A stretch of DNA of 63,325 nt, filler included, from Hyphochytrium catenoides (lineage: Eukaryota > Protista > Hyphochytriomycota): assembly GCA_900088475.1 (NCBI GenBank). It is 7 parts of 7 records of this genome, joined end to end, with 100 filler letters (N's around TTAATTAATTAA, not from the genome) between each part and the next. Parts side by side here need not be neighbours in the genome. Positions count along the whole stretch, not along the records: positions 57,056 to 63,325 come from FLMG01000192.1; 6 more parts are not named here. One strand, written 5' to 3'. Under the pieces are notes generated by a model, which was given only the letters and a program-made list of their open reading frames with translations, ran no database searches and was not told where the DNA came from. Below, in pieces: positions 1-63,325 of the stretch. The first letter of the stretch is position 1. Each line of letters starts with the position of its first letter. The translations under genes were made by a program, and so were the position numbers.

Positions 1-706
1 AACCACGCGGATCGAACGGTCGCAGCTGAACGCGATGTACACTTCTTTCGACGCCGTTTGATCAGACAAGTGTCCTTGGCTCTGCACCAGGAGGCAGCCC
101 GAATGATTGTTTCCCGGTTGACCCCTTCTGCGCCTTTTTTTGCTGCTTAACCCTCTTCTCCGCTTTCTTCTTCTTCTCCCACCTCTCTTTCTTTTCCTCC
201 TCCTTCTTCTTCTCAACGAACCTACGACCGCCCCGGCTCCTGTTCCTTCTTCTCGTGTTGATGTTCAAGACGAGAATCAAGAATGTCTTCTCTCGCATTA
301 TTGGTGAGGAAGATGATCTCCCCGCGTCCTCCTCAGTGTCCCCGCAGCTCCCGCTTCCTGCCCAACATCCTCCCCGGCCGCCGCCCTTGGTGGTGGGGTG
401 ATGATGGAGCTGCTTTCTTCCTCTTTTTCTCTTTTATCTCTAACCTACTAGTACTTTTCGCGCTTGTTCTTCTTGTTCGTATCTTGTTCTCTAAACAGTA
501 GTCTAATAGTCACTCCTTCATCATTGCTCGTTATTTTTTAGTATAATTCAAATCCGCTTGTAAACCTATAGAAACGGGAAATCGAAACCGGATAACCTAT
601 ATGTTGTCAATTTATTAGAGTTTATAAACAAGTGTAAACGGATAACAGTGTATGAACCTACTAATCATTACGACCCTACCGAACGACCTTAATTAAACCG
701 CGGTTA

Positions 707-3700
707 TTATGCTGGCCCCGAATATATCGTTCGCCAGGAACTGCTGTAGCAGAGTTGCACATAAAGTGTTCCAACACTGATGGAGTAACCAAGTTGCCCA
801 TCTGTGCTGCAGCTAGCCGCTGCTACTGGGATCACCATGGTTCCCGAGAAGGTAGCAATGCCGCTGAAGGTCGCTGTTCCGGCACTAATCGCACTAGCGA
901 ATGTCACTGCGTTATTGAAGGTGGTGTCACCAGTGATTGCCAAGCCCCCAGAAGACGTAATGCTGGCCGCACCCGACGAGACGGTAGCCAAGGTCAGAGA
1001 GTTTGTTTCTCCAAGCTGTAGCTGGAAAATGTCCGGGTCCAGTGTCGTGCCGTGGAACTTAATATTGCTTCCGCCTTTAAAGAGTGCATTGCCGCCCACA
1101 TTGAAGGTCAAATCATTAGCTGCTGTAAGCAGCATGTTGCCTCCAGCTCTGATATCTACGACGTCGCTAAAGTCCACCGTCAAATCATTGTTACCGTCAA
1201 GCAAGAGCAGCGTATCCGCTGTAAGGGTAATTGATGCTGAAGTCACGGCGGTTGTTAAGTGGTCGCTACGCATGACTTCCACTGGGGTTGCTTGACCGGA
1301 GTTTATAGTGAAAGTTCCAGGGGTTGTAGCTTGGCCAAGGTTGATAATAACATCGCCCCCGACATTATTCCCATCATCGCCCGCGGTCATAATCACGTCA
1401 CCACTGGACCACAGTTTAAGAAGACTTCCAGATGAGCTATCTCCAGAACCCACCGACAGCTCAACTGACCCTCCGGTTGGGCCCCCTCCTGCAACTCCGC
1501 TCTTGATCGTGACAGATCCACTCTGACTGGTTGAAGCTCCAGTTTCAATTAGTACGTCTCCGCTGGTCCCAGTGCTTCCCCCTGCTGCCGAAGCTATGGT
1601 GACTGCTCCACTATCTCCAGTCGCAGCTTTTCCAGAGAGAATTGAAAGCTCGCCGCCGATGTCGCCATACCCCGCGGATAGGGTCATCGAACCACCGAAA
1701 GCAGATCCGGCACCGCTCGTCAGGGAGACCATCCCTCCGGTGGAGGTTCCAGTCAAAAAGCTCCCTGCTGAAACGGCAACACTTCCACCTGTACCTGTAC
1801 CTGTACCTGCTCCGACCGAAAGCAGGATATTTCCGCTCCCGCTACTACCAGAACCGGTGTGGATACTTATGGACCCCGAGGTACCAGCAGTGCTTATTCC
1901 GGTTTCAAAGGTCAATGCACCAGTCGCAATCGCCGTATCGGCAGATTTAACCTGTACATTACCACTAGCGAACCCACCACCGACGCCAGAGAGCAGCGAC
2001 AGCTTGCCTCCTGGTGCGCTCAAGCTCTCTCCTGCTTCAACCAGAAAGTCGCCCCCAGTGCTACCACTGCCTCCAGTCAGGGCGATTTTCCCTCCGCTCG
2101 TGATACCTGAACCTGCGTCTAACTGAATGCTGCCTCCAGTGTTGGCAGGTCCAACGCTAAGAGCTATAGATCCACTCATTCCGCCACTGACCGGTCCTGT
2201 GGCTACCTTGACGTCTCCAGTGACTCCACCGCTTGCAGGTGAGGAACCGGTGACCAAGTAGAGGTGACCACTATTATCAGCATTGTCACCGGTCTGGAGC
2301 ATCAAGGATCCGCTTGTGAGGCCCGTGATTGAGGCTGAGGAAAGGGTAATATCACCACTGACACCGGTAGAAGAAGCTGCTGATCCTGAATTGAGTACTA
2401 AAGATCCTCCTTGATTAAGTCCCGATCCTCCGAATAGCTTCAAATCACCGCCGGTTGCCCCTGAGGCGTATCCACTGCTAAGGATCAGTGATCCTGCTGC
2501 TGTGGTCCCCTTGCCAACCAGGATCGAAAGAGTGCCCGCTGTAGAGGACGAAGAATCTCCTGTGGACAGGGTTAGTCCTCCTGAAGACCCTCCCAAGGCG
2601 TCACCTGTAGCTAGAGCGACCAAACCGGTAGGCCCGCCGGTGGAGAGCCCTGAACCTATCTGAATGGAACCAGAAAATCCACCACTTCCAGAATGTAATG
2701 TGACGGACCCGCCCGTTCCTAGACTTGTCGCTGAACCCCCCCGAATACTTACACTGCCACCACCCACAGAGTTCATCGCAGCGTTCGTATTATCACCACC
2801 AGCTACAGTCAAAGAACCACCGGCTGCGGTACTGCTGGTGGCACCGGCCAAGAGGTCTATGTCTCCCCCTGTTCCCTGCGTGCCGGGCCCCACAGATAGT
2901 ATGATCGCGCCGCCATGTCCATCCGTTGCGATTCCAGTACTAATCAATACCTCCCCTGATGAGCCTGAAGTAGAATCTCCGGTTGAGAGGACGATAGTCC
3001 CGCTTGCGGCTGCGCTGCTTGTCGCTACCTCAACGTTTCCTCCAAGCATCGTGCCAGGACCAGTGATCAGCGATATTTTTCCACCTTCTCCTGCAACTCC
3101 GCTTCCAATTCCAGAATGTACAACCACGTCGCCACCATCTCTAAGGCCACTAAGTCCTGCTTGCAGTGAGATGGAGCCTGCCGTTAAAGAGGAGGATCCT
3201 GTAGCGAGAAATACGCTTCCCGAAGTTCCACCTGCTGCCGAACCTGAGCTTAAAGTTAGAGTTCCACTAACCCCACTGACCCCACCGTCCTGCGATCTGA
3301 TTACCACGATACCGCTGCTTGTCTGACTGCTTCGTCCGGAGCTGATGATGACACCGCCACCCCTGTGATCAGCCGCTGTGGTTGACCCCGCGTCGAGTAC
3401 AATAGATCCACCAGGGCCGACAGTGCCCGAGCCCACACTTAGCTGGATCCTACCGGCGGTTCCAGCAGGAGAGTAACCAGTGGAGAGGACCACTGAACCC
3501 GAGGATCCCCCGCTTGTAAGCCCTGATGCAACAAGAACATCCCCACTACCACCGCTGGACGCAGCCGAGGACAAAATCACCGAGCCACTTAGTGCAGAAG
3601 CCGAATCACTGGATCCTGAGATAAGTACTAAATCCCCTCCTGGGCCGGTGGCCCCGACCCCTCCCGCGAGCGACATTGTACCGCCTGTTGAACCACTTCC

Positions 3701-6700
3701 GGCAATTGTTTCGAAAGACCCCCCTCCAATGCCAACCTGCATGCGGATGCTACCGCTTGTCCCAGATGTAGAGGGTCCTGTTGAGAGAATGAGATCTCCG
3801 CTACTACCACCTGAGGTTGCTCCCGTTGCCAAAATCAAAGACCCGCTGTCCCCTGCGGCACCTGGGACACCTGATGCAATGGATATAATACCACTGGAAG
3901 CCGCCGAATCAGAGCCCGACCCACTCTCTAAGGAAATGGCCCCGCCTCCTGTAAAACTAGAACCACCCATTATGGAGACGTCTCCCCCGGCGCCACCAGC
4001 AGGATCCGTTGCAGCCCCTCCTTTAATCCATGTCTTGCCTCCGGCAGCCCCCGACGAGCTTGTGTGACCTGCCACAAGGACCAAGGACCCACCATCCGCT
4101 GCAGTGCTAGACCCAGCTGTGATAGAGACTGAGCCCCCTGTTAGCGCTGCTCCACCTGAAAGAGTCAATCGTCCTGAAGAGCTTGTAGCAGCTCCCGTCC
4201 AAATAGATATTGGTCCACTTGCACCTGCATCTCCTGCATCAGCTGTCGCGATAGAAACTCTTCCGCTGGACGTAGATGAGCCCCAGCCGCTCTTGAGCGT
4301 GACCGTTCCTCCTGTGGCGGAAGACCCATCACCAGCTTGCAGCAACAAAACTCCTCCGGAAAGCCCGTATCCAGAAGACAGCCTAATGGCACCTCCTTCG
4401 TTTGCCGTAGCAGTACCTGCAGCTAATACTATTGCGCCACCATCACTAGAATCCCCAGAGCCCACTGAGATTGTGATATCTCCGCCATTACCGCCAGCAC
4501 TCGCCCCACTTAAGATCTCTATCACGCCTGAGCTGCCGCCACTTGCCACCCCAGTTGAAAGTGTCACGCTACCACTTACACCAGTTACACCCGAATCGGA
4601 AGAGTGTAGCTGTACCCCTCCGCTATTGATGCCTCCACCACTTGTCAGCAGCAGGGTCCCACCGTCGCCAGCTGTCGCCGATCCTGCACGGGCCTCTATC
4701 GCTCCTCCTGCTGCACCACCTTCTCCGCCAACAAGCAATAGCTTGCCTCCTGTTTCGGCTGTCGATTCACCCGCTACGAAAGTTATGCTACCGCCGGACC
4801 CCATTCCAGGGCCGCTCGACCCTACCGAGAGAGTAATTCCTCCAGCGCGAGCGCCCGCATCGCTGCTGCCTGTAGCTAACGAGATACCACCGCCCTCACC
4901 GATTGTCGTCACTCCGGTGCGTAGAGCGATATGTCCACTGGCTCCCACTATGCCTGAATTCCGCGTCGAGAGTACGATTGAGCCGCTAGATGTGTAGCCA
5001 GCGCCTCCTTTAAAACTGAGAGAGCCGCCTAAATTCGTCCTTCCCTCACCGGCAGTGAGCTCCAAGTCCCCGCCAAAGCTACTGCCCATTCCCCCTACAA
5101 TAAAGAGCTTACCCCCGGTTGCATCGGAAGAGGTGCCAGATGAGAGCATAAGAGAACCTCCAACACCCTCTCCTTGGCCTACTTCAAGCAGTATATGCCC
5201 TCCTGCCCCACCCACAGCAGCTCCGGAAGATAGAGTCAGGGCTCCAGAAGGGCCGCTAGTTGCGGTTCCAGTGCTTATAAGGACCTTTCCACTAACACCA
5301 GCGGCTCCAGCACTCGCGCTTCCGAGGATCATATCTCCACTTGTACTAGCAATGCTATAACCACTCGTAAAATATAGGGAACCTCCTGTCGCAGTTCCGC
5401 TGGCACCACCTTGCACGACAACATTGCCGCCCTCGTTGCTCCCTCCAGCAAAGCCTGCAGAAAGTGCTATTGAACCACTGGCTGCCGATGATGTAGCGCC
5501 AGTGGATAAGAACAAGGATCCAGAACCTCCAGATTGTGCGCGTCCTGAAGCTATTGTGATGTCACCGCTTGGAGCGGTGCCGCTTGAGTCAGCTGTCACA
5601 AGCAAAATACCACCGCCAGAAGCACCACTTGCCTCTCCGCCTACAAGCTTGACCGAGCCCCCTCCATATGTCGACCCTGCCCCACCGGATATGGTTACGG
5701 TGCCACCTGTTGCACCGTCCCCGCCCCTGATTGAAACTGGACCACCCGTAGATGTGGCCAGGCTGGTGGAACCTGCAGTAAACGTTACTTGTCCCCCAAC
5801 TGGTCCAGCGCCTGGGCCAACGCTTAGCCGTATCGAGCCTCCTGTTACGCCAGCCCGCCCTGAGTAAAGCTGGATGGAACCGCTAGAGAATGATGATGAA
5901 GCGCCGGTACGAATCACTATCCCTCCAGTTTCGGAATTAGATGTGCTCCCAGAAGCCAGCACGATAGACCCAGACGGGGCATACGTTGAGCTCCCAGAGC
6001 TAAGAGTTATTGCTCCACTAGAGGCAGAACCAGAAATGGCTGATTCAAAGAGTAAAGCACCGCTGCTTGTGGTTTGTGAACGGCCACTTGCAAGGCGGAC
6101 GCTACCACCCCAGCTCGTCGCGCCTAAGCCTCCTTCAATCGTAACTGTTCCTCCTCGACCACCGGATGCGCCACTGCCAACACCCCCAACGATGTCAATA
6201 GCACCACCAGCGGACGTATCAGCGCCTGTCAGCCCGGCCGTCATATAAATGGCACCGCCATCACCAAAGACACCACTACCCACACTTAACTGAATATCAC
6301 CACCAACTCCACCGCCACTGGAAGACCCAGTCACCAGGTTAACCCTGCCAGAAGATCCTACAGTTGCCTTACCGGTAGATAGAGTGAGTGTACCACTCAA
6401 ACCGCTAGTACCGGCGTGATTACTACCAATCACAGCATTTCCACTGCTGTCCGTGGTGCTGGAGCCGGAAAGCAAGTACACACTGCCACCCAACCCTGCC
6501 GCAGATAGACCGCCCCGGATTTGCACAGAGCCACCCACACCGTCAGTCAGACCTTGAGCCCCACCACCAACAACGTCAATGGAGCCTGCAGTCATACCAT
6601 CACTCAGCGCGTTGCCAGCCCAAACATTAATCATACCCCCAACCGCAGTATTACTGTCGCCTACCGATAACCGAATCATACCACCCGAACCGAAATGCGC

Positions 6701-9035
6701 GTCACCAGTAGAGAGTAGCACGCTCCCCGAGGATCCTGTCCCGGCATCACCGCTACCCACCTCTATACGACCACTTACACCAGACCCCGAGACAGCTGTG
6801 TGAAGCAAGAGGTTACCACTACTAGAGCTTGTGCCCTCACCTGAAGACAGCACGACCTCACCGCCATACCCAGTAGCATCCGATGTACCACCAGCAGACA
6901 ATAAGATACGGCCACCAGATCCAGCATCACCAAGACCAACCATCAGATCAATATCGCCCCCTTGACCTCCAAACGAAGACCCCGTCAGCAACGAGATGTA
7001 GCCGGATGACCCCCCATTCGAAGCACCAGTATATATCATGATATCCCCACTCACTCCATTAGCTGAGTCCGCAGAGGACATATCCACAACGCCGCTGCTT
7101 GCAGACGTACCAGAACCAGATTGAAGAGTAAGGGCCCCTCCAACCCCGGAAGCAGAAGAAGAGTCACCTGTAATAATGTCGATGGCACCACCAGTAGCAG
7201 AAGTTCCGCCACCCACAGACAGCATAATTGCACCTCCGCTACCAGAGCCAGAGATGCCAGTGGAGATGACAATAGCACCAGTTGTTCCCAACGATGCGGA
7301 GCCACTACTTAGAGTAATAGAGCCGCTTACTCCTGCCGTTCCGGCATCCGCACTGCCTAGCGTCAACGAACCGCTACTAGAAGCCACACCTGCACCACTC
7401 AAGAGACGAATATCACCGCCATAGCTGCTGCCACCTACACCGCCGACTACACGCACAGAACCTCCCCGTCCGCCACCGATCCCACTACCATAGCCTCCGT
7501 AAATACCAACCCTGCCGCCAGATGACGTACCGGCACTCGACAATCCCGCCATCAACGAAATTGCACCACCATCACCGAGCACACCATTACCCACACTCAG
7601 TTGGATGCCACCTCCGGCCCCGCCGCCAATAGAGGAACCAGTCACCACGTCAATACCGCCAGACGAACTAGCAGACGACCTGCCAGTTGATAGCACCAAA
7701 CTGCCACTAACACCGCTAGCGCCAGCGTTGGAAGTACCAACTACAGCATTACCACTCCGGCTCGCCATACTGGAGCCAGATATCAGTTGGACACTGCCAC
7801 CAAATGCAGCGGCAGAAAGACCGCCGCGAATCTGCACAAAGCCACCCACACCACCTGTACCACCTTGAGCCGCACCAGCAACAATCTCAATCGAACCCGC
7901 AGTCATACCGTCACTCATGGCGCCACCAGAACGAATATCTATCATGCCACCAACAGCATCTGTGCTGTCGCCTACCGACAGTTGGATCATACCACTAGAA
8001 CCGGACTGTGCCTCTCCGGTAGAGAGTAGTACACCACCAGAAGATCCTGACACCGCTGCACCGCTACTCACCTCTACACGACCACTTATACCAGAGCCGG
8101 CTCGGGCCGTATGGAACAAAATGCTCCCACTACTAGACGCAATCCCATAACCAGAAGAGAGCACGACTCGACCGCCATACCCATTGCCATCTGATGTTGC
8201 ACCAGCAGACAAGGATACATGACCACCAGATCCGGTATCACCACCTCCAACCGTCAAATCAATATTGCCTCCTCGACCTGCAGCAGAAGAGCCCGTCATC
8301 AACGAAATCTGGCCGGATGAGTCCCCACCAGAAGCGCCAGTACGGATCACAATGTCGCCACTCCCGCCGCCACTTGAGTCCGATGAGGATATATCCACAT
8401 AGCCGCTAGTCGAAGACACGCCAGAGCCCGATTGGAGAGTGATGATGCCTCCAATCCCGGAAGGAGAAGTAGAGCCACCCGCAATGATATTAATGGCACC
8501 ACCTGTGGCCGAAGCCCCATCGCCTACAGACAACACGATCGCACCTCCAGTCCCAGAAGCAGAGACGCCGGTCGAAATAGTGGCAGCACCGGATGTTCCG
8601 GACGATGCAGAGCCACTACTTATAGTAACGGAACCGCTGACACCCGTTGGGCCCGCGTCCATACTGCCTAACGTCACAGAACCGCTACTAGAAGTCAAAC
8701 CTGCGCCACTCAAAAGACGGATATCACCACCATAGCTGCTGCCACCTACACCACCAGCAACAATGACAGAGCCTCCCCGTCCGCCACTGACACCACTGCC
8801 ATAGCCTCCATAAATGTCAACACCGCCACCCGCTGAGGTACTGGCACTCGTCAGCCCCGCCGTCAATGAGATCGCGGCACCATCACCCCAAACACCATTA
8901 CCGACACTCAATCGGATGCCTCCACCCACTCCACCGCCACTAGAAGAACCAGTCACGACGTCAATACCGCCAGAGGAGCCTACCGTTGATCTGCCTGTTG
9001 ATAGTCTCAGTGAACCACTCACACCATTAGCGCCA
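707..9035 (-). CDS. Giant Gly/Ser-rich repeat protein (>2770 aa), predicted beta-solenoid/fibre; 5'-truncated at contig end, intronless in the visible part
   Basis: The ORF is uninterrupted for 8.3 kb and still open at the contig end (..GANGVSGSL..). It is built from ~14-15-aa G(G/S)x[IV]x[LI]x[ST]G units, with a 1311-bp (437-aa) super-repeat (equivalent positions ~8732, 7421, 6110). There is a distinct non-repeat C-terminal ~200 aa and a TAA stop at 707-709. Confidence 0.9.
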
Positions 9036-9135
9036 NNNNNNNNNNNNNNNNNNNNNNNNNNNNNNNNNNNNNNNNNNNNTTAATTAATTAANNNNNNNNN
9101 NNNNNNNNNNNNNNNNNNNNNNNNNNNNNNNNNNN
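9036..9135. other. Artificial contig linker N44-TTAATTAATTAA-N44 (also at 12468-12567, 22774-22873, 39187-39286, 44158-44257, 56956-57055)
   Basis: An identical 100-nt spacer with a six-frame-stop 12-mer occurs six times. Confidence 0.98.
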
Positions 9136-9190
9136 ACGGCTACTTTTGGAGTTGCATCACTTAAGTGATGCAACTTTACAGTAGGGATAT
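9136..9190 (+). repeat. Terminus of a multicopy element containing a perfect 26-bp palindrome
   Basis: 9136-9190 is the exact reverse complement of 56901-56955. The palindrome AGTTGCATCACTT-AAGTGATGCAACT lies at 9150-9175. Confidence 0.9.
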
Positions 9191-10176
9191 GAGGACCTAG
9201 AGGACGAAATGACGAAAGGGCGGACGACAGCCGCACGGCTAATCGCCGATGCTCCCAAGGCGACGGCATTTTCTCCTGTCAGGAAGGAAGACGGACACTT
9301 GGCGCCCCTTCCTCCCCGTCTAGAACTACTACGATGCTGTACAACTGCGTCAACAGTGGTAACTCGTTCTTGAGTAGAACTATCAAATTTATTACGACGA
9401 TCATTGCTCTGTGCTCTGTGACTTGAATGGGTTTATTTATCTCCCTGGCATTCTCTCAGTGTAAACCCGTGACTGAGAAACTATTGAAAGAAAGAGTGGT
9501 ACCTAGAAATACCTCTCGAGTTCTACAGAGTCATGAGGTTGGGTTGAGGTTTTACGATCCGTTTCTTTGGATTTGAACTACGACAAAACCCTTGTCAGCC
9601 ATTCAGCCATACATTACTATCGGAATAAATGTATGCTTTGCACAACATCAATAAACGTAAAATAAACGTAAAAAGTAGGCTCTACAGGTGGCCTTTTTGA
9701 CCGACGAAATGGGTCATGTCGAATTTTTTTAATAAAGAAAAAAAGGGTAATAATAATGGTAGTTCTAGTTCTACTGTTCAGCCACGAATCTGCTGCAGAC
9801 TTCGTATGTTCTTGCTACAAGACAGGCTCTTCGTACTAGTAGAAAAACAGTCAAAGACGCTTTGTTTGTTCTTATAAAAAGAAAACTGGATGCCTGTCTC
9901 TCTCCTCCTTGGCTTGGCTCTTGACTCCTACTCTCTCTGCCTCTTCGTTCTCTGTCTCCTCACCTCTCTTATTATAGCCGCATCAACGACTCTCATGCTC
10001 TTTCATCTGCAAATTATGAGGAAGATTTCTCCACCATCAGCATCGACCCCTGTGGCTCGACAGGCCTGCCTTCTCGTCTTCAAGGACGAACCTTTTGTTC
10101 AACTTCATGACCTCATTCAATGGCAGCTTCTTCGTCATCGCTCGTCCTCCCAGAGGCACCTTATGCTGCCCTCGCC

Positions 10177-10267
10177 GTGATGGTGGCGAAGGGTTAGAAG
10201 AGTCTACATCCGCCTAGTCTTCTCGGTCAAGGGAATCAGCTGGCTGGTTCGAATCCCACTACTCCCC
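10177..10267 (+). pseudogene. Degenerate tRNA-like sequence (tRNA pseudogene or SINE head)
   Basis: B-box/T-loop GGTTCGAATCCC at 10246-10257 and an A-box-like TGGCGAAGGGTT at ~10184. The acceptor and T stems do not pair properly. Confidence 0.25.
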
Positions 10268-11599
10268 CCGCTCCTTGTCTCTCTTCTTTTCTTTTGGCCC
10301 AGGTTCTATTGTTCTATTAGGTCCCGCCCCTTCTCTTCCTGCTGTCAGTTTATTCTCCTTATTATTAGTCGTCAGGATAACAGACTCTTCTAGTCTCTAC
10401 TAACAGCACACCCGCTAGCACTGAAAAGCCATGCAGATATAGAGTTAACGACGGTACGAAGACTGCAAAGCAACACACACCACAACAAATCTACAGTTCT
10501 TCTACTGATCTAACGGTTGGGGGCGCTAGATCGACTCTTTTCCAGAGCTTCTAGACGATACCTCGATTCTTGAAATAGCAGGACTGAAGAGGCCCTTCAA
10601 CATCCTCACAACTACTAGAAAGAAGAACAACAGTGGTCTGCTCCAAGCCTGGGGAATAAAATGGTTCGATTCATTATTGCTTCCCTCAGCTCAACGACGG
10701 AAAGTAAGCAGGCATCATTGCCGCACAGCGCCTGCTATAACAACGTCTGAGCTGAGCAGTGGGACGCAGACGACCTTAGTAATATTTCTGGGTGTTGTTG
10801 GGAAGATGCTGGCAATGCCGATCGATTCTCGTCGGTTTGACTTGTGCTCAGATCTCGGCGTTAGCTTGTTCCTTTTTCACTACCTCTGTTTGTGGCACGT
10901 GCTCATCACCCGCGCCATGTATGTCGTAAATAAATGACCAGCACGGTGCCTCGTAGAACGGGGAGAGAGACACGAGATCAAGGATGAAGAGAGGCAAAAA
11001 GCAAGAAGAGAGAAAGGGAAAGCCGAGGGGCGAAGGTTGAGGGGAGAGGCGCAAAAGGCAAGACGAGAGGAAGAGAAAGACGAGCAGTCGGCAGCATTGG
11101 GATGCTGGTGGGACCGTACTCAGGTCGTGGTATCAGGGAACGACCTGATATACGACAAATCCTCTTCCTCTTGGAGAGCTGAGACAGTATTTCTATTCCT
11201 CCCTCCTCCTCCTCCCATGTTGTCATGCTCGGTTCCCCATAGGAGTTCTTAATGGGAAGGTAGCAGTAGTCTCGTCGGAACCCTCCTTGAACTAGCAGAT
11301 ACTAGAAGAAAAGTCAGAGGTAATGGCGGTATTCATGTTAGAAAGTAGTGCTGCCACCTATACTGACTACCGTAGCATATCCCAAACGCTATCATCGTGA
11401 AAGGTGAGGAAGAAGGCTGTCTTTATCTTGTACAAGTACCCAAAACCTCACTTGATAAAGGCGATAGCTGATCGGAGTACGCCCGACTTCCTACTATATT
11501 TCGCCTGCATTGCACCACGCACCCAAGATCCCGTTTCCACTATCAGAAAAGGCGATGGGACAGCTACGTGAACTGGACCATCCCTTGGTAACTGCTGAG

Positions 11600-12397
11600 T
11601 CAGCCATAACAGCGAATGCGCGATGTCTCCCCTTTAGCTGCACTTTGGCCGCCTTTCTCCAGGTAGCGCTGATGATACTCCTCGGCCTCCCAAAATCTCG
11701 CTGCCTCTTTAATCTCAGTTACGACTGGTTTCGGTCCCAGTCGCGCTTGGACTGCTTCCCTGCTGGCAATGGCTAACTTCATCTGCTCCTCGGTTGTGAC
11801 GTATATTCCCGTCCGATACTGTGTGCCGAAGTCATTACCCTGATATAAATAATAAGAAGTCACTCTTCTTAGTTACTTCGAGAGATAAGATATCGAGGCG
11901 TCATAGATCGTTTGGGTCCACACCTGTCTATTAAGTTGTGTTGGGTCAATCCTGCTCCAGAATAGATCCAGCAGCGTGTTGTAGGGCACGACTGAGGGGT
12001 TGTACACAATGCGGACAGCTTCCGCATGGCCTGCACGAAGAAGGCTGAGTACGCTTACAAAGACAACGTCCATCGGGGCTGTCTAATGGGGAACGCAGCC
12101 CACCATCTTATTCATGCTCGCCCGATTGCGTTTAGGTACCTGTGGTGCCGGCACATACTTCTCGATATGTGGGGTTGGGAACGTGGCCCTGCGTATATCC
12201 TACTCTCGTATCGAGAACCCCACGCACTCTTTGATATGCCAGCTCCAAACCCCAAAAGCAGCCACCAGCAAAGACTGCCATCTCCTCCTTGACGGGAGCA
12301 TCTGGTCCCAGCGGTTCTTGTGAGGAAGGACATCGTGAACGCCTGTCGGCGCAACCACCAGTACCAGAAAGTGGCACAACTGCGAATAGCGCTCCAC
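11600..12397 (-). CDS. msrA: Peptide methionine sulfoxide reductase A (3 visible exons; 5' end lost at contig end)
   Basis: Catalytic [16 protein letters not shown]|[13 protein letters not shown]|[24 protein letters not shown] and a plant/algal-type C-terminal IRCYG. Exons are about 12397-12140, 12030-11924 and 11839-11600, with GT-AG introns. Confidence 0.95.
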
Positions 12398-13715
12398 CTG
12401 TTAAATGAATGACGATGAGTGATGGCGAATAATGACAGTCTTAACCTTGGTAGACACAAAGAGGGGGNNNNNNNNNNNNNNNNNNNNNNNNNNNNNNNNN
12501 NNNNNNNNNNNTTAATTAATTAANNNNNNNNNNNNNNNNNNNNNNNNNNNNNNNNNNNNNNNNNNNNCTCTCTCTCTCTCTTTCTCTCTTTTCCCTTCTC
12601 TCTCCACTGTGTGTCACTATGTCCGCCCTCTGTCTCCCTTCCCAAAAGAAGAAGGAGGGATAAGACATACAACTCATTGATCCTTCTATTTCTGTGTACT
12701 TTTTTACTTTTCATTCTCTCTCTCTCTCTCTCTGTCTGCCTCCCTGGGGCTCTCTGCCTAATCTCTTTGCTCCCGATCTCTAACTATCTTGCTCTCTTTC
12801 TCTTATTCCCTCTCTCTCTCTCCGTCTCTGTCTGTCGCTTTTTCCGTTCTCTACCTGTCTTTCATCCTGTAGGCACGCATCTGGCTCTATTATTATTTTC
12901 TACCAAATTTCCACAAAGATTCGGGAACCAGCTGCTAACGGCTATGTTCAACCCAACCACCGTGAGTCATGTTAAGAACTAGCTTAGGAATATTCTGTAT
13001 ATATTGGATTTTGCGTTTAGGAATATACTCCAAGCTATTGGTGAGATGCAGTGTTTTAAACCGCCTGATTCTTGATGATGAGTGTTCTGTTTCCAACCAG
13101 TCATTCCCTTCACCACCACACATTTCTGTCTCTCTTTCTGTCTCTCTCTCTCTGTGTTTCTCTCTCTCTGTCTCTCTCTCTCTGTGTTTCTCTCTCTCTG
13201 TCTCTCTCTCTCTGTTTTTTTCTCTTCCTCTCTCTTCCTCTCCCTCTTCTCTTTGTCTCTCTCTCTCTTGTTCTCTATAATCTGTTTCGCTATCTGTGTG
13301 TCTAGCTCACTGCTTACTCTCTTTCTCTCTTTCTCTGTCTTCCCATTGCCACCATGCATCTCTCTCTCTCCCTCTCTCTCTCCTCTCTCTTTTGGTCTCT
13401 GTCTCACTCCCCAACAAAAAGTTAGCTAGCGACCAAGCGGCCGCTGACCTTGAAAGGAGAAGCTTTGGCATCTGCAGCGGCCTCAAATCTTCATTTCTCT
13501 GTCTGGATCAGGTAATCGTGAGACCAGCAAGATCTCGTAAGTACATAGCACACAGACAAACCGCGCTCTCTTCTGTTGACTTCTATTCCTCTCTCTCTCT
13601 CTCTCTTCCTCTTTTCCTCTCTCTCAGATACTTTCTCTCTCTCTCTCTTCTCAACTCTCGATCGCCTCCCGTCTCTTGACACTCTTTGTTTCTCCCTGCG
13701 CAGCCCTCGTCCAGA

Positions 13716-14329
13716 ATGTCACTTCAGAAGGCCAAGGCTTTTGAGTCCGAAGAGGCTCGGGTGCACCGCATCCGCATCACTCTCACCAGCCGCAATGTAA
13801 AGAACCTCGAGAAGGGTAAGCCGAGGGAACTCTTCTTCCGACATCTCACCACAGAAGACGAGAGCGCCTGGTTAAGAGAGAGAGAAAGAAAGAGAGAGAG
13901 AGAGAGATTGTCTTCTTTCTTCTATCGCCTGCATGTGTCGTCGCTGGACACTCGCGACAGAGACGATTTGCTTTCTCTATGGTTAGCATGTAGGAAAAGC
14001 TCGGGCTTTAAGACTTGTACATCTCTCTTTTTTGCTTATCTCTCTCTTCTTTCTCTCTCTCTCTCTCTCTAGTCTGCGGCGACCTCAAGCGCTCCGCTGT
14101 GGACAAGCAGCTCAAGGTCTCTGGCCCTGTGCGTCTCCCCACCAAGATCCTCCGCATCACCACCAGGAAGTCTCCTTGCGGTAACGGTACTGAGACCTGG
14201 GACAGATTTGAGATGCGCATCCACAAGCGTATCATCGACCTCTACTCTCCCTCTGAGGTCGTCAAGCAGATCACTTCCATCAACATCGAGCCTGGTGTGG
14301 AGGTGGAGGTGACCATCGCTGACAACTAA
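13716..14329 (+). CDS. RPS20: 40S ribosomal protein S20 (uS10); exons 13716-13815 and 14073-14329
   Basis: [17 protein letters not shown]|VCGDLKR...GPVRLPTK...RKSPCG...IHKRIIDL...[12 protein letters not shown]. The GTAAG...TAG intron is in phase. A probable 5'-UTR intron ends at ~13703. Confidence 0.98.
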
Positions 14330-14794
14330 GCGAGAGACACAGAGAGAGAGAGAGAAGGATATGTGGGGCGTGGAAAGGAATAAATGAGGGGCCTTCCTTC
14401 TTAATACTTATGTCTTACCCTTTTTCTCTCTCCGTCCTAGATCCTCGCTCTCCCTCTCTTTCCGTCCGACCCCTGTCTCTTTATCTGCAGAGACTTATGG
14501 CAGGTGGTCTTTCTAATCTTACTGTCCTAAAACGATGCGAGTCCTCTTCTTTCCTGCTCTCCGACGTCATGAATCCTCCGGATAATGCAGAGTCTCTTTC
14601 TGTCTCTTTTGCTCTGCGGAGGGCTACGTCTTGTCACTTCTCTTTGCGGTCGTTGCGTCGCATTGCTGTATGGACTGTTCTCTTTCGTAATCCTCTCTTG
14701 ACTCTCTCTCTTTCTAAGTCTCTCTTGATTGTCTCGTGAGACTCTCTCTCTCTCTGTGAGTTCTATGGGAAGCGGCCCAAGCACCAGTGTCTCA

Positions 14795-14874
14795 TGCCCA
14801 GATGATTATATCTTCGTTGTTTACCAAGATCTGCTCTGAATCTTATTGAAGACAACTCACAACGATGATGGGCG
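14795..14874 (+). ncRNA. Box C/D snoRNA, predicted LSU rRNA 2'-O-methylation guide
   Basis: Terminal stem TGCCCA/TGGGCG; C box ATGATTA 14802-14808; guide ACCAAGATCTGC 14823-14834, complementary to the conserved LSU motif GCAGAUCUUGGU; D' CTGA 14836-14839; C' TTGAAGA 14846-14852; D box ATGA 14865-14868; extended flanking stem 14768-14794/14879-14904. Confidence 0.75.
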
Positions 14875-15519
14875 ATACTGAGACCTGGTACTGGGCTGCC
14901 TTCCGCTGTCCTCTCTTTGTCACTCTCTTGTCTCTAAGAAGGGGCGGCCACTAGTCTTGATGATGAAAGGAAAGTAGGGAAGAGACGTTCTTCTCAATCT
15001 CTTCCAGCATTTGGAAGTGTTGAGGCTATTAGCTAAAGGGGAGAGAGACATTTTGCATTTGAGTCGTTGAGATCTAGTCAGGACAAGAGAGGAGAAAAAA
15101 GCAGAAGAGGAAGGGAAGTTGCATCGCTAGAAACCTCTGCATTCGTCTTTCTTTGTTCTTTGTTAGTGCTTTCTGCCTTTCACCTCTTCTCTCTCTCCGG
15201 GCAAATCACTTTGTTGACACACGTGCTCTGTGGCCGATGGACGGTTATAGAGACACATTACTTTGAGCATCCGTATACATAAGGTTTAATATGCAGCCAG
15301 CCCCGTGAGTTACTATAATACTCCCTCTCTTCGTTCGATCATTGTCTCTCTCTCTCTCTCCTTCGTGCCTTCACCTCCTCCGTCTAGCTTATATTCCACC
15401 GCTAAGCTGGCACTGTCTCTTCTCTTCTCAAATGTGCTCCACTATCCTTCGCTTATGCTGTCTCTTTAGCACTGTTGTCTTTAGTTCAGGAAATGTCCTT
15501 GCTTTTCGCTCATCGCCCT

Positions 15520-16848
15520 TTAAGAGGAGCAGGTAACCTTTAGGCAGCGCGCCCATTTGGGCCGCTCCGCGAAGTCCTTCTGTCCAGCAACTTCATCGTA
15601 TGGCGACTCTAGAAGGTGGACAAGCTTTTGCACCTCTTCACTCTTGCCAGCCTGAACCAGATCGGTCAAATCGGAGAGAGAAGGAGAGCGAAGAAGAGGA
15701 TCCTAAGGTCGTGAAGAAATAGGGAGGTTCTCACTCAGGCGATACGCAGGAGAGACATATATATAGAGAAAGTAGGAGAGGCGAGCACCGCCTGACAGCT
15801 TCTAGGGAAATCGGGAAGAGAGCTAACAAGCAGAGCAGTAAACCGCAGAAGACGACGGTGTTAACCGAGAAGAAGAGATGAACGAGAGAGAGAGGAACGG
15901 CAAGGAGTAGGAACGCCAAAAAAAAATGAGCTGCGCACCGCTGCCGCTTCGATAGCCTGCTGGGCAATAAAGTTTCTCAGTATAAAGCGGGGGTTGGCTC
16001 TCTTCATTCTCTCCAAGCGCGCGGCTCTTAGCGCTTCTACGCCCTCTCCACTCATTCCTTCGGCCTCAGAAGCCAAGCGCCGGCGATACTTCAGCAGCCA
16101 CTCAACCCAGACCTGAGGGCGGAGAGGTTAAAGGAGGTACGCAGGGAAGAAGCGAAGGTCCAAACAGAAGACGAGGAGGCGAGTGATAAGGAGGAGAACG
16201 AAAGAGAGAGACGGACAAGAAAAAAGAAAGGAGAGAGAAAGAGTGAACCAAGGAAAAGGACGAAGCGAGAATGGATGGAAAAGAGAAGAGAGAGAATAGC
16301 AAGAGATTGAGTTAAGACATAGACAATGGATTGAACTAGATCAAGACAGAAAGATGCTGAGCACTGGGAAGCGGATGTAGAAGTGAGGATGTAGAAGTGA
16401 GGAGAGAGACCATCGACCAAGAGAGAAAATAAATAAGAAGGACCAGTCTTTGTGTGCCCTAAGTTTCTTAGAAGAGATAGTTACCTTTCTATCTGCTTCC
16501 ATCTTCTGTTCCTGAGTCACATTTCTCCATTTCCTTCTCTTCTCCAATCGCTTAACTTCATCCTCGACAAAGGCCACACTGAGACCGAGCTCCTCCAAGA
16601 CGGCTGGGCGCTGCTGGGCCCATTGCATCTAAGTTGCAGGAAGTTAAGGGAAGAGAAAGACATGGATATCGAGCTGTCCCCGAATCGTCCTCTCTCCTTG
16701 TCTTCTAATGCTAAACCTTCCCTTTCTCGTTACTGCTCTGCATTCCTTTCCGCACCCCGTTTTCACGTTTCTGCCTGTCTCACATAAGCTCTCTCCCTCC
16801 CACCCCTCCCTGTCTCTCTTCCGCTCTACCGCTCTCTCTCTCTCTCTT

Positions 16849-16893
<45 letters not shown>

Positions 16894-18411
16894 AATCTCT
16901 CTTTCTCTAATCCATCGCGACTCCTTTGAGCTTGTCCTTCGATTGTCTTACCAGGACAAAGATCTTCTCTTCAGGGACCTGCGGCTTGTACCGGAGACGG
17001 AAATCCTCAAACGGCTGCAGATTGCTCATAATCACATCTACGGCAGCCTTCACATCCTGAGGCACTTCTCCCTCGGTCTCTTTCTCTCCACTGCCATTGA
17101 GTTCTCCGTCAGTTCCCCCAGCAGGAATCTCTATCCTAGAAAGAGCAAGGAATGTCTTCGTGAAGTCACTCCCTGTGTCCTCCATGGCTTCAAACAGAGA
17201 GGTAAAAAGCCAATAATCTTCAGAATTGGCGGAACTGAGCCCCAGCTTGTGCCTTAGAATCTCCGAATACTTTGCCTGGAAAAGCTCATCGAACTTCTTC
17301 ACTGCTTCCTTTGCCTTCTGAGGATCCAGCAGAGGCTCTAGCTGCTCTGCAAGAACCTCGCAGTTCCATTTGCAGATCTCAGGCTGTCGCTTGTAGGTGT
17401 ACCGACCATGGTGGTCAGAGCCGTTGCAGATAAACTCTGGGTCAAAATATTCCTAGACATATTGTCAGAGGGCCAGTCATTTTGAAATTACCGAAGAGAG
17501 AGAGAGAGAGTCACAAAGAGAAAAAAGAAACAGTTCGAGAGAGAGGGAGCAAAGAGAACGAGGGAAAGAAAGGTTGAGACAGAACGCGACGAGATCTTAT
17601 TGGACTCAAACAGAAAGCTTGGAAGACAGATAAGTCTTTTGACAGCCTTCAAAGAAGGCTAACCGCTAGCTAGGGCTGCTAGACAGGAAAAGAGAGGAAG
17701 AGGGCTGATAGACAGGAAAAGAAGGAAGAAGGAGATCCTCGAGTAAGTGGTGCGCAGCTTTCTTCCTTCTTACCATGAACGCGAAAGGCCCGTAGTCCAC
17801 CGTTAGGCCTATGATGCTCATGTTATCGGTGTTCAGCACGCCGTGACAGAAGCCCACTGTCTGCCAGTGAGCCACTAAGTGAGCCGTTCTTTCCACAAGC
17901 TCAGAGAAGAAGAGAGAGTACTTGTCTTCCTCCTGCAGGTCTGAGCGGTTCCAAATATGAGGGTAGAAAGTCTCTACCACGTAGTCGAGAAGAAGCTTTT
18001 TCAGGTTCTCTTTCTCAGGATGATTCCAACTGGGCCCACTCCTACCGGTCTTCTCATCAGGCTCTTTAAATATCTCAAACGATCCGAACCTAGCCCAAGA
18101 GCAGAGAGAACGAGCGAAGACACGAGAGAAAGTTAAACCCCAAACGAGGGAAAGAGAAAGTGAGAGAGAGAGAGAGGAGAGAGCAAAGGGTGAGAATAAG
18201 CAAGAAAGAAAGACAGGGACAGATCTTTTGGAGCAGCGATTGACCAACGGGCGCCACTCATGGACTTTAAAAGAGAGGTTCCGGCGCAACGAGCTCTTCC
18301 CCAATTCTGGAGAAATGGATAGAGCTACGGAGAGAGAGACAGAGAGAGAGAGAGAGAGACAGAGAGAGACAGAGAGAGAAAGACAGAGAGAGAGACAGAA
18401 GGAGAGAGACA

Positions 18412-18444
<33 letters not shown>

Positions 18445-20098
18445 GGACAGAGAGAGAGACAGAGAGGGAGAGAGAGAAAAAGGAGAAGAAAGTATCCCAA
18501 CAAGGCCATGCCTCTCTCTTCTCCTTCGTCTCCTCACCTAATAAAAGTAGGTGCAATCCTCGTGATGATGGTGATGGGCTCCTGGATGACTCTTCCGTCA
18601 TAATAAGGATCTCTCGCCACGGTGCTCTCACTCTTAACAATGGTTCCAGCTCGAGTGGTTGGCACACCAAGAGAGAACATCGCCTCACTGCAGAGAAACT
18701 CACGAAGAGACGAGCGGAGAACCTTTCTCCCGTCTGCGTGTCTGGAGTAAGGCGTCGGACCTGCGCCTTTGAACTGAAGTTCCCACCGCTCATTCTTGGA
18801 GTTGATGACCTCGCCCAGATACATCGCAGCGCCGTCTCCTAACTGCTCAGAGAACAGCAGAAGAGAGAAAAGACAGCGGAAGGAAAAAGAGAGAGTAACA
18901 AAGAAGAGAGAGAAATAAAGAGATTATGAGCTGCAGAGATGACGGAGTCCAGTTTAAAAGTTCCTATGGCGCGCTCCAATCGGCTGGAACTTGGTCCCTC
19001 TGAAGGATATCGCCTAGTGGGCTTTGTCTCTCTCTTTTCGAATCTTTCCTTCTCTATTCTCCTTTTCTCTTTCTTCGCTCTCTTATGATCTCTCTCTCTT
19101 CCCCTCTTTCTCTCTCCAACCGCCGCCTGCCCTCTTCTTCTCTCTCCCTCAAGTGTTTCCAGTCCGCGTTACCTGGCCAGAGAAGAAGCCAAACTGGTGT
19201 CCACAATAACAGTGCGCAGCCGGCTCCGACCCAGGGAGAAGCTGATTTCCTGAGAAATACTCGGCGGCCTTCTCTCTCTCTTCCACGACTGATCTCGGGT
19301 CAATGTCCAGCAGCTGAAGCGCCGCCGGACTGAAGGCTACCAGCTGAGGATTTTTCACAGGCCCAGGAGACACGCGAGAGAAGAACGCGCCTGGAACCTA
19401 GAGAGATTGAGAGAGAAGTTATGATTTAGCCTGTCTCGGGGAGAAAGAGAGAGAGAGAGAGGGAGAGAGAAAGAGAGAAGAAGGCTGGGGCATCCGAGGA
19501 CGGGTCGCCAAGACAGTGAACCAGGAAAGACAAATGAATTAACGACCGTCAGGAAAAAAAGTTAAATGAGGAACGGCAGCGGGGCATTAAAAGAGAGGAC
19601 GAGAGAGGACGAGAGACGCAACGAGGAATGCAGGAGAGACATTAATGGACAGAGACAAAAGAGGAGACCCCAAAAGCGCCCTGGGGGAGATAGAGAAGGA
19701 GAAAGCAAGAGAGAGGGAGAGAGAGCAAGAGAGAGAAAGAAAGACAGAGAGACAAAGAGAGAAGAGAAAGAGAGAGAGAGAGAGAGAGAAGGGGGAGAGA
19801 GCGAGAGAGAGAGAGAAAGAGCGAGAGAAAGAGAGAGAGCTCAGAAAAAAAAAGGGTTTACCTTGGACCTAATATAGTTCTCCTGGATAGGATCAAGGGG
19901 TAATCTCCTCAGTGCAAGGTTGTCAAAGCGCAGGTCATCAAAGCGCCGCAGCTTTGCCATCCCATCGCTTCTCTCTCTCTCTAAAGAGCTGTTCTCAGGC
20001 ACAGGAGCTTCTCCCATCCGCGCTGCCATGGTGCTGCTCACTCTCTGGATCTGTCGGCTGGTGCTCTGCGTCAGGTTCCTTACCAAGACTCTTTGCAT
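15520..20098 (-). CDS. SELENOO: SelO-family protein adenylyltransferase (pseudokinase fold), Cys-type, multi-exon, probably mitochondrial
   Basis: [12 protein letters not shown]|[49 protein letters not shown]|[29 protein letters not shown] and NPRFILRN. The C-terminus is RCLKVTCSS followed by TAA at 15520-15522. The N-terminus is Arg/Ser-rich, like a presequence. Confidence 0.95.
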
Positions 20099-21164
20099 AC
20101 CGCTTCGGACGCGGCAGGCTGTGATGTTGATATCAGACCAAAGGTATCTGGACGCTCTCCTCTCTCTTTTCTCTCTCTCTCTCGTCTTTCTCTCTCTCTC
20201 GTCTCTCTCTCTCTTTCCCTCTCTCTCCCTTCTAAGCCGAAGAGTGCGCCTCTTTCCACTGTAAGTGCAAAACAAAGAGACCTGTCATTGGTTTGTAAAG
20301 GCAAAAGGAGATGTGAACAGTCGAAGAGAATCGTCAGCAAAACGACCAAGGAAGCGCGGCAAGCGTGTTGAAGCAAGAGTCGCAAGGATAGGCATAGAAA
20401 GAGACAAGGGGGAGGGGACAGAGAGAGAGAGAGACAGGGAGAGAGAGAGTGGAAGGAGAGAGAAAGGACATCCTGCGATGTGATTCTTTGATCGCTCTCC
20501 ACTGTTCCTCCCAGTTCCTTCTGATCGCAACCCCTGGGGGAGGTCAGACGGGTCACGTGCCCGTGTGATTGGGAATAAAAGAGATAAAACATTGTGCCAT
20601 TCATAATAAATAGTATTTCGTTCTCAATCCGTGCAATGGAGGTTCTGATGGGTGTTTCAACCCCGCACAGATGAGGGAAGAGAGGGGAGAGAGNNNNNNN
20701 NNNNNNNNNNNNNNNNNNNNNNNNNNNNNNNNNGAGAGAGAGAGAGAGAGAGAACAAGAACGAGAGGAGCCGAAAGGAGAGGGAGGGAGAGGGACACAAA
20801 TGGGGGAGCGAAGGGAGAGTGAGGGAGAGTGACAAAGGGAAGAGAGAGAGAGAGAGAGAGAGAGAAGAGAGAGGCAAAGAGGGAAGGAGGAGAGAGAGAG
20901 ACAAAGACGAGAGGGGAAGGAGAGAAGAGGAGAGAAAAGGTAGAGCAAGGGCCACATCGTTGATGAAAGAAGTGCTTAGCGAGGGTCATTCGCTGGATCT
21001 GAAACGCGGCATCCATCAGAGAAGAGAGTTGCTCCTTAAGAGAACCAGAGAGAGAGAGAGAGAGAGCAGAGAGAGAGAGAGAGTTCCGGCTATTGTTTGT
21101 TGATTATGTTCTAGGGAGAAAAGAGAGCTTCTAGCTCTTGACTTCTCTCTGTCTCTCTCCTGCC

Positions 21165-21366
21165 ATGCGCCGCGCAGGAGGACTTCCCGTTCTCTCTCTC
21201 TTCCGTGCTGTGAAGCGGCGCGCTCCTGTTGGTGGAAGAGAAGTATCGGAAAAGCCAGAACCTGTCTCTTCTGACTCTCCGCCGCCCCATGTCCCTGTGA
21301 TGGTCCAGGAGGTAGGTGACTGGGAGCGTCACCAAGGAAAGAGAGACAGAGAGAGAGAGGGAGAGA

Positions 21367-21398
<32 letters not shown>

Positions 21399-22773
21399 CA
21401 TATGCCGGGGCTGTCCATTCTTATGTCTTCTTTGTCCAGATCGAGGATTCCTCTCTGACCGGCTAAAGGGGCCCCTATGTCTCTTCTCCTCCTTCTCTTC
21501 ACTCTCTTTCTCACTCTCTCTCTCTCTCTCTCACTCTCTCCGTCTGTTCTCTCTCTCCTTGTCTTCGATCTCTCTCTCTCCGTCTCTCCCTACCTTTCTC
21601 TCTCTCTCTCCCTCTCAGGTGCTGGAGGGCTTAATCACGGCAGCGCATGGCTCTGTCTCATCTCCTCTTTATATAGACGGCACAGCAGGCTTTGGAGGTC
21701 ACACCAGGGCGATCCTCGAGAGAGAGAAGCGAAGCAGGGTTCTCTGCATTGACAGAGACAAGGAGGTAAACCCTAGCGGAACAGTGCTGCAAGGTCTCTT
21801 GACGTGTTACCTCTTCTTTCATTCCCCTCTTTCTCTCTCTTTCTCTCTCTCTTTCTCTCATGCCTTTCCTCTCTCTCTATACATATATCTTCCTTTGTTC
21901 TTTATCTGATTGTCAATCTTAGGACTCCACGCTGTAGGTCTAACAATTAGGCTCTTCTCTCTTCCCACTATCCTTGTCCGGTTTTCTCTCTCTCTCTCTC
22001 CCTTTCTCTCTCTCTCTCTCTCTCTCTCNNNNNNNNNNNNNNNNNNNNNNNNNNNNNNNNNNNNNNNNNNNNNNNNNNNNNNNNNNNNNNNNNNNNNNNN
22101 NNNNNNNNNNNNNNNNNNNNNNNNNNNNCTCGAGTCGTCTTCTCTTCTGGCTCCTACGCCGACCTGGCGCAGCATCTGGAGAAGAGCGGCTTGGGAGGAG
22201 AGAGAGCGCAGGGCATTTTGCTGGATCTCGGGGCGAACAGGTGAGCTAAACGGAGCGAGTGCCTCTTCTGCGTGTCTCCTCTGTCTCTCTTCCTCTCTCT
22301 CTCTCTTCTCTCACCGACTTTCTCTTCCCACACCCGCACTGTCTTTTTTTGCTTTCATCTCTCCTTTGGTGGTCTCTCGTATAATTTTCATGCCACAAAA
22401 ACGGAGGGAAACTGTCAAGCTTCTCTTTCGTTTGCTCTCTTCCTCTCTCTCTGTCTCTCTTTCATGTTCTCCTTCTGCCAAATTCTCTCTCTATTTTTAC
22501 TTCTCCCTCCTCTTCTCTCCCCCCGCCCCCCCTCTCTCTCTGCTTCTGCTCTCTCTTTCTCTCATTCCTCACTCTCTCTTGGCTCTTTTTCTGTCTTTCT
22601 TCACTCTCTTCTCTCTCTCCTTCTCTACATTGTTGTCTCTTGCCATCTTTACCCATCATACATCTCTCTCTCTCTCTTCTTCACCCTTCAGTGAGCAGTT
22701 GACGGCTGCCTCTCGCGGCTTCAGCTTTAGAGAGGCGGGAGAGTTGGACATGAGGTTCGACCGCGCTGACGTC
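21165..22773 (+). CDS. rsmH: RsmH/MraW (METTL15-like) rRNA m4C methyltransferase; 3'-truncated at contig end
   Basis: HVPVMVQE|V, YIDGTAGFGGHTRAIL, CIDRDKE, GILLDLGAN|SEQL, RGFSFREAGELDMRFD across at least 4 exons. Confidence 0.92.
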
Positions 22774-23267
22774 NNNNNNNNNNNNNNNNNNNNNNNNNNN
22801 NNNNNNNNNNNNNNNNNTTAATTAATTAANNNNNNNNNNNNNNNNNNNNNNNNNNNNNNNNNNNNNNNNNNNNGCAGAGGTTGAAGTGAGAGCCAGAATT
22901 GGTCATACCCCACCAACCAGACAGTTATCATAAGATCTGATTTATCAAGTAAAATCTCTTCTAGGTATTTGATAAAGCTAGCAGAACTGATAGAGCTTAA
23001 TGGTAAGTGATAACTACAATTTTGATTCTTTGTCCCACCCCGATGACGTCTTGAGCATTCGGCGCCAGCGTTTCTCTTGTCAGACGAAGAGAACCCACCA
23101 GCAAGCCACCTCTAGAGCCGTTGCTCAGCCAAGGCTTGCTCTGACTGCCAGCTGAACAGAGAGAAGAGAGAACTTGGAGATGGAGACAGCCAGCAGACGC
23201 GAAGCAGAAGGAGAGAGAACGATTCGGACACGACAGAAAGGAGCAGAGAAGAGAGCGAACGAAAGAA

Positions 23268-23336
<69 letters not shown>

Positions 23337-23688
23337 CACTCTAGTGTTCTCCAGTAGCGATCTCATGCAGTTCCCTCGCGACCCATCTCATGTTACTTCC
23401 ACTGTCAAGGTGATCAAGAGTGCACAATGCTCGGGGCAGCGTCGTCTTGGGGCCCAAAGAGGATCACGCGTCACCCTTTCTGTCAGCAAGTATATTGACA
23501 AGCCTCATAATTATCGTCTGGATGCCCTCATCAAAGCTCTGCTAAATCTTCAGATTGACCTTGCCATCTCACTAATCCCAGATGAAGCTCCAGCAGCCAC
23601 ACCGCCGCTAGGGCAACAGGATATACCACAGTAGTGCTGGCCTGGCAAACAAGTATTAGAAAGCACTAAGAGTGCTAGGAGACGACAA

Positions 23689-24621
23689 ATGTTTACAGGT
23701 GACGCCAAGCCCTTCGTCCTTCTCCTAGTGTTGGCAGCCTCTTCCCTTCAGCACGGTACCGCCCAAGGCCTGTGCGGCTCAGTCTGCTATGAGGACGCGA
23801 CTCGATCAAAGCCCTGTGAGCCCAGCCTCTGCGGCCCGTGCAGATTCCGTGCTTCGGACGGCTTTGTATACTGCACACGAGCTCTAGTTCCAGGGCTTTG
23901 CTCTCAGAATCGCTTTTATTGTGCACCGCCACTGGCCCCGACCTCCTCCCCACCAGACTCGCCGTCGCCTTCTTCCTCTCCACCAGCCCCATCTCCGGCC
24001 CCTGCACCCCCTACTGATGAACCAACCTCAACACCGTCTCCACCACCACCAGCACCTCCTCCACCACCGCCGTCTCCAGCACCGACACCTTCCTCGGGTG
24101 CCAAGCCTCCGCCCGCACCTTCAAATCCAGGCACATTAGCTCCCACGACTCCAAACGCTGCCACTAGCAGTCCGACCTCAGGGGATAGCCCTACCCTGCC
24201 AAGTAATACGACGTCTCAGACGGAGATTCCAACCAGGTCTGACTCTCCTACGTCCTCCTCTTCAAGCTCTGATGCTGCAGGGACTAGTGTGCCAGCCGCG
24301 ACAGATCAGAGTAGAGCAGACTTCAAGACCTCCATTTGGCAGAATCCGCTCTTCACGGGCGGGATAGCTGTTGGGGTCTTCGGTTTGGTGTGTATCAGCT
24401 TCTTCATCTTTTATATTATGAAGCGACGCCGGCGGCTAGCAGAGCAGGAAGCCGCAGCAGCCGCACCAGTAGAAGGACCAAAGAGCGGACGAACTAAGTC
24501 AACAACCCTACCGCGGCGCCCATTAGACTCTAAAGGTAACTATGAAGCCATGCAGACTGGTCGGTCTGAATATAGCAACGGACGATCGAGCTATGACCTC
24601 AGAAACGAGTTTGAGCTGTGA
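23689..24621 (+). CDS. Type I membrane protein: signal peptide, 8-Cys domain, Pro-rich and Ser/Thr stalk, one TM helix, cytoplasmic tail
   Basis: 310-aa intronless ORF with a hydrophobic N-terminus ending ..GTAQG, 8 Cys in ~50 aa, SPPPP/APSP runs, and TM GGIAVGVFGLVCISFFIFYIM followed by KRRRR. Confidence 0.85.
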   Translation: MFTGDAKPFVLLLVLAASSLQHGTAQGLCGSVCYEDATRSKPCEPSLCGPCRFRASDGFVYCTRALVPGLCSQNRFYCAPPLAPTSSPPDSPSPSSSPPAPSPAPAPPTDEPTSTPSPPPPAPPPPPPSPAPTPSSGAKPPPAPSNPGTLAPTTPNAATSSPTSGDSPTLPSNTTSQTEIPTRSDSPTSSSSSSDAAGTSVPAATDQSRADFKTSIWQNPLFTGGIAVGVFGLVCISFFIFYIMKRRRRLAEQEAAAAAPVEGPKSGRTKSTTLPRRPLDSKGNYEAMQTGRSEYSNGRSSYDLRNEFEL

Positions 24622-25370
24622 GGGCCGCTGAGAGGCCTTAGAGCCCTTCCTCGGTCATTAGTCTATGTTCTTAGTCGCCTTGGCGCTGTCTCCCTCATTG
24701 TAGAATGTTAGGCTCATAGAGCACTCCTCTGGTCAGATGAACAGCTACTTTCCTCTTTTTATAAACCTCAATAACTTATCTCTACATCTATCAGTCCCTT
24801 TGTCCTTCGTCCCGTGCTGACTGTTCCTCTCCATTCTAGTGGGCCATAGCTTCTTCTGTCCCTTGTCAGGCTTGCTCCTATATTTCACAGCTAGTGCCTG
24901 TATCTTAATTTAACAGGCGGGCGCCCGGCTTATATACCGTGTTCTGTGCATCTACTGGGCTATCTTTGACCAATGTTGCCGTCTCTCCCTCTCTCTCTCT
25001 CTCTTCTCTTTTCTCGGAGGCTCAACACCTCCGCTCTGCTTCTCTTCGGGTATTCCTACCATGGGAAGCTAGTTTCGCAGACCTTGCGAGTATGTGCTCT
25101 CAGCACTAGAACTTGGTAGTTATTATTATGGGAGAGCTTCTCCATAAAAGTTAAGGACATCAGCGCCCGACGTGGAGTGCGGGATGGCCTAAAGGTCTGG
25201 TGTCCTCTAAAGGAGCCCTGTCTTCTGGGAGGAGAAGTCTTTCCTCCTTGCATTAGGCCCGCGACCTATGGGTCTATGGCCGCGTAACCCGTTCTCTCAT
25301 TCCCAGCTGCATTGAGCTTGATCAATCTCACAGGGCATTGCCTAACAAGCTCCCTGACGCAGCGGCCTCC

Positions 25371-26683
25371 TTACATCTCGGCCGTCACTTGACTCAAATC
25401 TTCCCGCACTAAGAGGACAGTGGAGGGCGTGACCCACTTGATAAAGCAGTGGCGGAAGACGTCTCCCTGGCTGACAGTTGGCTGTTTGAGCTCTGGTAAA
25501 GGAGCTTTCTTGAGGCAGCGGCCCTGAATGCTCCACATTCCACTTAGCAGTCCAGTAGACCCTATCTTCCAGAAACGCAACGCTTTCTCCTTATAGGCGT
25601 AGGACGCTAGACTGTCGCCGTCTGTAACAGAAGCACAAGGTACGATTGAGATGCGCGGAGACGAGTTGTGGAGAGAAAGAGGGTGAGGACACCCTGGGCA
25701 GAAGAGAAAGGAGATCGATATAGGGTGCTCCCTTGCATGTTCTTGCATGGTCGGACTAACCATGATCTAACTCTCGCATGTCGAAGGTGACAGACAAGGA
25801 ACAAGAAACAGAAAACCAAGGCTTGGTGCCGGTTGCGGAATAATAGGGAGAGGAGCACAACAAAAAAAGAGAAAGAAAGAGAGTGCGTGCGAGTGAGAGA
25901 GAGGAAAGAAAACTAAGGTAGAGCGTGCGCATGAGAGGTAAAGAGATATATAGATAGAGTTAAAACACGGTGAAACCCAGGTAAAGGAGAGAGAGCGATG
26001 GGAAACCAAGACGCACTCTGCCGGAAAAAGAGAAGCGGAAGGAGAGATGGGGAGGCTGTGGGTACCTGGGGATATCGCAATGGCTGAGAGTGCGCCCCCA
26101 ATACCCTCAAGGATTCTCCACTTCGTGGCTGTCCGCAGGTCATAAATAATAACAGTCGACTCCACCGTCCCGACAGCATAACGCTACGGGTACAAGGTCA
26201 GCAAACGTGAAACAGATCATTAGACTGAAGCCGAAGCAGGAGTAAAGTTTGGGCAAGAGAGAGAGAGAGAGAAAGAACGACTTCATTTTCTGAAATAGGC
26301 AGCCCATTCTATGAAGATACGCTACGGGGATAATCAACAAAGAGACACCTGTCTCTCCACTCTCTCTCTTAGTTCTCTTTATCTTCTACCGCGATCACAG
26401 AAGAAGTTTACCTGGGATTCTTGATGGAAGCTAACCATGGGATAGCTCTTCACAATCTCTGTCAGCCCCTTTGTGCTGTAAGGTAGACACTTCTTCCGCA
26501 CCTCTGTCTTCGCAGGGTCCAACGTCGTTACTATGGTCTAGAAGGAGTTCGGAGAGCGGGGGCGAAGTATAGAGGGAGACAGAGTGTGTGTGTGTGAGAG
26601 AGAGAGAGAGATAAAGAGAGAGAGAGAGAGANNNNNNNNNNNNNNNNNNNNNNNNNNNNNNNNNNNNNNNNNNNNNNNNNNNN

Positions 26684-26714
<31 letters not shown>

Positions 26715-29700
26715 AAAGCAATCTGACTAACCTCGACGACAGGGCCCAGTTGCCGGAGCATGTTAAGTGGCTCCTCCCTTAGCAATGACACCAAACACTA
26801 GATCAAGAAAGAATTGTTAGAAGAAAAAGCGCGAGCGACGCTATCTTCTCTCGCTTTCTTTCATTCTTTCTCTCTCTCGCTCAAATCTCTCTCTCTCTCC
26901 AAATCTCTCTCGCTTTCGCCTTCTCTGTTCCTCTCTCTTTCCTACCGAGATGCAGCTTTCCCGATAGACTTCAGTAATGTCTGAGCGAATAGCCTCTTTG
27001 CCCAGCACTGCTATGTACATCGAGGGTTCAGATACGCCTGAGGGGATGGACATAAATCAGTAGCTCTCCTTATGGTTAAACGAGAGGCACATGGAGACAT
27101 GAGAACAAGGAAAGAGAGAAAGTAGGAAGAGATACTGGGTCCCGAACTAGGACAAGAAGGGCGACAACAATAGACCAAGGCACGAGAGACATAGCCACAG
27201 AGAGAGAGAGAAGATATCTTTCTTCCAGAGGACGATAGTCTCTCTCTCTCTCTTTTACTCTCTGTTTGCGTTTTTCTCTCATTTCGACCACTCACCAAGC
27301 TCATGCAGTAGCCGTCCCGCCGCCACCTGCACCGTGACTGTGCCTGGCGCCCCAGAAGTCTCTGAAACTGAAGTATCAGAGGCAAGAGAGACAAGTGTGC
27401 GGTAGAGATCGCGGAAGTTCTGTATGTGCGGCCTCCAAAGCGCCATCCCCTTGCTGAGCAGATCCGCAGCCACGATTGATACTTGAGTCGGGCCTGCTAG
27501 CAGCGCCACCAGTAGCTGAGAGATCTTCCCAGCCACCACCGGCGACAGCTCTGCAGGGTAGGAGACACCAATTGTTCCTGAGGAAGGTAGGATGAAGTCG
27601 TTAGGACCTAGTAACGAAGGCGGAGACTCAGCGGGTAGACGAGAAAGCCAAGCAAGACAAAGAGCAGACAATTCGGCCACAATGGATGAGAAACGAGGAG
27701 AGAAGAAGCTGTCCCGAACAAGCCAAGGAGTACGAGGTACTACCACAACAAGAGAAGCTGCTATACGGATCACCTAGAACAAGAACCATTGGCCCCAACT
27801 CTGTGCCAATGGCGTCCAAACGAGTGAGGTTCGCTTCTGGCGAGGAGAGAAAAGAGTCCACTTCTACTTTCTGCCAAGCGAAGTGAAGCTTTGCTGCCCA
27901 CTCAGCAGCCACTGCACTACGACGAACGTCCGTCATGCGGGAGAGTGTGCCCTATGGAAGAGACATATGGCAGCCGAGGGTCAGGTGAGGAAGATGTGCA
28001 TCTCTGCAGGGGACACGCAAGAGCTCCGAAGGCCACCCAAGTACTATGAAGAACCGTCAAATGGCACAACCAAAGCCAAAGAAAGACGGAAGCACAAAGC
28101 AAAAAAAGCCGTGGATGGTGGACCAATCAGCAGGAGATGAAGGACCAAGTCACCGGTGGCCAAGGTGGTCCGTAGAGAAGCAGGTACCGACAGAGATGAG
28201 ACTAGATGGGCCACAGAAAGTGAACAGAGACGACCACGAGCATCGGAAGAAGAGGGCTAACCTGAAGGAGCAGCCGCGCAGCCACACTGGCTTCCTCCCA
28301 GGGACGCAATGCCTCACGAGAGAGGGCCAACATTGACGGCTCAATAAAGCGCTGATGAAGCTCCTACGAGACGACGAGACAGAGATAGAGGAAAGTAAGA
28401 AGAGCTCGTCAAGCCCTAGAAGCGATGTCAGTGGAGCTAGAAGGGCTTTACCTCTGGTATAGATACTCCATACTGGGTGATCAGCCTGCTAAAGAGCCCC
28501 TGTTTAGCGAAGGAGACGCGCGGAGAGAGTGGTCCAGAGGAAGATTGTGAGGAAGTCGCCACCTTCTCATCTCCAGGCCTGCCAGTGATCAGAGAGTGGT
28601 GGGGGGCGAGGCAATCAATCTCCTTGCTCTCATCGTCAAACCAACAAATGCAAGAATCTAGGAATTTGACTACCTGCGAGGCTTGCTGTTCATGAGGTGC
28701 ATGCAGAAACAGAGGAGAGAGAGCTGGTGCATCGCCGTGAGCTCCGCGGAGTACTGCCAACGCGCTAGCGGGCCGCTGCGACGGGGTACAGCAAAGGTCA
28801 GCATGCCCTCCGCGCCCATTAGTCCATAAGAGATAGGCAGATCCGGAGGGACCAGTCCCAACTCCTGTGTTGTCCAATGAAGAACCAGAAAAGGCGTTAG
28901 AAGGTCATGACAGACAATTCAACCTCTAAAGCAGTCCATCTCGTGCTAGATCACAAGCTTTTACCTCTCTGAGAGCACCTGCACGTATTAGACTCCAGAC
29001 CCTCAAATTTTCTCTCTCTTTCTATTGATTACGTTCCTTCTTCTCTCCATGTACAACGATATAAGATACGAGAACGCACCTTTCTGCAGGCGCTGTCGAT
29101 ATCCTCATCCACACCCCAGGAGAGGAGGGAAGAGATCAGTCCAGCCTCCAGCGTCTGCACTGATCCGCTTACAGTCCGCTCATCAGCGCCCTCCGTATCG
29201 TCCCTGCCAGTCCCGAGAATATGGTCAAACTCGTCCTCTCAGCGCTAGACAAGGAAGAAACTTCCACCTGCTGATGGCGACGAATCTTTCTCATTTACTT
29301 TTCCCTCGTTCTCACAGTGTTTCCTCTCCATAACAAGACGTAACTCTCTTCCTTGTTTACAGCATTCAATCACTCTCCATCTCTCCCTTTCTGTTTCACT
29401 CTCTTTCTGTCCCGCCCTGCTTTCTCACCAGCGCTCTTGCTTTGGAGCTCTTCTCTTCAGTAAGTCCTGTCGAAGCTTTGCTAATAGGTAAGCATAGCGT
29501 GAGCTCCTAGGCCCAAGATAAAGAAGATACATTATAGAGGTCAAGCGTTCGGACAGACCTGTCAGGGATTTCATACTGAACAGGAACACGTGTAAGGGCC
29601 GTAGCGCAAGGAAGCCGCTCTCGGGAACCTCGCAGATGTTGGGGATAGAAAGGACCGAAACAGGTTGCAGAGGGGCCGACGACTGTGATGGATCTTCTAT

Positions 29701-32700
29701 CTCTGCCATCACGTTCCGCATCAACTTTCCTCCATCCTTTTGCCACACAGGTAATAAAGAGAGCAGGGGAAGCAGCGAGAAGGGGCTTAGGTTAGACAAG
29801 ACTCTGTGAGCAAGAAAAGCAGAGGGAGCTGGCAGGAACTGATGTGCTGAAGGGTAGAAAAAGAGATACGGCACCCAAGTAAGGAAACATAGACTAGAGA
29901 AAAGGAACAGAGATGATAAGAGGCGGGCGATTGAAGCTAGAAGACAGCTAACTGGCTCCCAAGGCGGCAGAGTAAGATCTTTGTACCTTCACATTCACAA
30001 CTGTTGAAGACAGAACGCGTTCCAGTTGGCCGCTGCTTAGGTCCCAGATATACGAGAGCTCGTCTGCGCACTCCACGACCACGTAGGAGGCGCCTATCCG
30101 CCAGGACACCTAACGCCGCGAAGACAGGCAGACAGAGAATGCAGTGTCAAAAGAGATAGTCTGCGACATAGCAGATGGCTTGGAGTGCACGGAAGGAGCG
30201 AAATCTGAAAGGCAGAGTCTGACTAAGAAACCTGCAAGAGCGGTTTGGTTGGAAGGAGGCGAAGGAGGCGTCGCCTGCAATCAATGGCACTTTGAACGCA
30301 AAGTACCCAAAGAGACAAGAAAAGCGACGCTGCAATGGCAAACTTAGGTTCAACACGAGCAAGGAGGCGAGCGAGAGAGTGTGTTGAGGACTCAAGACAT
30401 CCTACATCTACGATAGCATCACTGTGACCGCCAAGAACATAAAGTGGCTCCAGACGCATCTTCTGATGCTGCTCGTGTAGGTTCCGTTGTCTAAAAACCT
30501 CCAGAGTGCGCTCTTGAGGGGATACGAAACGCTGCACTACCACCGCACGATCCAGCCCCACGGACGCGAGTAGCTGTCCCTGGCTGGTGTTTCGATGGGG
30601 GGAAGAGAAGGACGAGATGGCCGCTGAATGTTGGTGCACTCGCTGGAGCAGCCGGCCTGACTTTTCTAAACCCTGGAGGAAGCGTAAGCTGAAAGTGGAA
30701 ATGGAGAGAAGAGAGGGAGAGAGACAGATCGACAGTAAACAAAGGAGAGGGTTTATGCACCTAGAAAATCGCCCAAAGCAAGAAACAAGACCTGGAGGCG
30801 AGGACTACGGCTGACATGCGGAGTAAGAGATCCAGAGAGATAGTTTAGGTCGAGTTCTTATTCTTCCTACCTCGCCGTCGGGAGTCTGCTTGCCGTTAAA
30901 CGTCAGGACCCACAGGGCCAGAGAGCCATCGGCAGCTCCAACCAGCAGGAGAGTTGAAGCTTCGCCTTGCATCGCCTCTTTCTCGCCTTTCGGGGACGAC
31001 GGGATCTGAATGTTAAGGCTGGAAACTGCTCCGCCACTGCCAGGAGTCGTGTTCACAGTTTGCTTGAGTTTCACCGTGATCTTACGAAGGAGACCAAGCG
31101 CTGCCTCTCCTTGCAGCTCTGACTCGTCATCTACCAAAGTCTCGGTAAAACTAGCACTTCGCTCCCTACCAGCAGGATAGCAGGGGAAGGAGAGAAAACG
31201 ACAAAAGTTGAGTTATTTAGGCAATGACGGTACATGCGAAAGGATACAGGCGAACAAGAAGACATAATTGGCTGCCAGGCAGAGCTTAAGACTAAAATAG
31301 TGCTCAGAGAGGCTCTACCGCTGCTGTCCCCAGACATAAGAAGCCATGCAGGTAACGGCAGTGGTCGCACCACTGAGAAGTAATGGCGCGGGGTCAGACG
31401 GCAGTGTCCCAACCTCTACTTGGCCCGTCCCGAAGCCTCGGACAAGGATGGCAGGAGCGCAAGTAGAGCGTGAGGCTGACATAGGAAGGTGTAGAGAAGG
31501 TTGCCTATCCGTAGTGGGAGAGATCGGAATGCCATCGGGCCCCCGGAACTGGCTCCGAGCATCCGAGTCCGCAGGCAGCAGGTTATCCGATGGAAGGACG
31601 AGAGAGGTGAGTGGCTCTGGACCCTCTAACAACCTATTTAGGGCTACCACATCTGTCAGAGCCGCTCTGCGTAGTGAGAGAAGAGAGAGAACAGTTAACG
31701 AGTCTGACTATTATCCTCTATCTAACCTCTTTTCTCCACTCTGTCACAACTAGCTTATGGGACGGCTTAGCTTTGAGTTTTTGGGTTTATCTTTCCCTTC
31801 TCAATCTCATTTCTATCCTACCATAAGCTTAAAGCAGCAACAAGAGAAAAGAGATTCGCCGCGTTTACCTTTCCTTCACTGATGGCGAGGTTACTCTTCG
31901 TTGCCAGCCGTCAGCTAGACAGCTTCTTGCCGACTCTAGGGCAAGAACTTGAGGCTCTCCTTCACAGTTCGGCGACAGCACTGAGCAAACTAGAGAGCCG
32001 TCCGCAAAGCCCTGAAGCAGCCAGACGGGGCCGCCCTCACTATTAAGCCCGAGCATTGCCCCTAAATCACGATCCAACTTCGGTGGCCATGTGTCTGCTT
32101 GTGCTTTCTTTATACTGCTTCCTTCTGCCTTCAATGATAGCAGATGAGTCGCCGATTCTTCTCCCTTGACGCTAAGTTGCACCAGGTCTCCAGCAGACGT
32201 AGATAAAATTCCTATATTATCCCCTACTGCCAGCCACCGAGGAGCCCAGGTTGGTGCTAAACGTGCCTTTAGACCCCACCTCTGTAGGTGAGATGAAGGC
32301 GAGCCTCCATACAGCCCTAGATTTCCGCTTTCAGTCTTCTCAGCGGCTTCCAGAAACAGTCTGTAAGAGAATTGAGAGATGAGCCACAAGAGAGACAGGT
32401 TGGCGGGAAATCAAGAGAGCAGGCCCTCGGCATGGCAGAGCAAATTGTTGCGAGCAAGGCATCCAACGGATTGCCAGCATACGCCATTAGCGAATCGTCG
32501 CAAGGAGAAAGACACCGAGGCGCACGCGGGCATGTTAGCTACTGGCAGCGAGCTCATGAGAACTCTCTTACATATCAAGACGGGAATGGAAGAGAAGAGA
32601 GCGGACGTACCTCCCCTGAGGAATCGCAGCCCAGCGATCAGCCCAACCAATAAAGACCCAGCTGGCGGAAGCGGAGTGAGCTGCCACGGCCATCGGTACG

Positions 32701-34157
32701 TCCGAGTAGGAGAGATCAGAACGCTTTCCGCCCTTTTTTTCTCCTTCTGCGACCTCCTGTAGCCTCAGGACGTACTTTTGGCTCGGCTTCTGCAGCCGCA
32801 CACTAACGCTCCACTTCTTGCCAACCTCCAGCTTCCCCGCCTGTCCACCTCTTTAAGCAGAAGAGAAAGTCAGACAACGCGGCGTCTTAAGGTAGTTCTG
32901 TTTGGATTTAACTGAGGAGATGGTACCAGGGAGACCCCACAAAGAGCTCATGCCAAGGCAAACCTACGAACTAAGGAGACAGACAGAAGATAAGCTAGCA
33001 GAGGTCAAACAATCAAGAGACCAGAGAGGGCGCGAGTAGACGGGCAGAGAGAGAGAGAGAAAGGGAAAGAAGCAAGGAAGTGGGAGTGAGAGCCAAGAAG
33101 GCCCAGCGAGAAGAAGAGATGCAGACCTAGGTTGATACCACGTGTAGCAGTGGATGACGCTGTCAGAGGACACAACAGCAAGCCGTGCATCCCAAGGGCT
33201 CTGAACCCCAAGGGCGGCAGGATTGCTGGGATAATTTGAGGTACAAGGGAAGAGTTATCGTCGGAACCAAACAATGAGGAGGAAGAAGGAGCAACAGGAC
33301 CGAAGATGAGATCAAGCCATGGCTATAGACGAAGGGGGAAAAGGACGATCGAGATAGGTGAGAAACCTAGAGCGAGCACCAGACAGGACCCAGACCAGAA
33401 AATAGTAGACAGAGCACGGTCGTAGATGGCTAGAGACTGTCTCCTCTCATAACCTAGCATATCATGCGTTACCCATCGGCATTTGTCCCCTACCGGTTCT
33501 CTGTCCAATGGAGGCCGACATTGTACCCTGAGGGCAAAGATACGCGCTCTATCACCTCCAACCGCCAGAGATCCACCAGCCAGAGCCCACTGCCAGCTCC
33601 TAGGAGCGCCGCGTAGCGATCGTTGCTGAACACTTGCAGCGACAGCACCGGGCTGAGCCCAGCCGCGAAATCTAGAGATCTAGCTAGGCATCTAGACACT
33701 CGAAGTTAGCTAACTAGGGAACTCGAGCTGCGGGAGACAGAGTGGTCGTAGTACCTGCCATCACGCAACATCCAAAGACAGAGACATCCATCCACGGAGA
33801 CAGAGACAGCAACCTTCTCGGCCCATTCATTCGAAGCGACATCTACCGCGCAGATGCGGGACTTGTGGGCAAATGCTAGAGATCGAGGGGAGAACTTCAG
33901 AGGTCTTCCAGCGCCTACCGAAGGAAAGTACACAGGGTAAAGAGTCCGGCTATGAAGCTTTGTCAAGACCTTTGAAGCTTCTTACTGTCAACTTCTTGAG
34001 CATCCTGGGCATCCCAGATGCAAAGGCCTCCAGACGCAGAACCAGAGATAATCAGAAGCTCATCCTTCCCTTCGAGCTTCACTGTGGCTCGCCCCAGCGC
34101 CGTGATTCGGTGTTGGGGCGGTGACTCCCAGAAAGCGATGGGTAGTGAGAGGTCCAT
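25371..34157 (-). CDS. WDR7/WDR72 (rabconnectin-3 beta)-like large WD40 protein, many exons
   Basis: The N-terminus MDLSLPIAFWESPPQHRITAL..ISGSASGGLCIWD matches the WDR7 start. Further blocks are VSVSVDGCLCLWMLRDGR, LASVGLDRAVVV, LGGHSDAIVD|VSWR..VVECADELSYIWDLSSGQLERV, and a C-terminal VGTVESTVIIYDLRTATKWRILEG..LASYAYKEKALRFW. Confidence 0.85.
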
Positions 34158-34476
34158 GGGTCCTAAACCTCTTAGTAACTCCAAGTGTTCATCTCCATCG
34201 CTGTACGAGCTTGAGGAGTCTAAGAAGGGGCGAGGCGCTCTCACCGCTTGGTCGCTGCATTGCTCTCCTAAGAATCGGTATGTAGCATAGCTCAGCGCGG
34301 GGCCGGATTGACAAGAGCCTTGACTGCTGTGGAGGAAACGAGGCACAGCACCGGTGAAGCTGCACTGTGCAAGAAGAGGAAGGATAAAGATGGAAGATTG
34401 CTGTTGCTTTACTGCTCTCCAGCCTCAGTGTCTCTAAGCCTGTCTGCACCTTGGCGGCCGAGCCGATGAGCAAGGA

Positions 34477-34537
<61 letters not shown>

Positions 34538-34959
34538 ACAGGCAGGAGGAGAGAGAAGGAAGGACCGAGGGAAAGGAAAGCAGAAAGAACGAAGATGTCA
34601 AAGACTCCGCCAAAAGCTTCTTCCGCATCTGCAACAGCTTTTCACCTTCAAGTCCTCCAATGTTCGTAGTACACGTATTGCAACTTTTGGAATGCCTTCT
34701 TTTCCAGAAATCCTTCCCAACCTCCTGCAATAATACTAGGGATTTCTGAATATTTCAGGATTAGTGAATCTTTCATCATTCAAAGTGGCGTAGCCCGATA
34801 CAAACGACAGACAAACACCGAAGGGAAGGCTCTGAAGGATCATCATCTGACAGATCTTCATCCCAGATCTTCATCATCATCATCTTCAATCCTCCGCGGC
34901 GGCACCACTCGGAGCTCCGGCTGCCTGCTTCCTGCTAGGTGGAGGCTGGAAACTGCCTG

Positions 34960-36300
34960 GAGGCTGTTACCTGAGAACCCGACTACTAGAGGATGTGGGC
35001 AACACTGTCGTATGGTATGGGACGGCAGATATGCTTGAGGATTGGCAGCAGAGCTTCAGGAGGAGGATGGGGTGCATTGAGCTATGGCTACTAGGGCAAG
35101 GGAAGGGAAGAAGACAATATCCTCGACGTATCTTAACCTCCTTTGCTAACCTGGGCGTAGGCTTGGTCACAGGAGTACTATGTCCACGACATCAAATCAC
35201 CAAGGCAAAATGACTTAGGGTTTAGAAGGGTGAAACAAAGACTTGCTGAAGCTACATCAATTAGCGAAAGCAATGAGAATGCGGACATATACCCGCGATG
35301 CCCAAACTCCATTATCTCTTCTCTCTCTGACACCCGTGGATCATTAGATATAGCGGATGCCGGGTGTCATAGCAGGGAAAGGAGTGAGGGTTAGGAAGGC
35401 AGCTGTAGACAGGAACCGCGGGGACAGAAGGGCTCGAGCGTCAGGAAGCGCCTAAGGAGGGTGTTAAGATGGCCTGAGCATCTCTCCCATGCGTTGGTAA
35501 AGTTAATGCGCGGTCGTTAGGCTATAATAGCCTTCACAATGGCGACGAAGGTCTTTCAAGAGCATTTCCCGCTCATTGACCAACGTGACCCAGGCCATCT
35601 TATCACCCTCCTTAGGTACCTCCCGTACCTGCTCCTCCGCGCAGCCACAAGACTTCTGCTTTCCAATCTGGAGCTCTCTCCCTGCCTCTCCCGCCTCCAT
35701 CGTGCAGTGCCGCCTCCGTCCTATCGTGGTTCCTGCCATGGCGTGAGACTTCTCTAAAAGACGCAGGAGGTCCTACCCCGATCCGAAGGAGCACCGTTCG
35801 TGCCGCGCTCCTCCCTGCCTCGGCCTAGCACCCAAACCCTAGAATCTCCCAAAGCCCTAAAACTTTTCCAGTCCCAGCGGCTTTGTCCGCCAAGGATTCC
35901 TACCCTGAGCATCCGCGGGGTTCTGCTGCGGAGTGCAGTCACGGACTTCTCGCCCCACCAACTGATGCACGCGGGACGAGAAGCGAATATACCAGGGGAC
36001 CTGTTGTTACACGATAAGGTTACAATGTGTACGAGGTTTAGGACTACTAAGATTGTATCACGTACCTCCGGAGACATTTTCGCCAAGCTACTTACGGCTA
36101 GAGCTCCGAAGGCTCGTGGGGCGCATGCTCAGATAGCTATTGGTCAGCCAGAGGAGGAGACTGCAGGCGGAGCGTCAGGGGACAGACGAAGGCCAGTTGA
36201 ATCGTTGTCCTTCGTTTGCGAGGCGTATGAGATCCTTACCTACGCCGCCGCTGGAAACTCTACTTCCTGGAGACAAAGTGTGGCGCTAAATACCTAACAA
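34960..36300 (+). mobile_element. Highly degenerate Ty3/Gypsy-like RT/RNase H relic
   Basis: WYGTADMLEDWQ resembles FGxLDLxxGYWQ, EYYVHDI resembles YVDD, and ESLSFVCEAY resembles EPLxFLSGxF. They occur in the expected order but are broken by stops and frameshifts. Confidence 0.35.
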
Positions 36301-36687
36301 GGTGGCAGGAGGGTCTCCAAAACCTGCCAGCGGTTGGTGGGGTCCCTTTGAGCTGATGCATCATCAAGTAAGGGACCCTTGCATACCTCGTCATAGGAGC
36401 TGTTATTGAGCACAGGAAGGGTGCAAGGTGCGTAGCAAGCACTTGCGCTTAGTTGATCTATCAGCCGAAGAAGGGACCGCGACTCCTACGCCGCCCCCGT
36501 TGTTCAGAGCCTGATGAGGACTGAAAGCGGTGGGTCAGCGGTCAGCAGCACCTTGGCCCAGGTACTCGTAGTAGTCAGTCACCAATTTTCCCCGACTCAA
36601 AGTCCCAAGCAAAGAGGAGGAGACAAGGAATGTAAGAAAATACTACTCAGGACATTGCTATTGCTATGGTATTAACGTCCAAGCAGT

Positions 36688-37295
36688 GTGCGCCGCGGAA
36701 AGCCGATTTACCTTTGTATCGATGGAATGTCCTGGGTCAACGAACGACCTCGCTCACAGCATACAGACACACCCGCCGCCTCCCTGAAACTGTGGAGCAG
36801 CAGCTACCGGGCGGATGGTGTCTACTTGATAGGTGATGGTGCGTATGTTCCAAGTGAGCAGTTTCTGATACCTTTTCAGGGTTCACAAAAGGATATGAGG
36901 AGACACGATAGCTACAATTTCTATCTGTCACAGTTGCGCATCAAAATTGAACAACAGGCATTCGGCTATCTGATGACTAAGTGAAGAATCTCAAGAAGCC
37001 TGTAGAGTGCCGACTCTATACCGTGCCTCTCATAACAGTTTATACTTGCATGCGCCTTCACAGCTTCTGCATATCTGAGCGGCTACGGCGGGACCCAAAT
37101 GATCACGTGCGTCCAGAAGACATAACCTGTAGCTACAGTTGCACTGTCAGCGAGGAAGAGTCCACCACGGGTGGAGGGACATCATTTATGATTGGGAGGA
37201 GTAGGCTTAGAGATGCCATGGTGGAGTACATTGAGGATCTCAACCTCGTCCGTCCAGCAGCGCATAACATCACTAGGAGGCAATGCAATCCATAA
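36688..37295 (+). pseudogene. PIF/Harbinger DDE transposase fragment (DDE_Tnp_4/HARBI1-like), disrupted
   Basis: CIDG, YLIGDGAY, LIPF, YNFYLSQLRIKIEQ.AFGYLMTK and CMRLHSFCI motifs. There is a stop/frameshift at ~36984 and the N-terminal part is missing. Confidence 0.85.
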
Positions 37296-37354
37296 TGGCG
37301 TGTGATTCACGAGTATTGCATTGACTATTTTATTGATCACGGATCTTGAGCTGA

Positions 37355-38524
37355 CTACATGTTGCTAAGTCGGTTGAAAACCTCTGTCTTTAGTGTCGTC
37401 AGTTTGAGGATGTCACCATCTATAGAGGTCAGCAACATTGAGGAAGGGTTGTTCCTGTTGCTCTCGATTTCCTTCTCTCGGATTAGGTTATTGATCATTT
37501 TCATATACCTCTCAATGCGCTCCTCCATATCTTTGTGACGTGCGGAGTCGGCCCTAGCTTGGATAGACTGCGTCTGTGCTTCGATGAGCATCATGATGCG
37601 CTCATTGTTGTTGTCACGAGCCGCAGCAGGCGACTGAGAGGTAACCATCTTATCCACCAGCGTTTTGAAGTTGCTATTCATGTCGTGGAAGCAAGCCAAA
37701 AGCTGATTATGAACAGGCGATCCCCTTGGTTTCTTTCTACTTCCACTCTTAATGTTGGAATCACTCTTTTCTTGATTGGCGGCAGATCTCTTGTTCCCGG
37801 GGGGGTGAAGGGTTGTGAATGATGATGCTTCATCCGGCATTTTCCCTGTAAATGCCTCCAGAAAGCCTGGTCTCCTCGCGAGCCACAGACGAAGATAGTA
37901 CACATCAAGCCGTCCACGACAGAAGTTGTAGAAGTCGTACTCGTTGGTACCAGATTTGGTGAAGTTCGCTAGACACTCGCTATACCTTGCGGTCAGCTCT
38001 TTCCATATCTCCATGAGCTTCTCAGATGAATGCCGAAGGACGGGCTTCGCGCCAGGGTCTATATCGGAGAACAGCTTCTTGTCATCATCCGACTCTACAT
38101 AGAGCTTCCCATATATAGCGTTCGAAGAGGGTTGCTCAGTTTGGAACGCTTTAGTGACATCCGCCCAGAATCGGGACTTGCCGTTGACCTTGCCAGCGCC
38201 AAACTCTGTTCTGGAGGAAGGGCCGTTCATTTCGTCAATCCGAGGGGCAAAGTCGTCACTGAAAATGACATTTATCAACCGAGGAGTGCAGTTCTTCGTT
38301 TTTCTGGTTGACACTTCTTGACCTTCAGCCACAGAAGCATGACTGTTCCCAGTGGTGGCCCTCCTGGCGATGCTATCCTTAATGTCAGACAAAGGCCTGA
38401 CAATCTCCGCGATCGGGTGCGCCAAGGACTTCTTCCTCATTTCTTCAGTATTCAAGTTGTAGTACCGCATGCCTGCCGTCTTCATCACCTTCCTGAGATC
38501 ATGAGCCTTCACGCTGTTGATCAT
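37355..38524 (-). CDS. Harbinger ORF2-like accessory (Myb/SANT/trihelix-like DNA-binding) protein
   Basis: 389-aa intronless ORF convergent with the Harbinger transposase. It has trihelix-like spaced Trp motifs (RLINVIFSD..FWADV..KLMEIWKEL..Y..NFTKSG..DFYNFC..DVYYL) and a C-terminal coiled coil. Confidence 0.65.
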   Translation of the reverse strand: MINSVKAHDLRKVMKTAGMRYYNLNTEEMRKKSLAHPIAEIVRPLSDIKDSIARRATTGNSHASVAEGQEVSTRKTKNCTPRLINVIFSDDFAPRIDEMNGPSSRTEFGAGKVNGKSRFWADVTKAFQTEQPSSNAIYGKLYVESDDDKKLFSDIDPGAKPVLRHSSEKLMEIWKELTARYSECLANFTKSGTNEYDFYNFCRGRLDVYYLRLWLARRPGFLEAFTGKMPDEASSFTTLHPPGNKRSAANQEKSDSNIKSGSRKKPRGSPVHNQLLACFHDMNSNFKTLVDKMVTSQSPAAARDNNNERIMMLIEAQTQSIQARADSARHKDMEERIERYMKMINNLIREKEIESNRNNPSSMLLTSIDGDILKLTTLKTEVFNRLSNM

Positions 38525-39339
38525 CGAAGTCTCCGTCTTTATCCTCTCTTCAATGATACTGTTGGTAACACCATCACCACCCGTTACATCTTGAACGCCG
38601 CCAGAGCTCTCTGCTGGCTGGACTCGAGGAGATGAGAGCGGCTGCTCCTCCTGCTGCTGGACCTGCTGTCGACATCATATAGAACACTCCCGTAGAAGAA
38701 GAATCAATAGTGCTGTTGGTCCTTGTCGGGCCGAAGAATGTAAATAAGGCCCTATGATTCCTAGACCTATAGTTCTCTGTGGATGGGGAGGTGGCCGGGA
38801 GCCGGGAGGTGTGAGATGGGATAAAGTGTCTGTGTTGCCAAATCTTTTTGGCGGGAACCTGATATAAGACCGCTAACCGTCCTGATTCAGTACTCGTACA
38901 AGTAGTGTACAGGTTGTACTCGTACAAGCAAGATCCCGCCCGATAGTCATGCCCAGAAATCTATACAGCTGTATCCCATACAGGGCAGTATGGGGGACGC
39001 TAACGGTCATACCGTATACAGTACAGGCGGGGATATGGACTTCCTACTGTAGCACAGGCTAGGCTAGGGTAGAGAAATGACGAAATGACTATAGAGAAAC
39101 TAGAGGATCGGTACAATGTATGGCTTAACCCTCCAACGCCTAAAGTTGTAGCCCCTTTGGGCCCAATTTCGATGTTTCTGTGTCATNNNNNNNNNNNNNN
39201 NNNNNNNNNNNNNNNNNNNNNNNNNNNNNNTTAATTAATTAANNNNNNNNNNNNNNNNNNNNNNNNNNNNNNNNNNNNNNNNNNNNGCCCACTTGTAGCA
39301 GCGAGTGGCCCACTTGTGGCCAGGCCCTTCTACCTTGAT

Positions 39340-39460
39340 GAGGGGCGATTGGACGGCCATCAGGAAGGCAAGCCTTCACCCCGCGATCCTATTGGCCAGT
39401 ATTAACCAATGGTAGTGGCGCTGGTCACTACGTGTGGGAAGTTCCACCAATGAGAGTGCT
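39340..39460. promoter_or_regulatory. Cluster of four CCAAT/ATTGG boxes upstream of the SLC26 gene
   Basis: ATTGG at ~39348 and ~39391, CCAAT at ~39406 and ~39447, all within ~110 bp. Confidence 0.35.
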
Positions 39461-39676
39461 GACAACTGATTAGTCGCCTTTTTCTACACATTTCAAGGAA
39501 TCCGAAGAAACATTATATGAATCCTTCATTTCCTATAATCGTAGGGGCTAGTGAAATTTATACAATACTTTGAAGACTTTGAAACGTTTCATTATTATGG
39601 CGGGTGGTCGATTGGTGCCTCCTTCTCTGGTTCTCTACGCTGTCCATCTGTTCCCTTTCGACCTCGCACTATTCTG

Positions 39677-39734
<58 letters not shown>

Positions 39735-39756
39735 CGCTATCTTTCTCTCTCTCCAT

Positions 39757-39797
<41 letters not shown>

Positions 39798-40251
39798 ACT
39801 TTTTTTCTCTCTCCCTTTCTTCCTTGCTGATACTCGATCGCTCGCTCACTCTTTTTTGCTGCACTCGCTTCTTCCGTCCTCTCTTTCTCTCTCTCTCTCT
39901 CTGTTGTCCCCCTCCTCCACTTCCCTCTCGTTCGTCATAGCTCATGGACCTCACTCTGACGTCCTGCTGCCTTCGTTCTCTCAGCTTCTCTCTTCTTCTC
40001 TATTTGACAGCTTCAAGGTTCTCGTCTGTTCGTCAGCGACTGTTCCAGTTTCCCAGCCTCGCTCGAGTCCTGGTGGCGGAGGCAGAGAAGTAGATACAGT
40101 TCAGATCTTCCTAAGTCCATGTGAAGCGGCTTCTACATACGGCCGAGGGAGGAAGACTTTGGAGCAAGAGCTCCGGATGGTTTGAAGGATTTCAAGAGAG
40201 AAGCGCCTACCAGTGAAGGCGCGCTCTCAATTCAGCGGCAGAGCGTTCGCA

Positions 40252-42387
40252 ATGACGCCTTCTAGCAAAGCTCTCACAAAGAGCCGTCACGAAGAGTATG
40301 CGCTTAATGCCACGCCTCGGGCAGGAGAACCCACCCCTGATTCTGCCTCAGAAACATTTCACTCCTACCAAGCGGAGAGTCCACATGACGCTCGAGACCT
40401 GGACTTTGACCTTCTCAAGCCAAAGAAGCATGCAGATGCCGCACCAAGATCTTGTCTTCAGGCCATCAAGGACGCCATTAGCCCGCCTGCACCCTACACA
40501 AAGTACGCTCCTCCACCTGGCGGCAAGAGGAATATCTTTGTCCGGCTTATCCCAATTTTAGACTGGCTACCGCGCTACGATCTTCGAGAGAATCTGAAAG
40601 GAGATCTAGTCGCCGGATTGTCCGTTGGACTTATGATCGTCCCCCAAGGTCTGGCGCACGCGATCATCATGAATGTGCCCGTCCAGTATGGGCTCTACAC
40701 GGCGGTCTTCCCTTTGATACTCTACGCATGCCTTGGAACATCACGCCAAATCTCTTTCGCCACCTCAAATGTCAATGCTTTCCTGGTATTCACGGTCCTG
40801 GGCGGGGAGGAGGATTTGACTGTCCGAGCTCACAATGCTATTTATGTGACCTTTATCTGCGGGGTAACCTTGCTTTTGATGGCTATATTCCGCCTAGGTT
40901 TCATCGTTAACTACCTCTCCAGGCCGGTTATGAACGGGTATATCACCGCGGCAGCCTGCCTCATCTTGTTCGAGCAGGTTCGCAATATCTTCGGGATCAC
41001 TTACCCACGCAGTAATTATGTGAGCATCAGCATCAGCAACCTCATCAAACACTTTGATGAGGCGAAGTGGGCCACATCCCTCATCGGTATAGGGAGCATT
41101 CTCATCCTTCTCATCATGAGACATTTTAAACGCTACTTTGGCAGAATGTTGGCAGTGCGGAAGGAGGAGCTGGAAAGCCTGAAGAGGGAAGGAGAAGATG
41201 AAGAAGAGACCAACTTGGCTCGGATCAAGGTTCTTAGGCGGCAGTATAACCTCTACCAGACTGCAAAGTTTGCAATGAGCTTTGGCGCTGTCGTGGTTGT
41301 CATCTTTGGCAGCGTATGTGCATACTTGGCTACAAAGGGAGGAGAGAAGGTGCCGATCATCAAGGAAGTTGTCTCTGGTCTACCAGGACCTGTCCTGCCG
41401 ACCGCCCTTCCTGAGGGTTCGGAGCTGGTGCGGTTGATCCCTGGAGGCATCGCCATTGCGATGATTAGTTATGGGTCGTCTTACGCCCTTGCAAAAAGGA
41501 TTGCGCTGCGCGAGAACTACCCTATTGACCCGAATCAGGAGCTGGTGGCAATGGGGGTTGGCAGTGTCATCGGTGCCTTCTTCCAAAGCATGCCGCCAAT
41601 GGGCAGCCTTTCTCGGACAGTAGTGAACTATGAGAACAATAAGACGCAGATCTCTTCGATCATCTCGGGTGCAGTTATCATCTTGGCACTCACTTGCGTC
41701 ATGGACGCACTGTACTATCTACCCAGGGCATCTTTGGCCGCGATTATCATCATCGCAGCACTGGCTCTAATCGACTTTGAGACCCCACGTTGGTTCTGGA
41801 AGGTGAACCGCATTGATTTCACCGTCTGGCTTTTCTCTTTCCTTATAACGGTCAACTTAGACCTCATGTGGGGCCTCGCTGCCAGTGTCGGAGTTTCCCT
41901 AATCGGGTTGGCTATCCAGCGCCGGCACACGCCTGTCACTATCTTGGGAATCTCAGGCAAGGGGAAGATAGTTCCTTTGGAGCAAGATGGTAATGTGAAG
42001 GAGATGGAAGGCGTGATGATGGCCAGGATAGACACTTCCCTCTACTTTGGAAATGTCAGCAAGCTTGAGACATGGCTCGGTCGCATAGCAGGATATGCGA
42101 AAGCATCAACAGGTCTCCGCACTCTTATATTGGACTTTCAGAGGGTCAACAATGTTGATGCATCTGCCGTCTCTGTGCTTGACACGGTGATTGCCTTGTT
42201 CACCCGCCAGGATGTGGAAGTGGCTTTCGCCAACATGAACAGGAATGTAGCGACAGCCATCAAGGCTGCACAGCTGGACGCTCTCCTTATGCAGCCTCGG
42301 CTTCTTGTATCTATCGAGCAAGTTCTTGCAAATCTTCCGCTTCCTTCCCTCGGCGCTCACGGTTCGCCCTCTTTTACCGAGGTATAG
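40252..42387 (+). CDS. SLC26/SulP anion (sulfate-type) transporter with C-terminal STAS domain, intronless
   Basis: PILDWLPRY, GDLVAGLSVGLMIVPQGLA, YGLYTA, RLGFIVNYLSRPVMNGY, DPNQELVAMG and GSLSRT; STAS motifs SLYFGN..LILDFQRVNNVDASA. First ATG at 40252. Confidence 0.97.
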   Translation: MTPSSKALTKSRHEEYALNATPRAGEPTPDSASETFHSYQAESPHDARDLDFDLLKPKKHADAAPRSCLQAIKDAISPPAPYTKYAPPPGGKRNIFVRLIPILDWLPRYDLRENLKGDLVAGLSVGLMIVPQGLAHAIIMNVPVQYGLYTAVFPLILYACLGTSRQISFATSNVNAFLVFTVLGGEEDLTVRAHNAIYVTFICGVTLLLMAIFRLGFIVNYLSRPVMNGYITAAACLILFEQVRNIFGITYPRSNYVSISISNLIKHFDEAKWATSLIGIGSILILLIMRHFKRYFGRMLAVRKEELESLKREGEDEEETNLARIKVLRRQYNLYQTAKFAMSFGAVVVVIFGSVCAYLATKGGEKVPIIKEVVSGLPGPVLPTALPEGSELVRLIPGGIAIAMISYGSSYALAKRIALRENYPIDPNQELVAMGVGSVIGAFFQSMPPMGSLSRTVVNYENNKTQISSIISGAVIILALTCVMDALYYLPRASLAAIIIIAALALIDFETPRWFWKVNRIDFTVWLFSFLITVNLDLMWGLAASVGVSLIGLAIQRRHTPVTILGISGKGKIVPLEQDGNVKEMEGVMMARIDTSLYFGNVSKLETWLGRIAGYAKASTGLRTLILDFQRVNNVDASAVSVLDTVIALFTRQDVEVAFANMNRNVATAIKAAQLDALLMQPRLLVSIEQVLANLPLPSLGAHGSPSFTEV

Positions 42388-42899
42388 AAGCTCCTTAGGC
42401 GGCGCTCGGTTAATGTGGATGATTGTGCCACTGGGCGCTGTGGTGTGTACAGCTATTTATTGGGTTAGAGAGTTATTAGGGCCATTGGGGACAACAAACA
42501 GTCCAGGTAGTGCTGGGGCCGGCCTGCTACGAGCTAATAAGCTGCAACGTCATAGACTTAACCGCTACTAACAATGTGCATTTTGTTATGGATTGTTCTC
42601 TGGGACGTTTGATCACTTATAGTTTATCCTCACGCTTCTAGTGGCTTCCTAGTAAAGGCAAGCCGGCTAGCATCCGTCATATGAGGAGCCTCAGCTCCAC
42701 AGCTCTCGGGACATTCGCAAACACTATGCACCTATGAGGGCAAGCATATGCGTCTCTATTACTATGTTATGAGCAGCAGTGAAGCAAGCTCCGAGCACTA
42801 TATTTTATAAGGATAGTAGAAGGTAGTTAACACTGTCCACGATTACTTCTTTTCATCGAGCTTGGCTCACAGCACCATTATTGCAGTGTGGCCAGACAA

Positions 42900-43750
42900 T
42901 GTGCCTCTACCTCTCTCGTTATTGCTGAGGGGACTTGCTGACTGAGTAGTCAACGGGATGGTTGGATGGAGCCTCCTTCCTCCAACGAACTTCAGGCTTA
43001 CCCTAGCCCTTTAGGACATAGCCACCAGAGTTATCTTGGCTTAGCAAGATGATCAACTCTGTTTGGTGAGGGTGACTCCTGAGCAAGGCAAGGCATTGAA
43101 CACCATATCTTTCGGCTCTGTCTTGGAAAAAAAGCGGGCTGGAAGAGGAAGAGTACCTGGTCTGTGGCCACCACCATCCATGCTTTCTTCAGCGGCATCA
43201 CTCATTCTTCTCTAGACTGTGGTCTAGAGTCTGCCGATAGTCCATGATAAGGAGATCTTTGGGGTCTATCATCTATTCCTAACAACTAGACAGCTACTTG
43301 GCGTAGCTCCACCTCAGGCGGCGGCGCATACAGGGTTTAAAAGGATGGCAGAGTTAAAGGTACCTTTAGATGCAGACAGACTAATCATCACAAGCATCCG
43401 CATTCAGCAGCGGACAGTGGCCACTTATCACGATCCCTGCGGCAAGCTTAACAGCAGAAGAGACGACTGCTGCAGCAGCTCGTTGCCGCACCATGATGAT
43501 GCATTGGGAGATGATGCATTGGGTCTTGAAGATGACGCTTTGTCCGATGGTTTGCTTACTTTCTTCATCTGCGTTCTTCACCAGGCAAGAGGACCCTAAC
43601 TTCTTGCCTTCCGAATAGACATTCTTAGCCTCTGATCTGAACTCTTCTGCCGTGGATACTACTGCTATGTTCGTTAGCCTCTGTGGGCTAGGTCCTTTCT
43701 TCTGTACCCTATGATGATGGCACATCTTGGGGCAAATAGGCTTCATCTCT
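42900..43750 (-). mobile_element. Possible degenerate hAT-like DNA transposon relic
   Basis: Fragments AEEFRSEAKNVYSEGKKLGSSC and KLAAGIV weakly resemble the CGGBP/zf-BED-type N-terminus of hAT transposases. The region has many stops. Confidence 0.2.
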
Positions 43751-44637
43751 AGCAGCTACTAGTTATATTATTGGTGGTGGAACATCAGCAACGAGAATAG
43801 TAGGGTGATAATATTTCGTCCTCGCCCCTTCCCAATCGGCGTATCTCCGTTTGGTCCAACCGTCCTCCCAATCGGCGAGATCCCTGCTGCTGTCGGCCGT
43901 CGGCCGCGTCCAGCAGGAGTATTAGGTACCTGCTGCTCCTCCTACCTCGTAGTACTGCTGCGCATATGTAGGCTTAGTCCTCGGGATGATGAGGAGGCTC
44001 ATGAGCTCGGTCCTTACCATCGCTGGCTCCTGCTGCCCAATGCCTTGCTCCTCACTCTGTGTTGATAGGATAATGATAGATGGACGAGGCTCATTCATCA
44101 TCACCTGTCAACTAAGCATACGGAGTCTACTATCTCCTACTGTCAGCAGCAGCAGCANNNNNNNNNNNNNNNNNNNNNNNNNNNNNNNNNNNNNNNNNNN
44201 NTTAATTAATTAANNNNNNNNNNNNNNNNNNNNNNNNNNNNNNNNNNNNNNNNNNNNATCACTTGACATCTCTCTCCCTGGACTCTCTTCTCTCCTTTGG
44301 AAAACTGGAAGGTGGAACACAGCGCATTAGCGTGTCAAGAGGAGAGAGAGCGGAACCCAACAAAGACACAGAGAAATGGAGAGAAAGGGAAGAAGAGAGG
44401 ACGGAGAGAAGCTGCGAAGGGAGAAGCCAATCGAGCGCCAGGTGGGCAGACAGAGAGAAAAGAAGCAGGATGAGAGTGAAGAGAGATGCCATCAGATGTC
44501 GAGAGAGAGACGCAATAGGCCAACAGGGGGGCAGTCGAGGAGCGAACTACAAGGGCGAGAAAGGGAAGAAGACAGACAAAGAGAGAGAGAGAGACAGTCA
44601 GACAGACAGAAAGAGAGAGACAGACAGACAGGCAGAG

Positions 44638-44668
<31 letters not shown>

Positions 44669-44974
44669 AGGGAGGAGAGAGAGAGAGAGAGAGAGAGAGG
44701 AAAAGAGAGAGAGAGAGACAGAGAGGAAAAGAGAGAGAGAGGAAAGAGAGAGAGAGAGAGAAAGAGACAGAGACAGAGAAAGACAAAGTAACGCTAACAA
44801 AGGCAAAGAAGGTTACGAAAGAGAGAAAGGGCACCTGAGGCAGATCAAGCATTCTTTAAGAGCTGGAGCTCCGGCTGGTCTTCTCTGTTGGTCTTACCTC
44901 GTCCGGTTAGCGCTTTCTTCCGTAACATTCCTGGTCGCTACCTCTCTTTCTCTCTCTCTCTCTCTCTCTCCTTT

Positions 44975-47900
44975 TCAGCCTTTGACTTCGTTTTTCTCTT
45001 CGGTGGCTTCAGGACCTTGCACATCTCTTTTTATTGAGCCAATCTCCTGGATGAGTGACTGTGGTCTATGGCAGGAAGTTGCACAGGTGCGCCGTGGCGT
45101 CTCTCTCTTTTGCTCTCTGTGAGATTCCCTCTCCACCGCTCTCTCTTTCTTTCTCTCTCTCTCTCTCTCCTCCCGCTGTTCTACCCCGCTCGAGATCTCT
45201 TTGACTTGGGCCATCCGTCGACTCTTTATCTGTCTCGCCCACTCTAGGGTCGTCCCTTTCTTGCTCTTGCTGCCTGAGGAGACAGGCGTGGGCTGATAAC
45301 TCTTCTCTCTCTCTCTCTCTCCGTTTCTTCTGCTATTGATGGATGCAATAGCTTGAAGAAGGGAAGATTCTCTGTCCGCAATGTCAACAGAAGATCGGCG
45401 CTTGGAGTTGGAGAGGAGGAAGGTCCGAAAGTGATCAATGTTTCTTTCCATGTTTTCTGCCTCGCGTGTTCTCACATTCTCTCTCTCTCTCTTCCCGTGT
45501 CGTTCTTGTCTCTTCTTCGTGTCCAGATGTTCCTGCCAATTCTTCTTCTCGCCGTCCTTTCAAATTACGAAGAGCAAAGTGGATGCTCGACCTTGTTAGC
45601 AAGCGGGAGAAAGAGGCGGTAAAGAGACGATTTCCCTTCATGCACGGGAAGGTTCTCTCTCTTTCTCTCTCTCTCCACCAGGGTTACCACATTCTGCCCA
45701 GCACTATCCGCTTCTCTTAATGGCTCTTCAACAAGCGTACTCTATGTCCTTGTTCAAGGAAAGACAAGCAAAAGTAAGAGCGAGAAAGTGAGAGAGAGAG
45801 AGAGGCAAAGCAGACCCCATCTAGGACTCATCAGGAGAGGAACTAGGTGCGTTTTGAGCTGGCTGAAGATAGGAACAAGAGTCGTCTCGCCTAACTTGCA
45901 AGGGGATCGGAGGGAGAAAGAGGAAGCGCAGTAAAATATAGATTATAGAGACAAGAGAGAGAGAGGGGAGAGAGACGTAGAGAGAGAAAGGGGAGAGAGA
46001 AGTGGAGAGCGAGCAGGAGAGAGACCGGAGATGGATTATCCCACTTTCCTCATAATTATTTACTAGCAGTGAGAAAGCTGTCAGGGAGGGAAGAACTAGT
46101 CAGACCAAGAGCTCTTTTCTCAACGTCAAGGAGGCAATTTTTTCCTGTGCCATCCCCAAGTTTTTCAAGCCATCTCTCTCTCTTTCTCACTATTCTCTCT
46201 TTCTCTCTCTTGCCCTCCACTCTATCGCATCCAGCGCCGCCGCCTAGAACCTGCGGGAGAGACGTCAGAAGATGAGAGAACAGGAAAGGAACTGAATGAG
46301 TGGAAAAGAGAGAGACAGAGAGCCCATGCAGGAGAAACTGGGGAGTGAGAGTCAAATGAGTTAAGGCCAAGGAGAGACAGTAGCAAGGAGAGACGAGACA
46401 GAGCTTGCGTCACGTTGAGGGGTAAGAGAGAGAGAGAGACAGGTCATGCATAAGAGAAATTTGAGGAGAGACGATAAGCACTGACCGGGCACTCGTGTCT
46501 GTCCATCATCTGATGAAGAGGAAAGGCGATGCCCGCTAGGAGAGAAAGATGAGTCACTGTCTCCCCCTCTCTCCTGCCCTGTACCTTCCTCTCTCGCTAG
46601 CATGATCAACTCTTCCGCTTCTCTCTCTTCTGCCTCTTCGTCACTTCCTGTCATCTCTTCCTCTTCTTCCTCTCCGCTATCGTCTCCTCCTGAAGAGAGA
46701 GAAGAATCTCCGGAGAAAAGATACGCATCGTCCTCGTCTGAGCCTTCCATTCGAGAGAGAAAGTAGAACATGTGGAGTGTATGCAAGCTCTAGAAAGGAA
46801 GAGAGAGAGATCCATTAGAATGGGCAAGGAAGAGAGAGAGAAAGTGAGGAGAACACCAGGGCCAAGAATGGGATGGGCGGCCATTTCAAAAGAAAAAAAG
46901 AGAAGAGAAGGACTTTGATAGAAGATGGGCAAAGCACTGAAGTCGAGAAAGAGAGGACGTCCCGAGACGAAGAAACAACGGAAAGACAGACACCGCACCA
47001 AGTAGGAAGAGGGGTGACAAAGAGCTTATCGTGTTCTCTCTGTCAACTCTCTCTCCTCTTTCTCTCTCTATTCTAAATTATATCTCTCCATCACTGTCTC
47101 TTTCAATCTCATTTCTCTCGCTTTGCCTTTCTCTGTTCCTGTCTCTCTCTCTTCTGCTGTGTTTGTCTAGCTTCTAGTGTCCACACCTCTGCAGTACTCT
47201 CTTCCTCCTCATCCTGTCTCTCGTGGATATAGAACGCGGAGAGCTCGGCCGCTGAAGCTGTGAACTGACAGGACCGAGAAGGAGCTTCCGAGTCTTCCCC
47301 GAGAGAGAGAGGACTCCACATCTTCAACAACATCGCGTGAGGAGGGAATGTGATCTAAGGAAGAGAGAGAGAGAGAGAGAGAAGGACCAACACGAAGAAC
47401 GCCAAATACGATGAAAAGAGAGAGAGAGAGAGACACTAGCACCCAGCGGAATCGGCCAAGCTAGCACGTCGAGAAAAGGGAGAGAGAAGAAGAGAGACAA
47501 TCTCTCCGTACCTTGACGACCTTCTCTACGCCCGAGGAGCACATGATGGGCAACCTTCTGTGATGGATAACGTGATTGGGGATAGAGCGGTGGCCGTGGA
47601 GCGCGCGAGAGGAGGCAGTCAAAAGCGGGAGAGAGGATGACTTCTCCAGCTCTGAGTCAAGGGCCAGAAAGGAGAGAGAGAGAGAGAGAGAGAGGAGAGA
47701 GTGAAGGGTAACAGTTAGTGTTAGATGTTGAAGGAGAGAAACAGACAAGACTTCCCAAGAGAGAAGGGTTCTGGAAGGACAAAGAACATAATTGAAAGTA
47801 CCGTCCTTCTCCCTGTCTTTCTCTCCATCCTCTCTCTCTCTCTCTTTCTGTCCTAACTCACCCTTTGCCGCTGAGGGTGAGTTGAGAGCCCGTAGCGCTG

Positions 47901-49511
47901 CCGGGGGTATCTCCCAGAGGAAGAGAGAGGAGTTGTCGCTTCCTCCTGCTATGTACTCCTCATCCACGCCTACATGAGAGAGAGAGAGAGGTTCATAAGC
48001 CTGGGCAGTAACTTGTACTGCGTTGATAAGAGAGAGCAACAGAAAGAGAGAAACACCAAAAAGTAGCGAGAATAAGATACACAGGGTATAAATAGCTGAG
48101 GGACAGGGAGAGAGCGTTGAACAAGAGTAGAGAGAACCTGCGAGAGATAGGCAGAGGATATGGTAGGGAGAGAGTGAAAGAGAAAAAAGACAGGGAAAGA
48201 AGGCTGGTCACAGAGAGAGTGAGAGAGAGATAAACCTCGACACCCGCATAGAAAGCTATAACCTAGAAGAGGCCCAGGGACTGAGTGGACGAGGAATAAA
48301 AGAGAGACAAAACTGTCTGACCAACAAAGCTGCAGGCTTTCATAGTTGTAAAGTTTCTATATTCTGCGTCTTGGAAGCAGGCGATCGGCTGAGTGGTAAC
48401 ACCGTCAGCGCTGTGGAGAGAGAGAGAAAGAAAGAGAGAGAGAGAAAAGATAGGGAGGTAAGACAATGGAGCGGAATATCAAAGGAATGAAGGTGCGAAA
48501 AGCTGAGGTGAAGAGTCCGCGCCGAGAAAGAGAGAAGGAGTCAACCTAGTAAAAGGGAGCTATACCGAAGGACGCAAAAAGTCGAGGACGAGAGAAGGAG
48601 GCTAGAGAGAGAGAGGAAAGAGAGAGAGAGAGAGACAGAGACACAGAGAGAGAGAGAGNNNNNNNNNNNNNNNNNNNNNNNNNNNNNNNNNNNNNNNGAG
48701 AGAGAGAGAGAGAGAGAAAAGGAGAGAGAGAGAGAGAAAGAACAGATGCCAACCAGAACCACCATTGAACCAAGAATAAGGGGAGAAAGAACAGATTTGG
48801 GAGAAAGAGCCCAGATGAAAACTGAGGGCACTTAATTAATCTGGAGAGGTTTGTCAGGAAAACAAAAGGGTCCATTACAGGGGAAGACAGGAAGAGAAAA
48901 GCGAAAGTATTGCCCAAAAGAAAGAAGATAGTGAAGAGAGATAGAGGGCGCAAGAGATAGGAGAGAGGCGAGAAATGGAGAGAGAAGAACGTCAAGAGTA
49001 GATACTTACGAGAAGAGGGTCGGACAGCGCTTTCGTACAGCAGCAATAAAGCCGGTTCCTAAGGATAAAGGCCCAGTCAGTAAAGCGGTGAAATATCTCT
49101 TTCAAATCTCTCCTTCTCTCCCTCTCTCTCTCCCTCTCATTTCTCCTCCTCTCCGCTTTCTCTTGATCTTTTCCCTCTCTTTTTCTCCTCTCTCTCTCTG
49201 TACACCTGGCACAATCGCTGGTACCTGCTGCGCTAAAAGTTACAGAGGAGACTTCTGGCCGGTGGACTCTATCACTTCTGTCTGGGTTGGGGTGAGGGAT
49301 ATTCTCGCAAGCGTAAGAGAGAACCTGTCCTTCTCCTAAACCGCTCACTCTCCCGCTTCGAGGCAGCTTTCGCAGATCCCACATCTTGATGCCATTACCA
49401 GCCCTGAGTGTGTGTGCGTGTGTTTTTGTAAGAGAGAGGGTGAGAGAGAGAGGGAGAGACAGAGAGAGAGAGAGAGAGAGAAGAGGAATGCGGTGGATCG
49501 AGAGAGAGAGG

Positions 49512-49543
<32 letters not shown>

Positions 49544-50141
49544 GACAGAGTAGAGGAATGCGGTGCATCAGGAGGTGAGAGTGAGAGAAACGATGAAGTG
49601 AAGAGAGCCGAAACGTGGACAGACGTGCAGGAGAAGGAGAACAGCCGAAAGCGGGCGAAATGTCAAACGAGCAAATGACACAGAGAGAGAGAGAGATAGT
49701 GGGAGAGAAAAGAGCCGCAGAGAGAGAGAGAGAGTAAAGAAGAAGAGGCAGACGATAGGGGATAAAGAAGCGACATGCATGTAAAAGTGAGCGAGAGAAA
49801 GTGAGAGAGAGAGGGTAAAAAAGAAAAGAGAAGCTGAGAGTCCATACGTGAGAAAGACATTGGGATCAAAGGGGTGGCATTCCACGCCATTGAACTCCGT
49901 CTCGGCAACTAGCTTTCCTATAGATCTATTGGAAGTCCGGACATCCCAAAGACGGACTGTTCGGTCGGCAGAGGCCGAGAGAAAGGTCGTTCTCTCTCTT
50001 CCTGCCAAGTAGGAGACACGGTAAACAGCTCCTGTGTGCCCTCGAAAGTCTTGTAGAGGAGCACAAGAAGGGATATTCAGGTGCTGACATCGATAGCTAA
50101 TCGGGGAGAGACACAGAGAGAAAGACACAGCAGAAGAGGAA

Positions 50142-50189
<48 letters not shown>

Positions 50190-51905
50190 GAGAAAGAGAT
50201 GTGAGCACAAATTGGCAGATAGTGACTGACAAGTAGGTATACAACCGAGAGCTCACAGTCAGTTCTCTCCTTCCTCTTCTTTCACATTTCTCCCCATTTC
50301 AAAGTCAGCCCTCTCAACATTTCCCTTTTCCTCCTAGCCTTTCACTGTCTCCCAGTGTGCTATATCTCTTTCATCCGCAGTCCTTCTTGGCACTGCGCTC
50401 ATTGCCTCTTCCTCTCTGATTGTCAGCCTCACTACCTTCCTTCCCCCTCCTTCCCCCCNNNNNNNNNNNNNNNNNNNNNNNNNNNNNNNNNNNNNNNNNN
50501 NNNNNNNNNNCTCTCCGTGTGTGTCTCTTTCTTTCTCTTTCTCTCTCTTTCTCTCTCTCTCTCTTCTCTCACCTTCTATTCAAGTCATATCTGAAGACAT
50601 TGGCATCCATTCCCGAGGTCAGGAGACGAGACGCGTCTTCCTTTTCAAAGATAGTGCAGAAAATATTCTGCAGGTGCCCTCGACAGGCCAGAAAGGGCTT
50701 CATGTTCTCGATCGGAGCATTCAGATTCCATAACAGCGCCCTCCTGTCGTCTCCTCCAGAGACGAGGAGGTCGCCGTGGCCGCCTTCTGAGAAAGCAATC
50801 GCATTCACACAGCCATAGTGACCCACCAGATTCCTGATAGGAGGAAGAGAGAGAGAGATTAGGTACATAGAGAGAAAGACCGAGAGAGAGAGAGAGAAAA
50901 AGAGAGAGAGACAGAGAGAGAGACAGAGAGAGAGAGGAAGAGAGGGCCTCGTCAGAGAGGTAACGAGAGCAACCGAAGGGAGAGGAAAGGAAGAAGTTGG
51001 AACGAACAAAAGTGCCACTCGGACAAAGATGAGAAGAGAAAAAAGAGCTAGAAATGACGTAAAGTTCGGGGAGTAAGGGCATTTGCCAAGAGAGAGAAGG
51101 AGCACGGGGCACAAAGGACTAACAGGAGCAAGAGGGAGAAAGATGGGGACTGAAGGGCTTGAAGGAAGTGAATCGCTGGAGGAAGAGGAAGAAGAGGCGG
51201 CAGATGGTAGGAAGGAAAGAGAAGGAACAGAGGCCCCCACATAGCGAAAAGAGAGAGAGAAGAAGGAGAAAATATATATCACATAGCGAAAAGAGAGAGA
51301 GAAGAAGGAGAAAATATGTAAATGCGAAGAAAGGGAGAGCGCGCCGGAGGGAGATATAAACAGAGAAAAGAGAGAGACAGAGAGAAGAGGGAGAGAAAGA
51401 GAGAGAGAGAAAAAAGAAAGTGGAAGTGAAAAAAGTGGAAGTCAAATAGACAGAATAGACTCCCCCCATTAGCTGCCTACCGTGTATATCTATAACCATC
51501 TCGTCTAATCTTCTCTTTAATGATCTGTCGTGGTGTTCTTCCTCTCTTCTCTCCCGTCTGAGAGCGCTGCCAGAAATGGAAAAGACTCTGCCCTCTTCTC
51601 CTCCTCCTTCCCTTCAAATTTGTGGCAGATGACAAAGAACGAGAAGCAGAGGAAGCACTAGGAGAGAGAGGGGCAGACAGCTTCTCTCTCTCTCTCTCTT
51701 CTCCGCCAGTCTTCTTTTCATTTATAGTGGTCTCTCCTGTCCTTGAATCCCTCACCCAATTGGGAGGATGGGCAAAGAAGCTTCCATCCGGGAGAGACGG
51801 TCCGATCGTCCTTCGCTCGCCGTCTTCGTCTGCCAGACGGCGGTAGATTCTGCTTTCATCTCTCCCCTGCTCTTCGCTGTCTCTTCTTCTGCGTCTATTC
51901 ATCAT
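44975..51905 (-). CDS. DCAF5: DCAF5 (WDR22)-like WD40 substrate receptor of CUL4-DDB1, multi-exon; 3' end uncertain and may extend toward 44258
   Basis: LVGHYGCVNAIAFS..LVSGGDDRRALLW, QNIFC, FRGHTGAVYRVS, YRNFTTMKACSFVG|..EYIAGGSDNSSLFLWEIP and LHGHRSIPNHV..CSSGVEKVVK|MWSP all match DCAF5 blocks. Confidence 0.88.
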
Positions 51906-53400
51906 GACTAAGCTTTTTTCTCCTCAAGAAGATCTCTCTCTTTCTTTTCTGTCCTTTCTTTGGACTGGAATAGTTCGGGGGAATGCTGGAAAGAGACAAC
52001 GTCTTGGACAGTCTCTCTCTTCCTTGTCGCTTTCTCTTCCCTCTGTCTCCGTCAATCTCGAGAGCCGTCAATCGCTTCTCACTGCGATGCCGGTGCCCCG
52101 AACCATCCGCGTTGCCATGATACTTAAGGCTGCGGAAGAAGTTAAGCTGGTGGCAGGCTGGTGGTGAGGATGGAGAAGCTAAGAGTGACAGACAGAGAGA
52201 GAGAAAGACAGAGACAGAGACAGAGACAGAGAAAGAGAAAGAGAAAGAGAAAGAATCAGCAGCCAGGATTGAAGTTCGTGAAGCATTGAATCCCTACATT
52301 TATTTGTCACCTTCTTGTTCTCTCCATTCTCTCTTTCTCTCTGTCTCTGTCTCTGCCTCTTCGCTCTCCCTCTCTCTCTCTTTCTCTCTCTCTCACTCTC
52401 ATCTGTCTCTGTCTCACCGTCTCTCTGTCTCTCACCCTCCCTCTTATATCTGTCTCTGTCTCCTCCTCTTTCTGTTTGTCTCTCTCTCTCTCTTTCTTGT
52501 TCTCTTCCTGGGTTCTTATTGACCCCCTTCCACAAAACGAACACATCCTAAACAAGACCTATTCTATTTCTAATCATGTGACGGTTATATGGAATTTCGG
52601 CATCCATTACACAGTAATCTAAGCCCTTCTGCAGTAGTAATCAATAACCTCAGTTCCTTTCTTTTTATAAGTTCATCAGCATCATCTACTGCAGAAGGAC
52701 TTATTCTAGATAACGAGGGCGCAAAGGACCTGGCAGACAGCAGTAAGAACCTGCAGGATCTTCCCCATCAGAAGGTTTATTTGACATTTGAATGGCCTTT
52801 ATTATCATTATGAAGACTTAGAGACTTAGAGAGCAACTCGTAGCGGTTTCTTCTTTTCACTCGTTTTTTCTTCTGCATCTCTTAACTTCTTTATCAGATT
52901 TTTCTTTAGGGAAAAATGGCCTATAAGGAGTGACCGGCAGGTAGACTACTGCTTAAAGACGATTTTTTTGTGATCTTCATTACTTCTTTCTTGTTCTTCT
53001 TGATTGATTAATTCTTCATGGACCATAATGGCAGCAGTAGATCTAAATTTTCCCTTATTAGCCCGACCAAAAAATAAAAAAAAAACAAAAATCACGGCAT
53101 TGTTATCGGCGGAGCTTGTGAGCCTAGTCATAATATGTTGTTTCACAGTTGGACATGCTCAATGTCGGCGGTAGCTCACGAAAATATATTTTTTTTTTCT
53201 ATATTCATTTTTCTTTTTCCTAGGAGAAGAGAGGCTTCTTCATCGTCTTCTTCATTATTATCCTTCTTCCTCCCTCTTTCCCTTTCTAATCTTACTTTCT
53301 TATTATGGTCTACTCCGCGATAGTGTTTTTATTTTCGGCGACGGTAGACTTTTTGCTAACATTAAAGAGGAATAATAGCTACTACTCCTATTACTCATAA

Positions 53401-53660
53401 GAAGTAGTAGAAGAAGAAGAAGAGAAAGAAGCAGAAGAAGAGGAAGAAGAAGAAGAGGGAGAAGCTGAAGAAGAAGAAGAGGCTGAAGAAGAAGAAGAAG
53501 AACCAGCTAAAGAGGCTGAAGAAGCTAGAGAAGAAGAAGAAGAAGAAGAAGAAGAAGAAAACCCAGCTAAAGAGGCTGAAGAAGCTAGAGAAGAAGAAGA
53601 AGAAGAAGAGGAAGAGGAAGAGGAAGAAGAAGAAGAAGAAGAAGAAGAGAAAAAAGCTAT
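53401..53660 (+). repeat. (GAA)n-rich low-complexity tract (poly-Glu relic) with an internal ~60-bp duplication, inside a decayed element (~52560-54400)
   Basis: CCAGCTAAAGAGGCTGAAGAAGCTAGAGAAGAAG occurs at ~53503 and ~53563. No in-frame ATG leads into the tract. Confidence 0.7.
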
Positions 53661-54898
53661 AACGCCTGGGTCTCGACCTCAGCTCGGCCTGCTGCTCCAC
53701 GCTCATCGTCATTGAAGGAAGAATCATAGTTATCTCCTCAGTGATAATAAGGGGAGAAGAAAGAAGGAGGAGGAGAAGAGCCACCAACCACAATGTCATC
53801 ACCATCAACCTCCACACTGCCTATAAAAAACATAAAACCTTAGAGGAGGTTAACCCTAGATCATTGACATTTGTTCATGCGATGATGAGGTCTCTGTCTC
53901 TGCTGATAGATTGCCGGCGCTGCTGTTAACCCCCTCTATGATGATCAAGATCAAGATAATAATTAGCAGAGCAGCCACCGCTGCTGCTGAGGCGCTGAAG
54001 GAATGGCGCCGCTGCCGATGACAGAAGAATATTGCAAATTATCGCTTCTGATGAAGCTTGTGACTCTAGTCATCACGGGTGACGCAGATAATGGTTGATT
54101 ACGAAGAGAGTTGAGTTCGACAGGAGGGAGAAGGGAACGAAGAAGTAACGTATTATAAGGGAGAAACCAAGAATGAGGGAACCTCACCCTGCGAAGAAGG
54201 GCGTGCCTTCCATTGACAACGGAGGAAGACTACTTTGGACGTCTATTACTTTTATCAAGACAGCTCCTCCTTGCTTGAACCTTCGCGCCGCAGCAGAAAA
54301 CAGATGCTTCCTTGGTGCTCTTCCTTCCCACACACGGGTGCTACAGATAGATAATAACATCACAGAGTCGACGGAGAGAGTGTATGGAGAGAGAAGAATC
54401 TTGGCATTAAAACAAAGCCATATACCGAGAGAAGCATGATAAGGAAAAGGAAAAAGGTAGAGCAGTTCGGCGAACGAAAGGAGAGGTAAGAAAGAGAGAT
54501 AACAGACACCGAGGGGATAATCATGAAAGACAGAGGTTAAGTTTATGTAAGCGACTTTATTAACGGTTCTTCTGTTATTAGTCTCAGGCCATGCAACAAG
54601 TGAGACTGACTATAGATAGTTGAACACACTTGGCAAAGCGGAGAGAGAGAGAGAGAGAGAGAAAATACACGGGAGATACTGAAGAGAAAGATGGGGTTGA
54701 AAGGATAATGACTGAGCCTCAACCCGCTGCGGTTCTCTCCCTGACAGCCCCGGACTCTTTCCTCATATTTCAATTCTCCGACATCTCTCTCTCTCTTCTG
54801 TTCTGCCATGAGAAAAGCAAGCAAACCTTACAACTATCTCTCTCTCCTTTCTCCATTGCCAGGTGAGTGCGAGAGAGAAGAACAAGACGTGAACTTGG

Positions 54899-55648
54899 CT
54901 AGTTAAAAGGCCAGAAGGAGGTTGGGAGCCAAGAGAAGAGACCGGAAGGAGAAGCAGCTTCTTCAGCTTCTCTTGCCTGTTGATTCACCGCTCTCATCTG
55001 CATCTCCATTGCCTTCATATTCTCCCTCATCATCGCTTCCATGTTCATCTCTGTTCTCTCTCTTTCTTTCTCAGCCTCTCTCATCTCTAGCAAGATTCTC
55101 TCAATCTCTTTCGGATCTTCCACCACCGACGACTGAGTACCGTTGAGCAGGAGAATGGTAGGGGAGGAAGTACCCAGCTGCGTGACGGAGTAGAGATGGT
55201 GCTGAGAGTCTCTGAACATTGTTAGGGTCTTCATCTCTCCACTGCTATCCATAAACTGGCTCTTGGACAGGAACTGTCCCATTGATTTCTCTCCTTGCTG
55301 CTGAGCCACTGTCTCTGTCGTCTCTGCTATGATGGCCGAAGGAGGCTCAGGAGAAGACGTAGAATTCGTAGCTTCAGAGAGAGAAGCGTTCTGTCCTACG
55401 ACGCTTGCAATTGAGGGAGGGAGAGAGATAGAGGTAGCGTTCTCTCCCGGAATGATCGTGATAATTGTCCCCTCAGGTGTCTCCCTAATAGTCGTCACAG
55501 TCCCGTCTTCTCTGGTATGGGTTTTCTCTTCAATTGTTGACCCAGAAGGACCGGCAACTGGTTGGGAGCTAGAAGCAGACGAAGCCTGTGCGTTGGCGGT
55601 GGCCACCGCGAGAGCGGCACCGCAGAGAAAGAGAGAGAAGCCGCGCAT
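54899..55648 (-). CDS. Secreted hypothetical protein (249 aa), intronless
   Basis: Signal peptide MRGFSLFLCGAALAVATANA, a Ser/Thr-rich segment with N-glycosylation sequons (NAT, NAS, NST, NGT), and a Met/Glu-rich coiled coil near the C-terminus. Confidence 0.75.
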   Translation of the reverse strand: MRGFSLFLCGAALAVATANAQASSASSSQPVAGPSGSTIEEKTHTREDGTVTTIRETPEGTIITIIPGENATSISLPPSIASVVGQNASLSEATNSTSSPEPPSAIIAETTETVAQQQGEKSMGQFLSKSQFMDSSGEMKTLTMFRDSQHHLYSVTQLGTSSPTILLLNGTQSSVVEDPKEIERILLEMREAEKERERTEMNMEAMMRENMKAMEMQMRAVNQQAREAEEAASPSGLFSWLPTSFWPFN

Positions 55649-56413
55649 TGCTTTTTTTCTGTAGAAAGAAGGGTTTACTTTGTTCTGTTTTCTCTCTCTT
55701 TCTTACTCTCTGTCTTCGATATCGGCAGATCAGTCCTAGCGTTGGACAGAAGATTGAGAAGTGATGATGATGGCGGGATGGTCTCACGGTCACAAGAGAG
55801 AGATAGTGACCAGAGGAGAGAGCAAGAGTATCCTAGAAAATCAGGAAAGAACGAAAGGGAAGGAAGAGGAAAGAAAGTAATTCCTTAGGGAAGCGGGAAA
55901 AGAAAGCCCGCAAGTAAGAAGAGAAGATGAGTGGGGCGGGTCCTCTTTGTCTCTTCTGAGCTCTTCTGTCGCTCTTTCCCTCGCTATGCCTCTGGTACGC
56001 TTTCTCTCTCTCTCTCTCGCTTTCCTTCTCTCTCTCTCTTCCACTTTTCCTCCTCCATGGCTGGATGGCTCCCGCTAGACAAGGCAGCCGCCTGACTCTG
56101 CTGTCAGTTCTCCTTTCAGAGAAAGGCTTCCGCTACCGAATGGTGTCAGTGCACGATACCAGGGCCTTTCCTCTCTTCTTTCTGTTCTTTTCTCTTCCAT
56201 GATTTCCTATGCTTTCTCTCTGTTTCCGGGATCGACGAGGTCCAGCTGGGCAAGCGGTCTCTTCTATCTCCATCCTCCGGGTTCTTTCATACAGTGCCAA
56301 CCTTCTCCTCCTCTTTTCCCCGTCCGTATCTATTCTTCTTTATCTCCGTCACATTTCTTCTCCCTGTGTGAGGTCCTTTCTCTCTCCCTAATAACCACTC
56401 TCTCTCTCTCTCT

Positions 56414-56448
<35 letters not shown>

Positions 56449-56900
56449 CTTCTGTGTCTCTCTCTCTCCCATTCTTTCTTCGCTCTCTCTTCTTCTCTTC
56501 CCAGTCACACAAAGAATCGGGAAAAGCAGAGCCAGTATTGTAAAACAGTACTGGCCATCAATTAATATAGTACCTATTTTAGGTCATTTTTTCTTTTTCG
56601 GTGCTCCGCTAAGGTACTGAAACAAAAGTTTCGCGTAACGAACGAATAAATATCGGAATGGGCGAGGACTATTTCGTTCAGAGAAAATAATTTTCGGTAT
56701 TAGCGCCTTAATACCGGCGCTTGAGATGTAAAAGGTAACAGAACTTCCTCGGTCTGGCTCTTTCTTGGAAACCTATCAGCTGGGACCATAGCTGCTCACC
56801 CGTCAAGTCAGAGTAAGGATCTGGATAAGCAAGGCCAAGCAGGATATGTGTTAGACCGTTTAAACAGGTCGAAAGAGAGTCGGTGCTTCAGTGCGTGCTA

Positions 56901-56955
56901 ATATCCCTACTGTAAAGTTGCATCACTTAAGTGATGCAACTCCAAAAGTAGCCGT
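56901..56955 (-). repeat. Second copy of the palindromic repeat terminus
   Basis: Exact reverse complement of 9136-9190; palindrome at 56916-56941. Confidence 0.9.
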
Positions 56956-57399
56956 NNNNNNNNNNNNNNNNNNNNNNNNNNNNNNNNNNNNNNNNNNNNT
57001 TAATTAATTAANNNNNNNNNNNNNNNNNNNNNNNNNNNNNNNNNNNNNNNNNNNNCAAGCTCCTCTGCATGGCTCCGATAAAGGGAGGAAACAGCGACGG
57101 GAGACCTCGATCGGATGTCTCTCTTTCGTCTCTTCCTCTTTAAGGCGACAGCTTATCTTGGGATTCCTATGGCAACCGCAGATTCTGATGATGTTTGTCT
57201 CTTTCTCTGTCTTTCTCTTCTTCTGCAATCAATCTTTGTTACGTGAGCACAAGTCAGCACTCTTGGCGTTCCACGCTTCTGACCGCTCCTCTTTCCAGTG
57301 AATGCAAGATTCCTCCCCACAGCTCTCTCTCCCTCTCTCTCCTTCCTTTCTCTCTCTCTCTCTCTCTCCTTCCTTTCTCTCTCTCCTCTCTCTCTCCCT

Positions 57400-57443
<44 letters not shown>

Positions 57444-57855
57444 TTCCATACTATTCGCCCAAGTTTCGCAGGTGGCACGCTTCTTTCATTCTTAAGCATT
57501 ATTCTAAACTCTCCCGTCTAGATTCCATATAGAAATGACTCTATAATAAATAAGGGACCCTGGGGCAATAGACCTTCGTCCCATACATTGCCTGGAATTA
57601 TACCTTGGTCCCTTCTAACAGGTCTGCAGACCATGCAGAGCTTGCATTTTGAAGATTATTGAGGCTTCAGAATGCGGATGCAGATGTCAGAGGGGATGGC
57701 CCAGGCAAGTCGAGCGAGCGAACTGCTGCGATGGTGTCTCCCATCTTTCAAGAGCACAGCACGACTAGTCTAGAAAGTGCCTCTCATTTTCGGGGTACCC
57801 AGTTCTCAGCAATAGATAGATCATAGAGAGAAATTGTTGTTGATCCGGTTCATTT

Positions 57856-60800
57856 TCATAAAGAACTTTTGAGGATCCCGGAAGGATGTCCACCAGATCT
57901 TTTCACCTTTTGCAACAGGTCAAGGAGAGAGACAGAAACACTTGTAAGAGGGTGACATCTTAAGGCCGTGCAGAATTAGTTTGCACTGGGCTTGACAAGA
58001 TTGTCAATGTGAGACAGGATAGTACCGACAAAGAGGAAAGAGATATAGTGGGAGGCAAATATCGATAATATGCGTCGACCCCCACCTGGAAGGTACTCAT
58101 TGAACACATGCTTTTCGCGAGCTCTGGGTAGCTCCGACGTGTTCTCTAAGAGAAAGAGATGAGAAGAAGAGATGGCACTGGAAAAGATCTGACGGATAGC
58201 ATTGCTAGTCAAAGAGAGTCATAGAAAAAGACGAGAACAGGTCTCAGGAACATGTGCAGCGATGGGGCCAGCGTTGCAGAGAGAGACAAGCAGAAAGAGA
58301 GAGAGAGAGAGACGAAGAGAGGAGAAAAAAAGAGAGAGAGAAAGAAGCGATCCGTCGATAGATGACTCATAGCGTCAACTACCTGGAACCAATCCTCGCT
58401 GAGAAAGAGCTGGTCACCGTCATACATACTACAGTCCCAGGGCAATGACGAAGCATCCCTGCTTAAATGAGGCAAGATGGTGAGCGAACCAGGAGCCATT
58501 GCACACCTATCAGACGGCAAATTGGAAAACCCTTGCACCTCAGGCAAAGTGGTAAGAGAAGTAATGAAGAAGTATCTCTGACTTCAGAGCTTCCCCTGGC
58601 CATGCACCCATTCAGTGGAGAGGCCAGCGAATGTGTGAGTGAATAAGCTAAGCAGAAGGATAATGCGGAGAGGCACCCTGCGCAGACAGGACCGGAGTAG
58701 GGGCGAGACAAACCACTATTTGTACCTGAGAAGGGTCTCCATTGCTCTATAGGCAACCAGGCAGTCCTCCCGCGAGAGAAAGAGAGAGAGAACGAACGCG
58801 TCCTCCTCATACGCAGGGCTAGTGGGACAGCAATCCTGTCCTGCCACAAAGCTAAAAAGGGAGACGAGGAAGAGAATCAACTGTCTGTCTCCTTTCATTG
58901 GAGAAGCTCGCTGGTCCACGGTTAACGACTCGCCCTCTTCCCCTTCTGCTTGGGAGCCCGCTGCCCTCTTCCGCCCTTTCACCTCTTTCGTAAACCTCAC
59001 CTCATACGGGCAGGGAGCTTGACAATCTGTTGAAGAGAAAGCACGGCATCCTTTCCGTCTCCAGAATTCCCTACCAATGTCTCTATCACTTCTGTGCACT
59101 GCATGATTGGTACGGTCGGGTTGGTGGACGTGGCAACAAAGTATTGGGCTGCTAGCTAACCTTCGAAGAGGCGTAAACGAGAGAGGTTTGCCACTGAAGA
59201 GTGGAGAGACAGGGCAAAGTAGAAGAAACATAGAGCCAGAAAGAGACCCCAGAGAAGTGACAGTAGCCGATGGAGATAGACCTTGTTGAGAGGAAAAGCG
59301 AACTGCATTTCTACGAAGAGAGCGCGGCCTTCGCCTGTGGCAGAGAGATTGAACACTAGAAAGAGAGAGCCGCACTTAGCTATTAGCCCCATAAAGAGAG
59401 AGAAGGCGACAAGGGCTAAAGGACCTCAGCTAGAAGCAGGGACGTGCTAGATGAACTCGAGGTACTAAAACAGAGAAAGGAGTTAGGATGCTGGAAACGA
59501 TGAGAAGCCATCAGGTGACACCGTCCGTACCTTCGTCTTCAAAGACCTTAGCCAGAGCAGAGTGAGCGGAGACAGAAAGAAAAGTGGGGAGAGAACTGCC
59601 ATATCTCTCCAGAGCAGACAAGATTCGAAGCGTTCCTCTCTTGCGCTACGAGAACAAGAAACGGAGGCCGACGGAACATGGAGGATGAGGTTCGTGCTCA
59701 ATGGGAAGAGTGCAAAACGACTACTTAAGAGGCAGAAGAGAAAGAGCATATAATCTGAAAAGCAAGAAGACAGAGATGAATATCTTACCCGGTAGGATTG
59801 ACGCCAGAACGAGCCTGTCATCAGGAGGAAAGTGGGAAATATAAGACGCAACACTTCCCCCAACCACAACCGAGAGAACGACGAGACAGTAGCCACTGAA
59901 AAGAGAGAAAGTGCCAGACAAGGACCCAAAACGTGCCTGCGCCTGTAAAGAAGACTCCGGAGTCTACAAGTAGTGGAAATGCGGAAATGGGTTAGGAGAG
60001 GCAAGCTAGAGACGAGCGTGAGGGCAGGACGAAAGCTAACCCCTCTTTATCACCTGGTTCCATGCAGCTGTTTCCTCTCTCTTGACCGCTTCTCTTGCGT
60101 ACTCTCTCTCCCTCTCTCACCATCACGTGCCCTGAATTGGGGATTGTTAGAGGCCAAGACCAGTCTCTCCTGGAGCTAGGGTGAGCACAAGTAGGACCTG
60201 TTCGCATGGACCACAAAGCTTCAAAGTAGTCGAACTGCGCGTAGCGATGGCGCAGTCCAGCCAGGAAAGAGGAGCAGGGAAGGTATCTTGACACCAAGTT
60301 CATCTTGACCATGAAGGCAGTCAGCAGCGGTAAAGAAGAAGACAGTTCTTTAGCCCCTCTTTCTCTGTGTCTCTCATTTCTCTCTTTCTCTCTCTCTTTG
60401 TTTCTCTCTCTCTCTCTCTTTTTCTCTTCTTTCTATCACATTCTCTCTCTCTCTCTCATGACCTCCCTCTTTCTCTCTCTTCTCTCCGCGTGTGGTGTCT
60501 CTTTATCTCTCTCGCACTCTCTCTCTATTTATATGTGCCGGTTCTCAATAATCGCCATCTCTCCTCCTTCTATCCCTGTGGGGTGAGAAAAACGAGCTCT
60601 CTCTAGATCCTGCCCTTAAAAGTCCTTCTCGTGGTCTCAGTCCTTGGTGCTCTCGTGCTCCCGACTTTCAAGGCATCCTCTCTGTCTTTCACAGTAACAC
60701 GCCTTTCGCTACGCACTGTCTCGTCCATGCTGTCTCTATTTCTTTCTTTCTTCTACGTGGGCTCCTTAAACTCACCTCGAAGTCGTCAACTAGTTTCAAG

Positions 60801-62099
60801 GTTACCTCTACGATCACGGCATCTGGAGGAGGAAAGGAAGGTCTATGGTTCCTTGGCTCGTCGCCCTCACTATCGCTCCTCTGCTGAACCTAAAGTTAGC
60901 AGACAATCGCAAGGGAGACGTCACGCTGTCAGGCTTTGTGAGAGAAGATAAGCAAAACTCACCAAAACCGTGTACCCAGCCGCCAAAAGAGTTTGCTTGT
61001 GTGAGAGAGAGAGACAAGGAGAGAGAAAGAAAGTGGTAGAGATCGCAATAAAAGAGAGAAATGCGAGAGAGAGCAAAAAATAGATAGAGAGAGAGCAAAA
61101 ATTAGATAGAGAGATTGACGAGAGAGGTCAAGCGAGAGATGGAAATAGAGGAAAGTAGGACTACATGGAAAGACGAAGACATCAACATTGAGCATTGCTT
61201 TTGATGTACACGCAAGAAGAGAAAGAGAGGTTCCTCTAGGCCTGACCTGAATGGAAAAGAGAGAGCAGTCTCCTGAGAGGGCTAGAGCTCGATACTCCTG
61301 CACCAGACTGAAGAGAGAAGCGGCTCCCATGCCGCTAGTGACGCAGCCCATGCCCAGAAGACTCCAAAGAGGTAGTTCACATGGAAGATAGGGACCTAAG
61401 GGTGAGCGTCCCAGGTGCATATTTGTGAGACAGAAGTCCACGAAGAGAGAGAGAGAGAGAGAGAAGAATGAGAATCAACTGGAAAGATGGTGGGAGATAG
61501 GTAGAGGTTGAGAGAAAGAATAAGCTACTAAGAAAGAGGTTTGGGAAGAGAGAGGAGGTCTGTGCATATCTAGAGAGAGAGAGAGAGATAGGAAAAGAGA
61601 CCCAACTAGTTAGGAACAGTGCGGGGAAAGAGACCGAACAACCAGGGGAAAGACGGCTAATTCGAACTTCTCACCGCAGGCAAGCGAGAGACCACAAGAA
61701 GACGCAGTTCGAGCGACCTCTGCCAGCGTTATCCCTGACTGCAAACTGATATCAGCAACTCACTCTCTCCTCTCTCCATCTTATTCTTCTTTGGCTCTCT
61801 CCCTCTTCCGCCTTCTTGCGCGCTCTCTCTCTCTCTCTTTCTCTGTTTTCTCCCTACACCTTCGTTTTCTTGAAAGGTCAGCAAGAGGACGGAGGGGTAC
61901 AATGAGAGAGAGGCCGTACTTGGACCCGAATGGTCTTGGCGCGTTCATCCAGATGAAGTACTTTTCTAAGCCCTCCAAGGGAAATATGGACGTCTCCTCT
62001 CTTTCTAACTGTTTCCCAGGTCATGCATAGCCGAGAGAGAGGCAGATAAAGAGACCAAAAAAGCAGAGATGGGAGTTTTAGGGAAATGCATTGAAGGGA

Positions 62100-62136
<37 letters not shown>

Positions 62137-62525
62137 AGGTGAAGAACTTAATAAAGAGAAAAAAAGACTCTCTTGGGAAGCCAGAAGAAGGTGCCAGAGG
62201 ACATCCAGAGAGAGACTTACCACCAGAAATGCTTAGAAATCTCACTCTCAGTCCTCCTTTCTCTCTCTCTCTTTCTGTGGCTCGAAGTAGATTTTGAAGC
62301 TCTTCCACCGACGCTGGAGTGGCAAGAAACGGAGAAACTGGAGGGCTCTCTGGTTTTGAGAAGAGAGAGAGATCGGATCAAACCGCGAGAGAGTGAATGA
62401 GAGAGAGAGGGAGAAAGAGAGGAGAGAATAGGCGCGAGAGTCTCACGAAAGGGGACAAATTGCTAGGAAGGAAGACAACATCATAAGGACAATAAACTGC
62501 TGAAGCCAGAGAGGGAGAGGAACAG

Positions 62526-62564
<39 letters not shown>

Positions 62565-63259
62565 GAGCACAAGAAAGACCCTTCCTGTCAAGCCAAGACT
62601 AGGAGACAAAAGAAGGAGGAGTCCCATGGGTAGAGAGAAGATGGAGATACTTCCGCAATACCGGTCGCCAGAGATGGCTGGCTCGTCTCTTCTCTCTCTT
62701 TGGTCCCCAGGACAGCGTCATCTTCCTTCCCTTGGCACCTCTCTTCCCCTAGGAAACTCTGCACCCGCTGGATGTATTTCCTTCTAGCTTCTCTCCTCGA
62801 CAAGCCAACATTGTTCTTCCAGGCATCCCTAGGGTCGGGGTAATGAGAGAGAAGAAAGACAGAAAGAGAAGACACAATATGCAGAGAAAAAGAGAGGAGA
62901 AGAGAGACGGAGATTGAATACCTGTGGAAACCNNNNNNNNNNNNNNNNNNNNNNNNNNNNNNNNNNNNNNNNNNNNNNNNNNNGAGAAAGCGAGAGAGAG
63001 AGGAAGAGAGAGAGCAGAGAGAGAAGCGGAGAATGGAAAGAGGAAACAAGAAGGAAGAGAGAGGGAGAGAGATAAAAGTAACACGCATAGAGAAACGTAT
63101 TCCGAAATGAGAAAGAAAAAGAAGATTAGAGGAAGCTGCGAGCGACTCTCAAAGAACTCTCAGGGAAGAAGAATAAGCGATCAAAAGCGGAAGGAAGGGA
63201 AGAGAGAGCGAAAGGTCTCGATCCGCACCATTTTGCACGGCCCACAAGATCCATAAGAC
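57856..63259 (-). CDS. Multi-exon gene: acyl-CoA-binding (ACBP) domain followed by a divergent VAO/PCMH FAD-binding and ALO-type (aldonolactone oxidase-like) region; 5' end outside the window
   Basis: ACBP: GLMDLVGRAKW|DAWKNNVGLSRREARRKYI (63259-63229, 62829-~62650). FAD domain: PASVEELQNLLRA..LRVR (~62337-62221), ISLGGLRKVLHLDERAKTIRVQ (~62008-61919), GITLAEVARTASSCGLSL (~61734-61675). ALO region: VEMQFAFPLNK (~59334-59282), PYEVRFTKE|DCCPTSPAYEEDAFVL, ILPHLSR, RRSYPELAK. Confidence 0.7.
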
Positions 63260-63325
63260 CTAGAAAGAGACGGAAAAGAGAGAGACAGAGAGAGAGAGAG
63301 AGAGTAAGAGAGAGAGACTACTGGG

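Follow-up and report, generated by a model that had tools for sequence, protein, structure and literature searches.

What kind of protein is encoded by a giant and almost wholly repetitive open reading frame that runs into the edge of a contig of Hyphochytrium catenoides? Within the window (the whole stretch of DNA that was analysed, 63,325 nucleotides including filler), we identified one frame of 2775 codons without a stop, at 710-9034 of the minus strand, which is closed by a TAA codon at 707-709 and remains open at its 5' end, where it is cut off by the contig edge (9035). The preliminary description of this DNA, made from the sequence alone, had reported a single intronless ORF of more than 2770 aa, with the contig edge falling inside a repeat array and the real protein being longer, and we found the same; only its end coordinate, 9035, needed correction, being one base out of frame with a reading frame that begins at 9034. 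The sequence is thus the real 3' end of a giant gene and encodes the C-terminal 2775 residues of a full-length protein that is much larger, the lost N-terminus of which presumably holds a signal peptide and an N-domain. The composition of the 2775 residues is dominated by G (25.1%), S (19.1%), A (10.0%) and T (9.0%), with G+S+A+T accounting for 63% and S+T for 28%. Cys was found only at aa 2742 and 2762, both within the last 34 residues, in keeping with the earlier reading that it is confined to the last 35 or so. Coordinates of all features are collected in Table 1.

Table 1. Features of the giant gene and its 3' flank, in window coordinates.
Feature	Position	Strand	Basis or remark
Coding sequence, 2775 codons plus stop TAA	707..9034	-	5' end cut by contig edge; N-terminus missing
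Whole module array, aa 1 to ~2543, ~24 modules of 89-127 aa	1406..9034	-	HMM
Super-repeat copy 1, aa 1-437, modules of 127/92/92/126 aa	7724..9034	-	Autocorrelation, HMM
Super-repeat copy 2, aa 438-874, 72% identical to copy 1; segment folded	6413..7723	-	
Partial super-repeat copy 3, aa 875 to ~990, one long module	6065..6412	-	
Older, more diverged long-short-short-long four-module block, aa 1706-2115	2690..3919	-	HMM
C-terminal non-Gly/Ser beta-rich region, aa 2544-2740	815..1405	-	Aligns with Lagenidium equivalent; pLDDT <50
C-terminal knob, aa 2741-2775, three-stranded beta meander	710..814	-	Model pLDDT 75-84
3' flank, 47% GC, CT-rich tract at ~120-260 on + strand	1..706	.	Sequence scans

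Tandem Repeats Finder reported no repeats on the giant gene, the divergence of the copies being too great and the period longer than 500; the repeat structure was established with an iterated HMM and by identity autocorrelation. The autocorrelation of the protein, which had a mean of 0.136, peaked at offsets of 15 (0.22) and 437 (0.28), with a smaller peak at 7, so that this self-comparison, akin to the self dot-plot proposed in the preliminary description, recovered both of the main periods. The 15-aa unit has the consensus x-S-G-S-[IVL]-x-[LIV]-S-T-G-x-S-x-x-G; in the 54 units that are spaced by exactly 15 aa, positions 3 and 10 are always Gly and positions 5 and 7 predominantly I/V/L, indicating a pattern of half-units of 7+8 residues. 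Six to eight units of ~15 aa make up each tandem module (~170 units in total), and an HMM iterated from one block identified 23-26 modules of ~89-127 aa across aa 1 to ~2580. The 437-aa super-repeat consists of four modules in the order long-short-short-long, an order that recurs further along the protein (Table 1). At offset 437 the identity is 62-82% from aa 1 to about 500, 54% over the next 100 aa and then 28%, and offset 874 persists to about aa 100, from which we count copies at 1-437, 438-874 and 875 to ~990, or 2.26 copies. All three levels of the hierarchy previously reported (units of ~14-15 aa, blocks of ~100 aa, and a 437-aa super-repeat with at least 2.2 copies) were therefore recovered.

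Divergence between the super-repeat copies is highest at third codon positions, and a dN/dS of 0.25 (0.19/0.74) between copies 1 and 2 points to a real and constrained gene under purifying selection. The nested repeats also uphold the earlier suggestion of lengthening by modular duplication, and argue that the gene grew via nested duplication. ORFs of 100-297 aa on the + strand, antisense to the gene, gave no Pfam match and are taken as by-products of the repeat.

Searches of the whole protein against Pfam, NCBIfam, PHROGs and PDB sequences returned no matches, and a literature search for links of oomycetes, stramenopiles or mastigonemes with S74 or beta-helix proteins turned up no paper that names this 15-aa Gly/Ser family. 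Judged from its homologues, the protein belongs to a eukaryotic family that is uncharacterised and has members among oomycetes, prasinophyte green algae and uncultured marine protists. These homologues include a transcriptome sequence of Nephroselmis pyriformis (P0001, CAMPEP_0182854040; E 4e-118), a protein of Lagenidium giganteum (P0002, N0F65_003511), and proteins of Phytophthora fragariae and P. rubi (P0019 and P0023), with PF002_g28544 and PR003_g24721 being Phytophthora members of the family; the similar uncharacterised stramenopile proteins mentioned in the preliminary description do, accordingly, exist. Module counts by the HMM were 26 for the window protein, 34 for P0001 and six for each of P0002 and P0019, and both reversed and shuffled controls were negative against the module profile, so the match reflects more than composition. 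In Lagenidium the gene was wrongly modelled as a fusion, and the contig, like the one analysed here, ends inside the repeat array.

N-terminal signal peptides or a membrane anchor were identified in several relatives (P0001, P0019, P0023, the first ORF of L001, and P0026), which fits the extracellular product previously proposed and suggests, by extension from these relatives, that the window protein would be secreted. Some relatives have several internal S74 domains (internal S74 was found in P0003 and P0020), and at a greater distance there are bacterial tail-fibre proteins that carry a Peptidase_S74 chaperone. One of these, P0029, annotated as "tail fiber domain-containing protein", is matched by the repeat profile with E 7.7e-14, and has the SD.R.K start motif and a C-terminal S74 match of 21.8 bits, just below the Pfam cut-off of 22 bits.

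Might the gene then be foreign to its host, encoding a virion-attachment fibre of an integrated polinton-like or giant-virus element, or of a contaminant bacterium or phage? Modular fibre proteins that reach 3.9k aa and often carry a C-terminal S74 are encoded by the polinton-like viruses of protist genomes, among them those of oomycetes (PMC12220804). The short relatives P0017 and P0029-P0039 are prokaryotic or viral in appearance, the protein-language-model features of the C-terminal domain lie nearest to phage clusters (0.85-0.88, a lead only), and the window includes just 700 bp of flank. Nevertheless, no close relative was identified by scans of IMG/VR and of 185,579 genomes of prokaryotic species or by tblastn against a phage collection, nor did two metagenome scans recover a close relative of the window protein. 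Ordinary eukaryotic genes adjoin two of the relatives (bromodomain, L28e and rhomboid genes for P0004; Cyt-b5, mitochondrial carrier and ELO genes for the Lagenidium relative), and the signal peptides of the Phytophthora and Nephroselmis relatives, the last of these from a transcriptome, are of the ER type. The sequence was moreover found in runs of two samples labelled as the same organism, and the 3' flank (1-706) contained no prokaryote-like gene, no S74 exon, no Rfam family and no tRNA. We therefore consider a non-host origin improbable.

The preliminary description had proposed two folds, a beta-solenoid or a triple beta-helix fibre, and suggested AlphaFold and Foldseek as checks. An AlphaFold monomer of aa 438-874 was an extended chain (pLDDT 68) in which DSSP assigned no intrachain strands or sheets, as is expected of one protomer in an interwoven trimer. 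In shape searches of the ESM-Atlas, the model matched two "Peptidase S74 domain-containing protein (Fragment)" clusters (TM 0.90/0.85 and 0.90/0.75), the recorded taxa of the second being Oomycota, and a phage cluster (TM 0.82) in which 98% of members have PF13884, these being comparisons of model against model. Foldseek and a second structure search found no matches in the PDB. Five PDB chains reached Z>=2, all hyaluronidases or tailspike and four of the five phage tail-fibre or tailspike proteins (e.g. HylP1, 2c3f), at Z-scores of at most 3.6, which is under the tool's own noise guide. Matches in BFVD were of low TM only, to uncharacterised Caudovirales proteins, and the best PDB profile match was an adenoviral fibre with a non-significant E of 0.09. 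The fold evidence overall is moderate, and of the two proposals the sheetless monomer, the S74-linked Atlas matches and the weak phage-fibre PDB matches would favour a phage-type trimeric fibre over a monomeric solenoid.

Were the protein an adhesin with a monomeric beta-solenoid or beta-roll, its 15-aa units would each make up a single thin coil in a single-chain rod. The period, the single hydrophobic strand per unit and the Gly turns suit a thin, two-faced roll in principle, and thin coils have parallels in antifreeze beta-rolls of 14-15 residues and in the beta-helices of bacterial adhesins. A fold of this kind should nonetheless have left strands in the monomer model, where DSSP found none; no solenoid was among the PDB search results, no adhesin, ice-binding or beta-helix family was matched in Pfam or NCBIfam, and the structural neighbours are S74-linked trimeric fibres. 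We accordingly give the solenoid only a slim chance.

We assign a similarly low probability to a mostly unfolded, mucin-like scaffold, acting as a linear glycan carrier (cf. TLP-3/TLP-4) or in the manner of a loricrin-like matrix protein. Some glycofibrils do have linear peptide cores, and neither the G+S+A+T content nor the merely moderate pLDDT would be out of place in one. It is harder to reconcile with I/V/L residues at fixed positions and invariant Gly that are kept from oomycetes to green algae, with the low dN/dS, with a profile signal that depends on residue order and vanishes on reversal, or with a model shape that is reproducible, at an rmsd of about 2 Å over >400 residues against other family models.

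The trimeric fibre reading raises a further question, which is how the three chains would be brought into register. Peptidase_S74 is absent from the 2775 aa (no Pfam match at E<=1), as is the SD.R.K motif, and neither was found in the 3' flank, indicating that the usual folding device of the S74 fibre class is missing. The protein terminates instead in the region and knob of Table 1. The knob contains both Cys residues and a conserved Trp, and its motif C..G...Y...Y..C...W is common to the window protein and the Lagenidium relative, in which the aligned region is P0002:430-700 and the ORF stops 10 codons past the knob Trp, giving the same C-terminal architecture. The tips of other subfamilies in the 15-aa module family differ from this Cys-knob tip. 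The C-terminal 246 aa, searched exhaustively with HMMER against 1.84 billion representatives, had no detectable relatives, the three proteins returned (P0005-P0007) proving on reading to be unrelated repeat proteins, and the model of the C-terminal domain, built on an alignment of two sequences, had a pLDDT of 43.5. For the last 55 aa, a speculative foldon-like motif found no PDB sequence support at E<=10.

On balance, we favour a secreted, homotrimeric, phage-fibre-like beta-fibre shaft with a distal tip as the better explanation of the window protein. The shaft would comprise the ~170 units of 15 residues, each formed of two Gly-initiated halves (7 + 8), one with two inward-facing I/V/L and the other with small Ser/Ala. 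Three chains would be interwound in a triple beta-helix, as in the stalks of phage tail fibres and tailspikes, with each half-unit providing one face of a triangular prism. If the geometry of the TLP-12 glycofibril applies, in which a two-face repeat rises 9.6 Å, the 2775 residues would span ~160 nm, a minimum for the fibre. Dense O-glycosylation is likely, given the Ser+Thr content. The last 230 residues, which are not repetitive, would with their knob, capable of a disulfide, form the distal tip and/or a trimer register element, a role played in relatives by the self-cleaving Peptidase_S74 chaperone. With a signal peptide or membrane anchor at the N-terminus, as known from relatives, the fibre would either stand out from the cell surface or be released.

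By analogy, the closest precedent is the TLP-12 glycofibril, a trimer of ~20,000-aa alveolate proteins (e.g. Amoebophrya A0A8J1ZHD7) with O-glycosylated GSxxSx7 repeats and a C-terminal ICA/S74 (bioRxiv 10.1101/2025.09.30.679562). Both are giant eukaryotic proteins made almost entirely of short Gly/Ser repeats, and in TLP-12 one repeat covers two faces of the trimeric triple beta-helix, as we propose here. The extracellular fibrils, the S74/ICA link and the O-glycans on Ser-rich positions of TLP-12 likewise have counterparts, which are predicted for the window protein or, in the case of S74, seen in its relatives. In contrast to the 12-aa GSxxSx7 dodecapeptide, to which the window unit with its Gly at 3 and 10 does not conform, the repeat here is of 15 aa (7+8) with I/V/L at two positions, and it is organised into ~100-aa modules and a 437-aa super-repeat. 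Compared by description only, the C-termini also differ, with ICA/S74 replaced here by a tip of 230 aa that closes with the Cys knob.

Phage S74 fibres and tailspikes (endosialidase, HylP1-type triple-stranded beta-helix, T5 L-shaped fibre) share with the window protein a shaft and a variable C-terminal tip, a repeat profile that matches the bacterial protein with near-threshold S74, and a predicted protomer shape like that of S74-bearing phage proteins and, weakly, HylP1 and HylP3. The window protein differs from them in being eukaryotic, roughly ten times longer, without S74 or an enzyme domain, and without a sequence match in PHROGs or the phage collection. A phage-type trimeric beta-helix module has previously been domesticated in eukaryotes in MYRF (PMC3742443, PMC8326128). 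In that membrane-bound transcription factor it forms a short stalk beside an ICA that cleaves itself, whereas the window protein lacks both an ICA and a DNA-binding domain and its shaft runs to thousands of residues.

A triple beta-spiral of the adenovirus type would also suit a 15-aa period in which Gly recurs after seven residues: the shafts of adenovirus and reovirus have a 15-residue pseudo-repeat in which Gly recurs after about 7 residues and hydrophobics occupy G+2 and G+4. The triple beta-spiral consensus, however, needs hydrophobics in the second half-unit, where the window repeat has small residues, and we found no significant sequence or structure match between these shafts and the window protein. 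The roles suggested in the preliminary description (flagellar hair, cyst adhesin, extrusome fibre) gained no support from the analysis. The known stramenopile mastigoneme proteins (Mas/OCM/Sig type) are Cys-rich with EGF-like domains, features that are absent from the 2775 aa, which contain two Cys and no Pfam EGF match.

More broadly, we tentatively raise the possibility, a less probable one than the trimeric shaft itself, that trimeric shafts derived from phage fibres and reaching hundreds of nm in length are produced by stramenopiles, green algae and other protists themselves, as glycosylated surface hairs or shed glycofibrils. The window gene would then be an S74-less form in which the tip and knob set the register, and the multi-S74 relatives would be fibre polyproteins, in which one giant precursor is cut into a series of fibres. 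Assemblies systematically break giant repeat genes of this type, as in the window and Lagenidium contigs, and the hierarchical repeat offers a natural system for the study of fibre-length evolution. If the trimeric reading is true, the family, which lies outside the coverage of Pfam, NCBIfam and PHROGs, would represent a phage-type trimeric beta-fibre domesticated in several eukaryotic lineages and hugely enlarged by nested duplication. It would also provide a sequence identity for some unassigned protist surface hairs, and for environmental glycofibrils that appear in cryo-EM. In the oomycetes, a large secreted surface fibre would be an obvious, if putative, candidate for attachment.

We identified a sole long open reading frame (ORF) on the minus strand of FLMG01001459.1, whose 5' end is cut by the contig edge, and residues are numbered here from that cut. 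The giant Gly/Ser ORF at the contig edge that had been proposed in a preliminary description was borne out by 2775 stop-free codons and by the composition of the predicted protein (G 25.1%, S 19.1%, A 10.0%, T 9.0%, L 7.6%, V 7.0%, I 5.9%). Cys occurs just twice, at aa 2742 and 2762, in agreement with its supposed confinement to the last ~35 aa, although the end coordinate proposed for the ORF, 9035, is out of frame by one base and the frame reads from 9034. We additionally noted nine antisense ORFs of 101-297 aa within the coding sequence (window 804-6248, + strand), the four longest of which had no Pfam match, and which are most likely by-products of Gly-codon periodicity.

Coordinates of the fibre gene and its 3' flank in the window
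Feature	Position	Strand	Remarks
Fibre coding frame	9034 down to stop TAA 707-709	-	2775 codons without stop; open at contig edge
3' flank	1-706		47% GC; CT-rich tract at ~120-260, + strand
Short ORF in 3' flank	from ATG 262	+	followed by GT-AG-like donor context ATTG|GTGAGG at ~303

The three-level repeat organisation suspected earlier was recovered in full. Identity autocorrelation of the protein peaks at offsets of 15 (0.22) and 437 (0.28) over a background of 0.136, and also at 7, the half-period. At the 437 offset, identity is 62-82% over aa 1 to ~500 and declines beyond, and the 874 offset is kept over aa 1 to ~100, so that a super-repeat of 437 aa (1311 bp) is present in 2.26 copies. Starting from one block, an iterated HMM identified 23-26 tandem modules, each of 89-127 aa, tiling aa 1 to ~2580; four modules, in the order long-short-short-long, make up the super-repeat, and the same order is seen again, diverged, at aa 1706-2115. 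The 54 units at exact 15-aa spacing yielded the consensus x-S-G-S-[IVL]-x-[LIV]-S-T-G-x-S-x-x-G, and all of them have Gly at positions 3 and 10. Identity between super-repeat copies is ~80-90% at the first and second codon positions and ~50-65% at the third, and dN/dS is 0.19/0.74, indicating old copies under purifying selection and a genuinely coding frame. When reversed or shuffled, the relatives scored negatively against the module HMM, thus the module matches do not arise from composition or periodicity alone. An unfolded mucin-like scaffold is disfavoured by these controls, by the module tiling and invariant unit Gly, and by the dN/dS values. The protein has grown by nested duplication, the unit giving rise to the module and the module to the super-repeat of four.

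Logan contigs from two runs under one organism label reproduced positions 3036 to ~7900 with few differences, and broke up across the super-repeat region. In one contig, from sequencing run X1, 7678 is followed after four other letters by 8994, so that very nearly one super-repeat length is skipped, and depth in two short contigs (8703-8758 and 8991-9035) is above that of neighbouring long contigs, noting the tool's caveat that Logan contig depth is not copy number. The join and the raised depth suggest that further, more similar or hybrid super-repeat copies lie beyond the contig end.

For the fold of the shaft, an AlphaFold2 model of aa 438-874, built with the module alignment A2, had a mean pLDDT of 68 and a pTM of 0.56; DSSP assigned it zero secondary structure, indicating an extended chain without intrachain sheets. 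Foldseek found no match to this model in the PDB, and an exhaustive VIA search of the PDB retrieved only five chains at Z >=2, all hyaluronidases or a tailspike and all weak by the tool's own guide: four from phages (HylP1 2c3f, with Z 3.6 over 175 aligned residues, HylP3, 6wv2 and Solidus gp83) and a Streptomyces hyaluronidase. The monomeric solenoid, one of two folds initially proposed, is disfavoured by each of these three results; an ordered chain without sheets of its own has, in the predicted model, the appearance of one protomer of an interwoven trimer. Far stronger matches came from an ESM-Atlas shape search, in which two clusters were both named "Peptidase S74 domain-containing protein (Fragment)" (TM 0.90/0.85, covering 421 residues with a deviation of 2.1 A, with no taxa recorded; and TM 0.90/0.75, with Oomycota recorded), and a phage cluster at TM 0.82 carried Peptidase_S74 (PF13884) in 98% of its members. 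Spaced by 7 and 8 residues, the two invariant Gly split each unit into two faces, paralleling the glycofibril TLP-12, in which each 12-aa repeat covers two sides of a triangular trimer (bioRxiv 10.1101/2025.09.30.679562). Using TLP-12 geometry (9.6 A per two-face repeat), ~170 units would span ~160 nm. A triple beta-spiral, which likewise has a 15-residue period, is also a possible fold for the shaft; the best PDB profile match was an adenoviral fibre, at a non-significant E 0.09.

Sequence searches of Pfam, NCBIfam, PHROGs and the PDB with the window protein gave no match, and true relatives were recovered by word-seeded searches. The Nephroselmis pyriformis transcriptome relative P0001 (3798 aa) matched across 87% of the query at E 4e-118, and begins with a signal peptide and a ~900-aa non-repeat region. 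Others were found in Lagenidium giganteum (P0002), on a TARA scaffold composed of giant family ORFs in tandem (P0003), and on a metagenomic contig (P0004) adjoining bromodomain/BET, L28e and rhomboid genes. With a profile built from the 26 four-module windows of A2, we identified partial proteins of Phytophthora fragariae and P. rubi (P0019, P0023), with a signal peptide and ~330-aa N-domain; P0020, with an internal Peptidase_S74 domain (46.8 bits); and short prokaryote-like proteins. The last of these include P0029 (E 7.7e-14), a gammaproteobacterial MAG protein named "tail fiber domain-containing protein" by NCBI, whose C-terminal S74 match of 21.8 bits is just below the Pfam 22-bit cut-off and retains the SD.R.K start motif. 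By ESM-Atlas features, the super-repeat falls among 30 clusters at >=0.9 (maximum 0.98), which are eukaryotic, with Chlorophyta the most frequent recorded phylum. A fibre gene of a viral element or contaminant is a rival explanation, since polinton-like viruses carry such fibres (PMC12220804), although the host gene neighbours and signal peptides of relatives argue against it, and our searches found no close viral or prokaryotic relative.

We additionally observed that the N-terminus of P0026 carries a transmembrane anchor instead of a signal peptide. Two proteins of ~900 aa, P0017 (L004 4320-7049, on a compact contig with an adjoining ChaC/GGACT gene) and P0018, begin MSTL.AIQKT and contain a few shaft modules and, at the C-terminal end, a globular domain; these are probably short forms of the shaft from viruses or prokaryotes. 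Internal S74 domains with SD.R.K, flanked on both sides by Gly/Ser modules, occur in P0003 (aa 484-545 and 2398-2412) and P0020 (aa 176-238). The TARA scaffold_230 locus (L001 282-27239) holds at least four giant family ORFs in tandem, with one S74 domain apparently split across the P0003 end and the ORF after it. The arrangement resembles either a giant precursor from which several fibres are cleaved, or a single gene broken up by introns or frameshifts.

The final ~230 aa of the window protein contain no Gly/Ser repeats, and no real relative of this C-terminus emerged when 1.84 billion representatives were searched exhaustively with HMMER; by language-model features it is weakly linked (0.85-0.88) to clusters of phage fibres. 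A model of aa 2486-2775 from an alignment of two sequences was poor (pLDDT 43.5), with the last 35 residues, containing both Cys, modelled as a three-stranded meander (pLDDT 75-84). In Lagenidium, the C-terminal motif CTKGTFNYDSTYIYLCTATNTWMRV aligns with CSTDGQLGYSISVGTLYVQLCYSSSWRTI of the window protein. The Lagenidium model N0F65_003511 (L005 1-5591, NSDO01000391.1) is a wrong fusion: the underlying DNA shows a fibre ORF that runs in from the contig end and terminates at ~2280, 10 codons past the Trp of this motif and directly behind the Cys knob, and the remaining ~1000 aa are an unrelated helical-repeat gene attached through a spurious intron. This contig, like that of the window, ends within the repeat array. 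No S74 domain was found in the window protein, and no S74 domain or exon, Rfam family or tRNA in the 3' flank, a region that could represent a 3' UTR or the beginning of a convergent gene. The family has at least three unrelated types of C-terminal tip (P0004 and P0024; P0021 and P0022; the window protein and Lagenidium). A variable tip on a common shaft is the layout of receptor-binding fibres, suggesting by analogy that the C-terminus would be the functional end, lying distally, and that the N-terminus would lie near the cell.

In the literature, we found no paper giving this family a name in oomycetes or any other stramenopiles. Among described systems, the TLP-12 glycofibril with its alveolate candidate proteins comes closest, followed by phage S74 fibres and MYRF. 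The window protein would best be explained as a secreted, homotrimeric and probably O-glycosylated beta-fibre shaft bearing a distal tip. As it lacks the S74/ICA domain and has a repeat of 15 aa, as opposed to the 12 aa of TLP-12, we regard it as a new variant that probably works like the TLP-12 and S74 fibres, and not as a member of either.

Follow-up and report, generated by a model that had tools for sequence, protein, structure and literature searches.

In the window (the whole stretch of DNA analysed, 63,325 nucleotides of Hyphochytrium catenoides joined from seven parts), the piece from FLMG01000192.1 carries exons of an acyl-CoA-binding protein (ACBP) and, next to them, exons of a flavoprotein of the VAO type. 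We predict that these form one fused gene, at a probability of roughly 0.55. Such a gene would be intron-rich and read from the minus strand, the edge of the piece would cut off its 5' end, and the ACBP and VAO exons would share one mRNA. From N to C terminus, the predicted protein starts with the four helices of an ACBP module and continues through ~30-45 residues of acidic linker to a VAO module and a hydrophobic tail. The VAO module, very divergent, would pair a FAD_binding_4 domain with an ALO-type cap, as in the fold shared by GULO, ALO and GalDH.

Downstream of the ACBP exons, 13 small exons with GT-AG borders on the minus strand match a divergent FAD_binding_4 + ALO-type protein (slashes mark exon borders; profile positions are those of the local profile described below):

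62221..62349, minus: exon E3, start of the FAD-binding domain (..ATPASVEELQNLL..GLRVRF..ISG), profile positions 24-44, donor G/GTAAGT
61920..62008, minus: exon E4 (..DVHISLGGLRKVLHLDERAKTIRVQ), profile positions 61-88, best of 231 six-frame pieces
61675..61738, minus: exon E5 (SGITLAEVARTASSCGLSLAC), profile positions 86-108, borders tttgcag/ and G/GTGAGA
61247..61395, minus: exon E6, region of the second flavin-binding loop, VTSGMG for GTHGTG, collinear by hmmalign, GT-AG borders
60776..60889, minus: exon E7 (..AVIVEVTLKLVDDFE), end of the FAD-binding domain, profile positions 176-204
60121..60303, minus: exon E8 (..FDYFEALWSMRTG..), start of the cap/ALO domain, profile positions 196-228, donor ATG/GTGAGA
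59789..59942, minus: exon E9, hydrophobic segment (Kyte-Doolittle maximum 2.04), borders tttacag/ and G/GTAAGA, family variable here
59531..59635, minus: exon E10 (..ALAKVFEDE), in-frame partner of the strong donor 59789, donor G/GTACGG
59248..59334, minus: exon E11 (..ALFVEMQFAFPLNKVYLHRLLSLLW), profile position 303 onward, alignment continuous into E13/E14
58983..59026, minus: exon E13 (CQAPCPYEVRFTKE), with the Glu-x-Arg of the catalytic cavity, profile fpvevRv block, borders tctcttcaacag/ and GAG/GTGAAA
58726..58835, minus: exon E14 (DCCPTSPAYEEDAFV..AYRAMETLL), profile wLSpaygrd block, to position 381
58383..58506, minus: exon E15 (..SLTILPHLSRDAS..SMYDG..DWFQ), expected HWGK place, by eye, GT-AG borders and open frame
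57976..58143, minus: exon E16 (..PRAREKHVFNEYL..), hydrophobic C-terminal tail (Kyte-Doolittle 1.88), open frame to the stop TAA 57976-57978

These exons were initially chosen by eye with the aldonolactone-oxidase family in mind, and the junction at E11 was picked among 38 open options, its exact donor not being certain. Against a local profile of 86 bacterial FAD_binding_4 + ALO proteins, five of which were checked as having both domains, the spliced model scores 51.8-55.4 bits (E 4e-18 to 3e-19); the 55.4 bits are those of the whole model with an alternative E3 donor at 62203 (GTCCTC), which adds GKSLSG, in place of 51.8 bits without it. None of 500 within-exon shuffles and none of 500 exon-order permutations matched 51.8 bits. 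The alignment falls into three collinear blocks. The first, the FAD part (profile positions 25-108), scores 26.6-30.3 bits (i-E ~1e-11), and the two cap blocks (176-228 and 303-381) score 10.5 and 11.0 bits (i-E ~1e-5); taken by itself, the cap part reaches 8.3 bits, which none of 300 shuffles equals. Five of the six best among the 231 six-frame pieces are predicted exons, all on the minus strand and collinear with the profile. The motifs from which a sequence-only reading of this DNA had recognised the family - PASVEEL, ISLGGLRKVLHLD..TIRVQ, GITLAEV, EMQFAFP and PYEVRF..SPAY - likewise fall in GT-AG-bordered exons collinear with the FAD_binding_4 + ALO profile. No place was found in the model for the 'YP' motif that it also listed, and its lower boundary, 57856, lies ~120 bases too far, as the model ends at the TAA.

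Standard domain models see much less of this. Run exon by exon, Pfam gives sub-threshold matches for two of the three domains that had been proposed, ACBP (E 0.0035) and FAD_binding_4 (PF01565, E 0.11), the latter being the sole match of E4 (12.7 bits for a cut-off of 26.4, profile 43-69 of 139). Pfam ALO (PF04030) has no match on single exons or ORF pieces, an NCBIfam scan of the exons returned nothing above threshold for FAD_binding_4 or ALO, single-exon searches detected no relatives, and no orthologue was found in which conservation of the link could be judged. Within the model, E6 has no local-profile match of its own, and E9, E10, E15 and E16 have no local-profile support. The proposed domain identities are supported, with the end of an ACBP upstream (by Pfam) and a divergent VAO/ALO-type protein downstream (by the local profile).

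What kind of flavoprotein might this be? The G-x-G-H-S flavinylation loop had been reported missing, and indeed there is no histidine in either splice variant, the loop showing a four-residue deletion or, with the alternative donor, GGKS. The second flavin-binding loop, GTHGTG, reads VTSGMG. In GULO/ALO oxidases the histidine is needed for the 8alpha-N1-histidyl FAD link, yet plant GalDH is active without it, with non-covalent FAD (PMC11099136). The VAO module would thus be unable to carry 8alpha-N1-histidyl FAD, and so would probably not be a GULO/ALO-type oxidase. Glu-x-Arg is retained, PYEVRF aligning to the fpvevRv block of the profile; the catalytic Glu-x-Arg of GalDH is Glu386/Arg388, of which Arg388 is essential (PMC11099136). 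The HWGK block is another matter, as the alignment stops at profile position 381 and E15+E16 are unscored by a C-terminal profile, and no other window piece does better. ILPHLSR, which had been put forward as the equivalent of this block, goes unscored by that C-terminal profile, as does the last exon; the 86 profile proteins were chosen by their GGRPHWGK motif, a selection that skews the profile away from the form that the block takes in the window. By eye, the HWGK place reads PHLSR, with Arg where Lys is expected; GalDH Lys456 we take to be the conserved HWGK lysine by position only.

The description 'degenerate' therefore fits the flavin loops, where the covalent-FAD histidine is gone and VTSGMG stands; since Glu-x-Arg is retained, 'pseudoenzyme' is not established. 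The module may be a dehydrogenase of the GalDH kind that uses FAD non-covalently; alternatively, it may do without flavin and serve in ligand binding or as a scaffold. A non-functional relic - a decaying ALO/GULO-type gene, whether or not the ACBP exons belong to it, and perhaps unexpressed - seems improbable to us. It would account for the lost histidine, the degenerate GTHGTG, a HWGK region unrecognisable to the profile and the empty single-exon searches. Parasitic apicomplexans are reported to be without GULO and GalDH (PMC4396506), a loss that counts towards a relic only if the organism is itself a parasitic apicomplexan. A decaying gene sits poorly, however, with a catalytic Glu-x-Arg that is kept, with 571 codons free of stops across 15 GT-AG-bordered exons, and with the open solutions that exist for both junctions left unphased in the earlier reading (~59000-59300 and ~62340-62650).

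The ACBP end of the gene consists of two exons, an intron with an assembly gap, and a stretch of open frame beyond the second exon:

63229..63259, minus: exon E1, end of the ACBP helix 3 region (..LMDLVGRAKW), acceptor tttctag/GT, donor TG/GTGCGG
62829..63228, minus: intron 1, with assembly gap 62933-62983 inside, GT..AG borders, 79% C+T on the sense strand
62662..62828, minus: exon E2, ACBP helices 3-4 (DAWK..EARRKYIQRV) and purine-rich acidic linker, model donor ACC G/GTATTG
62588..62661, minus: read-through of the ACBP frame to TGA (62588-62590), intron-like composition, alternative donors 62651 (GAA/GTATCT) and 62608

As had been read by eye, the ACBP motifs share a strand with the flavoprotein motifs: GRAKW lies at 63231-63245 and DAWK...EARRKYI begins at 62827, all on the minus strand, and the donor TG/GTGCGG with the acceptor ctag/G rebuilds a TGG codon, joining GRAKW to DAWK across a GT-AG intron. 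Splicing yields the K-W-D/E-A-W motif of ACBP helix 3 (GRAKW/DAWK), and the helix 4 tyrosine is also present (RRKYIQ); the roles of these residues (helix 3 ligand lysine, helix 4 tyrosine) are those of bovine ACBP. Against exon 2 alone, Pfam ACBP (PF00887) scores 17.9 bits at profile positions 55-76 of 76, below the gathering score of 28.3 bits, while E1, too short an exon, has no HMM match of its own. The first two bases of E1 are part of a split codon, so the gene extends upstream past the piece edge, and the stretch from E1 to 63325 is intron-like (86% C+T on the sense strand). The piece holds the C-terminal half of the ACBP, the first ~44 profile positions falling beyond the edge at 63325; the position of the helix 2 ligand-binding motif, Y-K-Q-A-T-x-G-D, is likewise upstream of 63325, outside the piece.

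A scaffolding artefact, in which the flanks of the gap are not genomic neighbours and E1 belongs elsewhere, is very improbable. In its favour, the gap length, which is included in the coordinates of intron 1, is an estimate only, and a GA-rich low-complexity array (62984-63032) abuts the gap. Against this, a single ACBP motif continues from one flank to the other: its parts follow each other correctly on one strand and their split-codon phases complement each other, an arrangement that speaks for genuine neighbours. The gap, being intronic, is spanned by no reading frame. The question of fusion is in any case independent of E1, because E2 and E3 share one side of the gap.

The ACBP frame had been said to continue without a stop to a GT donor, and it does stay open as far as the TGA, passing donors at 62662, 62651 and 62608. 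Both other frames are also largely open over 62588..62661, making openness weak evidence here. The C+T fraction of E2 is 0.33 and rises sharply to 0.55-0.97 after ~62660, where the donors sit, so that the ACBP frame has a purine-rich, exon-like extension of 30 codons beyond the domain and then becomes intron-like exactly at the GT donors. The spacer that follows (62350-62661) is ~313 bases long and 75% C+T; most introns of the gene have 143-472 bases and fractions of 0.66-0.79, and past the gene's stop codon the fraction is 0.17-0.54. Because introns E4/E5 and E7/E8 are rich in purines, a high C+T content does not strictly mark an intron. The intron-like size and composition of the spacer, the switch at ~62660 and the lack of an in-frame ATG in E3 all speak for one transcription unit. 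Within the spacer lies a further candidate exon:

62447..62499, minus: candidate 53-base mini-exon, acceptor ggcttcag/, donor TC/GTGAGA, ATG ATG at 62475; internal fusion exon or first coding exon of a separate gene

Between the ACBP and VAO exons, five junctions fused in frame keep an open reading, as does one separate-gene start at ATG 62475. In-frame fit between the ACBP exons and E3 carries no weight, being expected by chance, since the acceptor cluster ccagagag at 62337-62349 offers all three phases. The earlier proposal of an ACBP-ALO fusion gains a canonical 15-exon model, with GT-AG borders throughout and one uninterrupted frame that begins in the ACBP exons and runs for 571 codons up to the TAA, but the start at ATG 62475, spliced from the GTGAGA donor, is equally open. 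A search of sequencing runs listed no RNA run. The mini-exon stays open in both uses and has local-profile support in neither.

It is on this start that the main alternative rests, a less probable one in our estimate: two neighbouring genes on the same strand, a small ACBP gene ending at TGA 62588-62590 and a separate ALO-like gene. The second gene would begin in the mini-exon at ATG 62475 (hydrophobic MMLSSFLAICPL) and splice from TC/GTGAGA to an acceptor at 62345. Its frame is open and uses a strong donor, leaving out the ACBP exons does not change the profile score of the model, and stand-alone ACBPs of ~90 residues are the commonest form. Separate genes would, however, leave only ~110 bases between the ACBP stop and the downstream ATG for one 3' end plus the next promoter and 5' UTR, when introns alone take 143-472 bases. 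Also speaking against them are the purine-rich extension that ends at the GT donors and the good acceptor that the mini-exon carries, as an internal exon would.

If the exons do form one fused gene, the ACBP head would be expected to bind long-chain acyl-CoA. Two hydrophobic segments may anchor the protein at a membrane, where the ACBP head could deliver or sense acyl-CoA. We tentatively suggest, at somewhat less than even odds, that an ACBP head joined to a VAO/ALO-fold module without covalent flavin or HWGK represents a new class of ACBP protein, with an old sugar-lactone oxidoreductase fold turned to acyl-CoA-linked chemistry or sensing at the membrane.

How does this protein compare with known systems? 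With GULO, ALO and plant GalDH (VAO/PCMH) it shares the order of blocks across both domains: P-x-S-x-E-E-L, the L..vl.vD...tv.v.aG strand region and the vtl.vvp.f end in the FAD domain, and the F.f.W.p.t start, E-Y-A-x-P, P-x-E-V-R-F and L-S-P-A-Y in the cap. Like plant GalDH, it lacks the covalent-FAD histidine. It differs from all three in the deletion of G-x-G-H-S (or its replacement by GGKS), in VTSGMG for GTHGTG, in an unrecognisable HWGK block and in a missing N-terminal W-x-N-W-x-G stretch; it also has a C-terminal extension of ~37 residues with a hydrophobic stretch, and an ACBP module may precede it. The 86 bacterial FAD_binding_4 + ALO oxidoreductases are its sole statistically solid match, but these are single-module proteins of ~390-510 residues with GGRPHWGK, of which the window's version differs. 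Even if the genes are separate, the second would still be a highly divergent homologue of ALO type, one that escapes ordinary HMM scans run exon by exon.

Multi-domain ACBPs include ACBD4/5 (tail-anchored), ACBD6 (ankyrin), ECI2 (enoyl-CoA isomerase) and the plant kelch-ACBPs, the known fusion partners being ankyrin, kelch, enoyl-CoA isomerase, GOLD and tail-anchor modules; each such fusion has pointed to a site of acyl-CoA pool handling. So far, the aldonolactone-oxidoreductase fold has been associated with making vitamin C and, in plants, also with the assembly of complex I. Toxoplasma TgACBP2 is a further ankyrin-bearing example (PMC6199492). As in these proteins, the ACBP module of our model lies on the N-terminal side of a second module, and its hydrophobic C-terminal tail recalls ACBD4/5; the partner, in contrast, would be a VAO/ALO-fold module, a combination not found in the literature searched. 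A true fusion would link acyl-CoA binding to the flavoprotein scaffold of aldonolactone oxidoreductases, and would be a naturally occurring example in which this fold has lost covalent flavin and HWGK but kept the Glu-x-Arg of its catalytic cavity.

All features of interest in the genomic sequence examined (57056-63325) lie on the minus strand, and the motifs quoted in the sequence-only reading, which had proposed that an ACBP domain is fused to a degenerate aldonolactone-oxidase-type flavoprotein, all sit in minus-strand stop-free stretches. We place the probability that the ACBP exons and the VAO/ALO-type exons downstream of them belong to a single fused gene at roughly 0.55. The locus is eukaryotic in style: its exons are short, its GT-AG introns measure 143-472 bases, and (CT)n/(GA)n arrays are numerous. 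The following features bear on its interpretation.

57323-57439 (plus strand), also 58278-58345, 60357-60486, 62103-62132, 62508-62560 and 63277-63317: dinucleotide (CT)n/(AG)n arrays
62984-63032: 12-base GA-rich array immediately adjoining the assembly gap
61739-61919 (minus strand): intron whose sense strand is rich in purines, C+T 0.34
60304-60775 (minus strand): intron whose sense strand is rich in purines, C+T 0.28
62447-62499 (minus strand): candidate mini-exon, a 53-base open segment that lies between ggcttcag|, a good acceptor, and TC|GTGAGA, a strong donor, and reads ATG ATG and then a hydrophobic peptide
57979-58090 (minus strand): C-terminal extension of about 37 residues past the usual end of the family (..FNEYL)

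The remaining introns are pyrimidine-rich (C+T 0.59-0.79, except two at 0.42 and 0.48), so that (GA)n/(CT)n arrays occur in both polarities inside one gene.

The end of the ACBP domain is encoded by two exons, E1 (63259-63229) and E2 (from 62828), and the intron separating them contains a run of Ns at 62933-62983; the adjoining GA-rich array probably caused this assembly break. E1 ends in ..GRAK plus TG, followed by GTGCGG, and E2 begins after ..ccctag with G GAT GCC TGG AAG, such that splicing restores the split codon TGG and the protein reads GRAKW-DAWK. As no reading frame crosses the gap, its unknown length is without effect on the frame. A false scaffold join is very unlikely given that the flanks share a strand and hold, correctly ordered and with matching phases, successive parts of a single motif, though intron sequence may still be missing; artefacts make up only a small remainder among the explanations of the locus. 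The E2 piece matches Pfam ACBP (E 0.0035, profile positions 55-76 of 76). In ACBPs the lysine of K-W-D-A-W binds the ligand and the tyrosine of helix 4 also has an established role; both residues are present. E1 opens with two split-codon bases, its acceptor is a good one, and intron-like sequence extends from there to 63325; the start codon and the domain's first half must therefore lie beyond the piece.

Reading along the minus strand, we placed 13 further exons (E3 to E16, there being no E12), each with GT-AG borders. At the E9/E10 junction a strong donor at 59789 (G|GTAAGA) is in frame with an acceptor at 59635, and with donor 59248 and acceptor 59026 a profile of bacterial relatives (described below) aligns E11, E13 and E14 as a single continuous block. 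More than one donor is possible for E3 (62221 or 62203) and for E11. The resulting 15-exon model comprises 571 codons in one frame, ending in TAA at 57976-57978, and the two spots for which exon phases had earlier been left unassigned each have an open GT-AG solution. We considered frameshifts at about 59000-59300 and at 59650-59790 as the mark of a pseudogene, and rejected them because open GT-AG solutions exist at both. That the locus is a relic is consequently improbable: the 571-codon frame is open and both doubtful junctions can be spliced.

What can be said of the homology of the downstream exons? Searched exon by exon against Pfam, they give a sole match, FAD_binding_4 on E4 (E 0.11, profile positions 43-69 of 139); across ORF pieces and exact exons together Pfam finds this and the ACBP match only, with no ALO, and NCBIfam finds nothing for the downstream exons. 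Single exons compared with PDB sequences by phmmer gave noise only (an esterase, FMDV VP3 and a consensus TPR), and the 219-residue ORF piece carrying PYEVRF..SPAY, compared with 1.84 billion representatives, matched one spurious bacterial repeat protein. Word-index protein searches returned no matches for the ACBP exon piece or the PYEVRF-SPAY region, an ESM Atlas search with E8 gave no usable match, and a metagenome scan with E8 no orthologue; the one contig it recovered (69% GC, L121:149-271) was rejected as a relative because it shares a chance exact eight-residue word, SFLAGLRH. The negatives from single-exon searches are weak, as a divergent protein split into exons of 14-61 residues falls below the sight of these tools.

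We scanned a bacterial genome collection with a DNA pattern encoding the family motif GGRPHWGK and built a local profile of 437 positions from 86 complete ORFs at the matching loci; the five of the 86 that were checked by Pfam all carry FAD_binding_4 and ALO (E down to 1e-84). Among 231 stop-free six-frame pieces from both strands, five of the best six matches to this profile are E4, E3, E7, E5 and E8 (profile positions 61-88, 24-44, 176-204, 86-108 and 196-225, respectively), all on the minus strand, and the order of the matches is the genomic order. Joining the exons with an X between neighbours yields 29.8 bits (E 1.8e-11), a value reached by none of 500 within-exon shuffles and none of 500 exon-order permutations. 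Once the junctions are refined and the real split codons are used, the spliced model reaches 51.8 bits (E 4e-18) in three collinear blocks (profile positions 25-108, 176-228 and 303-381), against a best of 4.4 bits in 500 shuffles and 41.2 bits in 500 permutations; the scores of both joined models come from the local bacterial profile only. The original observation is real and beyond chance, and both domain calls are supported.

Whether the two parts form one gene is the central question of the finding. Five fused variants and one separate-gene variant have open junctions, and the profile cannot tell them apart. We count the lack of an ATG in E3 in favour of fusion. Read on the sense strand, the 313-base spacer between E2 and E3 has 75% C+T, as have most introns of the gene, and differs from the sequence past the stop codon; at about 62660, exactly where the GT donors lie, C+T jumps from the exon-like range of 0.23-0.35 to the intron-like range of 0.55-0.97. 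The two purine-rich introns lower the weight of spacer composition, and that of the open frames is lowered by an acceptor cluster at 62349-62337 (ccagagag..ccag) that supplies all three phases and by all three frames being rather stop-poor in the E2-E3 region. An ACBP gene followed by a separate ALO-like gene is the less probable arrangement, though a tenable one: its variant is open, with an ATG at 62475, a hydrophobic 12-residue start and the GTGAGA donor, but the two genes would have only about 110 bases from stop to next ATG. The mini-exon may belong to the fusion as a cassette exon, or it may begin the coding sequence of a separate gene. If the N-terminal W-x-N-W strand of the family lay in the E2 tail (..LYPWDSSFF) or in the mini-exon, fusion would be proven at the DNA level; we rejected both candidates because no junction variant extends the alignment before position 24.

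The single-frame model, whether fused or not at its 5' end, departs from the family at several sites. The vvGsGHS loop shows a four-residue deletion with the E3 donor at 62221 (GTAAGT), while the donor at 62203 (GTCCTC) adds GKSLSG, reads ISGGKS (GGKS for GsGHS) and scores 3.7 bits better; the histidine is absent from both variants, as had been suspected when no GxGHS flavinylation loop was evident. FAD is held by an 8alpha-N1-histidyl link in GULO and ALO, and non-covalently in GalDH (PMC11099136). With this histidine missing, the predicted protein cannot, judged from its sequence, be a covalent flavoenzyme of the GULO/ALO type. The GTHGTG loop reads VTSGMG. Alignment ends at position 381, immediately before GGRPHWGK, and E15 and E16 obtain no score against the C-terminal sub-profile, on which no other piece of the window improves, though the members of its parent profile were selected on GGRPHWGK itself; the equation of ILPHLSR with GRPHWGK is accordingly a by-eye resemblance. 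A family-conserved Arg388-Lys456 pair is reported to stabilise the substrate alkoxide (PMC11099136). The Glu-x-Arg of P-x-E-V-R-F is retained. The term degenerate is partly apt, for the lost histidine and the altered GTHGTG, whereas pseudoenzyme is at most a possible description. Hydropathy suggests membrane association through E9 (Kyte-Doolittle 2.04) and through a 20-residue stretch in the C-terminal extension (1.88), the latter resembling a tail anchor.

Multi-domain ACBPs are well known, with ankyrin, kelch or isomerase domains or a tail anchor. Two ACBPs are reported from Toxoplasma, one with ankyrin repeats (PMC6199492). Our literature search found no paper in which an ACBP is paired with a module of ALO or FAD-linked oxidase type. 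GULO and GalDH are reportedly lacking from parasitic apicomplexans, while chromerids retain GULO (PMC4396506), which matters here only if the source organism is of that group. The closest family is that of the aldonolactone oxidoreductases (FAD_binding_4 plus ALO), but because the model fails the flavin-loop and HWGK features of regular members, we do not file it as one of these; in its predicted lack of a covalent flavin it would be like GalDH.
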